Shown here piece by piece: positions 1 to 64,000 of a DNA stretch of 64,000 bases. The position numbers and the translations under genes were made by a program. This DNA comes from a bacterium (GTDB lineage: Bacteria > Patescibacteriota > Patescibacteriia > Patescibacteriales > UBA12465), in the NCBI GenBank assembly GCA_035400585.1, contig DAOMZR010000002.1, forward strand, positions 145,121-209,120. The letters are read 5' to 3'. Each line of letters starts with the position of its first letter. The stretch's first letter is position 1. Under the pieces are notes generated by a model, which was not told the origin of the DNA, did not search any database, and was given only the letters and a program-made list of their open reading frames with translations.

Positions 1-421
1 CAACCAGCCCACCAACAATCACCGTCCAAACTGGAATTAAATACCATCTTAAATCAAAAACAAAAATTATAACCGAAAGAGAAATAATAAATAGATAAAA
101 AAACAATTCTAAAAAAGAAAAACCATGCTTCAAGGAGAGATAATAAGACAGGGCAAACAAAATACCAGTTATTAATTCTACTAGTGGATATTGCCAAGAA
201 ATTTTTTCATCACAAAAACGACATCTGCCTTTTAAAATTATAAAGCTTAGAAGGGGGATGTTGTCATACCATTTAAGTTCTTTGCCACAATTAGGACAGT
301 ATGATCTACCCAAAACAGTCTCCTCTTTGTATAAACGCCAAATCAAACAATTCAAAAAACTACCGATTATCAAGCCAAAAGCAAACATAAAAAAAATAAA
401 AAACAATTCCATTGTTAACAT
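1..421 (-). CDS. pilD: Type IV prepilin peptidase (A24 family), partial; the C-terminus runs off the window start
   Basis: The reverse-complement translation begins MLTMELFFIFFMFAFGLIIGSFLNCLIWRLYKEE..CPNCGKELKWYDNIPLLSF..GRCRFCDEKISWQYPLVEL. This has the GSFLN, CPxC and GRCRxC signatures of prepilin peptidases. ATG is at 421..419. Confidence 0.6.
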   Translation of the reverse strand, partial: MLTMELFFIFFMFAFGLIIGSFLNCLIWRLYKEETVLGRSYCPNCGKELKWYDNIPLLSFIILKGRCRFCDEKISWQYPLVELITGILFALSYYLSLKHGFSFLELFFYLFIISLSVIIFVFDLRWYLIPVWTVIVGGLV

Positions 422-443
422 ATATTTAAAATAAATTATATTA

Positions 444-2456
444 CTATTTTACACCATTATTATTAATTTTAAAATGAACACTGTTAATTTCGTAATCAAT
501 TAAACTTTTGTAATATATTAAACGATTACGACTAACATCACTTTCTATTTCACCACCTGGAAGCAGGCTGCTTACTTTATAAAACAGATTTAAAGATTCT
601 TCTAATTTATTAAAAATTATTTTATGTCTAGCATAATTAAGATAAAGATCGGGAAAGTTGGATGATTTTAAAATTAATTCCAAGAACTTATCTTCCGACT
701 TTTTTTCTTCACCTAAAACAGAAAATATTTTACTCTCAGCAAAATTCAAAAAAAACGAATTGCTATTACTTAAAATCTTTCTTTTTTCTATTCTGTTTAA
801 AACATTTTCTAGTTCTTTTTTGGCCAAATAATCCATTGATTTTTCGTAAAAATATCCTCTAGTATAGTTGCCAAAAATAGTATCCACCAAATAATAAGCA
901 TAATCATCATACATATAGCCCTTTTTATCTATATAGGAAAACATCAATATTCCTTCGCCAAACTTCCCCTGGCTTAAATATCTTTTTGCTTGAAAAAAAT
1001 AGTAATCATTAGTCAAAAAATCTGCCTGTTTTTTAATGCCAAAAATCGAAATAAATAATACTAAAATGAAAAACAAATATTTTAACAAAATAAATTTTTG
1101 TTTTTTATTGTAATCATCATTTTTGTCAGCCACAAACAAATCAGGGAAAAATATTTTAACATTTAAAACAATAGAAATTGATAATAAAACTAAAAACAAA
1201 ACAACAGAAGTTAGCGATGAAAAATTAAACTGCAAAAAAACAAAATAAGCCAAAAACGAAGACGACAAAGCAACGTTTAATTCCTTGTTGTCACTCTTAT
1301 TAATATTTTTTAATAACAATTTTGTTAATTGAAAAACAAGGAATATAAAAAAAACAAAACCAAAAACGCCCAGGGTTAATAAAACATCTAAAAAAACATT
1401 GTGTGATCTATCAAAAACAACGTTAACAACATTAAATTTACCCCAATCTTTCTCATAGTGAACAATCAAGGCTTCTCTCTGATTTTCCAGGCCGTGCCCT
1501 AAAGGCCTTTTTAAAAAAGCCTCAAAAGCTTTAGGCCACAACAGAGATCTGGAGGCCGTACTTCCGGAGTCAAAATTAAAAGAAGACAACACTCTCTGCT
1601 TAAAATCATTACTAACTGAAAATAAAAGCGAAAATAATAACAAAAAAGCAAAAAACGAAGTATAAAAAATTCTTTTATTATTTTTAAAATACAAAACCGC
1701 TAAATAAAAAATAAGACCAACGACAAAACCCAACCAAGCAGAGCGACTTCCTGAAAAAAATAAAGCAATTAGTTCAGAAGCAAAAACTAATAAATAAAAG
1801 CCTTTGCTTAAAAAACTTTTTTTCGATTTAAGTAGATAAAACGAAATTGGTAAAATTAAAATTAAAAACAAACCAAGAGAATTGGGCTGTCCGAGAGAAG
1901 AAAATGATCGACCAGTTAAACGAGCTGGCTCCGTCCATTGAAAAAAGTCAAGACCAAAAAATTGAAAAATAGCATAAATTGAAACAAAAAAACCAGAGAG
2001 AGTAATAGTAAAGAAGATTCTAAACATTCTGTTTTTATAATTATTAGAAATAATAATATCTACAACCAAAAAAACAAAAAATAGTAACAACAACAAATAA
2101 TTTAACCAGCCAAATTGCCTATCCAATGAACCATAAAAGGCCGCATAACGATCAATCGACCACATAATAGACAGCAAGGAAAAAATCAAAAAAACAAAAA
2201 CTGGCCAAAAATAGTTTTTAAATAAAATAAAAAAAATATTTTTAAATCTATTAAAATCGCTTACAAAAATCAACTTTAAGGAAGAAAATAACAGTAAAAC
2301 AAAAAACAAAGAACGAAAAATAAAAAACTTATGAAATTCAAATATTTCGTTTGTTTCTAAATAAAAACAGAAATAAAGAGGAACACAAAATATTATTAAC
2401 AAAAACAAGCCCTCTACCAAAAAATTTAAAAATTTACCGATATTAAATTTACTCAT
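444..2456 (-). CDS. Polytopic membrane protein, O-antigen ligase (Wzy_C)-like, with a C-terminal soluble domain
   Basis: The 670-aa ORF has about 10 or more TM helices. The GSRSAWLGFVVGL motif is typical of the O-antigen ligase/Wzy_C family. The family assignment is from the motif only. Confidence 0.45.
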   Translation of the reverse strand: MSKFNIGKFLNFLVEGLFLLIIFCVPLYFCFYLETNEIFEFHKFFIFRSLFFVLLLFSSLKLIFVSDFNRFKNIFFILFKNYFWPVFVFLIFSLLSIMWSIDRYAAFYGSLDRQFGWLNYLLLLLFFVFLVVDIIISNNYKNRMFRIFFTITLSGFFVSIYAIFQFFGLDFFQWTEPARLTGRSFSSLGQPNSLGLFLILILPISFYLLKSKKSFLSKGFYLLVFASELIALFFSGSRSAWLGFVVGLIFYLAVLYFKNNKRIFYTSFFAFLLLFSLLFSVSNDFKQRVLSSFNFDSGSTASRSLLWPKAFEAFLKRPLGHGLENQREALIVHYEKDWGKFNVVNVVFDRSHNVFLDVLLTLGVFGFVFFIFLVFQLTKLLLKNINKSDNKELNVALSSSFLAYFVFLQFNFSSLTSVVLFLVLLSISIVLNVKIFFPDLFVADKNDDYNKKQKFILLKYLFFILVLFISIFGIKKQADFLTNDYYFFQAKRYLSQGKFGEGILMFSYIDKKGYMYDDYAYYLVDTIFGNYTRGYFYEKSMDYLAKKELENVLNRIEKRKILSNSNSFFLNFAESKIFSVLGEEKKSEDKFLELILKSSNFPDLYLNYARHKIIFNKLEESLNLFYKVSSLLPGGEIESDVSRNRLIYYKSLIDYEINSVHFKINNNGVK

Positions 2457-2524
2457 ATATTTAATTATAACAAAAAGGACGAAAATTATAAAATTTTCGT
2501 CCTAAATAAGAAAAGCAAGTCAAT

Positions 2525-3466
2525 TTATTTTCTTCTTTTATCAAACATAACCAACAGAGAGCTAGCAATAAAAATAGAGCTATAAGTACCAACAAAAATT
2601 CCAATTGATAAAGCCAAGACAAAATCCATAATAGTTTTTCCGCCAAAAAATAAGATTGCAAGCAAAACTAGAAGGGTTGTAAAAGAAGTATTGATAGATC
2701 TTACTAAGGTTTGATTTATGCTTTTATCAATTGTGCCCACAAAAGAGTCATCGCTCTTTGGTAAATTTTCTCTAATTCTATCAAAAACGATAATAGTGTC
2801 ATTTACGCTATAGCCTAAAACAGTCAAAATAGCAGCTATAAAGGGGGTATTTATTTCAGTGCCATAAAATTTACCCAAGAAAGCAAAGACACCCAAAACA
2901 ATCAAAACATCATGAAACAAGGCAACTATGGCAGAAATGCCATAATTCCAAGAGGAAACTGGCTTAGAGACTTTTCTGAAAACAAAAGCAACATATAAAA
3001 TAATTAGAATCAAAACTATAGCAACGGTGTTAAAAGACTTACTTTTTAACTCCTTACCGATTGATGGTCCAACAGAATCAAAACGAAGTTCTTCAAAAAA
3101 AGTTTTAGCTTCTCCTTCATCGGTCTGATCAACGCTTGAACTATTCAAATCAAGAGCGTATTGATTTAGTCTTTCAAAAACTAAATCATGAGTACCATTG
3201 TCAATTTGTTTAAACTTAAGAATAAATGTTCCGTCTTCTGTCGGCTGAACAGATAAACTGCTTAAATTTAAATCATTCAATTTGTCCCTGATTTCAAACG
3301 CGCTAGGACTATTTTCTGAAAATTTTACTTCCATCAAACTGCCACCTGTGAAATCTATACCAAAATTAAAACCCCAAAGAAAAATAAAAACCATTGAGGT
3401 CGCCATCAATAAGGCAGATAAAGATAGCCAAATTTTTCTATTTTTTACAACTTTTAAATTCACCAT
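2525..3466 (-). CDS. secF: Protein translocase subunit SecF
   Basis: The 313-aa ORF has FGIDFTGGSLMEVKF and C-terminal TM helices characteristic of SecF. It lies directly downstream of secD. Confidence 0.85.
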   Translation of the reverse strand: MVNLKVVKNRKIWLSLSALLMATSMVFIFLWGFNFGIDFTGGSLMEVKFSENSPSAFEIRDKLNDLNLSSLSVQPTEDGTFILKFKQIDNGTHDLVFERLNQYALDLNSSSVDQTDEGEAKTFFEELRFDSVGPSIGKELKSKSFNTVAIVLILIILYVAFVFRKVSKPVSSWNYGISAIVALFHDVLIVLGVFAFLGKFYGTEINTPFIAAILTVLGYSVNDTIIVFDRIRENLPKSDDSFVGTIDKSINQTLVRSINTSFTTLLVLLAILFFGGKTIMDFVLALSIGIFVGTYSSIFIASSLLVMFDKRRK

Positions 3467-3482
3467 ATTGTTAAAATATTAA

Positions 3483-5417
3483 TTAATTTTTATCTTTTAT
3501 TTTAACGCCAAACAAGAATCCCATTTTTTCCATCTTTTTTCCCAAGAAAACCAACAAAAAGCTTCTGGTTATTACTATAGCGCTAAACATTGAAATTGAA
3601 ACACCAATGAATAAGGTTGTTCCGAATCCTTTTAAAACACCGGTTCCAAAGCTCATTAAAACCAAACACATTAGCAAAGTAGAAAAATTTCCATCTCTAA
3701 TCGAAGGCCAAGCACGTCTAGTTCCCTCGTCGACCGCATCCCTTAAACTTCTTCCCGATCTTACCTCTTCCTTAATTCTTTCAAATATTAAAACATTGGC
3801 ATCAACAGCCATTCCAATTGATAAAATAAAACCAGCAACACCGGCTAAAGTAAGAGTAACTGAATTTAATCCATAAACAAACAAAACAACTCCGATAGCG
3901 ACAAACAATATAGTAAGAGGAAAATCTAGTATTTTTAATTCATCAAAAGCCATCAAAATTAAAGCTACAAAAAGCAATCCAAAAGTCAAAGAAAAAGCTA
4001 AAGGCAAAGCTTTAAAAATGGCCAAAACACTTAAACCATAAATAATAAGAGAAAATACTGATGATAAACCAAAAAATCTATAAAATATCAACATGAACAA
4101 GGCCACTAAGATAATACCTATAATTCCAGCCTCTAAACTGTCAACAATAGATTGATGTCCTAAGGTAGCTCCCACTGTTTTTTGATTAATAAGTTCTATC
4201 GGAACTGGTAGAGCGCCAGCCTTCAATCTTTGCACCAACTCTTTGGCTTCATCAATAGTAAAATTACCACTAATAACTGCTTTTCCACCGGAAATTTTTT
4301 CATTAACATTAGGAACACTAATTGGATAATCATCTAAATAAATAGCTACTGGTCGACCAACATTTCTTTCTGTTATTTGTTCAAACAATTGTGAACCTTC
4401 TTCATCAAACTCCAAAGAAACTTCCGGTCGATTGTCATTAGGATTAAATTGCAAGACAGCTCTTTTCAGATTTTTTCCAGTTAATTCAGTATTCTTCCAG
4501 TTTTCTGACATACTTTTCAAATAATCTTCTGTCATTTTAATCAAAGCTATTTCTCGAACCTTGTATTCTTGTAATTTGGATTCTTCACCCATTCTTTTGT
4601 CTTCCAGTTTTAAAACTTTAATAAAGTTTTCATTTTCAAAAACACTAGAAATTTGGCCAACAGATAAATCTTTTACTAAATTATAGTTTTCTGGATCATT
4701 TTCGTTTATCCAGCCCAAATCGCCATTATTTTCTGTACCAGGAGAATTTGGATCATCAGAAACTTTAAGAGGGGTATTGTTGGCAATGGCTAATTGAGCA
4801 AAATCATTACCTTCATTTATTTTTTGTAATATTTCATCCATTTTAGTTTGAAGGCCTTGATTGTAATTATTCATCAAACTTAAAGATTGTTCGTCAATGC
4901 TAATATTTTCAGTATCTTGCTCTTTAAATTCCAATTTAGGAGTTTCGCCAATTTCCTTAATAGCATCATCTACATTTTTAATTCCAGCCAATTCAACTAT
5001 AATTCGATAATCATTATCTATGGTCTTGTTAATTTGAATTACCGGCTCACTAACACCAAAAGTATTCACCCTTCTTTCAATAACATCCCTAACGCCATCT
5101 AGTAAATCGTCTTTATCGGCATCGCTAATATTAGAAACATCGGCCTGATAAATTAATTGAGAGCCGCCTTGAAGATCCAATCCTAATCTGAATTGATTTT
5201 CTTTAATTTTTGGCAAAACAATAGTATTGCTAGTTTTTTCTGCTAGCCATGAAGAAAAAGCATTATACTTATAGTCTCCAATTTGGATAGCAACCAATAA
5301 AAAGAAAACGACCACTAAACCGAATATCCAGCCATTCTTTTTTTTGCTGGAAAAAAAACTTATTTTTTGTTTAGACATAATATATAGATAACTTATTATT
5401 TTAAAATCTAAAAACAA
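3483..5417 (-). CDS. secD: Protein translocase subunit SecD with a parvulin-like insert in the periplasmic P1 head
   Basis: The 644-aa ORF has LGLDLQGGSQLIYQAD, a VELAG..LEFK base, ..ISGG.AVISG..ALPVPIE and six C-terminal TM helices. Residues about 170-275 read INEGNDFAQLA..NGDLGWI..ENFIKVLKL, which resembles PpiC. Confidence 0.85.
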   Translation of the reverse strand: MFLDFKIISYLYIMSKQKISFFSSKKKNGWIFGLVVVFFLLVAIQIGDYKYNAFSSWLAEKTSNTIVLPKIKENQFRLGLDLQGGSQLIYQADVSNISDADKDDLLDGVRDVIERRVNTFGVSEPVIQINKTIDNDYRIIVELAGIKNVDDAIKEIGETPKLEFKEQDTENISIDEQSLSLMNNYNQGLQTKMDEILQKINEGNDFAQLAIANNTPLKVSDDPNSPGTENNGDLGWINENDPENYNLVKDLSVGQISSVFENENFIKVLKLEDKRMGEESKLQEYKVREIALIKMTEDYLKSMSENWKNTELTGKNLKRAVLQFNPNDNRPEVSLEFDEEGSQLFEQITERNVGRPVAIYLDDYPISVPNVNEKISGGKAVISGNFTIDEAKELVQRLKAGALPVPIELINQKTVGATLGHQSIVDSLEAGIIGIILVALFMLIFYRFFGLSSVFSLIIYGLSVLAIFKALPLAFSLTFGLLFVALILMAFDELKILDFPLTILFVAIGVVLFVYGLNSVTLTLAGVAGFILSIGMAVDANVLIFERIKEEVRSGRSLRDAVDEGTRRAWPSIRDGNFSTLLMCLVLMSFGTGVLKGFGTTLFIGVSISMFSAIVITRSFLLVFLGKKMEKMGFLFGVKIKDKN

Positions 5418-5570
5418 GACTAAAAACAGGTTAAAACACCTGTCTTTCTAATATACTATATTAAAAGAAGATAAAAATCAAGGGTTTCCCTGGTTGTAAA
5501 AGTGGATAATTTGTGTTAAAATACAAAATGAAATTATATCTAAGATTTCATTAAAAACTAATAAAAAAAT

Positions 5571-6149
5571 ATGACTTTAATACCAACGGTTATTGAAAAA
5601 AGCAGTCAGGGAGAAAGGGCTTACGACATTTATTCCAGACTATTAAAAGATAGGATAGTTTTTCTGGGCGAACAAATAAATGATTACACCGCCAATATTA
5701 TAATTGCTCAGTTACTATTTTTAGATGCCGAAGACAAAACAAAAGATATAAAATTTTACATTAATTCACCTGGTGGATCGGTTGTGGCTGGTTTAGCTAT
5801 TTATGATACAATGCAGTATGTAAAATGTGATGTTTCTACTATCTGCGTGGGAATGGCCGCTTCTATGGCTTCAATTCTTTTGGCAGCCGGGACTCCAGGC
5901 AAAAGAATGTCTTTGCCTAACAGTGAAATAATGATTCATCAAGTTATGGGTGGTTTTGAAGGCCAAGCTAGCGACATCAAAATACACGCCGAACACATAA
6001 TAAAAATAAAGGACAAAATGAATAGAATTTTAGCAAAACATACCGGGCGAAAAATTACAGAAATTGAGAAAGATAGTGACCGAGATTATTTTATGGGGGC
6101 TGAAGAGGCTAAAAAATACGGAATAATTGATAAAATAATCACAAAATAA
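5571..6149 (+). CDS. clpP: ATP-dependent Clp protease proteolytic subunit
   Basis: The 192-aa ORF contains [38 protein letters not shown] and [14 protein letters not shown], which carries the catalytic Ser. Confidence 0.9.
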
Positions 6150-6176
6150 TATTGAAAAGATTGTTAAGATAAACAA

Positions 6177-6212
6177 AAAAAGACCAAAATATTTGGTCTT
6201 TTTTTTATTTTT
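6177..6212. terminator. Bidirectional rho-independent terminator between convergent clpP and the 375-aa gene
   Basis: The hairpin AGACCAAATATTTGGTCT sits between an A-run and a T-run (aaaaaagaccaaaatatttggtctttttttt). Confidence 0.45.
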
Positions 6213-6224
6213 AAAATCAAACCG

Positions 6225-7352
6225 TTATTTCAATTTAAAGGAGTTAATCATCATTCTAAAAATATTATAATAACTAGCCATTTTATTTTCTGGAAAACTA
6301 TAAACTATACTATAAACATTTTCTTTTTTATCATCGGTTAAATAAAATGAGTAAAAGTCAGAACTATAGACGCCAGACCAACCTTCTTTTTCTATAACTG
6401 ACAAAGAATCAGCCACTTCAAAGAATCTAGAAAAATACCAAGACTCTATATTTTTCTTATCTTCATTTTTTTCAACTAAAACTTGAATAAATGAACTATC
6501 ATCGATTAAGAAAATAACCGAGGTGCCATCGGACAGAGCTTTAATTTCAAATTTTTTAGGATAAAAAATATCATAAGAAAATGAACCGTTTGAATGCTTG
6601 TCAATGTTCGGATTGGTTGATATAGCCCCCTGACCAGCTGGATTGTATAAATTAGTAAGCTCTGTTAAATCATCATAACCATCGCTATCACTGTCTACAC
6701 TAATATTATTAGTGCCCAAAAGACTTTCCTCGTCATCGTTCAAACCGTCACCATCAGTATCTGAAAAAGAATCAAACATAATAACATCATCTTGATTGAT
6801 GTTTTCTTCAGTTGTTGTGTTGGTTTCATCGGAAGTGTCTGTATTAATTATATCACTTGAACTAGCAACGTCTGTTTCGTCAATAAAGGGCAACTCATCA
6901 ATTTCATTTTGCTCATTTGATTGTTCTTCTATAGTGTTTTCTTCCGAGATATTTTTGTTTTCCAGTTCTTCACTTACAATATTATTATTGGTTTTATTAA
7001 TGTTTGATAAAAAACTAAATGAAGGCATTTTCAGAGAAAAATTTTGAGGATCTTTAATATAAGAAAAAACTGCATAGGCCAAAAAGGCGACGATAATAAC
7101 ACCAAAAAAAACAATTAAAAAACCGATTTTTTTCCCTTGATGTTTTTTTTCTTGTTGATTTTTTTCTTCCAAAACTGATCCTGAAAAATTGTCTGCTGAA
7201 TCACTTTTTTTAACAGCTGTTTCGAACCTTCCTGACTTATAACCCTTTGGCATTCTGTGAACATTAAAAACAGGATTTTTAATTTGTTTTTTTTCAGAAT
7301 CAACTGAACCATCGCTAGAATTTTCCTTCTTTAAGTTCTTATCATCAATCAT
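6225..7352 (-). CDS. Membrane-anchored protein with an acidic region carrying thrombospondin type-3-like Ca-binding repeats
   Basis: The 375-aa ORF has a single TM (GFLIVFFGVIIVAFLAYAVF), an extracellular D/E-rich region with DTDGDGLNDDEE and DSDSDGYDD, and a C-terminal globular domain. It is a paralog of the adjacent 263-aa protein. Confidence 0.55.
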   Translation of the reverse strand: MIDDKNLKKENSSDGSVDSEKKQIKNPVFNVHRMPKGYKSGRFETAVKKSDSADNFSGSVLEEKNQQEKKHQGKKIGFLIVFFGVIIVAFLAYAVFSYIKDPQNFSLKMPSFSFLSNINKTNNNIVSEELENKNISEENTIEEQSNEQNEIDELPFIDETDVASSSDIINTDTSDETNTTTEENINQDDVIMFDSFSDTDGDGLNDDEESLLGTNNISVDSDSDGYDDLTELTNLYNPAGQGAISTNPNIDKHSNGSFSYDIFYPKKFEIKALSDGTSVIFLIDDSSFIQVLVEKNEDKKNIESWYFSRFFEVADSLSVIEKEGWSGVYSSDFYSFYLTDDKKENVYSIVYSFPENKMASYYNIFRMMINSFKLK

Positions 7353-7363
7353 AAATAATAAAA

Positions 7364-8155
7364 TTAAAGACTAAATTTTTCTACTAAATTTGAAAATTTT
7401 TGTTTAAACATCTCTAAATTTTTAAATAAAGAAGTATCTATAACGCCACCACCCAATGGATTGTAGCCACTGTTCATCTCTTGTCCATCAAGATAAGTGT
7501 CCCCGTCTGTGTCTTGGTTTAATGGATCGGTTCCAATTATCAATACTTCTTCAGAGTCGCTTAAACCATCACCATCAGAATCAGGATTATATAAATTGGT
7601 TTTGTAAGTGTATGTTTCGTCGTAATCACTAAGGCCATCGTTGTCGGAATCTAAGTTTTTTAAAACATCTTCTGGTGATGGTTCGTCGCCCATAATATCG
7701 TCACTACTCGTTGCTTCATTTTCATCTATTAAAATATTTTCGTCGACAACAGTTGAACCTTCTGGTTCTCGATTGTTGTTTTGTTCTTCATTTGTCTCAC
7801 TTTCTTCTTGATTAACATTTTGTTGATTTGTCTGTTCTAATGCTTGTTTGTTTTGCATTGATTTTGGCAGAAGAATCTGAGAATAAACAAAGTAAGCACC
7901 AGCGCCAATCAAGGCAATAACGATTATAAAAATAAACATTTTTTTCAAAATACCGCTGCTCTTTTTTTCATCATCATACAAAGATGAGTTGGAAATTTTT
8001 TCATTTTTCAAGCCGTTGCCTGAACTCATTGCTGGAGGTTGATTATTAATTTGATTTCTAAAATTTTGACCGATATTTTTACTAGCTGAATTTGGATCAG
8101 TGTCGGCAAAAATATCGTCAACTCCGTCCGATTTTTTTTGTAAATTGTCGAACAT
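7364..8155 (-). CDS. Membrane-anchored protein with thrombospondin type-3-like Ca-binding repeats
   Basis: The 263-aa ORF has a single TM (IFIIVIALIGAGAYFVY) followed by DSDNDGLSDYDE, DSDGDGLSDSEE and DTDGDTYLDGQE repeats of the form DxDxDGxxDxxE. Confidence 0.55.
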   Translation of the reverse strand: MFDNLQKKSDGVDDIFADTDPNSASKNIGQNFRNQINNQPPAMSSGNGLKNEKISNSSLYDDEKKSSGILKKMFIFIIVIALIGAGAYFVYSQILLPKSMQNKQALEQTNQQNVNQEESETNEEQNNNREPEGSTVVDENILIDENEATSSDDIMGDEPSPEDVLKNLDSDNDGLSDYDETYTYKTNLYNPDSDGDGLSDSEEVLIIGTDPLNQDTDGDTYLDGQEMNSGYNPLGGGVIDTSLFKNLEMFKQKFSNLVEKFSL

Positions 8156-8234
8156 AAAATTTTTATTAATTTTAACTATTTTTATTAATTAAATTATAGC
8201 ACAAAAGATGTTTATATAAAATAACTTATATAAA

Positions 8235-11200
8235 TTATTGAAAACACATATAAGAACCACCAGAATCGTAACAACCAAAATCAGCATAAACATGTGTGTC
8301 ACTGCTTATAGTAAAAGAACAATAAGGCTGAGAGCCAAAACATGGACCAGTCCAATTTTCAAAAACAGTAGGAGAATATGCTGAAGCTTCTAGGTTAATT
8401 GTTGAACCATTGTTGACAGTATATTCACACATAAAGTCGGTGCAATTTCCTTTATATGAACCATTTTCTTGTACTGAGACATTTGATCCATATTCATAAC
8501 CATTGATAAAAACAGTGAGTGTTCTAGGCATTGAAAGTGTCGTAAAATTAGCAACCAAACTACTGTAAGCAGTGCCGGCGCTGTTTATAGCATAGGCTCT
8601 AACATAATACATTGAACCAGGGGTTAGGCCGGTTATATTAGACGTAAACGCTCCAGTTCCACTACCACTAACAATTTTAGTGCCAGTGCTTGTTGTAGGC
8701 AAAGTACTAGTTTTAGAATAGACAACGCCTCTTTCTGTGACAGTTGCCCCACCATCACTGGTTACATTACCACCCGACACAGCTGATCCGGTAGTAATAC
8801 TGCTGGTCGGAGCAATGGTAACCGTAGGCAAAGTAACCGCGCTAACCCATTTAGCATACAAAGTTATATTAGATGTTTGATTATAAATGGTCGAAGAAGT
8901 ATATCGAGTACCAGTACCATTTATGCCAGTAAACCAATCACTAAACATGCTTCCACTTTTGGTTGGCGTTGGTAAAGTTCCAATGGCGGAATTATAAGTT
9001 ACAATCTTGCTACTTGGTAAAACACTTCCCCCATCAGCGTTAAAAGATATTGTATAAGTATTAGCTGTCCATTTAGCATACAAAGTCACGCTAGCTGTTC
9101 CCATCGTATAACTAGCTCCGTTAGAATAAATAACCGAGCCAGTAGAAGACGTTGCCCAACCAGCAAAAGAATAACCGGGCTTAACAAATTGATTAAGGGT
9201 CAAATTAGCACTAGCCCCACTAATTATAGATTGACTAGCCATAGTTCCAGTAGCTGAAGCGTCATTTTTATCAAAAATAACAGAGTAGGTTATTGGGGTC
9301 CATTTAGCATACAAAGTAACCGGACTAGTTGTCATGTCCCAAGTTCTAGCACTACTCATTGAATTTGTATAATATTGCGAACCCAGACCACCAGTCTGAT
9401 TGTAATAGCCACCGAAAGAATAACCACTTCTTACCGGAGAAATAGCTGTCGGCATAGCCGATCCATAAGTGGCAACAACACTGCCAGTTCCACTGGTTCC
9501 ACCCTGAGAATCTAAATTGACTGTACTTATGAAGGGCGTCCATTTAGCATAAAGTATTAATCCTGTGCTCGGTATTTGAATCACTGCATTTGGCAAATAA
9601 TTAGAACCAGTTCCATCGGTTTTTGTATTCCAACCGACAAAATTATATCCAGTTTTAACCAATCCACCCTGTCCAGCAATTGTTACATTGGTGCCAGTAT
9701 CTCCTGTTTGAGTTGCCGGAGCTGTCCCCCCAGTTTGACCGTTGCCATTGTAACTAACCGATGAAGTCGTTTTGGTTGTAAAAGGAAAAGTTGATCCATA
9801 AACCGTCCCGAAAGAACTAGTGATATAGGATTTAACTGAATATTCTATGCCAGGAAATAAATTAGACATAGTTAAGGAAAAAGATCCAGAACAAGAAGAA
9901 GAAACAACTTTTGTTTCCGAGACAAAATGACTAGAATCATTAGACCAATATATTAAACCGCACTCTGAAATAGATACATTGCTTGGATTTGAGATTGTCC
10001 CACCAGAAGTAGCCGATGAACTAGTTATATTACTTACATTGGTTGTTGATATACTAGGGGCAACTGGCAAAACAAAAGTTTTGGTATCGCTACTAACACC
10101 AACTCTATCTCCATAAGAATCTCTATTCATGGCAAAGGATTTAAAATAATAAGTCACTCCTGGAGTAAATTTGGAGACAGAAACGCCCTTGCTGAAAGTT
10201 CCAATAGCGTAAGGACTGTTGGCTAAAATACAATTATTAACGTTTAAACTACAAGCACCGATGTACGTTTCTAGAGATGAAGCTGAAGTGCTCCAAACAA
10301 AACCCATTGCTAAAATAGCACTACCAGAAACTAAATCACCGCCACCATTGTCTGACAAATATCCACTAAAATTAATATTTCCACTAGCCAAGGTTTGTTG
10401 ATTGACAGTTACAACCGGATAATCAGCTCTAGTTTTAAAACTTTTGGTTGCTCCGTAAGAAATGCCTGCCTGATTAACCGCATAAGCTCTATAATAATAT
10501 AGATAATTTCTAGTTAAATCGGAAAGTGTGTGTATGTAAGAAGAATTGTCGGATATAGATGCTTCATAGCTACAACCATTATTAGACGCACAAGAGGAAA
10601 CATTAGCAATGCTCAAATTTGAAGATGCTGGCGAGGTTACACATCCTCTACCGCCAACATAATTGCCACCAGCAGATATTATGCGCCCGTTGCATTTAAA
10701 AGAATTCGAGGTTACGTCGGAATGAGATACCGTTTCTACCTCCGGTTTAGTAAAAACACTAAAATTATGAGTACCCTCGCTAGACATTCCAAAGCTATTG
10801 GTAATTTTAGCTTTTATGGTTTTTGCCCCCAAAGAATTAGCTACGCCAGATAAAGTTTTATTAGCAGCGCTAAAAGTTAAAAAACTTGGTTTTTCAATTA
10901 TATCTACTGTAATATATTCGCCCGGCTTGCTAGAAGATATCTCACAACTATAATTATTATTTAGAGCCACCGAATTAGAGCAGTTGTTAAAAACTATACT
11001 TGGAACATCGGCTGTAAAAGTAATATTAAAATTAACTGAGGTTTGCGCTTGATGAGGGTCTTTGGCTGTAATTTTAAAACGATGAGTACCAACGTGGCTA
11101 GAATTAAAAACATTAGGAGTGTTTATCGAATATTTGTTTTTAATCACTAAGGAATAGCTCTCTTTATTAGCATCTAAAATAGATAAAACCATTACCAACT

Positions 11201-12980
11201 TATTGTTAAATAAAGCGCTTCCAGTAAATTCAACTAATTTATCGACGTCAGGTTTTATTTCCCAAGTATTTACGCAATTATTTGATAAGTCTAATTGACA
11301 AACTATTAATGTTTGTAATTTACTCTTGTCGTTTATAGAGATTGGAAAAGAGAAGTCCTGACCAGAACTAAGATTACTGCTGTAGTTTGAACTAACCTGA
11401 ACTGAAGGATTTTGATTAGCTATATATATCGGAAAATTTTTGATTGTTTCATATCCAGAAGAATTCTTAACTGAAACTCCAATAATATATCTTTTGTTTT
11501 TTTCCTGAACAGTAGGAGAGTCTATTGGTTGAGAATCACCGGCAATAGTAGATTTTAATAAAATTGTTTCATCAGAATTAGTTAATTCACGAGCTGGATA
11601 TTTGTTTGGCGTCCAACTGGACCAGTTCGATTCAGAGCAATCGGTTATAATTGTATTATCTGGGTAAAGCGGTTTTCCTGGTATGCAACCAGAAACAACC
11701 CAACTAAGTGCTTGATCTCTTGGATCTTTAGCTTTTATATATCCCTCGAAAGAAGTCCCACTATGACCAGTCATTAAGGCTTCTTCGAAATAGGGGTTAT
11801 TATATTGTGGTAATTCATCATCCACTGGAATGTATGGAGGATTAAAGTCATCAGTGTTTTCACCAGATGGCAAGGTAAAAGATTCACCCCAATATTCTGA
11901 TGATTCCATTGGAGAATAAATACTAGCCGATAAGCCCTTCGGATCACTTACATAAGAAAAAACTGAACTGTATTCTGGTAAAACAAAATTAGTATAATTA
12001 ACTGGCTTTTCAGTACTTAAAAACACCGCCTTGTCATTTTCCCAACAAGTTAGAAGATCAAAATTTGAATTTTCATCATAGCAAGAACTTATTCTATTAA
12101 TAGAGTCGGTAACACCGGAAACGCTAATTTGGTTTAAAAATGTTTGCTGCCAACTTGGCCAAGAAGAAATAGCCACATAAGGAACATAGGTTCCGGACGA
12201 TAAAATAGGGTAGTGACCATTTAAGTTTTTATAAGCTTCTAATTTTGTTTTGATTATTTTTAATTTTTCCAATCTTTCCACATCTCTAATCAGCATTGAT
12301 TTTGGACTATCACAAAAAAGATTGTTTGGACAATCAGAATCTAATAAACAAGCCGGGGTATTGACTGGTTCTTTATTATAGTCATCTTCTTTTATTATAC
12401 ATCTGTTTTTTTGGTATATTTTCCCAACAACATTTACTTCCGAAGAGTCATTTAACAGGTGAGCTGAATCCTGCCCAACATAACCGCCACAAATATAACC
12501 ACTGGGACAATCTGTTTCTGACTTACAAATTTTACTAGAAATACTACAATGACCAATTTTATCTTTTAAGTTAGTATTCAATTTCCAATTTTTCAAAATT
12601 TTTCCAAAAATATCGATGGTATTATCATCAGCTTCTTGGTTATAAGAAATTAAATAAATATTAAAATAGATTTTATTATTTTCTAAATCAATATTAGCGG
12701 CTGAAATATATACAGTTCTGCCATCTCGAATTGCCTTATAGCCATCAACTATTAAAGACTGCGGGGATCCAGTAAACCCTTGCATTTTATACCATTGTTG
12801 AATGTTATAATTTTCCGGGTTTGGAATGACACGAATAGCAATAGCATCTGGGTCGTTTTCACCCAAAGAAGAAACACTGTCCTCTGAACTTGGTGCGGCC
12901 AAAACAAAAAGAGGAAGTATTAAAAAAAATAATAATACAAAAAAGCTTTTAAAAAAATTTACTCTCATTTTTTTAAACAT
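8235..12980 (-). CDS. Giant secreted surface protein (1581 aa) with FN3/Ig-like domains and four or more C-terminal Listeria-Bacteroides (Flg_new) repeats
   Basis: It has an N-terminal signal peptide (FFVLLFFLILPLFVLAAPSS). Modules ending in LYAKWT recur four times (GYNFVGWNTKTDGTGSNY..LYAKWT, GYSFGGYYNQTGG..LYAKWT, GYSFAGWATSSTG..LYAKWT, ..LYAKWV), which matches the Flg_new/List_Bact repeat pattern. Confidence 0.7.
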   Translation of the reverse strand: MFKKMRVNFFKSFFVLLFFLILPLFVLAAPSSEDSVSSLGENDPDAIAIRVIPNPENYNIQQWYKMQGFTGSPQSLIVDGYKAIRDGRTVYISAANIDLENNKIYFNIYLISYNQEADDNTIDIFGKILKNWKLNTNLKDKIGHCSISSKICKSETDCPSGYICGGYVGQDSAHLLNDSSEVNVVGKIYQKNRCIIKEDDYNKEPVNTPACLLDSDCPNNLFCDSPKSMLIRDVERLEKLKIIKTKLEAYKNLNGHYPILSSGTYVPYVAISSWPSWQQTFLNQISVSGVTDSINRISSCYDENSNFDLLTCWENDKAVFLSTEKPVNYTNFVLPEYSSVFSYVSDPKGLSASIYSPMESSEYWGESFTLPSGENTDDFNPPYIPVDDELPQYNNPYFEEALMTGHSGTSFEGYIKAKDPRDQALSWVVSGCIPGKPLYPDNTIITDCSESNWSSWTPNKYPARELTNSDETILLKSTIAGDSQPIDSPTVQEKNKRYIIGVSVKNSSGYETIKNFPIYIANQNPSVQVSSNYSSNLSSGQDFSFPISINDKSKLQTLIVCQLDLSNNCVNTWEIKPDVDKLVEFTGSALFNNKLVMVLSILDANKESYSLVIKNKYSINTPNVFNSSHVGTHRFKITAKDPHQAQTSVNFNITFTADVPSIVFNNCSNSVALNNNYSCEISSSKPGEYITVDIIEKPSFLTFSAANKTLSGVANSLGAKTIKAKITNSFGMSSEGTHNFSVFTKPEVETVSHSDVTSNSFKCNGRIISAGGNYVGGRGCVTSPASSNLSIANVSSCASNNGCSYEASISDNSSYIHTLSDLTRNYLYYYRAYAVNQAGISYGATKSFKTRADYPVVTVNQQTLASGNINFSGYLSDNGGGDLVSGSAILAMGFVWSTSASSLETYIGACSLNVNNCILANSPYAIGTFSKGVSVSKFTPGVTYYFKSFAMNRDSYGDRVGVSSDTKTFVLPVAPSISTTNVSNITSSSATSGGTISNPSNVSISECGLIYWSNDSSHFVSETKVVSSSCSGSFSLTMSNLFPGIEYSVKSYITSSFGTVYGSTFPFTTKTTSSVSYNGNGQTGGTAPATQTGDTGTNVTIAGQGGLVKTGYNFVGWNTKTDGTGSNYLPNAVIQIPSTGLILYAKWTPFISTVNLDSQGGTSGTGSVVATYGSAMPTAISPVRSGYSFGGYYNQTGGLGSQYYTNSMSSARTWDMTTSPVTLYAKWTPITYSVIFDKNDASATGTMASQSIISGASANLTLNQFVKPGYSFAGWATSSTGSVIYSNGASYTMGTASVTLYAKWTANTYTISFNADGGSVLPSSKIVTYNSAIGTLPTPTKSGSMFSDWFTGINGTGTRYTSSTIYNQTSNITLYAKWVSAVTLPTVTIAPTSSITTGSAVSGGNVTSDGGATVTERGVVYSKTSTLPTTSTGTKIVSGSGTGAFTSNITGLTPGSMYYVRAYAINSAGTAYSSLVANFTTLSMPRTLTVFINGYEYGSNVSVQENGSYKGNCTDFMCEYTVNNGSTINLEASAYSPTVFENWTGPCFGSQPYCSFTISSDTHVYADFGCYDSGGSYMCFQ

Positions 12981-12987
12981 AAATTTA

Positions 12988-15900
12988 TTAAGATATTTTT
13001 ATTAAAGAAAAGTCATCAATATAAAAATCACTACCGAGAGCAACCGTATCGGCATAACTTAGAGTTATAGCAAATTCCATCATTTTAGTATAATCACTTC
13101 TTAGCCATAAAGACATTTTGTCATTATATTCAAAAGTTTGAAAATAAGTTTGCCAGTCAACATAGTTGCCAGCCAATATATTTTTAGAAACAACGCCGGT
13201 ATAGCATTTAGTTTGAGCTGGTGATTGAACACAACAATAATTAGCTTGTTCTGAGCAAGGATATCCTCTTCCGCTAGCACAAGGATTTTGTCCCTCAAGA
13301 GGTGTCGGACTGAGCGCTCCATTTAACCAGACAAATGGCGATCTCAGGGCTGTTGGAGAAGACATGGCCATACACTGGCTAGACCAGCCAGAAGAGGGGG
13401 AAATATTAACAGTTATTTCTCCAACAGAATTACCTTTATAGTTAAACTTAACTGCGTATTTTTCGTTTTGTTTAAAATTCAAAGACAAAAGATTATATTT
13501 TAAACTAGCCCAAACAACTCTATTGGTATTCATCCAACAAAAACTCTCTCCTTCTTGATATATGGCTGGGGCTGTTTTTTTACAATCATCAGCATTGCTA
13601 AATCTGCAAGTTTTGTTTACATTGTCCCAAGTGCAACCAGACATGCTACTACAAAGAGCCTGGCCACATTTGCCAGGATAAACGTGTCCCGATTCTTGTT
13701 TAATCAGAACGCTTTTGTTTCCGGAGTTACTAGTCAAATTGCTAACCCCAATTGAAGAATATGTTTTCAGGGATTTTGACCATCCCGGTGGCAAACCGCT
13801 AATATCAACCGATTCAAAATCAATATTGTCAAATATATACTTAAACAAACTCACCGTTGGATCATTAAAATAAACAAAAACCTCTGATGATTTTTCACTT
13901 TCTTCTCCAGCTGGATTGATGGAACTTATAACAAAATAGAAAGTATCGTTTTGAGTTCCGGCCAAGCTGATAGTCACCTCAGTTGAATTATTTTGTGTTA
14001 AAATAGAATTACCATAAACACCAGAAACAGCACCCCTATAAACTTTATATTTAGAAACTTCACTGGCAGGAGCAGTCCAAGAAACTTTTATTAAACGATC
14101 TTCGTGAGAAAGTATTTCAACTTTTGGACTGGTTGGTTTATCGGAAATATTTGAACTAGTCGGGGTAACAGAAACAGTAGAAGAAAAACCAGTTTCAGCT
14201 AAATTTTCACTTAAAGCGGTTATTTTTATTTCATAAGAAATATAATTGGTAAGGTTGCTCAAAGTATAACTACATTTATATTTGTTATCTTCAATAGTGC
14301 AAACATTTGCTGGATCTACAACTTCTTCTTTATAAACACTCTCTTCGTTTGTTTTATAGTAAATTTTATACTTATCAACTAAAGAAGTTTCTGACTCCCA
14401 GATAATTTCAACCTCCCCTCCGTCTCCCGTGTCGTTAGATGAGATAGAATTAACAAATCTAGGAATTCTTTCTTTAAAGAAATAAGCTTCCTTCAAAAAG
14501 TTAGATATACAAAGTCCGCCCGCAGGGCAATCACCATCATTAGAACAAATTCTGCTAGGCAAATTACTACAAGTTCTTATTGGGCTTTCTCCTTTAATAA
14601 TTGCTAAGTTACTTAAAAACGCTGGAAGATCATCACTGGTTGTGTCTTCTCCAGAATCACGACAGTAGTAAAATTCATAATTATAATAACCAAAGGAACT
14701 GTCGGAATCTCTCCAAGGAGACCAAGTTCCATCATTTTTAACTGGCGGCCAAGGATTTTTACAAACAAAAACGTAAGCCATAACATTGCCAGCTGTGTTG
14801 TTGCCATCTAAAATAGTATTGGTATCGTCCATTTTTACTTTAGCAGCTATTGTAGTTTGAGCATCGCTAACATTTTCTTGAACAGCTATTAATCTTTTAT
14901 CACCATTTGTCGACCAAGAAACAACTTCGTCCTTAAATCCCAAAACGTCTTGAGATCCAATTATCCAATCCCAAGTCCAAGAATAGCCTAAGACTGGTTT
15001 TAAAATCTGATTATCTTTTGAAAGAGCATAAGAATAATATGCTTTATCATAATCTTTCTCAGAATCAAAAGTACTGCTATTTGAATCGTTGTCATTCTCT
15101 TTTATACTGTTTGTATTTTCAGGAAATAAATACGAATCTGGTGAAATCAAAACTTTATCAACGCTACATATTCCCCCTTGATCGGCTGGAGTATTCATAG
15201 TCGTAAATGAGAAAACGTGAGAGTTGACAAAATTTAAATTATTAAATCTTAAACGATTATCATCTCCCTCAACCCAGCTGGTATCGGAAATTTTATACCC
15301 ACGTCCGTTCATTCCAACTCCTTGATAGTTAAGTATACCGCTGGTACTGTCAAGCGCGGAATCACCTTTTACAACCACAAAATATTTTGCGCTTTCTTTT
15401 AATAAAGATTTTGGCTGAAAAATAGCCACCGTTGTTCCATCCGGATTATTTCTAAAATCAGTTGTGCCTAAAACAGAACAATAAATCTTGTCGCTAGAGG
15501 TTATATCCCCTACAACTCCAGCCAAGACATCAATTTTAAATACTCTGCTCAAATAATATAAAGGTTTTTTTATTAAATTTTTTAATTTTTCAAAAATAGT
15601 TAAATCGTTTTTGTAGCTTATAAAATATGTACCAGAAGAACAAACTGAGGAGTTTTCTTCTAATAAAAGAATGTTGTCTACAAAAGACATGTTATCCATT
15701 TTTTGATCAAAAGTAATAGAGATTGCTGCATTATGGCAAACTCCTTGTTGTTCGTTTGTCGGAGATGTTTCCGTAATGTTCGGCCTAGCCTGACAACAAG
15801 TATCAAAACCACAACCAACATTTTCTGGGTCTAAACCAGCGCTTGTACAGTCGGTGTCAGAACCACAACCACAACACAAACCTCTTTCTTGTCCAGAGCA

Positions 15901-18900
15901 ACTACCTTTGTCTCTATAACAAGAAAGTTTTTCGTTTATAGCTGAACACTGATCTGTGGCTGCATCAGGATCACAGCAACAAAAACCACAATCAGGGGCA
16001 GCACCCAATAAACCTGTATCAGTTAAACAATCTAATCTATTGCAAACATCGGAACAAACAGTTGTGGTGGTTGAGATATTATTAGCACAACTTTCGCCAA
16101 AACCAGCCGAAGAATCTTTACACGAACTGGTGCATATATCTAATTTCAGATATTTGCCGGTTGTGTTTGGATAATTAATGGCACAAAGATTATTGGTTGT
16201 ACTACAATCATATCTTTTACAATAGCCAACACTGCCACTAGTTTCGCCCACTTCAAACCTATCGCCAGAAGAACAAACAGAATATTTAGCATCCCAACAA
16301 CAACTATTATTAGAGACACACTCTGTAGCTGATGTTAGTTGTTTACAATTTTCATTACAAGATTTATCACAAGATTCTTTTGTTTTATAATCGCCAACAA
16401 CAGAAATGTTGTTGGAGCAAACTGTTGGATCCGAAGAGTCACAACTATAATAAGGACAATAGCCAATACTCGGAGAGCTACTTCCCCAAACAGAACTATC
16501 ACTAGCACCACCACGACAAACTCCCTCTACCTGATCCCAACAACAAGTCGTGTTATGTGCTTTACAAGAATCTTCACCTAAAGATGTACAATCCAAACAA
16601 GCACCAGTTGGATATTGTGTATTAACTTCACAATATTTTCCACTAGTACCAACACAATTACAAGCAAGATCATTTACCTGTGGTTGATTTTCGTCTATAT
16701 TACAACCACTGCATACGCCAAAATTTGTATTTTCAGTTCCAGGATTAGCACTAATTCCACAAGAATAAGAACAAACCAAAGGAGAGCAACAGGCAGGATT
16801 TCCGGTGCTAGTATTTTTATCTATTTCACAACAACATTGACAGGCGGGTTTGTCCGCCTTGATACATTTGTCATTAATACAGTTAGATCCACTAGGACAT
16901 AGCTTAGGAGAGGAACAAGTTCCGTCAGTAGAACAAACTGAATCACCAGAACAGATAGAACAAGTTGACGGTGATTCAATAGAAGCTACATCAATACATT
17001 TTCCACTAGAAATCATCGTCCATTGAACTCCATCAATTTTTGGACATAATGTATTTACAGATATTTCATAAAAGCTTTTTTCGCCAACCCCTTCTAGAGA
17101 ATATTTTTTACAAACAGCAATTTTGTTTTCCACACCAACGCCTTCTCCTAAATCATAGGAAACTGTTTTTGAACATGTCTGACCAGTAACAACACATTTA
17201 TCCGATTCCGCTAAATACTGGCAACTTTGACCATTGGTGCCACAATAAGAAAAAGAGGAGCAGTCTTGTTTGCAAACACCGACCTCAATTAAATTTTCTC
17301 CATTATATGAAGAACAAAGACCAGGGGAGTTTGGACAAACATAGCCCGTTGGACAAAAATTATAACTAGCACAACTAAAAATGTTGTCGTCTTCTTCTAT
17401 GTCAGTTGAATCAAAGCCAGTGTCAAATCCCCATTCAAAAACAGAGCTTTCTGGAGAACCGCTCAAACAATCATTAACATTAACGACACAAGCCCCTGGG
17501 TTAGTGGTTTGAGAACCACAACAAATTTCTCCGCTTAAACAATCTGAATTACTGGAACAAGATTTAACATTAAAATTTAAGCCATTACCAAGTAGCCCTC
17601 CTCGAGAAATTTTAACCGGACCAGTAATAGAATCTAAGGCCACTAGAGACTCTGATTTATCAGCTCCATCCTCAGAAACAACATTCAAATTGTTACTTGT
17701 TTTATTAAAATTAAAAATCGCTTTTGTGTCTTTTCCGCTTTCCTTAAAATATTCTCCCCAAAAAGAAACTTTTGTTGTGCCAGCTGGTCCGGAGTAAGGA
17801 CTAATTTTGCACAAACTTGGAAGAAGTGGGTAAGTGGAACTAGCCACAAAAGAATCTGTTGAAAGGATATCTTCCCATGTTCCTATTTTAAGTTTCAATT
17901 TATAATCAGAATTATTATAATCAATATTTTCTGGAACTTTTACTATTATTTGATCATCTTTCCAAACGGAATGCAAACAAACTAAAGGAAAATCAAAGCT
18001 AGCATTTATATCGCTACCATTATAAAAATAAACTTGACTATCACCTCTGCTGGCCCCAAACCCTGAACCATAAATACTAACATACTGACCGGACTTGCCA
18101 ATACTTGGCTCAAAAAAAGATATAGATGGTGCTTTTGGTGGTTCTGGTAATTTTTTAAAATCGATAAAATTACTTGGAACACTTGATGTTAGTTTTTTAG
18201 CAAAAGTACTAGTGTCTCCAGTTTTTAAATTTGGGGCAATTATTGTACCCGAAAGATCATTATTAAAAACATTAGGAGTAAAGCCAGAAACATTATTAGA
18301 ATAATTACCAAAATAAGCTTTACTATCATTAAGATTAACTCCATAATATAAAACTGAATCATTGGCCTTGGCTTCGGCTGGATTTATTCTACATAGCCCG
18401 GGGCGACTGATCGAATTTATTTTTATTGGAACAACCTGAGGACCATTTTCATCATCGCTACGATCTCTTTTTCCAGAAGCAGTAACAACCTCAACTGCAA
18501 CATTATCTGAAGGATTAAACCCGGTTGGAACCGCTACTATTATTTGAGTATTAGACCAAGTGTTTCCACAATAAGAATTAACCGAAGAAGGCATTATTCC
18601 GGCAACAAGAGAGTTGTTTGCTTGATTAATAAAATTAACACCAGAAAGAATTTCATTGTATTCGTCAAAATTATAGCCTTTAATTGTTACAAAATTTCCA
18701 GTGGCAGCATTAGGTGTTGTTATGTCACAAATACCGCTGGAACAATCATCATCTTGAGCACAAACTTTATTAATGTCATCTTGGCAAAAACCACCCAAAG
18801 GATTTATTCCTGTTACAACTGGACTGCCAGCACAAACACAAGACTCGCAAGTTAATCCATGACTTGGATTACAAATGCCTTCGCTTTGACAAGCTCCTGT

Positions 18901-19719
18901 TAATCCATCACCACAAGGTTCTCCTAATTCAGAAAAATTTTCTTCTTCTTCGCTAGGAGATTCGCAGGTGCAAGTATTAGCATTACAAACTAAATTTGGG
19001 TTTGAACAAGTTGGCTCAGCCTCATTATCACAAACACCGTTTGTTGTTTGACCGCAAGGATCACCAACCCCTTCTTGTACACATTTACATTCGTTATTAC
19101 AAAAAAGATTAGAATTACAAAGAGTGTTATCAGGAAGACAAGAATTTCCCAAACCAGAACTACACCACGAACCCTCACTTCCGGGTAAACAACTAGATCC
19201 AACACAAACTCCCCATTTATTATCAGAACAAGTTGAAATTCCTCCACAACCACAAGATTTGATGGAACCACTTTCACAATAAGTACTGCTGTTTATTCCC
19301 GTTGCATCACCTAACTGATTAAAAATTAAAGTTGTTATTCCCCAGGCAGACAAAATAATAGCCAAACCTATGGCACCCGATTTTAATATTCCCTTGGCTT
19401 TCGTTATTTTTTCTTCATTACCCTCCGACCTCATCCAAACAAAACCGCCGTAGATAACTATAGCTACGGCAATTATTCCTAAAATACTAAGAGAAACATT
19501 TATTATTTGTGAGGCTATTGTTCTGGGATCTCTGTCTGATAGATTTAATTCATTACCAACAAAACCTTGACCAAAATTATCTCCTTCTGAAGCCAAAACA
19601 TTAAAACTAAAAACACCAAAAAAAAGAAATAATAAAAGCAGAAAAAACGAAATTTTTCTTGAAATTTTTTTTCTATCAAACATAAAAAAATAAGACAATA
19701 TTTCTAAGATCTCTAGCAA
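12988..19719 (-). CDS. Giant cysteine-rich cell-surface protein (2243 aa) with an N-terminal membrane anchor, EGF-like Cys-rich arrays and FN3 domains
   Basis: It is a continuous 6.7-kb ORF. The N-terminus has TM helices (FFLLLLFLFFGVFSF; ILGIIAVAIVIYGGFVW; GAIGLAIILSAWGITTLIF), followed by long C-x-C-rich tracts (..CNCVGTSGKYCE..CLDCTSLGEDSC..) and C-terminal FN3-like modules (KYKIYYKTNEES.., KVSWTAPASEVSKYKVY). Confidence 0.7.
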   Translation of the reverse strand: MLEILEILSYFFMFDRKKISRKISFFLLLLFLFFGVFSFNVLASEGDNFGQGFVGNELNLSDRDPRTIASQIINVSLSILGIIAVAIVIYGGFVWMRSEGNEEKITKAKGILKSGAIGLAIILSAWGITTLIFNQLGDATGINSSTYCESGSIKSCGCGGISTCSDNKWGVCVGSSCLPGSEGSWCSSGLGNSCLPDNTLCNSNLFCNNECKCVQEGVGDPCGQTTNGVCDNEAEPTCSNPNLVCNANTCTCESPSEEEENFSELGEPCGDGLTGACQSEGICNPSHGLTCESCVCAGSPVVTGINPLGGFCQDDINKVCAQDDDCSSGICDITTPNAATGNFVTIKGYNFDEYNEILSGVNFINQANNSLVAGIMPSSVNSYCGNTWSNTQIIVAVPTGFNPSDNVAVEVVTASGKRDRSDDENGPQVVPIKINSISRPGLCRINPAEAKANDSVLYYGVNLNDSKAYFGNYSNNVSGFTPNVFNNDLSGTIIAPNLKTGDTSTFAKKLTSSVPSNFIDFKKLPEPPKAPSISFFEPSIGKSGQYVSIYGSGFGASRGDSQVYFYNGSDINASFDFPLVCLHSVWKDDQIIVKVPENIDYNNSDYKLKLKIGTWEDILSTDSFVASSTYPLLPSLCKISPYSGPAGTTKVSFWGEYFKESGKDTKAIFNFNKTSNNLNVVSEDGADKSESLVALDSITGPVKISRGGLLGNGLNFNVKSCSSNSDCLSGEICCGSQTTNPGACVVNVNDCLSGSPESSVFEWGFDTGFDSTDIEEDDNIFSCASYNFCPTGYVCPNSPGLCSSYNGENLIEVGVCKQDCSSFSYCGTNGQSCQYLAESDKCVVTGQTCSKTVSYDLGEGVGVENKIAVCKKYSLEGVGEKSFYEISVNTLCPKIDGVQWTMISSGKCIDVASIESPSTCSICSGDSVCSTDGTCSSPKLCPSGSNCINDKCIKADKPACQCCCEIDKNTSTGNPACCSPLVCSYSCGISANPGTENTNFGVCSGCNIDENQPQVNDLACNCVGTSGKYCEVNTQYPTGACLDCTSLGEDSCKAHNTTCCWDQVEGVCRGGASDSSVWGSSSPSIGYCPYYSCDSSDPTVCSNNISVVGDYKTKESCDKSCNENCKQLTSATECVSNNSCCWDAKYSVCSSGDRFEVGETSGSVGYCKRYDCSTTNNLCAINYPNTTGKYLKLDICTSSCKDSSAGFGESCANNISTTTTVCSDVCNRLDCLTDTGLLGAAPDCGFCCCDPDAATDQCSAINEKLSCYRDKGSCSGQERGLCCGCGSDTDCTSAGLDPENVGCGFDTCCQARPNITETSPTNEQQGVCHNAAISITFDQKMDNMSFVDNILLLEENSSVCSSGTYFISYKNDLTIFEKLKNLIKKPLYYLSRVFKIDVLAGVVGDITSSDKIYCSVLGTTDFRNNPDGTTVAIFQPKSLLKESAKYFVVVKGDSALDSTSGILNYQGVGMNGRGYKISDTSWVEGDDNRLRFNNLNFVNSHVFSFTTMNTPADQGGICSVDKVLISPDSYLFPENTNSIKENDNDSNSSTFDSEKDYDKAYYSYALSKDNQILKPVLGYSWTWDWIIGSQDVLGFKDEVVSWSTNGDKRLIAVQENVSDAQTTIAAKVKMDDTNTILDGNNTAGNVMAYVFVCKNPWPPVKNDGTWSPWRDSDSSFGYYNYEFYYCRDSGEDTTSDDLPAFLSNLAIIKGESPIRTCSNLPSRICSNDGDCPAGGLCISNFLKEAYFFKERIPRFVNSISSNDTGDGGEVEIIWESETSLVDKYKIYYKTNEESVYKEEVVDPANVCTIEDNKYKCSYTLSNLTNYISYEIKITALSENLAETGFSSTVSVTPTSSNISDKPTSPKVEILSHEDRLIKVSWTAPASEVSKYKVYRGAVSGVYGNSILTQNNSTEVTISLAGTQNDTFYFVISSINPAGEESEKSSEVFVYFNDPTVSLFKYIFDNIDFESVDISGLPPGWSKSLKTYSSIGVSNLTSNSGNKSVLIKQESGHVYPGKCGQALCSSMSGCTWDNVNKTCRFSNADDCKKTAPAIYQEGESFCWMNTNRVVWASLKYNLLSLNFKQNEKYAVKFNYKGNSVGEITVNISPSSGWSSQCMAMSSPTALRSPFVWLNGALSPTPLEGQNPCASGRGYPCSEQANYCCVQSPAQTKCYTGVVSKNILAGNYVDWQTYFQTFEYNDKMSLWLRSDYTKMMEFAITLSYADTVALGSDFYIDDFSLIKIS

Positions 19720-19787
19720 TCAAATTTTAACACAATTACAGCAATAAGTAAACAAATTAATTCATTAATTTTTCTTTTTAAAAAATG

Positions 19788-20534
19788 TTAAAAAATGAAC
19801 TTGTCAGCCAAGCTTCTGGCGACCTCTAATTCTTCAGGACTATTAACCCCAACAGCCTCTTCTGGTTCAACCTGAGAAAAACCAATAACAATTTTTTGAT
19901 TAAAAGCTATTTTAATTAAGTCGGTTAAATAATATTCGCTTTGATTATTATTGTTTTTAAGATTAATAATATTCTCAAACAACCATTTTTTATTAAAGCA
20001 AAAAAGGGCAGGATTAACATCTTTTATTTCTTTTATAGAATCTCCGGCATCTTTAAATTCGATTATTTCCTTAATTTCATTGCCGTTTTTAATGATTCTT
20101 CCCCAATAATAAAAATTTTTTCTCCAATCTTCAAAATCATTAACATTAACCGTCATCATTGAAACCTCAGATTTATGATTTTCAATTAATCTGTTTATAG
20201 AACTTTCTTTGTAAAAAGGATGATCGCCGTAAAGAACTATGATGTTTTCAACATTATCTTCTATTAATTCCTTAGCACTTAAAACAGCATGCCCCGTTCC
20301 TAGTTGTTCGGTTTGAATGGCATATTGTATGTCATAATTGTTTAAAGATTCAGATATTAATTTATGATTGTCTGGTGAAACAACCACTATTGGGGGAAGG
20401 TCTACCTTTGATTTTATAACTGAATTTATTAAATATTCTATCATTGGTCTGCCATTAATCGGCGATAAAACCTTTGGAATGTCAGAGTTCATTCTCTTGC
20501 CTTTACCGGCAGCTAAAATAATAACTTTATTCAT
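19788..20534 (-). CDS. Sugar-1-phosphate nucleotidyltransferase, stand-alone GlmU N-terminal-domain-like (UDP-GlcNAc pyrophosphorylase-like)
   Basis: The 248-aa ORF has VIILAAGKGKRMNSDIPKVL, QTEQLGTGHAV and VLYGDHPF, nearly colinear with the GlmU N-domain. It has no LbH acetyltransferase domain. Confidence 0.7.
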   Translation of the reverse strand: MNKVIILAAGKGKRMNSDIPKVLSPINGRPMIEYLINSVIKSKVDLPPIVVVSPDNHKLISESLNNYDIQYAIQTEQLGTGHAVLSAKELIEDNVENIIVLYGDHPFYKESSINRLIENHKSEVSMMTVNVNDFEDWRKNFYYWGRIIKNGNEIKEIIEFKDAGDSIKEIKDVNPALFCFNKKWLFENIINLKNNNNQSEYYLTDLIKIAFNQKIVIGFSQVEPEEAVGVNSPEELEVARSLADKFIF

Positions 20535-20537
20535 ATT

Positions 20538-21938
20538 TTATTGTAAATTAATAGATATTTCTTTAAGAAGGTTTAATGCTTTTTCTTTACTTGGTGCTTC
20601 ACAATAAATTCTAATAATCGGCTCTGTGTTAGATTTTCTTAGATGAACCCAAGATTTTTCTTTAGAAAAAACAATTTTTAAACCGTCGGACTTGGAAATC
20701 TCTAAGCCCTTGTATTTTCCCTCTATTTTATCAAACATTATATCAATATTCAAGCCTTTTTTAAGCTCAATCTTATGTTTAATTAAAAAATATTTTGGCA
20801 AACCATCTTTTAATTCAGATGCTTTTATTTTTAAACTACTTAAATAACTCAAAAATAAAGCGACACCAATTAAAGCATCTCTACCATAATGAAATTCTGG
20901 AAAAATAATTCCGCCATTTCCCTCGCCACCAATAACAGCTTTTTGTTTTTTCATTTCAGCCACAACATGCACTTCTCCCACTGGAGAAAAAAAACATTTC
21001 CCACTAAAATTTTCACTAACATCCCTTAAACCCAAAGAAGAGGATAAATTGGAAACAGTAACTTTTTTATATTTATTTTTAAATAATTTATAATTTTCTA
21101 AAACATATTTGGCAACTGAAATTAAAGTATTTTCTTCGCCAAAATAAACACCACGTTCATCAACAAACGACAGACGATCAACGTCTGGATCAACTGCTAT
21201 ACCTAGATCAGCTTTATTTTTTTTAACGGCCTTAAAAAGTTGTTTTAAATTTTGGTCTATCGGCTCTGGATTATGATTAAATTTTCCATTTATGGTTTCG
21301 TTAATAACAACAATATCTTTAATGCCCAAATTTTCTAACAACCTTTTAATTGCCAAGGAGCCGACAGAATTTATTCCATCAACCACTATTTTAAAATTTC
21401 TTTTTTTTATTGCCCCTTTTTTAATTAATGGTAGTTTTAAAATTTTTTTTATATGTATATCAGTATAAAAATATTTTTTTTCTATTTTACCTATGTTATC
21501 AATTGAAACAAAGGAAAAATTTTTTTCTTGAGCAATTTTTAAAACCATCTCACCCGAGTCTTTGCTTATAAACTCTCCTTTATTGTTTAAAAGTTTTAAA
21601 GCGTTCCACTCTTTTGGGTTGTGTGAGGCAGATATTATTATACCACCATCGGCTTTTTCCTCTACAACGGCAATTTCCACTGTTGGAGTGGATGCTAAAC
21701 CAATATCAACAACATCTATTCCTAAAAATATTAAACTGTTAATAACCAGATTAATAAAAGACTCTCCGCTAATACGGCCGTCTCGACCAACAACAATTTT
21801 GGCTTTTTTGTTTTTTTTTGTTTCCTTGATAAACTCACCGAAAGACAAGCAAAAATTTAAAAAATTTTGTGGGTTTAAATTATCATCGCCAGAACCAATA
21901 GTTCCTCTTATTCCCGATATAGAAGAAATTAAAGGCAT
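20538..21938 (-). CDS. Phosphohexomutase (phosphoglucosamine mutase-like)
   Basis: The 466-aa ORF has GIRGTIG, the active-site-Ser loop ISASHNPKEWNALK, and the GIAVDPDVDR metal-binding loop. Confidence 0.8.
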   Translation of the reverse strand: MPLISSISGIRGTIGSGDDNLNPQNFLNFCLSFGEFIKETKKNKKAKIVVGRDGRISGESFINLVINSLIFLGIDVVDIGLASTPTVEIAVVEEKADGGIIISASHNPKEWNALKLLNNKGEFISKDSGEMVLKIAQEKNFSFVSIDNIGKIEKKYFYTDIHIKKILKLPLIKKGAIKKRNFKIVVDGINSVGSLAIKRLLENLGIKDIVVINETINGKFNHNPEPIDQNLKQLFKAVKKNKADLGIAVDPDVDRLSFVDERGVYFGEENTLISVAKYVLENYKLFKNKYKKVTVSNLSSSLGLRDVSENFSGKCFFSPVGEVHVVAEMKKQKAVIGGEGNGGIIFPEFHYGRDALIGVALFLSYLSSLKIKASELKDGLPKYFLIKHKIELKKGLNIDIMFDKIEGKYKGLEISKSDGLKIVFSKEKSWVHLRKSNTEPIIRIYCEAPSKEKALNLLKEISINLQ

Positions 21939-21942
21939 ATTT

Positions 21943-22815
21943 TTATTTTTTTATTTTTCCGTAAACTCCAAAAAGCAAATCTAAATCTTTTTGTGAGTCT
22001 AATAAAAGTTGATTGTTAAAGCTGACAGCCGACTCTAAAAAATTAAGCGCCAACTTGCTTTGTTTGTCAATCAAATTTGATTCTTTATACATCTCAACTA
22101 AAGCTGCCATATCTTTTATAAAACAATGACCACCGGCACCACGTCCAGCTTTGCCCACCAACCCTCCTTGATGTTTTATCTGTAAATGACTGTGGCCAAT
22201 TCGGGAATCGTAACCAACCATCTCGCAAACTTTGTCATAATTAAGTTTTTTGGCTTTAGCTAAATTAAAAATAACATTAGCAAAAACAACTTTTAACATT
22301 AAAAAAGTATTCCCCATATATTTCGTCAATTCAGCTTCACGACAAGGAACAATAAAGTTATGTTTGGCTTTTGGCAACAATTCTAAAACATCTTTAGCTA
22401 CTTTAAAAGATTTTTTAGTATATCCAACAATGTTTCTCTCTGGAAAGCGAGCATCATTTTTAGCATTTTTTTCTGTCAAAAACTCTGGAGAATGAATTAT
22501 AAATTTTTTTGGATATAGTTTTTGCAATTTTTCAGTTGTACCAATTTTTATGGTTGATTTAATCACAACTGTTTTACCATCACCAATAAGCTTAATGACT
22601 TCTAACAAAATGCTGTCGTCAAAACCTTTAGGCGTGCTGGGGGTTGGAACAGCAATAAAAACAAAATCGCATTCAGCAATTTTTTCTTTATTTGCAGAGA
22701 AACCATTTTTACTATATCTAACAATTTTATAACCACGATCTTCAAAATCATCAGCCATGCTTTTTCCAATAAAACCTTGACCGATAAAACCAACTAAAAT
22801 TTTCTTTTTATTCAT
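21943..22815 (-). CDS. UDP-glucose/GDP-mannose dehydrogenase-family protein (short form)
   Basis: The 290-aa ORF has an N-terminal Rossmann motif (ILVGFIGQGFIGKSMA) and the catalytic-Cys motif GGHCFIKD. It ends about 60 aa after the Cys, so it is shorter than typical UGDH. Confidence 0.6.
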   Translation of the reverse strand: MNKKKILVGFIGQGFIGKSMADDFEDRGYKIVRYSKNGFSANKEKIAECDFVFIAVPTPSTPKGFDDSILLEVIKLIGDGKTVVIKSTIKIGTTEKLQKLYPKKFIIHSPEFLTEKNAKNDARFPERNIVGYTKKSFKVAKDVLELLPKAKHNFIVPCREAELTKYMGNTFLMLKVVFANVIFNLAKAKKLNYDKVCEMVGYDSRIGHSHLQIKHQGGLVGKAGRGAGGHCFIKDMAALVEMYKESNLIDKQSKLALNFLESAVSFNNQLLLDSQKDLDLLFGVYGKIKK

Positions 22816-22828
22816 ACACCAATTAATT

Positions 22829-23521
22829 TTATTTTTTTAATATTATATAATAATTAAAATTATCTTCCAAAAATTTTTCTATTTTAAATTTTGATTTTTT
22901 AAAAACACCCTTAAAACTGCCCTCAGAAAACGCATGATAATATCTCGGCCTAACTCCATTTTCTTTTTTACCCCAATTAAAAACTAGATCTCCCCAGTCT
23001 AGAAGTCTAAAATAAAATAAGTTTTTTAAAAAAGATTTTAAAGCCAAATAAAAAAAGTCTTTCCTCTGTCTTAATTTCCAAACACTAACAACCAAAAAAG
23101 AGCCCTCTTTCATTTTATCATAAACCTGATCCAAAAAATTTAATCTCAAATTATTGCCTGGAATATGATGAAAAACAGCCCAAGAAAAAATAAAATCAAA
23201 ATTGTTTTTCTCTAATTTATTTAGGTCCAAAATATTTAGAACTTGAAATTTGGCGCCATATTTTTCCTTAGCAAACTTAATTAGATTTTCACTGTTATCT
23301 ATTCCTAAATATTTTTTATCTTGACCCAGAATTTCTAAAAAACGACCATTGCCACAACCTAAATCTAAAATTTCATTTTCCGATGAAATATTTAGAGATT
23401 CAACAATTTCCAAAACCATCGGTTTCATTGGTTTTTTTCTAGTCTCATTAAAATCATCAGCTATAGTTTCATAATTATCGGCTACCAAGCTTAAAAGATG
23501 TTTTTTGGCTCTTTTGTTCAT
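22829..23521 (-). CDS. Class I SAM-dependent methyltransferase
   Basis: The 230-aa ORF has SAM-binding motif I (ILDLGCGNGRFLEIL). Confidence 0.65.
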   Translation of the reverse strand: MNKRAKKHLLSLVADNYETIADDFNETRKKPMKPMVLEIVESLNISSENEILDLGCGNGRFLEILGQDKKYLGIDNSENLIKFAKEKYGAKFQVLNILDLNKLEKNNFDFIFSWAVFHHIPGNNLRLNFLDQVYDKMKEGSFLVVSVWKLRQRKDFFYLALKSFLKNLFYFRLLDWGDLVFNWGKKENGVRPRYYHAFSEGSFKGVFKKSKFKIEKFLEDNFNYYIILKK

Positions 23522-23526
23522 TTTTT

Positions 23527-25317
23527 CTAAATTAAATATTCTTTTTGTCTAAAACTTTTAACACCTTCGAGTTCTGATTCTTCTTCATCAACACCTCGCA
23601 AACACTGATCACATTTGCCACAATTTTTTAAATAATTTTCACCAAAGTATCTTAAAATATATTTTTGACGACAACCAGAATAATAAGCGTAATTCTCCAT
23701 TTCGTTTAGTTTGTTTTCAGCCCTTTCTAATTTTTGAGACAAAGCTTTAAAATCCAGCTTCAAGTCATCAGGGCTAACCCTCTTTAAAATTCTAACTTCT
23801 GTTCCTCTGAAGGGCGGATTATATTCTACTAAATCTTTTTCAGCTAACTTTTTTATCATTCTTAAAATTGAATCTTTTTTTACGTTAATTAAATTAGCCA
23901 CGTCCTCTAAATTAATATCCCAACCCTTTTCCATTTCATCTTTAAAACGATCGTACATTTTATTTAAAGCTTCAATTTGAATCTTTGATCTAGAACTAAG
24001 GGAGCTCAGTAAAGTCCCAAAGTCAACCTTTGTTTTTAAAAAAGCGCTACCATTTTTATCGTTAGGCCTGGACAGATATCCTTCTTTTTCTAAAATTTTT
24101 AAAGCCGTTCCAATGGCCATATCAGGAACATTTTCTGAAAGCTCCTTTGATAATTCAGCATAGGTAAGTAAAATAGAGCCTTTGACAGCATCTTCTTCTT
24201 TGTTTAAAAGTGTTTGATATACCTTTACAATTAATTCTGGGGAAGGATTATCTCCTTTAATAAAAAATTCTCTTAAATATCTATCACTAGGGGAATAAAG
24301 AAGTAAACAAAAACTAGGAGTTCCGTCTCGACCAGCCCTGCCAGCCTCTTGATAATATGCTTCAATTGTTCCTGGCATGTCGTGATGAATAACAAACTTT
24401 ATATCCGACTTATTTATTCCCATTCCAAAGGCATTAGTAGCCACAACAACTTGAGCCTCGCCACTCATAAAATTGTTTTGAACCCAATCACGACTTTCAT
24501 TATCCATTCCAGCATGATAAGCCACCGCCTCTATTCCGTTTTCCAGTAGTCTTTCTAATATTTCATCGGCCTTTGATCTGGTTCCAACATAAACTATACC
24601 AGAACCACCATTTGCTCCAGATATTGCATCTAAAATAAAGTCTATTTTTCGATTGGTGCTCGAATGAATAACTCCGAATTGAATATTTTCTCTAGCAAAT
24701 CCAGTGACAATAACGTCTGGATTATTTAAATTTAATTGCTTAACTATATCTTCTCTCACTTCTGGCGTAGCGGTTGCTGTTAAAGCCACAACAGTTGGTT
24801 TTTTTAAAATCTCAATAGCTGTTTTTAATTTTAAATAACTTGGTCTAAAATCATGCCCCCAAGAACTAATACAGTGAGCTTCGTCAATGGCAAAAAGAGA
24901 AATTTCTACTTCTGACAAAGATTGCAAAAAAGGAAGACTATAGAATCTTTCGGGAGCTACATAAATAATTTTGTAAAAACCATTTTTAATTTCTTCCAAC
25001 CTTTTATTGGTTTCCGACAGAGAAATAGAAGAATTAATAAAAGTAGCTGGTATGCCTAATCTTGTCAAAGACTCAACTTGATCTTTCATTAAAGCAATAA
25101 GAGGGGAAACAACAATTGTCGCCCCTTCTAAAACCAAAGCTGGTAATTGAAAAATCAAAGACTTGCCACCACCGGTTGGCATAACAACCACCGTATCTTT
25201 TTTCTCTAAAATATTATCGATAGCTTGTTCTTGTCCTAAGCGAAAATTTTCGAAATTATAATATTTCTTTAAGAGATTCTTTATTTCTGTTTTTTTTGAA
25301 TTAATCAGGCTAGTCAT
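23527..25317 (-). CDS. recQ: ATP-dependent DNA helicase RecQ
   Basis: The 596-aa ORF has FRLGQEQAI, a Walker A ([18 protein letters not shown]), DEAH ([18 protein letters not shown]), and a C-terminal Zn-binding/winged-helix region (Cys cluster CGKCDQC). Confidence 0.85.
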
Positions 25318-26204
25318 TATAATTTGTTTTTTAATTTATAGACTGTTAGGGTGTTTTTTAAAACACAAGCAACGGTAACTGGTCCAATACCTCCTGGAAC
25401 TGGGGTAGCAATAAGATCTAAATTTTCCGTTTCAGACAAATCAACATCACCAAAAACTTTTTTATCTTTAGTCGTAATTCCAATATCAATAATAATCATT
25501 TTATTTTTTAAAAAATCTTTATTAATGAAATGCGGATTACCAACAGCCGTAATTAAAATATCACAAGATTTAACTCTATTTTTTATTTTATCAAGATCGC
25601 TTTGATTATTTTTAATTTTATTAAACTCTTCTGAGCAGATTGAGTCGATTTTAATATTGGATTTTTCTAAAAAATTTTTTACCTCTTCTTTAAATATTTC
25701 TGAATTATAAAACAAAAAGGCTGATTCTTTTTTAAAGCTATTATTAACACAATCTAAACTTTCTTTAATAGCCATCAACACTGGTGACAAAATCTCCTTT
25801 GGTCGGTCAAAGCAAAAACCATCAACATCTTTTGTTGGATTAATTTTTTTTAAAACCTCTTCGGTATTAAATTTTTTAGGAAGTGGGAGTTGAATTAAAA
25901 TACCATCAACACTCTTATCATTATTTAAAAATTCTATAGTTTTTATAAGATTTTCTTGGCCGTCTGTTTCGTCAATTAAGTATAAATTTGTATCTATTCC
26001 GACCCCTTTGGCCGATTTTTCCTTAAGTGAAACATAGAGACGAGAATCACTTCTATCTCCTGCTAAAATTATTGATAGGTTTGGTCTTCTTTCGTTCTTT
26101 TTAATTAAATCAAAAACCTCTTTGGCTATGCTATCTTTAATTTTCTCACCTATTTTTTTCCCATCTATTATTTTCATCTTATTTATAATTATTAAAACAA
26201 ACAT
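25317..26204 (-). CDS. folD: Bifunctional methylenetetrahydrofolate dehydrogenase/cyclohydrolase
   Basis: The 295-aa ORF has [36 protein letters not shown] and AVGNPHFI, which are FolD signatures. It overlaps the recQ start. Confidence 0.8.
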
Positions 26205-26280
26205 AGCCCCATAAGGAGCTTTGTTGTGTTTATATTTTAGATTAAAAAAACCTTACTGTCAAAAACCCTTTTATAGAAAG

Positions 26281-27402
26281 TTAATCCTTTATACATCTCA
26301 CAGAATAAGCAAACGGTCTGTAATATGTATCACGATAAATAAACGAATCAAAAATGCTTAAATCGCGTTGCCATGGGTATAAATCACCAGACGACAGCCA
26401 AAGGTCTGCACCGCTGCCAAAATTATAAAAAGAGCCATCTACACTATTTCTGTACCCGGAAGGCAACAAATTAAAACCACTCTGAGCACAGCCAAGAAAG
26501 TCATAACACCAAGAATCGCTTTTTAAAGAATCACCTTCATTTGTTCCTCTTTGTTCTATTGTGATGGTGTCTTTAGGAAATTGAATTTCACAATTAGAAT
26601 TACCCAGAAGAGAACAAACAGTTCTTTCCAAATCAGTAAATTCATAGTGAGTAGGGACGTGCCAACCATTAGGACAGGCTCCCTGACTACCCTCTACTGT
26701 TTCTCCGTTCATGGCAGAGCTCCATTAATAAAGTTTTCCGTGCAAATTACAATTACTAGAATTGTTATTATAACAACCACACCAACCCTCATCCGAACCA
26801 TTTACCCATGTGACAGAAGAGCAGCCATTATCATAATTAAGATTTTCTGCCATCCAAACTTGTGTTCCTATTTTTACCCAATTATATGTTTGGCTATCTC
26901 TTGTGTCTGTAAAAGTACCTGATGTTCCAGCAAAAGGATCTGATGGTTCGCTAAATTCACTACTACCGATTATTATTCCCCCCGGTGTCATTTGCTTAGC
27001 TCCTTCGGGTAGGTCTGACACTTGTTTTCCGGTACAAAAATCTATAGTATAGCTAGACCCATTATCTCTGGGAATATAAACATAAGTATTAGAGGCTTCT
27101 AAACAGTTGCCATCGGCTGGCGATGGAGCCAAAGGAATAGAATACATAAATATTTCCTGCGAAGAAGAAGAAACAATAACACCTCCATTCCACTCATCGG
27201 CTGTCGGATAACGGCTATTTTCACTAAAAAACAATTCTAGGGCAGTTTGAAGTTGTTTCATATCAGCCATTCTTTTAGCATCTCTAGCGTTTTGTCTAGC
27301 CTGTTGTAAGGCCACCACTGCTAGAGTAGCCAGTATTCCAATAATAGCTATTACTACTAAAAGTTCGATGAGGGTGAAAGCCTTTTTATTGGTGCTTAAC
27401 AT
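26281..27402 (-). pseudogene. Type IV pilin-like N-terminus fused to a FISUMP (Fibrobacter succinogenes major paralogous) domain, interrupted by one in-frame TAA at 26725..26727
   Basis: The 225-aa ORF (MLSTNKKAFTLIELLVVIAIIGILA..; ..VKIGTQVWMAENLNY..GKLY*) and the 143-aa ORF (..CPNGWHVPTHYEF..SVRCIKD) are in the same frame. The stop falls inside the conserved GRLYxW motif of a single FISUMP domain. Confidence 0.55.
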
Positions 27403-27488
27403 AAAATTAAATCACTTTTTAGAATTAATATTTTAAAAAGTAATTTTTAAATATTATATTTTATTATAATAAAGAAATAAACCTAAAA

Positions 27489-28733
27489 TTATTTTTTATA
27501 AATAGGGAACTTTGCACAAAGATTTTTTACTTTTTCTTTGATTTCGTTTAAAGCATTATCATCATTTTTATTTTTCAAGACCAAATCTATTAATTCTGTT
27601 GTTTGCAAAACTTCATTTTCTTTAAAACCACGAGTAGTGATGGCTGGAGTTCCAATTCTTATTCCTGATGGCTTCATTGGAGGGGCCGGATCATTAGGAA
27701 TAGTAGAGCGAGAAACGGAAATTCCTGCTTTTTCTAGAGCCTGTTCTGCTTCTAGACCAGAAATATTTTTATTTCTTAAATCTACAACCATTAAGTGATT
27801 ATCTGTTCCACCAGAGACTATATCGTAGCCTAGTTCTATAAATTTACTAGCCATGGTTTTAGCGTTTTTTATTATTTGCTCTGAATAAATTTTGAATTCT
27901 GGTTTAAGGGCTTCTTTAAAGGCAACCGCTTTAGCTGCTGTTATGTGATCATGTGGCCCACCCTGCATTCCAGGGAAAACAGCTCTATCAACTTGTTTGG
28001 CAAATTTTTCTTTGCACAAGATAAAGGCTCCACGTGGACCGCGAAGAGTTTTGTGGGTTGTACTAGACACCACATCAAAATAGGGGACCGGACTACTTAA
28101 ACATCCACCAGCAATAAGGCCGGCAATATGAGCAATGTCAGCAAAAGTATAAGCACCAATTTCGTCGGCAATCTCTTTAAATTTTTTCCAATCTAAATCA
28201 CGGGAATAAGCACTAAAGCCAGCAACTATCATTTTGGGTTTTTCCTTTAATGCCACCTCTCGAACTTTTTCCATATTAATTATTCCATTTTCAGCTACCT
28301 CATATTGAACAAAATTATATAATCTGCCAGAAAAATTAACACTATGACCATGAGATAAATGTCCTCCGTGGTCCAATTTTAGACCCAAAACTTTATCACC
28401 TGGTTCCAAAAAAGCCATATAAACAGCAGCGTTAGCCGGAGAGCCAGATAAAACCTGAACATTGGCATGTTCGGCACCAAAAAGTTTTTTTAATCTTTCA
28501 ATGGCTATAGTTTCTACTTCATCAATAACAGAATTGCCCCCATAATATCTTTTATTTGGATATCCCTCACTATATTTGTTATTTAAAGATGAAGCCATTG
28601 TTTCCAAAACAGCTTGAGAGGCATAATTTTCAGAAGCAATTAGCTCTAATTCATCTTCTTGTCTGTTTGTCTCCTTGTTTATTAAATCAAGAATTTCTTG
28701 ATCAATATTTTTTAAATTTTCAAAACTTGGCAT
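27489..28733 (-). CDS. glyA: Serine hydroxymethyltransferase
   Basis: The 414-aa ORF has [12 protein letters not shown], the PLP-Lys loop [15 protein letters not shown], and [13 protein letters not shown]. Confidence 0.9.
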
Positions 28734-28845
28734 ATATTATATTGATTACTAATTATAAACTACAAACTTATTTTAGCACATTTTGCGTCTTATAAAAATA
28801 ATTGAATCTGTTTATCTTTTTCTAAAAACAAAAAAATAAATTAAG

Positions 28846-30489
28846 TTAAAAATTTTTAACCATATAAGTATCTTTTAATTTATACCCCAACTTCCTATAA
28901 TACCCTCTAACACCAACCCCAGAAATAACGGCCAAGTCTTTAAATTTATTTTTTTGAGCAATCTTTTCAGCTTCAGCCATAAGTTTTTTACCTAAACCAC
29001 TATGCTGTACTTTCTTTTTGTCACCAACCGGCACAAGTTGTCCATAAACATGCAATTCCCTAACAATGGCCGAGCTAATCTTACTATTTCTATCAATTCT
29101 CAAACGACAAAAACCATATAATATTTTTTTATCTAAACTATCAAAACTAATAAAATATTCTTCTCCGCCGGAAGATTTATATTTTAAGATATTTAACTTC
29201 AAATCTTTTTCATTTATCAGCTTATCTTTTGCTTCGCGACATCTAATACAATTACAAACAACACCCCTGTCTTTCATTACTTGTCTTAAATTAGTAATTT
29301 TATTTCCAGCCTCAATTGATTCCCCGGGAATGTCTCTAATTAATCTAATTATTCTGGTATAAACTGGCACTATTTTTTTGGATTCAATTATCACTTTCTC
29401 TAGTTGTTTGTCTGAATATGCTTTATATTTTCCCTCTTTCCACCAACGGTATAACAGACTATCTTTAACAACCGTGGTTGGATAAAATTTAATTTGATCG
29501 GGTTGAAACCTCTCATCACTATAAAGCTCCTGAAACATTTTTATATCTTTTCTAGGATTGGAGCCAGGAAGGGCCGGCATAAAATGATAAGTAACTTTAA
29601 AACCAAATTGTTTTAATTTTTTAGTCGCCTCAGCAATTGTTTTTACATCATGACCTCTTTTATTTAATTTTAATATTTTATCGTCGACAGCCTGAACACC
29701 AATTTCAACTCGCGTACAACCAAGTTCTCTCATTTGCCACAACTCTTTATCATCTAAATAATCTGGTCTTGTTTCTAGGGTTAAGCCAATTATATTATAT
29801 TTAGCTTTTTCGTTTTTTTTCTGCTCTGTTTTTAGTAAATCTTTTACTTCCTCTAATCTCAATTTGTTAGAATATAAATATTTAAGAATTTTTTTAGGCT
29901 GAATCTGTTTCTCGCTTTTTTCAATGTTAATTTCTTTTTTTATTTTTTGATAATCGTTAGCAGCTTTAAAACAATTGAGTATATACCAATATTTATATTT
30001 TTCTGGCAGATAACTCCAAGTTCCACCAATAACTATTAATTCTATTTTATTGGGTTGATGCCCGTTATTTTCCAAAGCTCTAAGACGAAAAACAGTTTGT
30101 AAATAAGGGTTGTATTTTAAACGAATGGCTCTCATAACGGCTGGTTCGTTAGGCAGATAACTGACAGGGACGTCTGGTTTTTTAGGACAATAAGCACATT
30201 CTCCGGGACAAGGATAGGGCTTTGTTAGAACAGCAACCGGAGCCACACCGGAAAGGGTTCTTACTGCTCGCTTTTTTAAAAGAGAAACAAAAAAATCTCC
30301 GTGCTTTTTTTGCCAATCCTTGCTAATTTTATTTTTTTTAATTAATAAAAAATACTCCTTTAAAACATCGGAGTTTAATAAAAGTTTTAATTTATATTTC
30401 TTAGACAATAATCTTTTTAAAACATTGAAATCTTCTAAATTTTTTATTTTGGAAATCTGATTTATAATTTCTAATATTGCTTCTTGCAT
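28846..30489 (-). CDS. Elp3-family radical-SAM / GNAT acetyltransferase (tRNA wobble-uridine modification enzyme homolog)
   Basis: The 547-aa ORF has AVLTKPYPCPGECAYCPKKPDVPVSYLPNEPAVMRAIRLKYNPYLQTVFRLRALENNGH, a good match to the Elp3 radical-SAM core, plus a C-terminal GNAT fold (..SGVGVRGYYRKLGYK). Confidence 0.7.
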   Translation of the reverse strand: MQEAILEIINQISKIKNLEDFNVLKRLLSKKYKLKLLLNSDVLKEYFLLIKKNKISKDWQKKHGDFFVSLLKKRAVRTLSGVAPVAVLTKPYPCPGECAYCPKKPDVPVSYLPNEPAVMRAIRLKYNPYLQTVFRLRALENNGHQPNKIELIVIGGTWSYLPEKYKYWYILNCFKAANDYQKIKKEINIEKSEKQIQPKKILKYLYSNKLRLEEVKDLLKTEQKKNEKAKYNIIGLTLETRPDYLDDKELWQMRELGCTRVEIGVQAVDDKILKLNKRGHDVKTIAEATKKLKQFGFKVTYHFMPALPGSNPRKDIKMFQELYSDERFQPDQIKFYPTTVVKDSLLYRWWKEGKYKAYSDKQLEKVIIESKKIVPVYTRIIRLIRDIPGESIEAGNKITNLRQVMKDRGVVCNCIRCREAKDKLINEKDLKLNILKYKSSGGEEYFISFDSLDKKILYGFCRLRIDRNSKISSAIVRELHVYGQLVPVGDKKKVQHSGLGKKLMAEAEKIAQKNKFKDLAVISGVGVRGYYRKLGYKLKDTYMVKNF

Positions 30490-30570
30490 ACTTTTATTTT
30501 ATAATATAGACAAACATGCCACATTTTGTGGCTTAAATAATTATAACTTAAAAATTCAAAAACATAAACT

Positions 30571-31698
30571 ATGAAAAAAATTATTTATTTATTGGCATTT
30601 AGTTTCTTATTTTTTATTCCATCAATCGGTCAGGCTTATGTTATAAAATCAGCCGACTTTATTTACGTTGCTAAAGATGAAATAGTAGAAGGAAATCTTT
30701 ATTTCAGTGGCAAAAGCATTAATGTTGAGGGGCAAGTTACCGGTGATTTAATTGGTGTTGCGTCTAACATCCAAATTAATGGTCAAGTTAAGGGTGATTT
30801 AATAGGTGTCTCGCAAAACCTAGTAGTAAATGGCCAAATAGATGGGAGCTTAAGAGCTATTTCTAATGTGGGAAATATAAATGGCACTATCGGAAAAAAT
30901 ATTAATTTTTTGGGAGAAACAATTGTTTTAAACAAAAATAGTTTTGTTGGACAAGATTTGTTGATAAAAACAATCGGAGCAGAATTAAATGGTAAAATTA
31001 ATGGCAATGTACATGGCGGCTCCTATAATACTTTAATAAATGGTCAAATAGAAAAAGATATTAATTTAGTCGTTGATAATATTAAAAGAAAAAAATATTC
31101 TAGCAGTTTAGAGTTTGGCGAATTGGCAACTGTTGGTGGTAAGCTGGAATATAGAAGTGGAAATTCAGCTAAAATGAAAGATGGGGTTGTCAAAGGGGAA
31201 ATAAAACATAAAAACCCCGAGAAACAAGGAAACCAAAAAAACGATTTAGGAAAAATAATTTATTCTATTTTATCTTCCTTTTTAATCGCCGTTCTCTTGA
31301 ACCATCTACTAAAAGATAAGGTTGAAAAATTTAAAAAAGTTATTCTAGAAAAAAAATACAATCTAATATTGCCTGGGTCTATAATATTGTTGCTTGGTCC
31401 AATAGCCTTCTTAATTGTTTCTTTAACAGTTATCGGATTTCCAATAGCTTTAATTGGATTAATTTTTTGGGCAATAGCAATCTTTTTAAGCAGAATTCTG
31501 ATTTCAATGTTTGTCGGAGCTTATATTTTTGAAAAATTTAAAAAGAGAAGCGCTAATGTTTATCTAAAAATTTTTAGTGGTTTAATTATTGTGTTTTTAC
31601 TGTTTAATTTGCCCTTTGTCGGCTGGGCATTTTCTCTGACCAGTATAATTATTGGCCTAGGATCAATTTATTTAATAATTAGAAAAAAACATAACTAA
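30571..31698 (+). CDS. Membrane-anchored protein with a bactofilin-like beta-helical repeat domain
   Basis: The 375-aa ORF has a signal peptide, then repeated V(E/N)GQVxGDLIGV.. units (VEGQVTGDLIGVASNIQINGQVKGDLIGVSQNLVVNGQIDGSL), and three or four C-terminal TM helices. Confidence 0.5.
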   Translation: MKKIIYLLAFSFLFFIPSIGQAYVIKSADFIYVAKDEIVEGNLYFSGKSINVEGQVTGDLIGVASNIQINGQVKGDLIGVSQNLVVNGQIDGSLRAISNVGNINGTIGKNINFLGETIVLNKNSFVGQDLLIKTIGAELNGKINGNVHGGSYNTLINGQIEKDINLVVDNIKRKKYSSSLEFGELATVGGKLEYRSGNSAKMKDGVVKGEIKHKNPEKQGNQKNDLGKIIYSILSSFLIAVLLNHLLKDKVEKFKKVILEKKYNLILPGSIILLLGPIAFLIVSLTVIGFPIALIGLIFWAIAIFLSRILISMFVGAYIFEKFKKRSANVYLKIFSGLIIVFLLFNLPFVGWAFSLTSIIIGLGSIYLIIRKKHN

Positions 31699-31704
31699 AA
31701 AATT

Positions 31705-33081
31705 ATGCAAACCAATCCAACAATATTTAAAGCCTATGATATTAGGGGGGTATATAAAAAAGATTTAGACGAAAAAACAGCCTATAATCTCGGGTTGGCC
31801 TACGTTGAACTTAGAAAAAAAGATCTTAAAAAAAATAACTCTGCGAAAAAACTAAGAATTATAGTTGGCTCAGACATGAGAATTTCATCCCCTTCTTTAA
31901 AAAAACATTTAATTAAGGGGCTTTTAGACGCTGGGGTGGATGTGTCTGATATCGGAACCACATCAACACCAACCTTTTATTTTGCTGTGGCTAATTACAA
32001 ATACGACGGCGGAATAATGGTCAGCGCTTCACACAATCCAAAAGAGTGGAATGGTTTTAAGCTAACCAGGGAAAGAGCAATCCCAATTAGCGGTAACACC
32101 GGCATAGAGTTTCTAAAAGAAAAAATAATTAGTGGAAATTTAATAAAATCTAAAACAAAAGGAAAGCTAAATAAGAAAAAGAATGTTTTAAAAGATCAAA
32201 TTAAACACGACTTAAAACACGGAAATATTAAAAAGATAAAACCTTTAAAAATAGTAGTTGATCCGGCCAATGCAGTTGGTGGTTTGTTTATAAATGAACT
32301 TTTTAAACATTTACCAGGGAAATTGATAAAAATAAATTTTAAGTTAGATGGCAATTTTCCGGCCCACGAAGCGGACCCAATTAAAGAAGAAAATTTAGAA
32401 CAAATAAAAAAAGAAGTTATAAAACAAAAAGCTGACTTAGGGATAACAACCGATGGAGACGGAGATAGAATATTTTTTATAGACAATGAAGGAGAATTGA
32501 TTGATCAATCAATTATTAGAGGTCTTTTGTCTAAATTTTTTCTGAAAGAAAAACCTAAGTCTAAAATTGGTTTTGATGTTCGTCCTGGAAAAATAACCGA
32601 GGATTTAATTTTAGAAAACAATGGAAAGCCAACAAAAACTAGAGTCGGGCACTCTTTAATTAAAGAACAAATGCTTAAAGAAAATATATATTTTTCCGGG
32701 GAATCTTCCGGTCATTTTTTCTTAAACATGCCGATTGGTTGTTTTGAAGTTCCAAATATAGTTATTTTGAAACTTCTACAAGAATTTTCGGCTAGTGACC
32801 AAAAGATTTCTGAACAAGTTAAAATATATAAAAAATATTTTCACTCTGGCGAAATAAACAGGGAGGTAAAAGATAAAGAAAAAGTTTTTAAAGCCCTAGA
32901 AAAAAAATATAAAAATGGTAAAATAAACAAGCTCGATGGACTGAGTGTTTCTTTTAAAGATTTTTGGTTCAACGTCAGGGGGTCAAACACAGAAAATAAA
33001 ATGAGACTAAATTTAGAGGCAGTTAATAGAGAAATAATGGAAAAAAAGAAAAAAGAAGTGTTAAATATAATTGAAAAATAA
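31705..33081 (+). CDS. Phosphomannomutase/phosphoglucomutase (second phosphohexomutase paralog)
   Basis: The 458-aa ORF has AYDIRGVY, VSASHNPKEWNGFK and GITTDGDGDR. Confidence 0.8.
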   Translation: MQTNPTIFKAYDIRGVYKKDLDEKTAYNLGLAYVELRKKDLKKNNSAKKLRIIVGSDMRISSPSLKKHLIKGLLDAGVDVSDIGTTSTPTFYFAVANYKYDGGIMVSASHNPKEWNGFKLTRERAIPISGNTGIEFLKEKIISGNLIKSKTKGKLNKKKNVLKDQIKHDLKHGNIKKIKPLKIVVDPANAVGGLFINELFKHLPGKLIKINFKLDGNFPAHEADPIKEENLEQIKKEVIKQKADLGITTDGDGDRIFFIDNEGELIDQSIIRGLLSKFFLKEKPKSKIGFDVRPGKITEDLILENNGKPTKTRVGHSLIKEQMLKENIYFSGESSGHFFLNMPIGCFEVPNIVILKLLQEFSASDQKISEQVKIYKKYFHSGEINREVKDKEKVFKALEKKYKNGKINKLDGLSVSFKDFWFNVRGSNTENKMRLNLEAVNREIMEKKKKEVLNIIEK

Positions 33082-33121
33082 AAAGTTCAAAAAAATAAAA
33101 GTTCATTAAAAAATAAACGAC

Positions 33122-33385
33122 ATGGAGACTATATATATTTCTTTGGCTCTGGGAGCTATCGGTTGTAGTTCTGGATTTTTAATTTCCTTTTTACTCGAAT
33201 TTTGTCTACCATTAGTTTTTGTTAACTTTCCCAGAAAAAACGACCTAGCATTTACCATTTCTGTGATTGTGGTTATCGCCTCCAGAATAATATTAGGAAG
33301 TGGTTTGGGAATAAAATTTATGTTACTCATAGGTGTTTGCTGCTTTTTGGGATACAACTCACTTTTTTGGTTAACAAAAAAATAA
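33122..33385 (+). CDS. Small hydrophobic protein (about two or three TM helices), hypothetical
   Basis: The 87-aa ORF is followed immediately by a terminator hairpin. An overlapping 83-aa ORF lies on the opposite strand, so which strand is real is uncertain. Confidence 0.3.
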   Translation: METIYISLALGAIGCSSGFLISFLLEFCLPLVFVNFPRKNDLAFTISVIVVIASRIILGSGLGIKFMLLIGVCCFLGYNSLFWLTKK

Positions 33386-33407
33386 ACAGGTCTAGGCCTG
33401 TTTTTTT
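33385..33407 (+). terminator. Rho-independent terminator
   Basis: AACAGG-tctagg-CCTGTT is a 6-bp stem followed by a 7-nt T-run. Confidence 0.45.
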
Positions 33408-33426
33408 ATTTTAAAAACTAATTTTA

Positions 33427-34137
33427 TTAATATTTGCCGAAATCATAATCAATTATCTTTTTTTTCATTGGACCAAAAAACAAAACATATAAGCTTCCAT
33501 ATAAGATTTTAAAAAAAAGTTTCCAACGACCATCTTTCTCAAACCTTCTGGTAGAAAAAAATATTTTGGTTTTTTTGATTAGCCTAAATTTAGAAAATTT
33601 TGCCGCTTGTTCACAATAATGTTGGTCCTCGCCAATAAAAACATAATCTTTAAAGCCACCAATTTTTTTATGAATATCTTTTTTAACAATGATGGCAGCA
33701 CCCAAACCAACAGGCTTTATACATTGAGCCAAAAAAGCAAAAAAATTATAAAAACAATAATAAAACTTATAAAAAAATTTGTTTGATTCAAAATCTAAAT
33801 AAAAAGCAGCTATTCCGAGCTTTCTTTTGTTAAAATCTTCCAAGGTTTTTTTTAAAAAATCTTTATCATAAAATCTCGTATCAGCATCAAAAAACAAGAG
33901 AACATCCCCCTGAGCAATGTCGGCTCCATTGTTTCTTTGAATTGAGGCGTGTCTTTTGTTTTTATCACCCAAAACAACTTTGCAATTATATTTTTGGGCT
34001 ATTTCAACGGTTTTATCTTCTGAGTCGCCATCAGAAATTATGATCTCATAGTCGACGAAAGATTGTTCTTTTATCAAATCAAGTATTTTGCCCAAATATT
34101 TTTCTTCATTTAATGTTGGAATTATTATTGATAACAT
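33427..34137 (-). CDS. Family 2 glycosyltransferase
   Basis: The 236-aa ORF has LSIIIPTLNEEKYLGKIL..YEIIISDGDSEDKT..FFDADTRF, which are GT2 (GT-A fold) motifs. Confidence 0.75.
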   Translation of the reverse strand: MLSIIIPTLNEEKYLGKILDLIKEQSFVDYEIIISDGDSEDKTVEIAQKYNCKVVLGDKNKRHASIQRNNGADIAQGDVLLFFDADTRFYDKDFLKKTLEDFNKRKLGIAAFYLDFESNKFFYKFYYCFYNFFAFLAQCIKPVGLGAAIIVKKDIHKKIGGFKDYVFIGEDQHYCEQAAKFSKFRLIKKTKIFFSTRRFEKDGRWKLFFKILYGSLYVLFFGPMKKKIIDYDFGKY

Positions 34138-34138
34138 A

Positions 34139-35155
34139 TTATTTTATAATTTCCCTGGCCAAGTCTAAATAACTAGAATCATCAGCCACAATATCTCTAA
34201 AATACCACCACTCAACACCCCAAAGATAGGCTCTTCTAAAGCCAGTGTTGGCGGCAAACCTTGCGTTAGCTCTAAACTGCTCAAGACTAAAAGATTCTAA
34301 ATATTCGCGATTATTAACATCTAATATTTTTTCCATAGACAACCATGGCTCAGCCTGTAATTCAACTATAAAAACATTATCTACATTCAGTTTTAATATT
34401 TCAGCTTTTGTTTTATAAAAACCTTCGTTATACGGATATTTGATATATCCCAAAAAAGGATTATGCACAACTCGATACATTGTGGTGCCAAAAACATCGG
34501 CGATATCAGTTTCTCTTGACCACAAGCTCAACTCTCCAGTCGCTGAAATTATAATAGGTTTGGCATCCAGCTTCCTCACCAAATCTACTTCTTTTTTTAA
34601 GAAATCATAATCAGACTTAGGGCAAATACCAAAAGTATTTAAAAGTGGCTCATTTTCGACTTGAAAATAAGATATAGATTCATATTTTTTGAAAGTATTA
34701 ACCACCGACTCAAGCATTGTTGTGGTTTTTTCTTTTAAATATTCTTCATCTAAAATATTTATCCACTCAGGAATATGGCATTCTGGCCAGCGAGGCGTTC
34801 TCATGCCAAAACTCAAAATAAAATCGACATCTCTTTTTTCTCCCTCCTCGATCATAAAAACATAATCACTAAAATCAAAAACGCCTTCTTTTTTTTCTAT
34901 ATCATCCCAATAGACCGGCAATCTAATATATTTTATATCCAAATCATCAAGCATTTTTAAATAAACCGCTTTCCAATCTAACCCCAATTCTTCGGCATAT
35001 TTTTTAGAATAAGTTACCCCAAAAAAATCTGTCGGCAACTCTTCTTGCATATTTTTTGGATAATATTTAGGAAATTTAAGAACGTAAAAAAGAAATAATC
35101 CAAACAACAAGCAAAAAATTACAAAACCAATAATTTTTTTTATAAAAGAAATCAT
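34139..35155 (-). CDS. Membrane-anchored TIM-barrel glycoside-hydrolase-like protein (clan GH-A-like)
   Basis: The 338-aa ORF has an N-terminal TM, then YIRLPVYWDDIEKKEGVFDFS and YFQVENEP. The NEP acid/base motif is typical of GH5/GH42-type enzymes. Family not resolved. Confidence 0.35.
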   Translation of the reverse strand: MISFIKKIIGFVIFCLLFGLFLFYVLKFPKYYPKNMQEELPTDFFGVTYSKKYAEELGLDWKAVYLKMLDDLDIKYIRLPVYWDDIEKKEGVFDFSDYVFMIEEGEKRDVDFILSFGMRTPRWPECHIPEWINILDEEYLKEKTTTMLESVVNTFKKYESISYFQVENEPLLNTFGICPKSDYDFLKKEVDLVRKLDAKPIIISATGELSLWSRETDIADVFGTTMYRVVHNPFLGYIKYPYNEGFYKTKAEILKLNVDNVFIVELQAEPWLSMEKILDVNNREYLESFSLEQFRANARFAANTGFRRAYLWGVEWWYFRDIVADDSSYLDLAREIIK

Positions 35156-36102
35156 ATAGTTATAAAAAATAAACCAAAACCAATAATTAAAATTGCCAAA
35201 ACCTTTTTTAAAATTATACTAGAAGAAACATCTTCTTTTAATATTTTTGGAAAAAATAAAGAAAAAAAGATTCCAATAACTAGCAAGAAAGCATACTGTA
35301 CGCCCTGCAAGGCGTTTATCAATGCCACTGGTCCTAAATAAATTGCGTAATTCTGGATTATAAAAGCGACTGAACCAAGTAATTGATTAAAAATTATAAA
35401 GCCTTTTCCAACTTTAGCTGGGGTTTTTTCTTTTTTCTTAAAACTTTTGAAAATTTCTATTCTGGTTTTTTTATCCACCAGAAACAAAAGAGAAACAAAC
35501 AAACCTCCTAGCCTTATCCAAATGAAAGAGCTAAAAAAACTTTGTTGTTCATATGCATATTTGGTAGTTATAAAAAACAATGAATAAAAGAAAGCAGCCA
35601 TTATTGAAAAAAATAACCACTTTTTAGGGTAAGCTCCTTTAAAAAAAATTTTTAATTTAGCCAAAAAAACAGAAACCTTTTTTTTCTTACTAACTATAAA
35701 GGAAATTATAAAAGTTCCAATTATTAATAACAAAACTCCAAACCATTGATTCTTGCTAAAAGTTTCTTTTAAAAATAGAATTGAAAAAATTATTGTAAAA
35801 ATTGGAACCACCCCACCAATCACAACCACCACCCTTGAAGCCTCTCCATTTTTTAGTGATTCATACATTAGCCAAAGAGCAAAAACAAAAAATGCTCCCG
35901 CCAAAAAATTTACCACTAATAAAAAAACACCTGGCCATTCCAAAAACCAAGGTGCTAATAAAAAAACCAGCGACCCTAAAACACCAATAGTAAAAGCATA
36001 GGCTTTACTGCTTTTTAAAAGCTTATCAACAACAAACTTATCCCCTAAATTAACAACAGCCAACATTAAATAGGAAACAATCGTTAAAATTATCCAATTC
36101 AT
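35152..36102 (-). CDS. Integral membrane protein (about 10 TM; DMT/EamA-like topology)
   Basis: The 316-aa ORF is highly hydrophobic with two five-TM halves. The family call is tentative. Confidence 0.35.
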   Translation of the reverse strand: MNWIILTIVSYLMLAVVNLGDKFVVDKLLKSSKAYAFTIGVLGSLVFLLAPWFLEWPGVFLLVVNFLAGAFFVFALWLMYESLKNGEASRVVVVIGGVVPIFTIIFSILFLKETFSKNQWFGVLLLIIGTFIISFIVSKKKKVSVFLAKLKIFFKGAYPKKWLFFSIMAAFFYSLFFITTKYAYEQQSFFSSFIWIRLGGLFVSLLFLVDKKTRIEIFKSFKKKEKTPAKVGKGFIIFNQLLGSVAFIIQNYAIYLGPVALINALQGVQYAFLLVIGIFFSLFFPKILKEDVSSSIILKKVLAILIIGFGLFFITI

Positions 36103-36107
36103 AATAT

Positions 36108-37448
36108 TTACATTATTCTCGTTTTTTCTATTTCGTTTATTTTTCCGTGGAGAATAATATTTTCTATATTATATGTTCCCATTTTAGGAGCATTTAAAAA
36201 ACCTCTCATAGCAGCCTCTGCTAGCCAGCCAGAATTTAAAAAATCAAACAACCATTCATCTACATATTCTGGATTTTTACTATCAACACCGGCCCCAATT
36301 CCTAAAAGCCAACGACGATTATAATTTTCTTGAGAACCTATTGGCTCTGACATTATAATTGGAAGACCCAACCCAGAATAAAAACTAAGTTCTGATGGTT
36401 TTGTCCAGAGAATATCGGTTGTTCTTAGTGATAGATTAAATTTCTTAAAATATTCCATTTTATCTGGATTATAAATAATTTCTACCATTTCATTGTTGTG
36501 CAGAAATTCTTCTTTTAAAACCTTAGTATAAAAATCATAAACATCTTTTCTCGATCCAGCAACCAAATTTAATTTTATCTTTTTTTCAATAATTTTATTT
36601 TTTAATCTTCTAAGTATTGTCCTGCCAAGATACTTTTGAGCACCGGCACCGCCGACGGCAAATGTTAAGGTTAGTGGTCTGCTTGGTTTTTCTATTTTAC
36701 ATTTTGGACAAAGATAAGCTTCTATCAACTTTTCGTATTTATTTCGATAAGCTAAGAATGGATCTAAAACTGACAATCTTTTTATAAGGTCCTGTTTTAA
36801 AATTTTTTGATCATCTCCAATGTTTTCTTTTGGGAGGGGAAATCCAGTAACATAAATATTTTGCTCTTTAACGCCATAGAGAACAAGTCTTTCCTTAACT
36901 CTTGTGTTCGGTGCTAAATAAAAAACTTTACTGTTTGCTGGGTCAACAGGTGCCCAAGCTCGAGATATGTCAGAATCACAAATAACACAATAAATTTTTC
37001 CTTGATAATTATAATATTCTGCAAAATAAGCAGCCACAAAAAAAGTAGTTAACAGTGGTAATGGTTTTTTATTTAATTCGTTGATTAAGTTTTTTCCAAC
37101 GCCTCTCTTTACCTTTTTTAAAAAATGTTTTTGTTGAAAACTTGTTTCCGACAAATCTCTCCTGGGATAAAACGGATCTATTTTTTGAAAATAATCCATT
37201 ATAGAAAAAACCGCATCGCCAACCACGGGAATGGCTTTAAATTTTGAAACTGCTTCATAATTAATTCTGTCTTTTTCCCAAATTTTTTTTTCTTCTTCAC
37301 TTGCACCCAAATAATTGTTGGCAGTAATAACGCCGCCCTCTGCTAAATCTAAAAACGGATAAGCCGCCCTTTGATGGCCATATCCCATATCAACCGAAAC
37401 CAAATAAAACTTCTTATTACTTTTTGTTTTGCTTTCTTTTTTAATCAT
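36108..37448 (-). CDS. Putative GT-B glycosyltransferase (MGDG-synthase/UgtP, GT28-like)
   Basis: The 446-aa ORF has an N-terminal FYLVSVDMGYGHQRAAYPF (G-x-G-H-x-x-A-A motif of GT28 lipid glycosyltransferases) and a C-terminal ..VTGFPL.. region. Confidence 0.4.
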   Translation of the reverse strand: MIKKESKTKSNKKFYLVSVDMGYGHQRAAYPFLDLAEGGVITANNYLGASEEEKKIWEKDRINYEAVSKFKAIPVVGDAVFSIMDYFQKIDPFYPRRDLSETSFQQKHFLKKVKRGVGKNLINELNKKPLPLLTTFFVAAYFAEYYNYQGKIYCVICDSDISRAWAPVDPANSKVFYLAPNTRVKERLVLYGVKEQNIYVTGFPLPKENIGDDQKILKQDLIKRLSVLDPFLAYRNKYEKLIEAYLCPKCKIEKPSRPLTLTFAVGGAGAQKYLGRTILRRLKNKIIEKKIKLNLVAGSRKDVYDFYTKVLKEEFLHNNEMVEIIYNPDKMEYFKKFNLSLRTTDILWTKPSELSFYSGLGLPIIMSEPIGSQENYNRRWLLGIGAGVDSKNPEYVDEWLFDFLNSGWLAEAAMRGFLNAPKMGTYNIENIILHGKINEIEKTRIM

Positions 37449-37574
37449 TTTTTTAATAAAAGTGTTGATTTTTTATACCTTTTCCACAATTTATTAACTA
37501 AAAAATTTCTGCTAATTTTAGCAAAAATACAACGAATAAACGATTTATGTCCACAAAATAATGGACATTTTTAG

Positions 37575-37648
<74 letters not shown>

Positions 37649-37650
37649 AA

Positions 37651-37690
37651 AAAAGCCGTCTATTTAAAAACGGCTTTTTTAAGAAAAAAA
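37651..37690. terminator. Bidirectional terminator hairpin
   Basis: The sequence is aaaaaaGCCGTCtatttaaaaaCGGCtttttt. Confidence 0.45.
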
Positions 37691-37910
37691 TTATTTTTCC
37701 ATTGCAACTCTTATAATATAAGAGATTGTGTTCCAACAAATCGCAAAGGCGATTAAAAAGCCCAAAACGAAACCGGTAACCAAAGAAGCGAAGTCCTTAC
37801 CGATTTTAATTTCTTTTTTGTCATTCATAAAAATTAAAATTAATTTTTATTATTTTTAAATATTCTTAACAATTAAATTATAACTTATTTAGGTCAACTT
37901 AGCAATACTT

Positions 37911-39035
37911 TTACTGTCTTATTGGCATGACAATATACAAGAATTTTTCATCTTCTTTTGTTTGTATCTTACAGGGGGTGTTTTGATCAAGAAAAGAAAA
38001 CAAAATATCTTTTCCGAAAACATTATTTAAACCCTCCAAAAGATATTTATAGTTTATAAACAATTCTACCTCCTCCCCTTTTGTTTTACAGTCTATTTCA
38101 ATAAAATTTTCCCCCACCTGTGAAGAGTTTGAAAAAATAATTAATTTATCCTTTTTAACAGAAAGACCAACGTCATTTATTCCTGTTTTAGAAAAAAGCC
38201 CCGCCGTCTTTATAGCCCTAGTTATTTCGGTTTTGTCTACTAACAACTCGGTTTTTTTATTACTAGGGATTATTTGCTTATAATCAGGATAACTGCCAAC
38301 TATCAACCTAGAAACTAAAAGAGAAGATCCAAAAGAAAAGGAAATTTGATTGTCGTTAAAGCAGATTTTAATGCTATCCATATTTTCTATTTGTTCATCT
38401 TCTTTAAAATTATTTAAAATTCTTACAACCTCCTGTATTGTTTTTATCGGGACTATTATTTTTTTTCCATTTAAATCTTTGTCTGATTTAAAATCAATTT
38501 TTCTTTCAGCTAAGCGATAGCTATCCGTTCCAACCAAAAAAAGATCTTTATCAACAAAAGAAAAAAAGATGCCAGATATTTCTGGTCTACCCTCGCCAGA
38601 AGAAACGGCAAAAGAAACGCTCCCAATGTTTTTTTTAAAATCACTTGTTTTAACAAAAAAACAAGATTCATTTTCAATGGTTGGTATAAGCGGAAAATCA
38701 ACGCTTGTTTGTGTATTTATTTTTGTTCTATAGTTTTTACACTTTATTTTTAACTCATCATTTACTGTTTCTATTTCTATTTTTTCTTCTGGAAGCAAAG
38801 AAACATATTCATTTATTATTCTAGAATCAACGGTAAATTCACCCTCTTCTTCGACTTTTGATCTTAAAAAGTGAACTATACTAATTTCTAAATTAGTTGA
38901 GACCAACTCCAAGCCCTCTTTTTTAGCTCTAAACAAAATATTATTTAAAATTGGCAAATTAATATTTTTAGTTGTGAGGTGTCCAACTATGTTTAATCCT
39001 TGTTTTAAATTTTCTTTTAGACTAATTAGTCTCAT
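37911..39035 (-). CDS. dnaN: DNA polymerase III beta sliding clamp
   Basis: The 374-aa ORF starts MRLISLKENLKQGLNIVGHLTTKNINLPILNNILF, has a three-domain length, and sits immediately downstream of dnaA. Confidence 0.85.
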   Translation of the reverse strand: MRLISLKENLKQGLNIVGHLTTKNINLPILNNILFRAKKEGLELVSTNLEISIVHFLRSKVEEEGEFTVDSRIINEYVSLLPEEKIEIETVNDELKIKCKNYRTKINTQTSVDFPLIPTIENESCFFVKTSDFKKNIGSVSFAVSSGEGRPEISGIFFSFVDKDLFLVGTDSYRLAERKIDFKSDKDLNGKKIIVPIKTIQEVVRILNNFKEDEQIENMDSIKICFNDNQISFSFGSSLLVSRLIVGSYPDYKQIIPSNKKTELLVDKTEITRAIKTAGLFSKTGINDVGLSVKKDKLIIFSNSSQVGENFIEIDCKTKGEEVELFINYKYLLEGLNNVFGKDILFSFLDQNTPCKIQTKEDEKFLYIVMPIRQ

Positions 39036-39330
39036 ATTTTTTATAAATTTAATATATATAAATTAATAACTATAATAAGGATTGTTGATAACTTTTATAA
39101 TTGGTTTTTTTCTATTTTTTTGTTGGTGTTTTTTTAAATTTTGCCTGTTAACTTTCTTGTTAATTTTTTCTGATTGAAGTATGATTTTTTGTTGATAAAA
39201 TATTTTTTATTTTTTTTATTAACATCTTTTAATTTTTTATTAATAGTTTTTACACAAAATATTTTTTATTTTTCAACCACCGATTAACAGTTTATTAATT
39301 TCTTTTTACTCTTTATTAACAAGTTGTTCG
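39036..39330. promoter_or_regulatory. AT-rich dnaA-dnaN intergenic region with DnaA-box-like motifs (candidate oriC part or DnaA-regulated promoter)
   Basis: TGTTGATAA (the reverse complement TTATCAACA has one mismatch to TTATCCACA) occurs at about 39084 and 39207. There are also multiple TTATTAACA/TGTTAAC-like repeats. Confidence 0.45.
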
Positions 39331-40791
39331 TTATAATGATCCGTATAAAAGTTGTTTAATAGATATAATTTCCTGATTTAGTTTTTCGTTTTCTTCTTTT
39401 TCTTTGTTTATTTTGTTATAGGAGTGTATGGCGGTTGTATGGTCTCTTCCTCCGAGTTCTTCTCCTATTGTTGGGTAAGAGGTGTTTAGCTCCTCTCTCA
39501 TTAAGAAAATGGCAACCTGCCTTGGCAAAACCAATTCCTTTTTTCTTTTTTCTCCGAGAAGATCTTTATTGCTGATATTATAATATTGGCAAACAACCTC
39601 TATTATGTCTTTTGGTATAATGGGTTTTATTTGGTTATTGTTGGTTAGGTCGTTTAAAATGTTTTTAACCGTTCTGATATTTGGGCTAATATTGTGAAAT
39701 TCGTGATAGGCAATTACCTTGTTTAGGGCCCCCTCTAGTTCTCTTATATTATTTTGAATGCTGTTAGAAATATATTTTAATATTTCTTCCTCTAATATAT
39801 AATTTCTTTCTCTGGCTTTCTTTTCTAAAATTGCTATTTTAGTTTCAATGTCGGGTTTTCCTATGTCGGCCACCATTCCTGATTCAAAGCGAGAAATTAA
39901 CCTCTTTTCAATGGCTGGTATGGCCTTTGGGGGCCTGTCAGAAGAAAGAATAATTTGTTTGTCTCCTTGTTGTAATTGATTAAAGGTATGAAAAAACTCT
40001 TCTTGGGTTCCGTCTTTTCCACCCATAAACTGAACATCGTCTACTAAAAGCAAATCAACGTTACGATAAAGATTTTTGAATTCTTTTGCTCGGCCACTTT
40101 TAATGGAATCAATATAGTTGTTGGTAAATTGTTCACTGGTAGTATATAAAACCTTTTTGCTCATTTTAATAAATTCGTTTCCTACTGCTTGCAGTAAATG
40201 AGTTTTTCCGAGACCAACACCACCATATATAAATAATGGGTTATAAGATTTTCCTGGATTTTTTATAATTGCCTGGCAAGCAGCACAAGCCAACTCGTTG
40301 GCCTTGCCGATAATAAAGCTAGTAAAAGAGTATTTAGGATTAAGGCCAGAGTTGCCTAAATTAATTTTTTGTTCGTGATTTTCCTTGGTTGTTTCTTTTT
40401 CGGTTGGTTCTTTTGTTTTTTCAACTTCGTTTTTATTTTCCCCATGATCATTTTTTTGTTCTTTTGATGAAGATTCTTTTTTTTCTAAGTTTATTTTATA
40501 AACAATTTCTTTTATTTTTTTTTCGGTTATTTTTTCTAAAGAAGATTTTATAGCTTTATAATATTTTTGCTCCAACCATCTTTTGGCAAAATCGTTGGGA
40601 ACCGAGATGGTTACAATTTCTTCTTCTATACTATATATAAAAGTGTTTTTGAACCAGGTAATAAAGTTTGCTCTAGATATTCCTATTTCTAGTTCGCCAA
40701 GAACGGCTTGCCAAATTTGATCGTTGGTCATAGTTCTTTTTTTAAGTCTAAAAATTATTTTCATTATAGTAAAAAAAACGACTTTGAACAA
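39331..40791 (-). CDS. dnaA: Chromosomal replication initiator protein DnaA
   Basis: The 486-aa ORF has an AAA+ Walker A (GGVGLGKTHLLQAVGNE), a box VII region, and the C-terminal DNA-binding signature ..GGRDHTTAIHSYNKI. Confidence 0.9.
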   Translation of the reverse strand: MFKVVFFTIMKIIFRLKKRTMTNDQIWQAVLGELEIGISRANFITWFKNTFIYSIEEEIVTISVPNDFAKRWLEQKYYKAIKSSLEKITEKKIKEIVYKINLEKKESSSKEQKNDHGENKNEVEKTKEPTEKETTKENHEQKINLGNSGLNPKYSFTSFIIGKANELACAACQAIIKNPGKSYNPLFIYGGVGLGKTHLLQAVGNEFIKMSKKVLYTTSEQFTNNYIDSIKSGRAKEFKNLYRNVDLLLVDDVQFMGGKDGTQEEFFHTFNQLQQGDKQIILSSDRPPKAIPAIEKRLISRFESGMVADIGKPDIETKIAILEKKARERNYILEEEILKYISNSIQNNIRELEGALNKVIAYHEFHNISPNIRTVKNILNDLTNNNQIKPIIPKDIIEVVCQYYNISNKDLLGEKRKKELVLPRQVAIFLMREELNTSYPTIGEELGGRDHTTAIHSYNKINKEKEENEKLNQEIISIKQLLYGSL

Positions 40792-41176
40792 TTACTTTTT
40801 TTGTTTAGCAATTGTTTATAAGATGTGAATAAGTTTTTTTTGTTTTTATGAGGGGTTTAAAAATTTTTATAAAATAAGTTTATATTTTTTTAAAATTATT
40901 TTTTAGTTTTTCTTTTTTGTTATAATAAAAACATAAAGATAAAAAGCTCTATTTTTATATAATGTGTATTAATGAATTTTTGGTTAGAGCTTTTTGGAAA
41001 ATATTTAAAATAAGCAGATAAATGATTTTGAACAACTGATATAAAAATTTAAATAAATTTACTTTAGTCGTGTGGTGAAATAGCGGCAATTTAAGTGAGC
41101 CAATGGTTTTTTCGTTTGCTTTACAATAAGATAAAGTTTACTTGACAATAGTATAATTTTACTTTACAATATAAAT
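40792..41176. promoter_or_regulatory. AT-rich region upstream of dnaA, candidate oriC / dnaA promoter
   Basis: The 385-bp intergenic region is less than 20% GC. TGTGAATAA at 40824..40832 has one mismatch to a DnaA box. Gene-strand polarity switches here. Confidence 0.4.
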
Positions 41177-42202
41177 ATGAACAAAAAAAAAGGTAAAATT
41201 AAAGAATTTATCTATAAAAATATATCTCAACACCCCGGAAATATTGTTGCTTTAGTGGCGGAAAATTTTGGTATTTCAAGACAGGGTGCTTATTTGTATG
41301 TTGCTGAAGAAGTGAAAAAGGGCAATATTATAAAAGTTGGACATACAAGATCGGTTCGTTATTTTTTGATTGGTGGCGACAAAATTGAATTTAGTCTCAA
41401 AATAAAATCGGGACTAGAGGAGGATAAGGTTTGGTCAAAATATGTTAAACCAATGATTTTGAAATATGATAACAATGTTCAAAAAATTGTTAATTATGGT
41501 TTTACAGAAATGTATAATAACGCAATTGATCATTCCGGTGGTACCGTTATACATAGTAAGATTCAAATAGTTAATAATAAAATAATAATTATTATAATGG
41601 ACAATGGTGTGGGAATTTTTAAAAAAATTCAAGAAGCTTTATGTTTAGATTCTGTTAGAGAGTCAATTCTCCATTTGTCTAAGGGAAAGTTTACTACTGA
41701 TCCAACCAAACATACGGGTGAAGGTATTTTTTTTACTTCAAGGGTGTTTGATCATTTTTCGATACTTTCCAGTGATATGTATTATGGTTTTGAAAACGAA
41801 GACTGGTGTCTTTCCAATGAAAAAAAAGAGAGTTTTGGTCAAGGCACTTTAATACAAATGATAGTTTCTGTTTATTCAAAAAAAAGCCCGAAAGAAATAA
41901 TGGATAAATATGCCGATCAAGAAATCGGCTTCGGCAAAACAATAGTTGCGGTGGCTTTGAGTTCCGATCCTAACGATCCCCATGTATCAAGATCTCAGGC
42001 TAAGCGCTTGATGATGGGGCTAGATAAATTTAAAACTGTAATATTAGATTTTAAAAATGTAATTTCAGTTGGCCAAGCTTTTGTTGATGAAATATTTCGA
42101 GTCTTTAAAAATGAACATCCCGACATAAACATTCAATATGTTAATGCTAATGATGAGGTTAAAAACATGATAAAAAGAGGTTTATCAGTGATCAAATTAT
42201 AG
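41177..42202 (+). CDS. Fusion protein: N-terminal winged HTH, GHKL-type (histidine-kinase-like) ATPase, and C-terminal STAS-like (DUF4325-like) domain
   Basis: The 341-aa ORF has an N-box (EMYNNAIDHSGG), a G1 box (DNGVGIF) and a G2 box (GEGIFFTS). The C-terminal VILDFKNVISVGQAFVDEIF resembles a STAS/anti-sigma-antagonist-like fold. The N-terminal 60 aa are HTH-like. Confidence 0.55.
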   Translation: MNKKKGKIKEFIYKNISQHPGNIVALVAENFGISRQGAYLYVAEEVKKGNIIKVGHTRSVRYFLIGGDKIEFSLKIKSGLEEDKVWSKYVKPMILKYDNNVQKIVNYGFTEMYNNAIDHSGGTVIHSKIQIVNNKIIIIIMDNGVGIFKKIQEALCLDSVRESILHLSKGKFTTDPTKHTGEGIFFTSRVFDHFSILSSDMYYGFENEDWCLSNEKKESFGQGTLIQMIVSVYSKKSPKEIMDKYADQEIGFGKTIVAVALSSDPNDPHVSRSQAKRLMMGLDKFKTVILDFKNVISVGQAFVDEIFRVFKNEHPDINIQYVNANDEVKNMIKRGLSVIKL

Positions 42203-42220
42203 ATTTTTATTAAAAAACCA

Positions 42221-42255
42221 AAATAAAAAAACTCACTTTATAGTGAGTTTTTTAT
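42221..42255 (+). terminator. Rho-independent terminator after the 41177..42202 gene
   Basis: The sequence is aaaaaaACTCACTttatAGTGAGTttttt. Confidence 0.5.
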
Positions 42256-42388
42256 GTGGGCGCACAAGGACTCGGTCACGGTAGCTAAGCCTCGCTTAAC
42301 TGCTTCGCAGTTTACGCTCGCCAAGCTCCCCGACCCGGCCTCGGCGGTGCACAAGCGCACATCGCCTCCGGCTTTCGAGTCCTTGTGC
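42256..42388. other. GC-rich (about 65% GC) 130-bp element bounded by a perfect 13-bp inverted repeat; its first 19 nt duplicate the 3' end of adjacent tRNA-Val
   Basis: GTGGGCGCACAAGGACTCG (42256-74) is identical to tRNA-Val 42442-60. The inverted repeat is GCACAAGGACTCG (42262-74) / CGAGTCCTTGTGC (42376-88). The interior is full of short GC hairpins (CTGCGAAGCAG, GTGCACAAGCGCAC). Confidence 0.5.
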
Positions 42389-42442
42389 AAACAAACATAA
42401 AACAAAAATCATCCAAATAAATTTGGATGATTTGTTGTGTAG

Positions 42443-42516
42443 TGGGCGCACAAGGACTCGAACCCTGGACCCCTTCGGTGTAAACGAAGTGCTCTAGCCA
42501 ACTGAGCTATGCGCCC
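42443..42516 (-). tRNA. tRNA-Val (anticodon TAC)
   Basis: GGGCGCATAGCTCAGTTGGCTAGAGCACTTCGTTTACACCGAAGGGGTCCAGGGTTCGAGTCCTTGTGCGCCCA forms a cloverleaf. The anticodon loop is TTTACAC. Confidence 0.85.
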
Positions 42517-42530
42517 TAAATTGTGTCTTG

Positions 42531-42615
42531 TGGGCGAGAGAAGATTTGAACTTCCACGGCCACAATGGCCACAAACCCCTCAAGCTTGCGTGTCTACCAA
42601 TTTCACCACTCGCCC
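42531..42615 (-). tRNA. tRNA-Leu (anticodon GAG), class II with a long variable arm
   Basis: GGGCGAGTGGTGAAATTGGTAGACACGCAAGCTTGAGGGGTTTGTGGCCATTGTGGCCGTGGAAGTTCAAATCTTCTCTCGCCCA has a 3-bp D-stem, a GGCC/GGCC variable stem, and a TTCAAAT T-loop. Confidence 0.75.
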
Positions 42616-42631
42616 GCTCTCAGGAAAATTA

Positions 42632-42976
42632 CTAAGAATTTTTTACAACCCTTTCCTTTAATTTTCTTTTAAAATCTGAGTTTTTTAAGAAATAAAGTTT
42701 TGATCTTCTAACCGATGCTTCCTTTTTGATTTCTATTTTGGTGATAGTTGGTAAGTTTAATGGAAATATTTTTTCCACACCCACTCCATCAGAAATTTTT
42801 CTAACAGTTATTGTTCCACCAATTTCATTTCCGTGTTTTTTGGCAATAATAATTCCTTCAAAATATTGAACCCTCTCTTTTTCTTCTCCTTTGGTATTCA
42901 ATTCTTTTATTTTTTGATAAACTCTGATAGTCATTCCAGGTTTTAAATTTTCTATGGTTTCTTTTAAGTCTTTCAT
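42632..42976 (-). CDS. rplS: 50S ribosomal protein L19
   Basis: The 114-aa ORF has RVYQKIKE..RVQYFEGIIIAKKHGNEIGGTITVRKISDGVGVEKIFPLNLP. Confidence 0.85.
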   Translation of the reverse strand: MKDLKETIENLKPGMTIRVYQKIKELNTKGEEKERVQYFEGIIIAKKHGNEIGGTITVRKISDGVGVEKIFPLNLPTITKIEIKKEASVRRSKLYFLKNSDFKRKLKERVVKNS

Positions 42977-43059
42977 ATATTTAAGTTTTTATAAACCAGA
43001 TAATTAGTTTTAACTAAAAAATAAGGAAAAATATGTTTCCTCCTTCACATAATATGCTT

Positions 43060-43641
43060 TTATTTATTTTTTGTCAATGCCCCTTCTTTTAGTTTATTTT
43101 CAATAAAATTGTAAACCTTTTCAAAAACCTCATTAATACTTAATTTATCGGTGTTAATCACAAAATCATAGTTTTTTAAATCATAAACATCAATTCCAAA
43201 ATATTTTTCGTATCTGATTTTATCACTCTTGTATCTTTCTTGAACGCTTTTAACAACATCTTCTAGGTTGTTTAAATTTTTATCTTCATTTCTGTCATTT
43301 TCTTTCTTGAGGCTTTCAAATATTCTTTCAGCTCCTATTTTTTGGTCAACTTCTATGTATATTTTTAAAGAATGCGGAATAAAATACCAGGACGTGCGCC
43401 CCTCTATTATAAAATTATCAAGCTTTTGTCCCAGTTCTTTTTGGTAGTTATCAACCTCCAGGTCTGTTGATGGGTCGTTTTCTCCGAGTTTGTTATATTC
43501 AGCTAAGGTTAATCCCTTTTTTAGAGCGGCCTCTCTTCTTAAACCCCCCATATAATATCTGGGCCAATTCATTTTTTCTGACAACATTTTGGCAATTGTG
43601 CTTTTGCCGGATCCATGAGAACCGCTAATTGATATTATCAT
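43060..43641 (-). CDS. P-loop nucleotide kinase, archaeal-type cytidylate kinase-like
   Basis: The 193-aa ORF begins MIISISGSHGSGKSTIAKMLSEK (Walker A at the extreme N-terminus). Its size and layout are typical of short (d)CMP kinases. Confidence 0.5.
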   Translation of the reverse strand: MIISISGSHGSGKSTIAKMLSEKMNWPRYYMGGLRREAALKKGLTLAEYNKLGENDPSTDLEVDNYQKELGQKLDNFIIEGRTSWYFIPHSLKIYIEVDQKIGAERIFESLKKENDRNEDKNLNNLEDVVKSVQERYKSDKIRYEKYFGIDVYDLKNYDFVINTDKLSINEVFEKVYNFIENKLKEGALTKNK

Positions 43642-43810
43642 TTTTTTATAATTATCTTATTATAAAATACAGTTTATATTATTTTTTTAAAAATAACAAA
43701 TTTAACGAACGAATTGACAAAAAAATAACTTTCCAATATAATAAAAACTAGGACGAAAAAAATCGTCTCGTTTTGATGTTTTTAAATAAAAATGTAATTT
43801 ATATAATAAT

Positions 43811-43948
43811 ATGCCAAAGAGAACGTATCAACCAAACGCCAAAAGAGCAAAAAAGAAACATGGTTTTTTAAAGAGAATGAGAACAAAGGATGGGCAAGAT
43901 GTAATAAAAAGAAGAAAACAAAAAGGACGAAAAAAATTAACCAAATAG
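43811..43948 (+). CDS. rpmH: 50S ribosomal protein L34
   Basis: The ORF translates to [45 protein letters not shown] (45 aa). It is too short for the ORF track and lies directly upstream of rnpA. Confidence 0.85.
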
Positions 43949-43951
43949 TTC

Positions 43952-44317
43952 TTGCGGTTAAACATAAACAATAAAATGTTTAATCAAAAAAATAGATTGA
44001 GAAAAACTAAAGAAATAGAAAGTGCCTTTAAGATTGGCCGAAGTTTTTATAATAACATTTTAGGGTTTAAGGTAATAAAAAACGACCTGGAAGAGAGTCG
44101 TTTTTGTATAATAATTTCCTCTAAGATTAGCAAAAAAGCTGTTGTTAGAAACAAAATAAAAAGAAGAATTAGATATATTATAAATAGCGACTTGACAAAA
44201 ATTAAAAAAAGTTTTGATGTTATTGTTATTGTAAATAAAAATATTATTGATTTAGATTTTAGTGATTTAAAAAACTCTGTAGTTGATTCTCTAGAGAAGC
44301 TTAATCTTTATGTTTGA
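43952..44317 (+). CDS. rnpA: Ribonuclease P protein component
   Basis: The 121-aa ORF has ..[41 protein letters not shown]. It follows rpmH. Confidence 0.8.
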
Positions 44318-44576
44318 TTTTTTAAAAAAGTTATATTTTTTTCCAAGAAAGGCAATTGTTTTTTTAATCAGTGTTTATCAAAAAACACTTTCTTTTGATC
44401 ATGGACCATTAAAATATTTATATCCGCATGGTTTTTGTCGTTTTACTCCGACCTGTTCTCAATATGGAATAGAGGCCTTCTCTAAATATGGAGTTATTAA
44501 AGGGGGTATAATGACTTGTTGGAGAATTATAAGGTGCAACCCGTTTAATAAGGGGGGGCATGATCCAGTAAAATAA
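44310..44576 (+). CDS. yidD: Membrane protein insertion efficiency factor YidD
   Basis: The 88-aa ORF has [47 protein letters not shown]. It overlaps the rnpA stop. Confidence 0.85.
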
Positions 44577-44602
44577 TTTATATAATTAATTAAGTAAAAT
44601 AT

Positions 44603-45340
44603 ATGCAAATTTTTCAAACATTTTTTTATCAACCAATATTAAATCTTTTGGTTTTTTTATATAATATTTTTGGTGATTTAGGGGTTGCTATTATATTGCT
44701 TACCATAGTTGTTAAGTTAATATTATTGCCATTATCTAAAAAATCAATAAAATCTCAAAAAGCACTACAGGATTTACAGCCTAAAATTGATGAGTTAAAG
44801 AAAAAACATAAAGGCAACCAGCAAGCCCTTAGTATGGAGCTAATGTCTTTATACAAAGAAAACAAAGTTAATCCATTTTCTTCTTGCTTACCACTATTAA
44901 TACAATTGCCTTTCTTTATAGCTATTTTTAGAGTTTTCCGTGATGGTTTTGCACAAAATCATTTAGATCTTCTATATTCTTTTGTAAAAAACCCGGAAAC
45001 AATAAACGTTATTTCTTTGGGATTCTTTAATTTAGCAGAAAAAAGCGTTGTTTTGGCTGTTTTGGCTGGTTTGGCCCAGTTTTGGCAAGCAAAAATGATG
45101 AGCACTAAAAAACCAATTATTGATAGTTCATCTTCAAAGGATGAAAGCATGACCGCTATTATGAACAAACAGATGCTTTATGTGATGCCAGCAGTTACGG
45201 TTTTTATAGGCATGACCATGCCAGCAGGATTAACTTTTTATTGGTTTTTAACTACACTGCTTACAGCTTTACAACAAAAATTAGTTTTTAAAAGCAAAGA
45301 TATCGAAAACAAAATTCCAGAAGTAAAGGTTATAAAGTAA
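44603..45340 (+). CDS. yidC: Membrane protein insertase YidC/Oxa1 family (short form)
   Basis: The 245-aa ORF has ..QPKIDELKKKHKGNQQALSMELMSLYKENKVNPFSSCLPLLIQLPFFIA.., which is a YidC core. It follows yidD. Confidence 0.8.
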   Translation: MQIFQTFFYQPILNLLVFLYNIFGDLGVAIILLTIVVKLILLPLSKKSIKSQKALQDLQPKIDELKKKHKGNQQALSMELMSLYKENKVNPFSSCLPLLIQLPFFIAIFRVFRDGFAQNHLDLLYSFVKNPETINVISLGFFNLAEKSVVLAVLAGLAQFWQAKMMSTKKPIIDSSSSKDESMTAIMNKQMLYVMPAVTVFIGMTMPAGLTFYWFLTTLLTALQQKLVFKSKDIENKIPEVKVIK

Positions 45341-45378
45341 TAAATAGAATAATAAAATTTTTGGTTTAAATATATAAT

Positions 45379-45409
45379 AAAAAAATGTTCTACGTAGAAC
45401 ATTTTTTTA
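45379..45409. terminator. Perfect palindrome ATGTTCTACGTAGAACAT flanked by A- and T-runs (bidirectional terminator-like)
   Basis: aaaaaaATGTTCTACGTAGAACATttttttt lies downstream of yidC. Confidence 0.5.
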
Positions 45410-45479
45410 TTATATATAATTAGGTTGTTATATTTAAAAATATTTTTTTTGTTTTTTATATGACTTTATATAAATTTAA

Positions 45480-45501
45480 AATTGTTCTACGTAGAACAAT
45501 T
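45480..45501. terminator. Second copy of the GTTCTACGTAGAAC palindrome, a 22-nt perfect palindrome
   Basis: AATTGTTCTACGTAGAACAATT abuts the stop of the minus-strand gene 45502..46224. Confidence 0.45.
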
Positions 45502-46224
45502 TTAAAATGTCCTGTCCTTACCAACAACAAAAGTAATTTTTTTATCACTTATTGAAATTGTTGCTGGTAAACTTATTTGTACTGAATTATCTAGAAGTAT
45601 ACTGAAATTGTTATTGGTTATTTCTATTGCCTTATTTATTGGTAAAATGGTTTTGTCTTTGTTTTTATTAAATACAAAAAATTCCAATCTATCATCTTGA
45701 GGTGAAGATTTTGTGTTTTTTGAAAATAGATCTTTATCGGCTAGATTTACTATCTTATATATTGTTTCTTTTTGGGAAAAAACAGAATAGGAATTGTCTA
45801 TTTTTATAGAGGTGTCCTTGTTGGTTATTTGACAATTACTTATGAAAAATAAATGATTTATTTTTCCAAGCTTAATGCTTTCGGTTCTTCGGGCCGAAAG
45901 TATAAAGGCAGCATCTTTTTCATTTTCAATTCCCAGGGATTCTGCTATTAAGTTATCTTTTCCAATTGGAACAATAAAAATAGGAATATTTTGGCTAATA
46001 TTAGCTAAAATATTTACAACAAGGTTGGCGGTTCTATCGTTTCCTAGTATTATAATTGTTTTGGCGCCGCTATTTATTTCTTTTTCTATTGATTCCGCTG
46101 GATTTTTAATTGAATTTAAATAAAGAATTTTTCCTTGAAGGCCTAATTTATTTATTTGTTCTTCAAATTTTCTGGTTTTCTTCTTGTATTTTTCTGTTAC
46201 GGCGTCATAAATAAAAACGTTCAT
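45502..46224 (-). CDS. DAGK_cat / YegS-like lipid-kinase-fold protein with a degenerate GGDGT motif
   Basis: The 240-aa ORF has ..IIILGNDRTANLVVNIL..IFIVPIGKDNLIAESLGI.., which aligns to the diacylglycerol-kinase catalytic domain but with GGDGT replaced by GNDRT. Confidence 0.4.
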   Translation of the reverse strand: MNVFIYDAVTEKYKKKTRKFEEQINKLGLQGKILYLNSIKNPAESIEKEINSGAKTIIILGNDRTANLVVNILANISQNIPIFIVPIGKDNLIAESLGIENEKDAAFILSARRTESIKLGKINHLFFISNCQITNKDTSIKIDNSYSVFSQKETIYKIVNLADKDLFSKNTKSSPQDDRLEFFVFNKNKDKTILPINKAIEITNNNFSILLDNSVQISLPATISISDKKITFVVGKDRTF

Positions 46225-46247
46225 AATTTGTTTTTATTTTTGTAGTA

Positions 46248-46640
46248 TTATTCGTTGTTTGTTTCTAAGCTTTCTTCTCTTCTGTTTTTTTGACCACTTA
46301 TTATTACTCTGCCATTTATTTCAGCCCCTCTTTCAATGGATATTTGAGAACATTCGATGTCGCCCAGTATTTTAGCACTTTCGCCAATGGCTAAGTATTC
46401 TGAAACGGAAAGATTTCCTACAATATTGCCCTTAACCATCATTTCTTGGGCAGAAATATTAGCATTTATTTTTGATTTTTCTCCAACTAAAACGGCCCCT
46501 CTAGTTTTTATTTCTCCTTCCAAAGAGCCATTAATTATTAAATTTCCGTTGCTTTCAAAATTTCCCTTTACTAAAACCGATTCTCCAATTATTGTTTCCG
46601 CCTCGGTAAAATTTTCAAAATTTTGATCTTTTTTAAACAT
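46248..46640 (-). CDS. Bactofilin (polymer-forming cytoskeletal protein)
   Basis: The 130-aa ORF has TIIGESVLVKGNFESNGNLIINGSLEGEIKTRGAVLVGEKSKINANISAQEMMVKGNIVGNLS, which is the bactofilin beta-helical repeat. Confidence 0.75.
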   Translation of the reverse strand: MFKKDQNFENFTEAETIIGESVLVKGNFESNGNLIINGSLEGEIKTRGAVLVGEKSKINANISAQEMMVKGNIVGNLSVSEYLAIGESAKILGDIECSQISIERGAEINGRVIISGQKNRREESLETNNE

Positions 46641-46785
46641 AGATTTAGAATTAATTTATTAAATGAGACCATGATTTATAATATAATTTTAGGCTAATAT
46701 TAGTCTTTTGTCAAAAATTGTGATTGACTTTTACCCCTTCTCTTGTTAAATTATTAAATATTAACAAGTTGTTTGATTTATTTTT

Positions 46786-46857
46786 GTCCCCATAGTTTAA
46801 TGGATAAAACGGGAATCTCCTAAGTTCTAAATCCACGTTCGATTCGTGGTGGGGACA
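46786..46857 (+). tRNA. tRNA-Arg (anticodon CCT)
   Basis: GTCCCCATAGTTTAATGGATAAAACGGGAATCTCCTAAGTTCTAAATCCACGTTCGATTCGTGGTGGGGACA has anticodon loop CTCCTAA and a perfect T-arm CCACG/CGTGG. Confidence 0.8.
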
Positions 46858-46870
46858 CTTTTTAAAATAT

Positions 46871-47647
46871 ATGGATAATTTAAATTTTGAAAACAAAAGG
46901 GGAGTTGAACAGGAAATCAATTATTTAGGATCAATTAATAATCGAAAATATGTAGAAAATGTAGAAAAAAAGTTAACAGATTTTTTGGCTATAAATTATT
47001 TGATTGAAAACAAAAGTTGTAAAGATCCAAAGTCTTTTTTAGTCTGGCTTAAGAACGAAAAAAAAGAAATGTTTGAACGGTTGACGAGAGAAATTGATTT
47101 AAAACTTAGAGAAATAATGGACAAACGCGTTGTTAAAAATAGACATATTTTTTTAAGAGAAATTAATGAAAACGATCAATTTGAAATAATAGAAAAAAGC
47201 CAAGCAAATGGATTTGATCCTTGTGATCCTAAAACTGATTTTGCCAATGACTTGCATGCCACTATTGTAGAAGAGATGAGCGGCGAATATTCTGACTTAG
47301 AATATTATTCTGCTGGCGGATCTCATCTTGATTATTGTGGTGTTGACGCCTTTTTTAAATTTAAATATTTAAATGACCACGGAGAAGAAGACTTTGTTAG
47401 GGTTTGTCTAGATTTAACTAGTAATACTTTAGAAAACAAGAATATTAATAAAACCGAAAAAATAAAAAATGGTGGGAAGTCTTTGACAGATTTAGTTTTG
47501 TTTATTGAAGATGAAGAATATAATAGAAAAAAACACGAAAAAAAGATAAAAGATTTTTCTAAACAAATAATAGAAATAATCGGAACAAAAATTGATGAAA
47601 AGAAAAAAGAAAAAAAAGTTTCAACTCAAAAAAATTTTTATACCTAA
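46871..47647 (+). CDS. Hypothetical protein
   Basis: The 258-aa ORF is charged/K-rich with no recognisable motifs. A weak terminator-like hairpin follows it. Confidence 0.45.
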   Translation: MDNLNFENKRGVEQEINYLGSINNRKYVENVEKKLTDFLAINYLIENKSCKDPKSFLVWLKNEKKEMFERLTREIDLKLREIMDKRVVKNRHIFLREINENDQFEIIEKSQANGFDPCDPKTDFANDLHATIVEEMSGEYSDLEYYSAGGSHLDYCGVDAFFKFKYLNDHGEEDFVRVCLDLTSNTLENKNINKTEKIKNGGKSLTDLVLFIEDEEYNRKKHEKKIKDFSKQIIEIIGTKIDEKKKEKKVSTQKNFYT

Positions 47648-47736
47648 TTTCTTTTATTAGTATTAAAATAAAAAAAGACAGTTTTATCAACCGTCTTTTT
47701 TTTATTTGATAATTTTTGATTTGTCTTAATAACTCT

Positions 47737-50622
47737 CTAATTTATATTTATTGTGACTTGGTTGCTTTTTTTAACCAAACCGTTCCAATCATAGAATTCA
47801 GCATAAAGTTTATAGGTGCCACTTTCTGGCAACATTTCCCACTCTGTTTCTATGGTTTTATTCAAAATGGCATCTATGGTTTTTATTTTGTTAACGCTGT
47901 CCGTGTTTTCATCTTTAATAAATAAATCTATCTTAATAATTTGATCTGGATTGGTAACTATCATTTTAATTGGTAATGGAAAATCGGCCGAACTTAAAGC
48001 CAAACCACTTGTGGGATATATTAGATTAAGGTTTGATGGTAATTTTTCGGTGTTTTTATCTAACATTAAATTAAACTCTAGAGACTTTTCGGCGCAATTT
48101 AAAGCATCGTCACAAACTATAACTTTTAAATTATAATAGCCGTTATTTAGAAATGAAATGTTCTTGTTTAAGTCAAAGGGATAGGATGTTTTTCTATCTA
48201 ATAAATTTCCATTGATATAATATTCAACCTTATAAATTCCTCTAGGAGCTGTAGCCTGTAATTCGACTACAAAATTTTCATTAGCAATCACAGAATTATC
48301 TTCAATATTTTTAATTGAAAAAACTGGTATGTTTTCTGGATCATAAATATTTTGAGCTTGATTTAATATTTCTGGATTATAATTTTCATCTTGTTTTTTT
48401 GCCCATTCCAAAACTCTGTCTTCCCATAATCTAAATTGAGGATCTTTTTCTGGATTATCCGGCGCTGGTCCAAGTGGATCTTCTTTATCTACGTAATACA
48501 AAATGGAGTGATGATCGGCAAAAAATACTTCTTCAACTAACTCATTAGGAGTACTTTCGGTGGCAATATCTCCGGTTTCTTTGTTTATTTTTATTGTCTT
48601 TCCAACTGGTTCGCCATCAATTAAGGCTTTGCCAGTTTTTTCTATTTGTGGTTCGGAAAAACTTTCGGCTGGTTTTTTGTCTAAAGCATTTTTCATAAAT
48701 TCATTCCAAATCGGTGCAGCCACCACACTGCCATCAGCACCTCTTTTCATCTCAGTATTATCGTTATTGCCAACCCAAACACCAGCGACAAGAGATGGCG
48801 TATAACCAATAGTCCAAGCATCTCTAAAATTATTAGTAGTTCCGGTTTTAGCTGCTACGGGTCTGTCGGCTAAAACCAAATTATTTCTTTCTCCAAAAAT
48901 GAAAGATCTGGCCCCATTATCGGATAAAACACTATTTATCATTTTAGCTATGTTTGGTTCTAAAACTTTTTTTCTTCTTTCCTGAAATTCTTCTAAAACC
49001 TTTCCTTCTTTATCTTCCACTTTTAAAACAACGCTGGTTGGACTTATTTCTCCTTCTTGAGCAAAAATACTATAAGCATTAACATGTTCTAATAATTTTA
49101 CTTCGGCTCCACCCAAAACTAAGGAAAGTCCGTAATTGTCTGGATTAGTTAAAGTCGTATATCCAGCATCTTTGGCTAAAGATATAACATTATCTATACC
49201 AGCTAAATACAAAGCTTTTACTGCTGGTATGTTTAAAGATCCGGCCAAAGCTTTTCTTATAGATATTGGACCGCTTTCTTGTCCGTTGTAGTTGTTTGGT
49301 TCATAGGCTTTCCCAGAGGCAGAAAAATTGGTTATAACATCGTAAAGTATGGAATTGGGGTTAAAACCTTTTTTAAATAGCGTTGCGTAAACCAAAGGCT
49401 TCATCGAAGATCCTGGTTGTCTTGGTCTTAAGGCAACATTTACTTGGCCATCTATATCCTGATTAAAATAATCTTTAGAACCAACCATGGCTAGAACTTG
49501 TCCGTTTTTTGGATCAATGGCAACTAGCGAGGCATTACTAGCATTAAATTTTGTAGCGTTTTCTTCTACGCGATTTTTAATTGCTTCTTCGGCTATTTTT
49601 TGTTTTTCTAAATCAAGTGTTGTGTATATTTTAAGACCGCCTTGCTCTAATTCTTTTGTTCCGTATTTTTCTGCTAAAACCTCTTTAACATACATTACAA
49701 AGTGGGGGGCCAAGATATTGGTTTCTGGTCCTTTAAAAACAAGTTCATATTTTTTAGCTTCTTCTTTTTCTTCTTCACTAATATAGCCTTGTTCTTGCAT
49801 CAAATCTAAAATATATTGTTGTCTTCCTATTAACAAATCCCTGTTTGGACCATAGGGTGAATATCTACTTGGCGCTTGAGGAAGCGCTGCCAGTAATGCT
49901 CCTTCGGCCAAATTTAAATCTCTGGCTGATTTGCCAAAATATTTTTGGCTGGCTGCCTCTACTCCATAAGCATTAGATCCATAAGGAATTTCATTTAAAT
50001 ACATTTGTAATATCTCGTCTTTGCTGAACTTTTTTTCTATTCTCTGAGCTATAATCATTTCTTTTATTTTTCTGGAATATTTTTTTTCTGATGTAAGTAG
50101 AGAATTTTTAACAAATTGTTGAGTTAGGGTTGATGCTCCAGCCTTTTTACCATACAAAACGTTAGTAATTACAGTTCTAGCAATAGCCAAAAAACTAACT
50201 CCTTTGTGTTTGTAAAAATTTTTATCTTCGATAGCGATAGTTGCTTGTTGAACATAGTCTGGTATTTCTGATAAATTTACCAAAGTTCTTTTTTCCTCTC
50301 CGTGAAATTCATATAAAATATTTTCACCGGTACGGTCATAAATAATTGTGCTTTGAGCTATTTCTCTTTCGATTAGTTGGTTTGGATTTGGCAAATCTTT
50401 AGACAACCAAAGAACAGTTGCCAAAGAAACAACGACACCCAAAAGGAATAAAAATAAAACAGATTTAATAAAAACCCTGTTGGACAGAATGGCAATAAAT
50501 ATGTTTTTTTTATTTTTTTTCTGGGGGTTTAAAACGTTGTTTTTTCTATAAATCATTTTTATTTTTTTGGGTCGATAGTACTGAGATCCAGAAAATTTTT
50601 TCTTTATATCTTTTTTTATCAT
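47737..50622 (-). CDS. Class A penicillin-binding protein (transglycosylase + transpeptidase) with C-terminal Ig-like domains
   Basis: The 961-aa ORF has an N-terminal TM, a GT51 region (ATIAIEDKNFYKHKGVS), a TP region (PGSSMKPLVYA with SxxK, SLN, KTGTT), and a C-terminal extension of about 250 aa. Confidence 0.85.
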   Translation of the reverse strand: MIKKDIKKKFSGSQYYRPKKIKMIYRKNNVLNPQKKNKKNIFIAILSNRVFIKSVLFLFLLGVVVSLATVLWLSKDLPNPNQLIEREIAQSTIIYDRTGENILYEFHGEEKRTLVNLSEIPDYVQQATIAIEDKNFYKHKGVSFLAIARTVITNVLYGKKAGASTLTQQFVKNSLLTSEKKYSRKIKEMIIAQRIEKKFSKDEILQMYLNEIPYGSNAYGVEAASQKYFGKSARDLNLAEGALLAALPQAPSRYSPYGPNRDLLIGRQQYILDLMQEQGYISEEEKEEAKKYELVFKGPETNILAPHFVMYVKEVLAEKYGTKELEQGGLKIYTTLDLEKQKIAEEAIKNRVEENATKFNASNASLVAIDPKNGQVLAMVGSKDYFNQDIDGQVNVALRPRQPGSSMKPLVYATLFKKGFNPNSILYDVITNFSASGKAYEPNNYNGQESGPISIRKALAGSLNIPAVKALYLAGIDNVISLAKDAGYTTLTNPDNYGLSLVLGGAEVKLLEHVNAYSIFAQEGEISPTSVVLKVEDKEGKVLEEFQERRKKVLEPNIAKMINSVLSDNGARSFIFGERNNLVLADRPVAAKTGTTNNFRDAWTIGYTPSLVAGVWVGNNDNTEMKRGADGSVVAAPIWNEFMKNALDKKPAESFSEPQIEKTGKALIDGEPVGKTIKINKETGDIATESTPNELVEEVFFADHHSILYYVDKEDPLGPAPDNPEKDPQFRLWEDRVLEWAKKQDENYNPEILNQAQNIYDPENIPVFSIKNIEDNSVIANENFVVELQATAPRGIYKVEYYINGNLLDRKTSYPFDLNKNISFLNNGYYNLKVIVCDDALNCAEKSLEFNLMLDKNTEKLPSNLNLIYPTSGLALSSADFPLPIKMIVTNPDQIIKIDLFIKDENTDSVNKIKTIDAILNKTIETEWEMLPESGTYKLYAEFYDWNGLVKKSNQVTININ

Positions 50623-50724
50623 TTTTTTACTTTTTTATTTTTGTTTTTTAAAATCAAAAAATCTGTTAATATGTTAAATATAATATAATATTAACAAAAT
50701 AAGCCTAATTTCGCAATAGATTAT

Positions 50725-51876
50725 TTGTTTTTAAATATGAACAAAAAAAGATTTTTTTTAGTTTTTATACTTGTTTTTACTGTTTTTTTATTTTCTAGTG
50801 AAATCGTGTTGGCCAGTAACTCCAATAAGAGTGGCGATATAATTTTTAAAGCCAAAGTAGTAGACATTATAAAAGAAGAAGAGAAGAAAAATGATGATGG
50901 AAAAATAATAAAACAACAAAATCTTCTTCTTTTAGGGCTAGACAAAGAATTCAAAAATAAAGAAATAGTGTTTAATGGTATCGGAAATATTGAAATTATA
51001 GGCAATAATATTTATAAGAAAGGACAGACTCTTTTTGTTTTGGCTTCCTGGGATCAGACAAGCAATCAATATAATTATTATATAACTGATCGCTCTAGAA
51101 GTGATGTTTTGATTTTTATAAGTGTTCTCTTTGTTTTATTTCTTTTATTGGTTAGTGGTTTCAAGGGTTTGCGCTCTGTTATTTCTTTGATTTTAACTTT
51201 TTTGATTATTATTTTTTTTATTGTGCCGAGAATATTAGATGGGGCTAATCCAGTTTTAATAACGTCTATCGGTTCTTTTTTAATATTATTTTCGGTTGTA
51301 TATTTGACAGAAGGATTTAACGTTAAATCGCACATATCCTCCTTGTCGATTTTCTTAAGCCTATCTTTGGTTATTGGAATCTCTTGGCTATTTATTAATT
51401 TAGGAAAGCTTTCGGGTGCCTTTAGTGAAGATGTTTTTATACTTTTAAATATAGGCCAAAATGCAATTAATTTTAAAGGGTTTCTTTTGGCTGGGGTAAT
51501 TATTGGAACCTTAGGTGTAATAGATGATATTATTATTTCTCAGGTTGTTTCTGTTGAACAAATAGTTGAATCCAATCCTCATCAAGATTGGAAAGATGTT
51601 TTTAAAAAAGCACACAAAATAGGAGTCTCTCACATTGCTTCAATGACCAATACTTTGTTTTTGGCCTATGCGGGCGTTTCTTTGCCGGTCTTAATATTGT
51701 TCGTAAGTCCAGATAACCCTTTCAGCAGTTTAGAACAAATAATTAGTAATGAGGCTATTAGTACAGAAATAATAAGAGCTTTAAGTGGAAGTATTGGTAT
51801 AATATTATCAGTTCCGTTGTCTACCTTTTTAGCGTCTTGGTGGTTTGTTCGGAGAAAAAGAAAAGATATTAATTAA
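50725..51876 (+). CDS. Polytopic membrane protein, YibE/F-like
   Basis: The 383-aa ORF has a signal peptide, a soluble N-domain, and six or more TM helices. The family assignment is tentative. Confidence 0.4.
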   Translation: MFLNMNKKRFFLVFILVFTVFLFSSEIVLASNSNKSGDIIFKAKVVDIIKEEEKKNDDGKIIKQQNLLLLGLDKEFKNKEIVFNGIGNIEIIGNNIYKKGQTLFVLASWDQTSNQYNYYITDRSRSDVLIFISVLFVLFLLLVSGFKGLRSVISLILTFLIIIFFIVPRILDGANPVLITSIGSFLILFSVVYLTEGFNVKSHISSLSIFLSLSLVIGISWLFINLGKLSGAFSEDVFILLNIGQNAINFKGFLLAGVIIGTLGVIDDIIISQVVSVEQIVESNPHQDWKDVFKKAHKIGVSHIASMTNTLFLAYAGVSLPVLILFVSPDNPFSSLEQIISNEAISTEIIRALSGSIGIILSVPLSTFLASWWFVRRKRKDIN

Positions 51877-51914
51877 CAAAAAGCGACGAATAATCGTCGC
51901 TTTTTATTTTTGTG

Positions 51915-51986
51915 AGCGGGTAGGGGGAATCGAACCCCCATCCTCAGCTTGGAAGGCTGATATAAAAGCCATTATACGATACCCGC
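51915..51986 (-). tRNA. tRNA-Gly (anticodon TCC)
   Basis: The minus strand reads GCGGGTATCG..ATCAGCCTTCCAAGCTGAGGATGGGGGTTCGATTCCCCCTACCCGCT. The anticodon stem is TCAGC/GCTGA with loop CTTCCAA. Confidence 0.75.
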
Positions 51987-51993
51987 TAAATTG

Positions 51994-52067
51994 CGGAACG
52001 GACGGGACTCGAACCCGCGACCTCCTGCGTGACAGGCAGGCGTTCTAACCAACTGAACTACCGCTCC
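51994..52067 (-). tRNA. tRNA-Asp (anticodon GTC)
   Basis: GGAGCGGTAGTTCAGTTGGTTAGAACGCCTGCCTGTCACGCAGGAGGTCGCGGGTTCGAGTCCCGTCCGTTCCG has anticodon loop CTGTCAC and discriminator G. Confidence 0.85.
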
Positions 52068-52117
52068 ATATAAAATGTTGTTCCAAAGCAAAAAAATAAT
52101 AGCAAAAAAATTTGGGC

Positions 52118-52146
52118 TTGTCAAAAACATTTTTATAATGTATAAT
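52118..52146 (+). promoter_or_regulatory. Sigma-70-like promoter (TTGTCA-17 bp-TATAAT) upstream of the dksA-family gene
   Basis: -35 TTGTCA is at 52118-23 and -10 TATAAT is at 52141-46 after a 17-bp spacer. A second TATAAT lies at 52134-39. Confidence 0.4.
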
Positions 52147-52232
52147 GGGTCTTAATAAAGGCTGTAAAAAAGGCCTGGTTTTTAGAATTTATTAGAAGAT
52201 TTTAATAGGATTAAAATTTCCTAAAAGAAAGT

Positions 52233-52610
52233 ATGATTGACGCAAAAAAAGTTGAAAAAATAAAGAAAGATCTCCTAGAAAGGAAGAAACAAATTCTGGC
52301 CGATCTTAGTGATTTGTCAAAGAAAGATCTACATGAAACTGACAATAGAATAGCCAAATTTCCAGAGTATGGAGATAAACCAGACGAAAATGCTCAAGAA
52401 ATAAGTGAGTATTCAACCACTGTTGTGGCCGAGAAAGTTTTGGAAAAAACATTAGAAGAAATTGACTCTGCTTTAAACAGAATAGAAAACGGAACCTATA
52501 GTGTCTGTAAATATTGTGGTGGAGAAATTAGTGAAAAAAGATTAGAGGCTAGGCCAACGGCCAGTTCTTGTATTGAATGTAAAACAAGATTGCAAGAGGA
52601 AAATGAATAA
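52233..52610 (+). CDS. DksA/TraR-family C4 zinc-finger protein
   Basis: The 125-aa ORF has a coiled-coil N-terminus and CKYCGGEISEKRLEARPTASSCIECK. Confidence 0.7.
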   Translation: MIDAKKVEKIKKDLLERKKQILADLSDLSKKDLHETDNRIAKFPEYGDKPDENAQEISEYSTTVVAEKVLEKTLEEIDSALNRIENGTYSVCKYCGGEISEKRLEARPTASSCIECKTRLQEENE

Positions 52611-53079
52611 ATATTTTTTTAAAAAATATCAAATTATTAATATAGCTATTTTTTCATTAATAGCTATATTTTTTATATTGGATAGATTGTTAAAAAAAAT
52701 ATCTTTACACGATCAAGTACAAAGAGAAATTTTTGGAAGCGTTTTTAAATTTAGTTTTACTGCTAATAAATATATAGCCTTCTCTTTGCCAATAGGTGGT
52801 TTGTTTTTAATTATTCTTGTTGGCGGCATCTTGTTGTTTTTTTTGTTTTATTTAATATTTCTTTTTTATAAAAAAAGATATAAAGAATTTTTTGGCTTTC
52901 TGGCTGTTTTTTTGGGGGCTTTAAGTAATTTTATTGATAGGATCGTTTACTCCTTTGTGGTTGATTATTTTGATCTAATTTATTTTACGGTTTTCAATCT
53001 AGCGGATGTTTTGATATTTTTAGGTTCAATTTTTTTAATTTATTTTTATTTTAAAGACGAAATAAATAAAAAATTATAA
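52573..53079 (+). CDS. lspA: Lipoprotein signal peptidase (signal peptidase II)
   Basis: The 168-aa ORF has four TM helices and NFIDRIVYSFVVDYFDLIYFTVFNLADVLIFLGS, which includes the catalytic Asp of the FNxAD motif. Its start overlaps the preceding gene. Confidence 0.75.
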   Translation: MNVKQDCKRKMNKYFFKKYQIINIAIFSLIAIFFILDRLLKKISLHDQVQREIFGSVFKFSFTANKYIAFSLPIGGLFLIILVGGILLFFLFYLIFLFYKKRYKEFFGFLAVFLGALSNFIDRIVYSFVVDYFDLIYFTVFNLADVLIFLGSIFLIYFYFKDEINKKL

Positions 53080-53183
53080 AATTGGAGTAGTTGACTTTTG
53101 TTTATCTCTTTGTTAAATTACTTAATGTTAGACGTTGGTTTTGCTCTTTTTTATTTTCTGTAAAACATTTTTTGTTAGTATTT

Positions 53184-53255
53184 GTCCCTGTAGTTCAATG
53201 GATAGAACATCAGCCTTCTAAGCTGAATATCTAGGTTCGATTCCTAGCGGGGACA
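53184..53255 (+). tRNA. tRNA-Arg (anticodon TCT)
   Basis: GTCCCTGTAGTTCAATGGATAGAACATCAGCCTTCTAAGCTGAATATCTAGGTTCGATTCCTAGCGGGGACA has anticodon loop CTTCTAA. Confidence 0.8.
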
Positions 53256-53324
53256 CACGTTTTGGTTTAAAGATTTTTTTAAATCTTCCTAATATTTGGG
53301 ACATATTATTCCAAATTTGTTTTT

Positions 53325-53855
53325 ATGATCTATCTTTTCTCTTTTTTTCTAATTGTTTTGGTTTTTGTCCTAGTTTTCTCTTCGATTCAGTTTTATAATA
53401 TTGTTTTTAGGGGTTTTGCTCCTTTTATTTCCACTAAATTTGAAGCCATTTTAACTATTTTAAAAGACTTAAATTTAAAAGGAAGTGAGCATGTTTATGA
53501 GTTGGGTTCAGGGAAGGCTGGTTTTTTAAGAGCAATTGAACAGAGGTTTGGAAATAAAAATTTGATTGGAATTGAATATTCTTTCTTTCCCTATATTTTA
53601 GCCAAAATTCAAATTGCCCTTTCAGGAAGCTCAATTAAAATTATAAGAAAAGACATGTTTAAGGTTAGCTTGAAAGAGGCAGATGTTCTTTATTGTTTTC
53701 TTAGTCCAGAAATGATGATTAAATTGGAAAAAAAGTTTAAAACAGAATGTCGTCCCGGAACAATTGTTATTAGTTATCATTTTAGACTGCCAAATCTTGA
53801 ACCAGAAAGAGTTTTGAAAGAAAGTAATGACAATATTTATTTTTACCGAATTTAA
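53325..53855 (+). CDS. Small SAM-dependent methyltransferase-like protein
   Basis: The 176-aa ORF has an N-terminal TM and VYELGSGKAGFLRAIEQ, a motif-I-like G-x-G loop. The call is tentative. Confidence 0.4.
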   Translation: MIYLFSFFLIVLVFVLVFSSIQFYNIVFRGFAPFISTKFEAILTILKDLNLKGSEHVYELGSGKAGFLRAIEQRFGNKNLIGIEYSFFPYILAKIQIALSGSSIKIIRKDMFKVSLKEADVLYCFLSPEMMIKLEKKFKTECRPGTIVISYHFRLPNLEPERVLKESNDNIYFYRI

Positions 53856-53886
53856 TTTTTAAATATTTCGGTTGATGGTGGCTATA

Positions 53887-53962
53887 GTTTAGCGGCTAGA
53901 ACGTCGGGTTGTGGTCCCGAAGATGAGGGTTCGATTCCCTCTAGCTACCCCATAATGAAGCA
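53887..53962 (+). tRNA. tRNA-His (anticodon GTG) with an encoded G-1 and an encoded 3' CCA
   Basis: G-GTGGCTATAGTTTAGCGGCTAGAACGTCGGGTTGTGGTCCCGAAGATGAGGGTTCGATTCCCTCTAGCTAC-C-CCA has anticodon loop TTGTGGT and discriminator C pairing with G-1. Confidence 0.85.
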
Positions 53963-54032
53963 TATAAAAATAACCCTAATATTATGGTTATTTTTTTAGA
54001 CTTATCAGACTCCTGGTGAGAGATAAATTGGT

Positions 54033-54060
54033 TGACAAAACATAATATTTATAGTAATAT
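54033..54060 (+). promoter_or_regulatory. Candidate promoter (TTGACA-16 bp-TAATAT)
   Basis: It lies upstream of the 54107..54328 ORF. Confidence 0.3.
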
Positions 54061-54106
54061 ATATTCACTAAACGATATTGTTTAGCGACCATTAAAAAAT
54101 AAAAAA

Positions 54107-54328
54107 ATGGCACAGAGTGTAGTTTTAACAGAAGAAAGAAAGGGCCAAATAGCCCTGCTCATCTTAAAACATGACTTCACCCAAAAAGCTCAGACTCTTA
54201 ACAGAACAGATGTTATGAGAAAAATTGGCCAAGGTGCTGAACAGCTAAAGGACCAAGGTGTCACAAAAGAAGAATTGATCGAACTCTATAAAGAATTTAT
54301 TGAAGAAGCTGTAAAAAAACTTTTTTAG
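54107..54328 (+). CDS. Small hypothetical protein (73 aa)
   Basis: It is flanked by a promoter-like element upstream and a terminator hairpin downstream (GGCTCGCaataacatCGCGAGCCttttttt, about 54441-54472). Confidence 0.4.
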   Translation: MAQSVVLTEERKGQIALLILKHDFTQKAQTLNRTDVMRKIGQGAEQLKDQGVTKEELIELYKEFIEEAVKKLF

Positions 54329-54550
54329 ATCTTCTTTTAGGAGAAAGTAATCAAGGTTAGACAATAGGTCGCTAAAAGGGTAATTGCTTTTCCTTGTTTT
54401 ATAAGCTTAAAGCAGAACAAGAACCTCTCCTCATTACAATCTTCTAGGGCTCGCAATAACATCGCGAGCCTTTTTTTGTATTAATTCGCCAAATATTCTA
54501 TTAAAAAAGTTTTCCAAGTTTTGCGCTTAGCCACCCCAATAAAAAAAGAG

Positions 54551-54585
54551 GGCCTTGCAGACCCTCTTTTTTGTTTTTCAGTATT
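54551..54585. terminator. Bidirectional terminator hairpin
   Basis: aaaaaAGAGGGccttgcagaCCCTCTtttttg lies between convergent genes. Confidence 0.45.
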
Positions 54586-55575
54586 TTATTTTTTAACTAA
54601 TTTTTTGCCATTTATAATTCTTTCTTTTTGCTCCTTTCCTCTATATTGAAGCGGAGGAGAACAAAACACTAACAAGCAGCCACTTCCGTCTTTAATTAAT
54701 TCTTTATTTCCCTTTAGTGAACTATCAACAAATACTTTGTTCATTTTTCCTAAATCCATATTACCTTCTGCTTTCATTATGTATTTTATAGTAGCATTTT
54801 TTTTATCAGGAAAATAACTTACTACAAAGTTTTCATTTTTAAAACTTTCTTTTTCCCATTTAAAATTTTCCGAAATTAATCTTCTATTTATTATTCTTAC
54901 AAATTCTTCTGGTAGATTATTTTTTAATTCGTCAATTAATTCTTCAATTTGTTCATTGTTCATTTTTTGTCCGTCAGCAAATGATACATCTTTTTTGTCT
55001 AACTTTCCTTTTAAAGCGTTTTTGAACATGTCTATTTCAAAATCAGAATAATCAGAAATATCTTCTTTTTCTACTTTCTTATTTTCTTTTTTATCCGTCT
55101 CTTTTGTTTTTTTAATAGAGTCGAATAAAATGTTTTCATTTTCAAATCCACCTTGTTTTTCTTCTTGAGCTTCTTCGTAGGTCTTAATAAAATTTTCTAA
55201 ATTATTTTGATTGTCAAAATTGTCTAAAAATTTTTGATTTTCTTTTTCTATCTCTAAGTCGTCTTGTTCACCATAGAAATAAGATAAATCATCGAATTTG
55301 TCTTCTTTCTTTTTTAATTTATTATTAGGATAAAGTTCTTCGTGCTTTTTTTCAAACTTTTTATATTGTCCAGAATAAGAGTAATCTTTTTCATTTATGG
55401 GATCGTAGTCCATTTTTTTCTTGTCTAAAATCTCTCCGTTTGGACTATAACCCATTTTTTTGAGTTCTTTTTCTCTTTCAATTTTCTTTTCTTCTTCGCT
55501 AACAACCTTGTCTATCTTTCCTGTGTTTTTATCAATTTTTAATCCTTGAGCTTTAAAAAAATCTCCAATTTTCAT
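54586..55575 (-). CDS. Hypothetical K/E-rich protein
   Basis: The 329-aa ORF is low-complexity and charged, with a C-terminal Cys-containing region (GSGCLLVFCSPPLQY). Confidence 0.4.
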   Translation of the reverse strand: MKIGDFFKAQGLKIDKNTGKIDKVVSEEEKKIEREKELKKMGYSPNGEILDKKKMDYDPINEKDYSYSGQYKKFEKKHEELYPNNKLKKKEDKFDDLSYFYGEQDDLEIEKENQKFLDNFDNQNNLENFIKTYEEAQEEKQGGFENENILFDSIKKTKETDKKENKKVEKEDISDYSDFEIDMFKNALKGKLDKKDVSFADGQKMNNEQIEELIDELKNNLPEEFVRIINRRLISENFKWEKESFKNENFVVSYFPDKKNATIKYIMKAEGNMDLGKMNKVFVDSSLKGNKELIKDGSGCLLVFCSPPLQYRGKEQKERIINGKKLVKK

Positions 55576-55715
55576 ATTTTTAAATTAATTGTAAATATTT
55601 TTATTATTGTAATATATCAATTTTTTGATGTTTTGTCAAGTATTTTAAGGTCTTTTGCGAGGTTGACTTTTATTGTTTATAGTGTTTAAATGTTTAGAAA
55701 CGTTCATTAAAATAA

Positions 55716-56123
55716 ATGTTTAACCAAAATATATCGCTTATGACAAAGATTATTTTAAGAGCTATTTTTAGTTTAGCTCTAATTTCCGTTTTTTTCTGGG
55801 GAGCCGGTGAACTCTTGGCAAGCAATGATTTTGCCAGTAGTATTGTTAACAGAGAAATAAACATTTATCTCTTGGCCTCCGTTTTGAGTCTTTTTTTGGT
55901 AATTAATTTTTTTTCAAAGGTGAAAAGAATAAAAATTATTTTACCCAATATTTTATCAATTGCCAGTATAGTGATTTTATTAGTGGCCGTATCCTTGCCA
56001 ATTTTGTCAGAGGTCGGTTATTATTCTGGTAAAATGGCCGGGGATGTTATTTTTTTTGTTATATTGGTTATTTCTGGTTTAATCCCTCTTCTTTATAAAT
56101 TCAAGTTAGAGGGCGATATTTAA
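55716..56123 (+). CDS. Small integral membrane protein (four TM)
   Basis: The 135-aa ORF is hydrophobic. A terminator (ATCCGAACtcttGTTCGGATttttt) follows at about 56131-56160. Confidence 0.45.
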   Translation: MFNQNISLMTKIILRAIFSLALISVFFWGAGELLASNDFASSIVNREINIYLLASVLSLFLVINFFSKVKRIKIILPNILSIASIVILLVAVSLPILSEVGYYSGKMAGDVIFFVILVISGLIPLLYKFKLEGDI

Positions 56124-56851
56124 TTTTTTTGATCCGAACTCTTGTTCGGATTTTTTATTTGGAATAAAAAATTATTAAAATTATTTTCATTTATTTTTTC
56201 GATTTCAATTGCTTTTTTAATTTTATACTTTCCAATCTCAGTTCTTCTTAATTCTTGAAGATGAGCTCCACATTTTAATTTCTTTCCTAAATCATCGGCG
56301 ATAGTTCTAATGTAAGTACCACTGGAACAATGTATTTTCAGTTTTAATATTGGCCAGTTGTATTTTATAATTTTTATATAAAAAATTTTTATTTTTTGTG
56401 GTTTTCTTTTTATTTCAATATTTTTTCTAGCCAATTCATATAATTTTTTTCCTCCAACCTTTTTGGCGCTATACATCGGTGGTATTTGAGTTTTCTTGTT
56501 TGCTAAAATGACTATATTTTTTTGGATATTTTCCTTGGTTGGTTTTTTGCCTTGATATTCAAAAATTGTCTGTCCGCAACGATCATAGGTGTCGGTTGAT
56601 TTTCCCAAAAAAACATCAGCTTCATATTTTTTATCAAGCTTCAAAAATAAATTAATATTTTTAGTTGCCCCACGACTTATTCCTAAAATCATTAATCCCG
56701 AGGCAAAGGGGTCCAGTGTGCCAGCGTGTCCAATTTTTTTAATTCCTGTTATTTTTCTTAGTTGGTTAACAATAGAATGAGAACTTGGACCACTTTTTTT
56801 GTCTATGAGTATAAAGCCACAATCTTTTTTATTTTGTTTCAATTGTTTCAT
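56120..56851 (-). CDS. truB: tRNA pseudouridine(55) synthase
   Basis: The 243-aa ORF has GFILIDKKSGPSSHSIVNQLRKITGIKKIGHAGTLDPFASGLMILGI, which includes the catalytic Asp. Confidence 0.85.
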   Translation of the reverse strand: MKQLKQNKKDCGFILIDKKSGPSSHSIVNQLRKITGIKKIGHAGTLDPFASGLMILGISRGATKNINLFLKLDKKYEADVFLGKSTDTYDRCGQTIFEYQGKKPTKENIQKNIVILANKKTQIPPMYSAKKVGGKKLYELARKNIEIKRKPQKIKIFYIKIIKYNWPILKLKIHCSSGTYIRTIADDLGKKLKCGAHLQELRRTEIGKYKIKKAIEIEKINENNFNNFLFQIKNPNKSSDQKN

Positions 56852-57530
56852 TTGTTGTAGGGGCTATATTGTTCTTTTTTTGGTATTCTAATTTAATATC
56901 GTACAAAACTTTCTTTAATTCGTAGGGGTTTTTTACGTGATAAAGTACTGCTTCGTAGCCGTCACTACCGGCGGTACTTATTGATAAAGTCCCACTCTTA
57001 ATAATTCTTTCTAAAAATGATTGATTAACTCCTATATCAGTTATTTGATTATAGTAGATTGTTTTGATAGAAGTTTCTAGCCAGCCTCTTTTTACTATTA
57101 TCCTTTGATCAGTAAAAAGGAATTCGTTAGATATTCTTAAATAAAAAACATTATAAAAAATTATGCCGGGAGCTATAATTAGTAGAAATATTATGGCCAG
57201 TATCATCCAAATACTTATAATCCATTGCCCCACTTCTTCAACATCTATAATATTTAAATATTGGGACAATTTATCAGAAAGATTTGTTTGATCCAATATT
57301 TCTTCATAAGGCGTTGATGGTGTTTGACTTATAATATTTTTTCCAACAGGAATTACTATTAGTTGAGCTTTATCTATAAAAAACAAACCAATCGATATTC
57401 CGAGAAAAATGGCCAACCACTTTATTAATAAAGCAATTATTCTTATTTTTATATAGCGATTGCAAATCGAAAAATATTTTATTATTTTTTCGTCTTGTCC
57501 GAGACTTTTTTTAATTATTTTGCTCATCAT
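56829..57530 (-). CDS. Membrane protein with a bacterial PH-like (bPH_2/YdbS-type) domain
   Basis: The 233-aa ORF has two TM helices and RGWLETSIKTIYYNQITDIGVNQSFLERIIKSGTLSI. Confidence 0.45.
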   Translation of the reverse strand: MMSKIIKKSLGQDEKIIKYFSICNRYIKIRIIALLIKWLAIFLGISIGLFFIDKAQLIVIPVGKNIISQTPSTPYEEILDQTNLSDKLSQYLNIIDVEEVGQWIISIWMILAIIFLLIIAPGIIFYNVFYLRISNEFLFTDQRIIVKRGWLETSIKTIYYNQITDIGVNQSFLERIIKSGTLSISTAGSDGYEAVLYHVKNPYELKKVLYDIKLEYQKKNNIAPTTNETIETK

Positions 57531-57614
57531 ATTTTCATAATAACAAAGTTTTTCAAAAAAATAAAACTATGTTAAAATTTATTTAAAATTAAATAATCAT
57601 CTCTATTTATTACT

Positions 57615-59306
57615 ATGAAAGATCAAAATAAAAAAGGAAAATATAAAATTGCTTATTTTAGTATGGAAATAGCCTTGGAAAATGATATTAAAACTTATGC
57701 TGGCGGTTTGGGTGTTTTAGCTGGAGATACTTTGAGATCGGCCGCTGATCTTGGTTTGCCAATGTTAGGAGTTACTTTGTTAAATGATCTTGGTTATTTT
57801 AAACAAAAAATAGGATTAAATGGTCAGGAAGAATTAAAGTCAAACTATAATTTGTCAAAATTAAAAAAACTACCAAACAAGATTAAAATTAAAATTGGAA
57901 AAGACGATGTCTGGGTTGGTGTTTGGCAGTATTTAATTAATGGTAGGGGCGAATATCCTGTTCCTGTTTACCTGCTTGATACTAATATTTCCGGCAATTC
58001 GCCGAAATATTCCAGTCTAACTGGACAGCTTTATGGCTCGGGCAGAGATTATCGTTTAATGCAAGAAATTGTTTTGGGAAGGGGCGGGGTTAAAATATTA
58101 CAATCTTTAGGCCATAAACATCTAAGAAAGTTTCATATTAACGAAGGTCATGGCAGTTTGGCGGCGGTTGAATTATTTTCGGCCTCCAAAGAAAAAAGAA
58201 ACGAAGATAAAATTGAAGAGGTTAGAAGAAAGTGTGTTTTTACAACCCACACTCCCGTAGATGCCGGACACGATATTTTTCCTTTAGACTTTTTTTTAGA
58301 ATATCAAAATGATTTTCCTTATAAGTTAAAAAATTTAGTAGACAATAAAATTGTTAATATGACCAAGGTCGGCTTATTTTTTAGTAATTTTATAAATGGG
58401 GTTGCCTTGAGTCATCAAAAAGTTTCCAACAAAATGTTTCCCGAATATCCAATACACGCGATAACCAACGGTGTTCATTCAGAAACTTGGACGTCACCAG
58501 CTTTTCAAAAAATTTATGATAAATATATTCCTAATTGGAGAAATTCTAATTTATCATTAAGAAATGTTTTTAACATTCCCCTATCTGTTATTTGGCAGGC
58601 ACATCAAAAGTCAAAAAAACAATTGATTAATTATATTTATAAGAAACAAAAAACAAAACTTGATCAAGATGTTTTTACTATTGGATTTGCCAGAAGATTT
58701 ACTGGGTATAAAAGATCTAATCTTTTGTTTCAAGACATAAAAAGACTTTTGAGTATTCATCATAATTTTGGCCAAATTCAAATTATTTATGCCGGGAAAG
58801 CACATCCTAACGATATTGATGGTAAAAAGTTCATTAAGGACATTTTAGAAATAAAAGAAAAATATAAAAATGAAATAAAAGTTATTTTTTTAGAAGGATA
58901 TGAAATGAATTTAGCCAAACTAATGGTGGCCGGTGTTGATATTTGGCTAAACACGCCACTTCCTCCAAATGAAGCCTCTGGAACTAGTGGAATGAAGGCG
59001 GCCCATAATGGAGTTCCGCATTTTAGTACTTTAGATGGTTGGTGGATTGAAGGATATATTAAAGATAAAACTGGTTGGGCTATTGGCAAAAGAAGAAAAG
59101 GATCAAGCTTGGCAGAATTAAACAAGAAGGATGCCGAAAGCTTGTATTATACTTTGGAAAATAAAATATTGCCTCGTTATTACGGTAATTTAAAAAAATG
59201 GCAAGAAACAATGCAGCATACAATTGCTATAAATGCTTCATTTTTTAATACAGAAAGAATGCTCCAGCAATATATACAAGAAAATTATTTTGTTAGTGGA
59301 AATTAA
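57615..59306 (+). CDS. Alpha-glucan (glycogen/maltodextrin) phosphorylase, GT35 short form
   Basis: The 563-aa ORF has EIALENDIKTYAGGLGVLAGDTLRSAADLGLPMLGVTLL, INEGH and NGVHSETW. Confidence 0.75.
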   Translation: MKDQNKKGKYKIAYFSMEIALENDIKTYAGGLGVLAGDTLRSAADLGLPMLGVTLLNDLGYFKQKIGLNGQEELKSNYNLSKLKKLPNKIKIKIGKDDVWVGVWQYLINGRGEYPVPVYLLDTNISGNSPKYSSLTGQLYGSGRDYRLMQEIVLGRGGVKILQSLGHKHLRKFHINEGHGSLAAVELFSASKEKRNEDKIEEVRRKCVFTTHTPVDAGHDIFPLDFFLEYQNDFPYKLKNLVDNKIVNMTKVGLFFSNFINGVALSHQKVSNKMFPEYPIHAITNGVHSETWTSPAFQKIYDKYIPNWRNSNLSLRNVFNIPLSVIWQAHQKSKKQLINYIYKKQKTKLDQDVFTIGFARRFTGYKRSNLLFQDIKRLLSIHHNFGQIQIIYAGKAHPNDIDGKKFIKDILEIKEKYKNEIKVIFLEGYEMNLAKLMVAGVDIWLNTPLPPNEASGTSGMKAAHNGVPHFSTLDGWWIEGYIKDKTGWAIGKRRKGSSLAELNKKDAESLYYTLENKILPRYYGNLKKWQETMQHTIAINASFFNTERMLQQYIQENYFVSGN

Positions 59307-59331
59307 TACTAATTATATTTAATAATAAATT

Positions 59332-62061
59332 ATGGTAATAGAAAAAAATGATAAAAAAGTAATGTGGTATTCATTAGATATTAAGGATGTTTTTAAAACA
59401 TTAAAATCATCTGAAGATGGTTTAAGTTCTCAAGAAGTTTTTGACAGGCAAAAAGAATTTGGTTTAAACAAACTACCAGAACGCAAGGTTCCTAATATTT
59501 TTATTATTTTTTTACATCAATTTTTAAGCCCATTGATTTATGTATTAATTTTCGCTGGCTCTATATCTCTTTTTTTAGGAGAAATAACCGATGCTCTTTT
59601 TATTTTTGGTGCCATAGTTTTTAATGCTTTAATTGGTGCTTGGCAGGAAAATAAAGCTGAAAAAAATGCAGCTTCTTTGCAAAATCTTTTAAAAATAAAA
59701 GCCAGAGTTAAAAGACATGGAATCGAAAAAGATATTGATGCCGAAGATTTGGTTGTTGGGGATATAGTGTTTTTGGAATCAGGATCGAAAGTTCCAGCAG
59801 ATTTAAGATTATTTGAAAGTAAAAATTTACTCGTTGATGAGTCTTTTTTAACTGGTGAGTCAGAAGCTGTTATCAAGGATACTCTTAAATTAAAGAAAGA
59901 AATAGCCGTTAGCAAAAGAAATAATATGGTTTTTGCCGGTGCTTCAGTTATTTCTGGCCGGGCTCAAGGAGTTGTTGTTGAGGTTGGGTTAAATACCGAG
60001 GTTGGTCAAATTGCCGACATTATTTTATCTTCCCAAAAAACAAAATCACCATTAATAATAAGAATGGAGGGTTTTACAAAAAAAGTTTCCTATATCATAT
60101 TATTTCTTTATGCTCTTTTCGCAATAATTTCTATTTTAAAAGGAGTGGCACCACTGGAAGTTTTCTTTTTGGTTGTTGCTTTGGCAGTTTCCTCCATACC
60201 AGAAGGCCTGCCAGTGGCCTTAACCGTGGCTTTGTCAGTTGCTACTAACAGAATGTCAAAAAGAAATGTTGTTGTTAGAAAGCTAACCGCCGTTGAAGGT
60301 CTTGGAAGTTGCACAATGATTGCTAGCGACAAAACTGGAACCTTAACTGTTAACCAACAAACAGCTAAGTTAATTTATTTGCCCGACGGAACCGAAATTA
60401 ATATTTCTGGCCAAGGATATAATGGAATTGGCTCTCTTGAAGTGGATGGTTTAAGCGATAATAACAAAAAAAATATTTTTGAAATTATTAAAAATTCCAC
60501 TTTGAGTAATGAAGGAAAATTATGGAGATCAAAAAAGGTTTGGCACTATCATGGTGATTCAATGGATGTAGCTTTTTTATCGATGACTTATAAGGCCGGT
60601 TTTTCCGTCGAAGATATTAATGATTCTGTGGATCATTTATTAGATATTCCCTATGAATCAGAAAGAAGATATTCGGCTAAAATTTATCGTGATAAAAATT
60701 CTAATCAATTTAAAATAGCTGTTAAAGGCTCTGTTAGTCGAGTTTTGGATTTTTGTTCCAAATCCAGTTTAATAGAAAACCCCCTGGAATTGGACAAAAA
60801 CAAAATAAAAAAAGAAGGAGAAAGATTGGCCTCTTTGGGATATCGTGTTTTAGCCGTGGCTTATGGCAGTTTTAATTTTGCAGAATCTGATTTAAAAAAG
60901 TTCGATGAGAAAAAAATAAAAGATTTACATTTCTTGTCCCTAGTTTGTTTTATAGATCCTCTGAGAAAAAATTCAAAACAAGCCGTGGAAGAGTGTAAAA
61001 GGGCCGGCATAAAAGTTATAATGATCACTGGTGATCATCCAGCCACTGCCTTGTTTATTGCCAAAGAGCTTGGTATTGCTCGCTCTGAAAAAGATGTTAT
61101 TACTGGAGAAAAGCTTGGCTTGGCTGATTTAGAAATTACCCCTGAATTTGTTACCTTAGTAAAAAAAACTAGCGTTTTTGCAGGGGTTTCTCCTTTACAA
61201 AAATTAAAAATAGTTAATGCCTTGGTTAAAATGGGCCATTTTGTAGCTGTAACTGGCGATGGAGTAAATGATGCCCCAGCGCTTAAACAAGCTAATATTG
61301 GTGTTGCTATGGGGTCAGGAACTGATGTTGCCAAGGAAACATCAACCATGATAGTAGTTGATGATAATTTTGCTTCCATCGTAGCCGGAGTCGAAGAAGG
61401 TCGTTTTGCTTATGATAATATTCGTAAGGTTATTTATTTTGTTATTTCTAGTGGTGTGGCAGAAATATTTATTTTTTTGATGGCGGTTATTTTAAATTTA
61501 CCCCTACCACTTTTTGCAGCTCAGCTTCTTTGGTTAAATCTTGTAACTAATGGAATTCAAGACATATCTTTATCTTTTGAGTCCGGTGAAAAAGGTGTAA
61601 TGAATAGACCCCCAAGATCGCCAAAAGAAAATATTTTTGATAAATTAATGACCCAACAAACATTAATTTCTGGTTTATTTATTGGAGCCATTAGTTTTGT
61701 CGTTTGGTATTATTTGTTGAAGGTTCTAAACTGGGAGGAGTCTTTGGCTAGAAATTTTTTATTGATGCTGATGGTTTTCTTTCAAAACATACATGCTTTA
61801 AATTGTCGTTCAGAATCAAATTCAACCTTTAAAATGCCAATTAAAAGAAATTTCTTAATTTTTGTCGGTATTCTTTCGGCTCAGTTATTGCATATTTTTG
61901 CGACTTATAATCCATTTTTGCGCAAAGTTCTAAATACTCAGCCAATATCCCTTGAAGAGTGGTTTTATTTATTATTAATATCTTCTTCTGTTTTGTGGAT
62001 AATGGAAATCTTTAAGATAGTTAAAAAGAAAATGAAAAATAATTTTTCTAAAAATGTTTAA
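59332..62061 (+). CDS. Cation-transporting P-type ATPase (type IIA/IIB, Ca2+-ATPase-like)
   Basis: The 909-aa ORF has TGES, the phosphorylation site CSDKTGTLT, the TGDGVNDAPALK hinge, and PEGLP in TM4, which is typical of Ca-ATPases. Confidence 0.85.
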   Translation: MVIEKNDKKVMWYSLDIKDVFKTLKSSEDGLSSQEVFDRQKEFGLNKLPERKVPNIFIIFLHQFLSPLIYVLIFAGSISLFLGEITDALFIFGAIVFNALIGAWQENKAEKNAASLQNLLKIKARVKRHGIEKDIDAEDLVVGDIVFLESGSKVPADLRLFESKNLLVDESFLTGESEAVIKDTLKLKKEIAVSKRNNMVFAGASVISGRAQGVVVEVGLNTEVGQIADIILSSQKTKSPLIIRMEGFTKKVSYIILFLYALFAIISILKGVAPLEVFFLVVALAVSSIPEGLPVALTVALSVATNRMSKRNVVVRKLTAVEGLGSCTMIASDKTGTLTVNQQTAKLIYLPDGTEINISGQGYNGIGSLEVDGLSDNNKKNIFEIIKNSTLSNEGKLWRSKKVWHYHGDSMDVAFLSMTYKAGFSVEDINDSVDHLLDIPYESERRYSAKIYRDKNSNQFKIAVKGSVSRVLDFCSKSSLIENPLELDKNKIKKEGERLASLGYRVLAVAYGSFNFAESDLKKFDEKKIKDLHFLSLVCFIDPLRKNSKQAVEECKRAGIKVIMITGDHPATALFIAKELGIARSEKDVITGEKLGLADLEITPEFVTLVKKTSVFAGVSPLQKLKIVNALVKMGHFVAVTGDGVNDAPALKQANIGVAMGSGTDVAKETSTMIVVDDNFASIVAGVEEGRFAYDNIRKVIYFVISSGVAEIFIFLMAVILNLPLPLFAAQLLWLNLVTNGIQDISLSFESGEKGVMNRPPRSPKENIFDKLMTQQTLISGLFIGAISFVVWYYLLKVLNWEESLARNFLLMLMVFFQNIHALNCRSESNSTFKMPIKRNFLIFVGILSAQLLHIFATYNPFLRKVLNTQPISLEEWFYLLLISSSVLWIMEIFKIVKKKMKNNFSKNV

Positions 62062-62518
62062 AATTAAAATATTTATTTTTTTATTTTTGTGTTTGTTTGT
62101 TTTTTTGCTTTTTTACTTTTTTCGTTCAAGACCTGTGGATAAAACAGAGTTTCAGGAAAGTCTTTTAGCTAAAATAAAAATTAGTAATATAGAAATTGAA
62201 GTTGAGCCAGTCATTTCTGACCACAAACAGTACCTTGGTTTAAGCAACCGAGAATCAATTTCTGATAATTTTGGTATGCTTTTTTTGTTTCCCGACAAAA
62301 GGGTGAGGTCGTTTGTCATGCGCGACATGAACTTTACTCTTGATATTGTTTTTATTAATGAAAATGAAATAGTTGGTATTTATAAAAATCTTCCATTTGA
62401 TCAAAAAAATCAAGAAAAAATTTATAATTCGCCCGTGCCAGTTGATAAAGTTTTGGAGTTGAGGGGTGGCTTTTGTGATCTTCATAAAATTTCTGTTGGC
62501 GACTTTTTATCTTTTTGA
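62054..62518 (+). CDS. DUF192-family protein
   Basis: The 154-aa ORF has a signal/TM and GLSNRESISDNFGMLFLFPDKRVRSFVMRDMNFTLDIVFINENEIVGI. It overlaps the ATPase stop. Confidence 0.6.
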   Translation: MFKIKIFIFLFLCLFVFLLFYFFRSRPVDKTEFQESLLAKIKISNIEIEVEPVISDHKQYLGLSNRESISDNFGMLFLFPDKRVRSFVMRDMNFTLDIVFINENEIVGIYKNLPFDQKNQEKIYNSPVPVDKVLELRGGFCDLHKISVGDFLSF

Positions 62519-62639
62519 TTTTTCTTGATTTTTATTGTTGTTTTATTTTTTTTATGTTATAATTAATTTAGATTTAAGTTTAAATTATATAGGAATTGGT
62601 CGGTTCCTATTCTAAACAATAAAATAATTTTTCAAAATT

Positions 62640-62813
62640 ATGAAAAAGGTAGCTAAAAAGAAAGTTGCAAAGAAACCAGTAGCTAAAAAGAAAGTTGCAA
62701 AGAAACCAGTAGCTAAAAAGAAAGTTGCAAAGAAACCAGTAGCTAAAAAGAAAGTTGTAAAGAAAGTTGCAAAGAAACCAGTAGCTAAAAAGAAAGTTGC
62801 AAAAAAGAAATAG
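62640..62813 (+). CDS. Lysine-rich histone-H1-like / nucleoid-associated repeat protein (57 aa)
   Basis: It translates to MKKVAKKKVAKKPVAKKKVAKKPVAKKKVAKKPVAKKKVVKKVAKKPVAKKKVAKKK. It is absent from the ORF track, which instead shows the antisense artefact 62612..62872. A terminator hairpin follows at about 62831-62860. Confidence 0.55.
   Translation: MKKVAKKKVAKKPVAKKKVAKKPVAKKKVAKKPVAKKKVVKKVAKKPVAKKKVAKKK
62651..62806 (+). repeat. Tandem 30-nt repeat (about 4.5 copies) encoding VAKKKVAKKP units
   Basis: The unit agctaaaaagaaagttgcaaagaaaccagt repeats at 62651, 62681 and 62711. The fourth copy has a 12-nt internal duplication. Confidence 0.8.
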
Positions 62814-62948
62814 TTTTTCTTAAAAACAAGGGCGCTGTTAATTTGGAGCGCTTTTGTTTTTGGTGGGAACAATTTGATTTTGTCTGTTAAAAGTTTTATA
62901 ATTAATTAGTTTTAATTTTAAGCATTACGCTACTTCTTTAGTTGAGTT

Positions 62949-64000
62949 ATGTATTTAGAAAAATTAGAGTTGCAAGGATTTAAATCCTTTGCCAATAAAA
63001 ACAAATTAGTTTTTTCTGGAATTATAAACGGAAAAAAAAGAGGCATAACTTCTGTTGTCGGACCCAATGGTTCTGGCAAATCAAATATTGCTGACGCTAT
63101 ACGTTGGGTTTTGGGGGAACAGAGCTCTAAGCTTCTTCGCAGTAAAAAAAGCGATGATGTTATTTTTGTTGGTTCAGACAAAAAGGCCAGATTAAATTTT
63201 GCTGAAGTTTCTCTTTTTTTAAACAATCAAGATCCTAATTTTAAGTTTAAAGATGTTTATATAGAGGGTAGTGGCGAAAACAATGGAGACGGAGAAAGTA
63301 AAAAAAATACAGAATCAGATAGCGTTGATGCTTTTTTAATGTTGCCAGAAATAGTTATAACCAGGCGCGTTTATAGGGATGGCCACAGTGAATATTTAAT
63401 TAATAATAATAAAGTTCGTTTAAGTGATGTTCAGATATTTTTAGCCAAGGCTAGTTTTGGACAAAAAACTTATAGTGTGATTGGACAAGGAATGGTGGAA
63501 AATTTTTTAAATACTAGTCCGGCCGAAAGAAAATCTTTTTTTGATGAGGCTACTGGCGTCAAACAATATCAAATCAAAAGAGATTTGTCTTTGGGAAAAC
63601 TAGAAACAAGCCAAGAAAATTTAGGCCAGGTTGAAATGTTGCTTAATGAAATAGAGCCTCGTTTAAATAGCTTAACTAGACAAGTTGGCAAGCTTAAAAA
63701 AAGAGAGCACTTAGAAGAAGAGCTGAAAAATCACCAGATAAATTATTACGGTTCTTTGTGGCAAGAGATAAATGAAAAGTTGCAAATTCTTAAAAAAGAT
63801 ATTCAAGAAAACGAAGAGGCCAAAGATAAAATAAAGTTAATCTTAAAAGATAAAAAAAACGAAATAGAAAAAATAAATCAAGAATCTTCTTTAAACGACG
63901 AATTTTTAAAGTTACAGAACGATCTTTCAGCTACTAAAAATGAACTTAATAATTTAGAAAAACAACAAGAACTTATCAGTTCCTGGGAGCTTCTTAGATC
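62949..64000 (+). CDS. smc: Chromosome segregation protein SMC, N-terminal part (continues beyond the window)
   Basis: The ORF starts MYLEKLELQGFKSFANK..VVGPNGSGKSNIADAIRWVLGEQS (Walker A) and continues as coiled-coil to the window end. It is not in the ORF track because it has no stop in the window. Confidence 0.8.
   Translation, partial: MYLEKLELQGFKSFANKNKLVFSGIINGKKRGITSVVGPNGSGKSNIADAIRWVLGEQSSKLLRSKKSDDVIFVGSDKKARLNFAEVSLFLNNQDPNFKFKDVYIEGSGENNGDGESKKNTESDSVDAFLMLPEIVITRRVYRDGHSEYLINNNKVRLSDVQIFLAKASFGQKTYSVIGQGMVENFLNTSPAERKSFFDEATGVKQYQIKRDLSLGKLETSQENLGQVEMLLNEIEPRLNSLTRQVGKLKKREHLEEELKNHQINYYGSLWQEINEKLQILKKDIQENEEAKDKIKLILKDKKNEIEKINQESSLNDEFLKLQNDLSATKNELNNLEKQQELISSWELLR

What the first reader, a model, noticed from the sequence alone, without database searches (positions are those of the whole stretch)
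41177..42202. Single-polypeptide partner-switch-like module (HTH + GHKL ATPase + STAS-like) at the replication origin
One protein combines a wHTH, a histidine-kinase-like ATPase (N, G1 and G2 boxes intact) and a C-terminal STAS/anti-sigma-antagonist-like domain. This resembles an RsbW-type serine kinase fused to its RsbV-type substrate plus a DNA-binding head. It sits between oriC/dnaA and a tRNA cluster that carries an integration-like scar, which is a typical position for accessory or defence genes. The function is unknown and the domain calls are from motifs only.
Basis: partly seen in the sequence, partly recalled or inferred. Interest (0 to 1): 0.55.

Follow-up and report, generated by a model that had tools for sequence, protein, structure and literature searches.

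The report
Mobile one-gene HTH–kinase–STAS switch
This is a real, horizontally mobile single gene for a DNA-binding, ATP-binding switch protein that carries its own array of repeated binding sites; it belongs to a large uncharacterised family related to newly described phage-defence regulators, and its position next to the replication origin is incidental.

Summary
The ORF (41177..42202 +, 341 aa) and all three domain calls are confirmed. They are an N-terminal winged HTH, a SpoIIAB/RsbW-like GHKL ATP-binding domain with invariant N, G1 and G2 boxes, and a C-terminal STAS-like DUF4325 domain.

The gene is accessory, not housekeeping and not origin-linked. Close relatives of the host, a Falkowbacteria-like CPR bacterium, carry other cargo in the same tRNA-Val/dnaA slot. 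Homologues have no conserved neighbour. The CPR-clade gene stays AT-rich in GC-rich hosts. Distant relatives sit in prophage accessory slots.

Nearly every family member carries 3-4 direct repeats of (G)GTT(G/T)ACAAT at a 21-22 nt period just upstream (61/79 loci against 3/500 controls). The repeat core changes together with the HTH recognition helix, so the protein very probably binds its own promoter.

The DUF4325 domain belongs to the same Pfam family as VapS, the phospho-regulated antitoxin of the VapKSC system (Chambers et al. 2026). However, the phospho-acceptor serine position is Gln here (75 of 82 members).

Best reading: a self-contained, autoregulated, single-chain variant of the GHKL-kinase/STAS partner switch. 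Its trigger and output are unknown, and a stress or phage-related role is plausible. It is a new variant of a known kind.

The parts
41115..41171 (+). Array of three direct repeats (41115-41128 TTTGCTTTACAATA, 41137-41150 TTTACTTGACAATA, 41158-41171 TTTACTTTACAATA), spaced 22 and 21 nt. Proposed operator for the protein's own wHTH, overlapping the promoter.
   Evidence: family D1. It is the only in-phase TT[GT]ACA[AG] array in 64 kb (shuffles give 0.135 arrays of >=2 copies and 0 of >=3). Equivalent arrays lie upstream of homologues in 61/79 loci against 3/500 control upstream regions. The repeat core changes together with helix 3.
41142..41170 (+). Best sigma-70-type promoter match, TTGACA-17 nt-TACAAT, formed by repeats 2 and 3. 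The -10 element ends 6 nt before the ATG and there is no Shine-Dalgarno sequence, which is the geometry of a leaderless mRNA.
   Evidence: 11 of 12 matches. In the CPR clade the last -10-like hexamer lies 6-7 nt from the ATG in 11/14 loci, and an SD-like motif occurs in 1/17. The transcription start is inferred, not shown.
41177..42202 (+). ORF of 341 aa: a wHTH - GHKL ATP-binding domain - STAS-like (DUF4325) protein.
41177..41401 (+). Winged helix-turn-helix domain (aa 1-75). The recognition helix is aa 35-47 (SRQGAYLYV...).
   Evidence: Secondary structure of the AlphaFold model, Foldseek hits to the LexA and MarR wHTH, and covariation with the upstream repeats.
41471..41881 (+). SpoIIAB/RsbW-like GHKL domain (aa ~99-235): N box E111/N115/H119, G1 D142-x-G-x-G146, lid K169-G-K-x-T-T-D175, G2 H179-x-G-E-G-I-F-F186.
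   Evidence: Weak similarity to the kinase cores of CapK and VapK.
41924..42187 (+). STAS-like DUF4325 domain (aa ~250-337). It has an invariant S271-R-S-Q-A-x-R277 segment and G299-Q300-A301-F302 where VapS has its phospho-acceptor Ser48.
   Evidence: PF14213; RsbV and prestin STAS, rmsd 2.5-3 A; VapS is PF14213; alignment and residue frequencies.
42226..42253 (.). Hairpin with a 12-bp stem, flanked by A and T runs. A bidirectional intrinsic terminator that ends the gene.
   Evidence: (I19).
42256..42395 (-). G+C-rich structured element of about 140 nt. Its low-coordinate end (42256-42274) is a 19-nt copy of the tRNA-Val 3' end, and its other end (42376-42388) is the complement of that copy. 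It is context for the gene (an att-like scar or an unknown RNA), not shown to be part of the gene's function.
   Evidence: (MFE -74 kcal/mol, z -5.5). No Rfam match.
42442..42516 (-). tRNA-Val(TAC). Its 3' 19 nt are duplicated at 42256-42274. It is the likely integration target that makes this slot variable.
   Evidence: The slot's contents differ in relatives.

Best explanation
The locus is a self-contained, horizontally mobile one-gene cassette of about 1.15 kb (41115-42253): a repeat array with promoter, the ORF, and a terminator. It has landed in a hypervariable slot between tRNA-Val and dnaA.

Proposed mechanism:
1. The protein binds, through its N-terminal wHTH, to the three 21-22-nt-phased direct repeats that also form its own -35 and -10 elements. 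It therefore represses, or at least controls, its own transcription.
2. Direct repeats two helical turns apart imply protomers lined up head to tail on one face of the DNA.
3. The SpoIIAB-like GHKL domain binds ATP. The VapS-type STAS-like (DUF4325) domain has Gln in place of the phospho-acceptor serine, so it acts as a non-phosphorylatable pseudo-substrate or partner. It would dock on a GHKL domain either within the chain or on the neighbouring protomer.
4. Nucleotide state or an unknown signal (by analogy with CapK/VapK, possibly single-stranded DNA or another stress or phage cue) would switch this contact. That would change oligomerisation on the operator and free the kinase/ATPase domain for its target.

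Shown here: the domains, the intact ATP-binding residues, the repeat array and its co-divergence with the recognition helix, the solitary and mobile nature of the gene, and membership of the same Pfam family as VapS.

Inferred: DNA binding, autoregulation, head-to-tail assembly, the switch itself, and any role in stress or phage defence.

Confidence by step: accessory mobile cassette about 0.85; wHTH binds its own repeats and autoregulates about 0.7; GHKL/DUF4325 switch controls this about 0.4; the whole chain as stated about 0.45.
For: Domains.

Operator array:
- Three repeats at 41115-41171, the only such array in 64 kb.
- All 19 non-redundant CPR-clade loci, whatever their context, carry 2-4 copies of (GGGG)TTTACAA.
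- Relatives of 41-47% identity from many phyla carry 3-4 copies of GGTTGACAAT.
- At least 3 in-phase copies occur in 61/79 focal upstream regions against 3/500 controls. Spacing is 21-22 nt in 131/136 cases.

Co-divergence of helix and repeat:
- Asn at helix position 39 goes with G in TT[G]ACAA in 77/80 units. Locus-level Fisher p is 1e-7, uncorrected for phylogeny.
- The helix 'RTTVHRH' goes with AGTTAYAA repeats.
- There are about 5 independent clade-level contrasts.

Cassette and mobility:
- DNA similarity to other loci covers only 41137-42187.
- There is no conserved neighbour: 132 flanking genes fall into 127 Pfam families.
- Gene GC3 is 0.21-0.41 whatever the flank GC3 (0.19-0.65). The AT-rich island is the gene alone in L022 and L024.
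- The gene is absent from the same slot in relatives with 80% DnaN identity.
- Its identity plateau is flat across CPR lineages, while DnaN decays from 81% to 51%.
- 53 viral contigs carry relatives next to terS, terL, integrases and repressors.

Link to characterised systems: VapS is DUF4325. The alignment places VapS Ser48 opposite Q300. The CapK-CapS and VapKSC mechanism is described in PMC13373217.
Against: - There is no biochemical evidence for DNA binding, ATP hydrolysis or phosphorylation.
- TTGACA and TACAAT are also the sigma-70 -35 and -10 consensus elements. The array could be, at least in part, tandem promoters rather than an operator.
- The covariation rests on few independent clades.
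- A protein that regulates only itself has no output. No second array exists in this 64-kb window and no target gene is linked.
- Inter-domain docking could not be examined because model coordinates and PAE are not available.
- The alignment of Q300 with the VapS serine covers only 22 columns (E 8e-5).
- The more distant prophage-borne members (34-44% identity) show weaker or different upstream repeats.
- Strong conservation (about 66% identity across about 8000 hits) is unusual for fast-evolving defence genes.
Confidence: 0.45

Rival explanations
1. It is a single-gene anti-phage or abortive-infection system. The wHTH keeps expression low. On infection the STAS-like lock is released and the GHKL kinase phosphorylates host or phage proteins, or the over-produced -35-binding protein blocks transcription, which arrests growth.
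For: The gene behaves as a mobile accessory gene. Relatives sit in prophage accessory slots. The same slot holds an AbiU2/DUF3800/Schlafen island in L095. DUF4325 proteins act in the VapKSC anti-phage toxin-antitoxin system and occur in a Francisella prophage accessory region. This overlaps with the best explanation, because it only adds a biological role.
Against: No PADLOC model matches. Neighbours are mostly housekeeping genes with no defence enrichment. No recognisable toxin or effector domain is present. tblastn finds no relative in 72,556 plasmids or 50,697 phage genomes. Sequence conservation is high.
Confidence: 0.25
2. It is a regulator belonging to mobile elements themselves, for example a prophage or island switch for late genes, superinfection immunity or lysis-lysogeny. 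The CPR chromosomal copies would be remnants or domesticated copies.
For: In two prophage groups the gene lies between the late transcriptional regulator (phrog_36) and terS-terL. Others lie next to integrases or repressors. Some CPR loci are flanked by IS66 or serine recombinase genes.
Against: In most of 94 chromosomal loci no phage or element genes are nearby, and the AT-rich island is the gene alone. The gene carries its own promoter and terminator and is not linked to a downstream operon.
Confidence: 0.15
3. It is a host housekeeping regulator tied to chromosome replication (dnaA/oriC), as the position at the origin might suggest.
For: The gene is divergent from dnaA and shares a 385-bp intergenic region with it. 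The GC-skew minimum lies nearby.
Against: The dnaA adjacency is unique to this genome among 94 loci. The closest relatives have other genes at this position. DnaA boxes are not enriched in the window.
Confidence: 0.03
4. The upstream repeats are only tandem sigma-70 promoters that give strong or redundant transcription. The wHTH binds somewhere else, or binds something other than DNA.
For: Each repeat contains TTGACA/TTTACA and (T/G)ACAAT. The 21-22 nt period places one repeat's -35 element 17-18 nt from the next repeat's -10 element.
Against: Some clades use AGTTATAA or AGTTACAAT repeats that are not -35-like, together with a different recognition helix. Three to five phased copies occur in 77% of loci against 0.6% of control promoters. 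The conserved G-run and flanks extend beyond the promoter hexamers.
Confidence: 0.12

Closest known systems
VapKSC toxin-antitoxin/anti-phage system: VapK (STAS-GHKL kinase), VapS (DUF4325-type STAS antitoxin), VapC (PIN). Chambers et al., EMBO J 2026, PMC13373217.
   Same: The C-terminal domain belongs to the same Pfam family as VapS. VapS matches PF14213 at E 2.7e-17 and this protein at E 6.4e-14. They share the 'VILDFxNV...F' core, with 41% identity over 22 columns. In both systems a GHKL ATP-binding domain of the anti-sigma-kinase type is the partner. Both are mobile accessory genes.
   Different: This is one polypeptide rather than three genes. There is no PIN toxin. The domain order is wHTH-GHKL-STAS, whereas VapK is STAS-GHKL. 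The phospho-acceptor Ser48 position is Gln300 here. An added wHTH and a direct-repeat operator are present. Kinase-core similarity is only generic (32% over 57 aa).
CapK-CapS regulators of immune operons: CapK is HTH-STAS-GHKL and CapS is STAS-wHTH (PMC13373217).
   Same: The three building blocks are the same: HTH, GHKL kinase and STAS. A wHTH repressor acts on its own promoter, and the logic is a kinase/STAS switch that controls DNA binding.
   Different: CapK-CapS is two genes, always upstream of an immune operon. This is one gene with no linked operon. CapS binds TTAA palindromes as a dimer, whereas here there are 3-4 direct repeats at a 21-22 nt period. Pfam finds no DUF4325 in CapS or CapK. 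The STAS domains do not align. The conserved serine is absent here.
SpoIIAB-SpoIIAA and RsbW-RsbV partner-switching modules.
   Same: These are the best structural matches of the GHKL domain (1til, 1l0o, 8jzt, 6m36) and of the STAS-like domain (RsbV 6m36_I, rmsd 2.5 A). The N, G1 and G2 boxes are conserved.
   Different: No sigma factor or PP2C phosphatase is linked. The two partners are fused to each other and to a wHTH. There is no phosphorylatable serine at the start of helix 2. Sequence profiles do not align the domain to SpoIIAA.
Iteron-type and direct-repeat autoregulation, such as plasmid Rep proteins on 17-22-bp iterons or MraZ on three direct repeats (from general knowledge; analogy for the DNA part only).
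   Same: A winged-helix protein is encoded next to 3-5 phased direct repeats of about 21-22 bp that overlap its own promoter.
   Different: There is no homology to Rep or MraZ and no sign of a replicon (no conserved AT-rich unwinding element or DnaA-box cluster travels with the cassette). Here the binding protein carries a GHKL and a STAS-like domain.

Membership tests
Pfam DUF4325 (PF14213, STAS-like) | Match to the family profile above the curated cut-off | tested here: met
   51.8 bits against a cut-off of 23, E 6.4e-14, residues 274-329 covering profile positions 1-64 of 64.
GHKL / HATPase_c superfamily | Bergerat fold with N box (E..N..H), G1 (DxGxG) and G2 (GxG) motifs | tested here: met
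   All motifs are invariant in 82 relatives. The fold matches SpoIIAB/RsbW. The Pfam score of this one sequence is 23.4 bits, below the 26.4 cut-off, but most homologues carry a precomputed PF02518 hit.
SpoIIAB/RsbW - SpoIIAA/RsbV partner switch | STAS partner with a phosphorylatable Ser/Thr at the start of helix 2 | tested here: not met
   The position aligned to VapS Ser48 is Q300. Ser/Thr frequency is 0% at positions 299-300 and 4% at 301 in 82 relatives. Helix 300-313 starts at Q300 in the model.
SpoIIAB/RsbW - SpoIIAA/RsbV partner switch | Linked sigma factor and PP2C phosphatase genes | tested here: not met
   None is present among the neighbours in the window or in 94 other loci.
CapK-CapS | Two adjacent genes: CapK (HTH-STAS-GHKL) followed by CapS (STAS-wHTH) | tested here: not met
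   This is a single ORF with the order wHTH-GHKL-STAS. No second STAS or HTH gene is adjacent.
CapK-CapS | Located directly upstream of an immune operon (Bub, CBASS, Thoeris...) | tested here: not met
   The gene is followed by a terminator and tRNAs here. Neighbours elsewhere are heterogeneous, mostly housekeeping.
CapK-CapS | Sequence homology to CapK and CapS | tested here: inconclusive
   The GHKL N-box to G1 segment aligns with CapK 212-263 (hhalign E 2e-4, 29% identity). The STAS domains do not align (E 0.4). The wHTH domains align weakly (E 0.003).
CapK-CapS | Kinase activated by single-stranded DNA; phosphorylation releases the repressor | not testable with these tools
   This needs biochemistry.
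VapKSC | DUF4325-type STAS protein paired with a GHKL kinase | tested here: met
   VapS is PF14213. This protein fuses a PF14213 domain to a GHKL domain.
VapKSC | Adjacent VapC (PIN) toxin and a conserved phospho-acceptor Ser/Thr in the STAS protein | tested here: not met
   No PIN gene is adjacent. Gln occupies the acceptor position.
Known anti-phage defence systems (PADLOC-DB 2.0) | Match to any defence protein model | tested here: not met
   0 families at E <= 1.

The most novel reading that the evidence does not exclude
The family is a new class of one-protein signalling or immune module. Identical chains would polymerise head to tail on phased, -35-like iterons, through a trans contact between the GHKL domain of one protomer and the dead-substrate DUF4325 domain of the next. 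On a trigger such as ssDNA, ATP/ADP ratio or a phage protein, the filament would dissolve. The burst of protein would then act as the effector, for instance by occupying TTGACA -35 elements genome-wide or by binding sigma factor as SpoIIAB does, so shutting down sigma-70 transcription. This would be a complete sensor, regulator and effector in 341 residues, spreading horizontally among the reduced genomes of CPR bacteria.
Probability: 0.1. Interest if true: 0.8.

Novelty: new variant of a known kind. Interest (0 to 1): 0.6.

Why it matters
GHKL-kinase/STAS pairs were shown only in 2026 to control immune operons (CapK-CapS) and a toxin-antitoxin system (VapKSC). This family shows the same parts fused into one chain with a DNA-binding head, a serine-less STAS domain and a built-in operator array. 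It is far more abundant than the characterised systems: at least 8000 close relatives and about 920 clusters at 50% identity.

It is also one of the few clearly horizontally exchanged accessory genes documented across Candidate Phyla Radiation lineages, whose mobile gene pool and phage defences are poorly known. The predicted protein-operator pairs differ between clades (TTGACAAT, TTTACAAT, AGTTAYAA). They give a directly testable system for studying how a wHTH reads phased direct repeats, and they could serve as orthogonal regulatory parts.

Tried and rejected
1. Origin or dnaA-linked function: rejected, because the adjacency is unique to this genome.
2. Conserved partner gene: clustering all flanking ORFs of 94 loci and running Pfam on 132 immediate neighbours found none. 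A staphylococcal-nuclease-like gene at +1 recurs only in Nitrospinae-like loci plus two others.
3. Known defence system: PADLOC gave no hit.
4. Plasmid or phage-genome carriage: tblastn found no match. Profile-derived patterns did find 53 IMG/VR viral contigs.
5. Sequence alignment of the STAS-like domain to SpoIIAA (sequence recalled from memory) and to CapS: not significant.
6. Paired comparison of conservation with housekeeping orthologues in the fetched flanks: only one shared orthologue, so not usable. I replaced it with a DnaN database search.
9. Rfam and a viral-contig scan for the G+C-rich element next to the gene found nothing.
10. Model coordinates are not exposed, so inter-domain contacts could not be measured.
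11. The literature has no functional study of DUF4325 under that name.
Full report
**1. Observation.** The window contains an ORF at 41177..42202 (+) of 341 aa, exactly as reported. It lies between dnaA (39331-40791, -; dnaN at 37911-39035, -) and tRNA-Val/tRNA-Leu (42442-42615, -). These are followed by rplS, a cytidylate-kinase-like gene and rnpA-yidD-yidC. Cumulative GC skew is lowest at about 38-42 kb, and the AT-rich dnaA-dnaN spacer has two near-consensus DnaA boxes, so the origin is indeed close.

**2. Domains.**
- Pfam gives DUF4325 (STAS-like) at E 6.4e-14. It gives sub-threshold HATPase_c (23.4 against 26.4 bits) and HATPase_c_2.
- Most homologues carry a precomputed HATPase_c hit.
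- An AlphaFold2 model built on 22 homologues has pLDDT 78 and pTM 0.71.
- Foldseek against the PDB ranks the SpoIIAB, UsfX and RsbW anti-sigma serine kinases first (E 2e-4, target TM 0.63-0.72). It also finds RsbV and the prestin STAS domain for the C-terminal domain (rmsd 2.5-3 A) and the LexA and MarR winged helices for the N-terminal domain.
- In 82 non-redundant relatives (40-100% identity) the ATP-binding residues are invariant: E111, N115, H119, D142, G144, G146, G181, E182, G183. So are a lid motif K169-G-K-x-T-T-D175 and the segment S271-R-S-Q-A-x-R277.

**3. Family and distribution.**
- The word-indexed search returned at least 7996 significant hits. The best 120 are all about 340 aa, 64-78% identical, and come from several CPR lineages: Magasanikbacteria, Sungbacteria, Parcubacteria and unclassified Patescibacteria.
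- An exhaustive profile search of 50%-identity representatives found 3150 clusters (921 below 1e-30). Nearly all are full length with the same architecture. They include Nitrospina, a Tepidisphaeraceae fusion protein and a Bacteroidota-like contig.

**4. The gene is accessory and mobile, not housekeeping.**
- (a) Neighbourhoods differ in every lineage. Clustering all flanking ORFs of 94 loci gave no shared neighbour, and 132 immediate neighbours hit 127 different Pfam families, mostly housekeeping.
- (b) The gene is a single-gene unit with gaps of 100-500 bp on both sides.
- (c) In the CPR clade its GC3 stays at 0.21-0.41 while flank GC3 ranges from 0.19 to 0.65 (slope 0.32). In L022 and L024 the AT-rich island is exactly the gene plus its upstream repeats.
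- (d) DnaN, encoded 2 kb away, identifies the host as Falkowbacteria-like. Its identity decays from 81% to 51% by rank 120. The focal protein stays at about 66% with hits named from other CPR lineages.
- (e) In the closest relatives the slot between tRNA-Val/rplS and dnaA holds a pilin-like N_methyl/Fib_succ_major gene (L096/L097, DnaN 80%; L098, 68%) or a HEPN_AbiU2 + DUF3800 + Schlafen/AlbA_2 island (L095, DnaN 80%), and not this gene.
- (f) blastn shows that in L095 the dnaA-proximal sequence (about window 40798-40838) lies about 45 nt from the counterpart of window 42383-42462. The window therefore carries about 1.5 kb extra.
- (g) DNA similarity to other CPR-clade loci covers only 41137-42187, which is the repeat array plus the ORF.
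- (h) A perfect 19-nt duplication of the tRNA-Val 3' end (T-loop to discriminator) at 42256-42274 supports integrase-type traffic at this tRNA. The gene itself lies outside the two copies.
- (i) 53 IMG/VR viral contigs encode full-length relatives (34-44% identity). Their neighbours are small and large terminase subunits, HNH endonuclease, integrases and repressors. Two prophage groups have the order late regulator - this gene - terS - terL.

**5. A conserved operator-like array.**
- Upstream of the ORF are three direct repeats: TTTGCTTTACAATA, TTTACTTGACAATA and TTTACTTTACAATA (41115-41171, spacing 22 and 21 nt).
- Repeats 2 and 3 form the best sigma-70-type promoter match, TTGACA-17-TACAAT, which ends 6 nt before the ATG.
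- All 19 non-redundant CPR-clade loci have 2-4 copies of (GGGG)TTTACAA(T/AGA) at the same period. The last -10-like hexamer lies 6-7 nt from the ATG in 11/14, and an SD-like motif occurs in only 1/17. This geometry suggests leaderless mRNAs, which is an inference.
- Relatives of 41-47% identity from hosts of 36-66% G+C carry 3-4 copies of GGTTGACAAT at 21-22 nt, followed by longer leaders.
- At least 3 in-phase copies occur in 61/79 focal upstream regions against 3/500 control upstream regions from the same contigs. 131 of 136 spacings are 21 or 22 nt.
- In the 64-kb window this is the only such array.
- The repeat core co-varies with the recognition helix. RQA(V/I)NKH goes with TTGACAAT (Asn39 with G in 77/80 units). 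RQRAHxY, RQASHRH and RQGVLRH go with TTTACAA. R/T-TTVHRH goes with AGTTA(T/C)AA.
- These classes follow clades of the rest of the protein, giving about five independent contrasts. The uncorrected Fisher p of 1e-7 therefore overstates the evidence.
- Because TTGACA and TACAAT are also promoter consensus elements, part of the signal may be promoter architecture. The non--35-like variants and the strict phasing argue for protein recognition.

**6. Comparison with known systems.** I found no paper that treats DUF4325 function under that name. Chambers et al. (EMBO J 2026, PMC13373217) describe two systems:
- CapK (HTH-STAS-GHKL) and CapS (STAS-wHTH). ssDNA-activated CapK phosphorylates CapS Ser54, which dissolves the repressor dimer and de-represses an adjacent immune operon.
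- VapKSC, in which VapK phosphorylates the antitoxin VapS (Ser48) to release the VapC toxin.

I took the sequences from that paper's source data and tested them:
- VapS is a DUF4325 protein (PF14213, E 2.7e-17). This explains the older note that a PIN/VapC subgroup is coupled to DUF4325 genes (PMC5499597).
- CapS and CapK are not called DUF4325.
- The family profile aligns to VapS 29-50 (41% identity, E 8e-5). This places VapS Ser48 opposite Q300, which is Gln in 75/82 relatives and never Ser or Thr.
- The kinase cores of CapK and VapK align only weakly (29-32% over about 50 residues).

This protein is therefore not a member of the CapK-CapS or VapKSC systems. It differs in gene number, domain order, operator type, context and the acceptor residue. 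It is built from the same kind of parts and shares the VapS-type domain.

**7. Mechanism proposed.** See the best explanation. In brief, it is an autoregulated single-chain partner switch. The wHTH binds the phased repeats that constitute its promoter. The GHKL domain and the serine-less DUF4325 domain form a nucleotide- or signal-dependent contact, in cis or head-to-tail in trans, that governs assembly on DNA and release of the ATP-binding domain. The trigger and the output are unknown. By analogy and by genomic behaviour, a stress or phage-related role is the most plausible, but the neighbourhood data do not show defence-island enrichment.

**8. Verdict.** The feature is real, belongs to an abundant uncharacterised family, and is best filed as a new variant of the GHKL-kinase/STAS switch. 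It has an unreported, testable protein-operator design and clear horizontal mobility among CPR bacteria.

Noticed in passing
window 42256-42395 (- strand): A G+C-rich element of about 140 nt (about 60% G+C in a 30% genome) lies between two terminator hairpins. It folds into a Y shape (MFE -74 kcal/mol, z -5.5). Its ends are a 19-nt copy of the tRNA-Val 3' end and the complement of 13 nt of that copy. There is no Rfam match and no exact match in viral contigs. It could be an att remnant, a tRNA-derived miniature element or an unknown small RNA.
   Followed up: partly
L095 2829-6820; L096 831-1982; L098 5949-7151 (the slot upstream of dnaA in close relatives): The tRNA-Val/dnaA slot is a hypervariable hotspot in this Falkowbacteria-like lineage. 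It holds HEPN_AbiU2 + DUF3800 + Schlafen/AlbA_2 genes in one relative and a pilin-like N_methyl/Fib_succ_major gene in others. L095 keeps a fragment of the tRNA-Val 3' end next to dnaA but has no intact tRNA in the 10.4 kb fetched.
   Followed up: partly
window 41165-41179 and the equivalent positions in L001-L025: In the CPR clade the -10-like hexamer ends 6-7 nt before the ATG and no Shine-Dalgarno motif is present, which suggests leaderless translation. Non-CPR relatives have leaders of 5-127 nt, often with an SD-like motif.
   Followed up: partly
P0136 (684 aa, Tepidisphaeraceae): A relative carries about 326 extra N-terminal residues in front of the complete 340-aa module. The extra domain was not identified.
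   Followed up: no
L011 8275-8955, L054 8512-9189, L066 4825-5502, L091 1590-2267, L025 9239-10045: A staphylococcal-nuclease-like (PF00565) gene sits immediately downstream of the family member in Nitrospinae-like loci, in L091 and, on the opposite strand, in one CPR locus. It is the only recurring neighbour, and it may be lineage synteny rather than a functional link.
   Followed up: partly
L133 and L138 groups (IMG/VR prophages), about 9000-13100: In two prophage groups the family member lies between the late transcriptional regulator (phrog_36) and terS-terL, which is a classic accessory-gene insertion point.
   Followed up: partly
window 27428-27504 vs 40884-40962: An AT-rich stretch of the dnaA-upstream intergenic region has a 75-77% similar copy, in both orientations, about 13 kb away. 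It may be a low-complexity coincidence or a dispersed repeat.
   Followed up: no
L019 2434-2994; L025 6050-7501: Some CPR-clade copies lie next to other accessory genes: an AbiEii-like nucleotidyltransferase, and an archaeal-type ATPase_2 + DUF234 + HTH protein. There is no consistent pattern.
   Followed up: no
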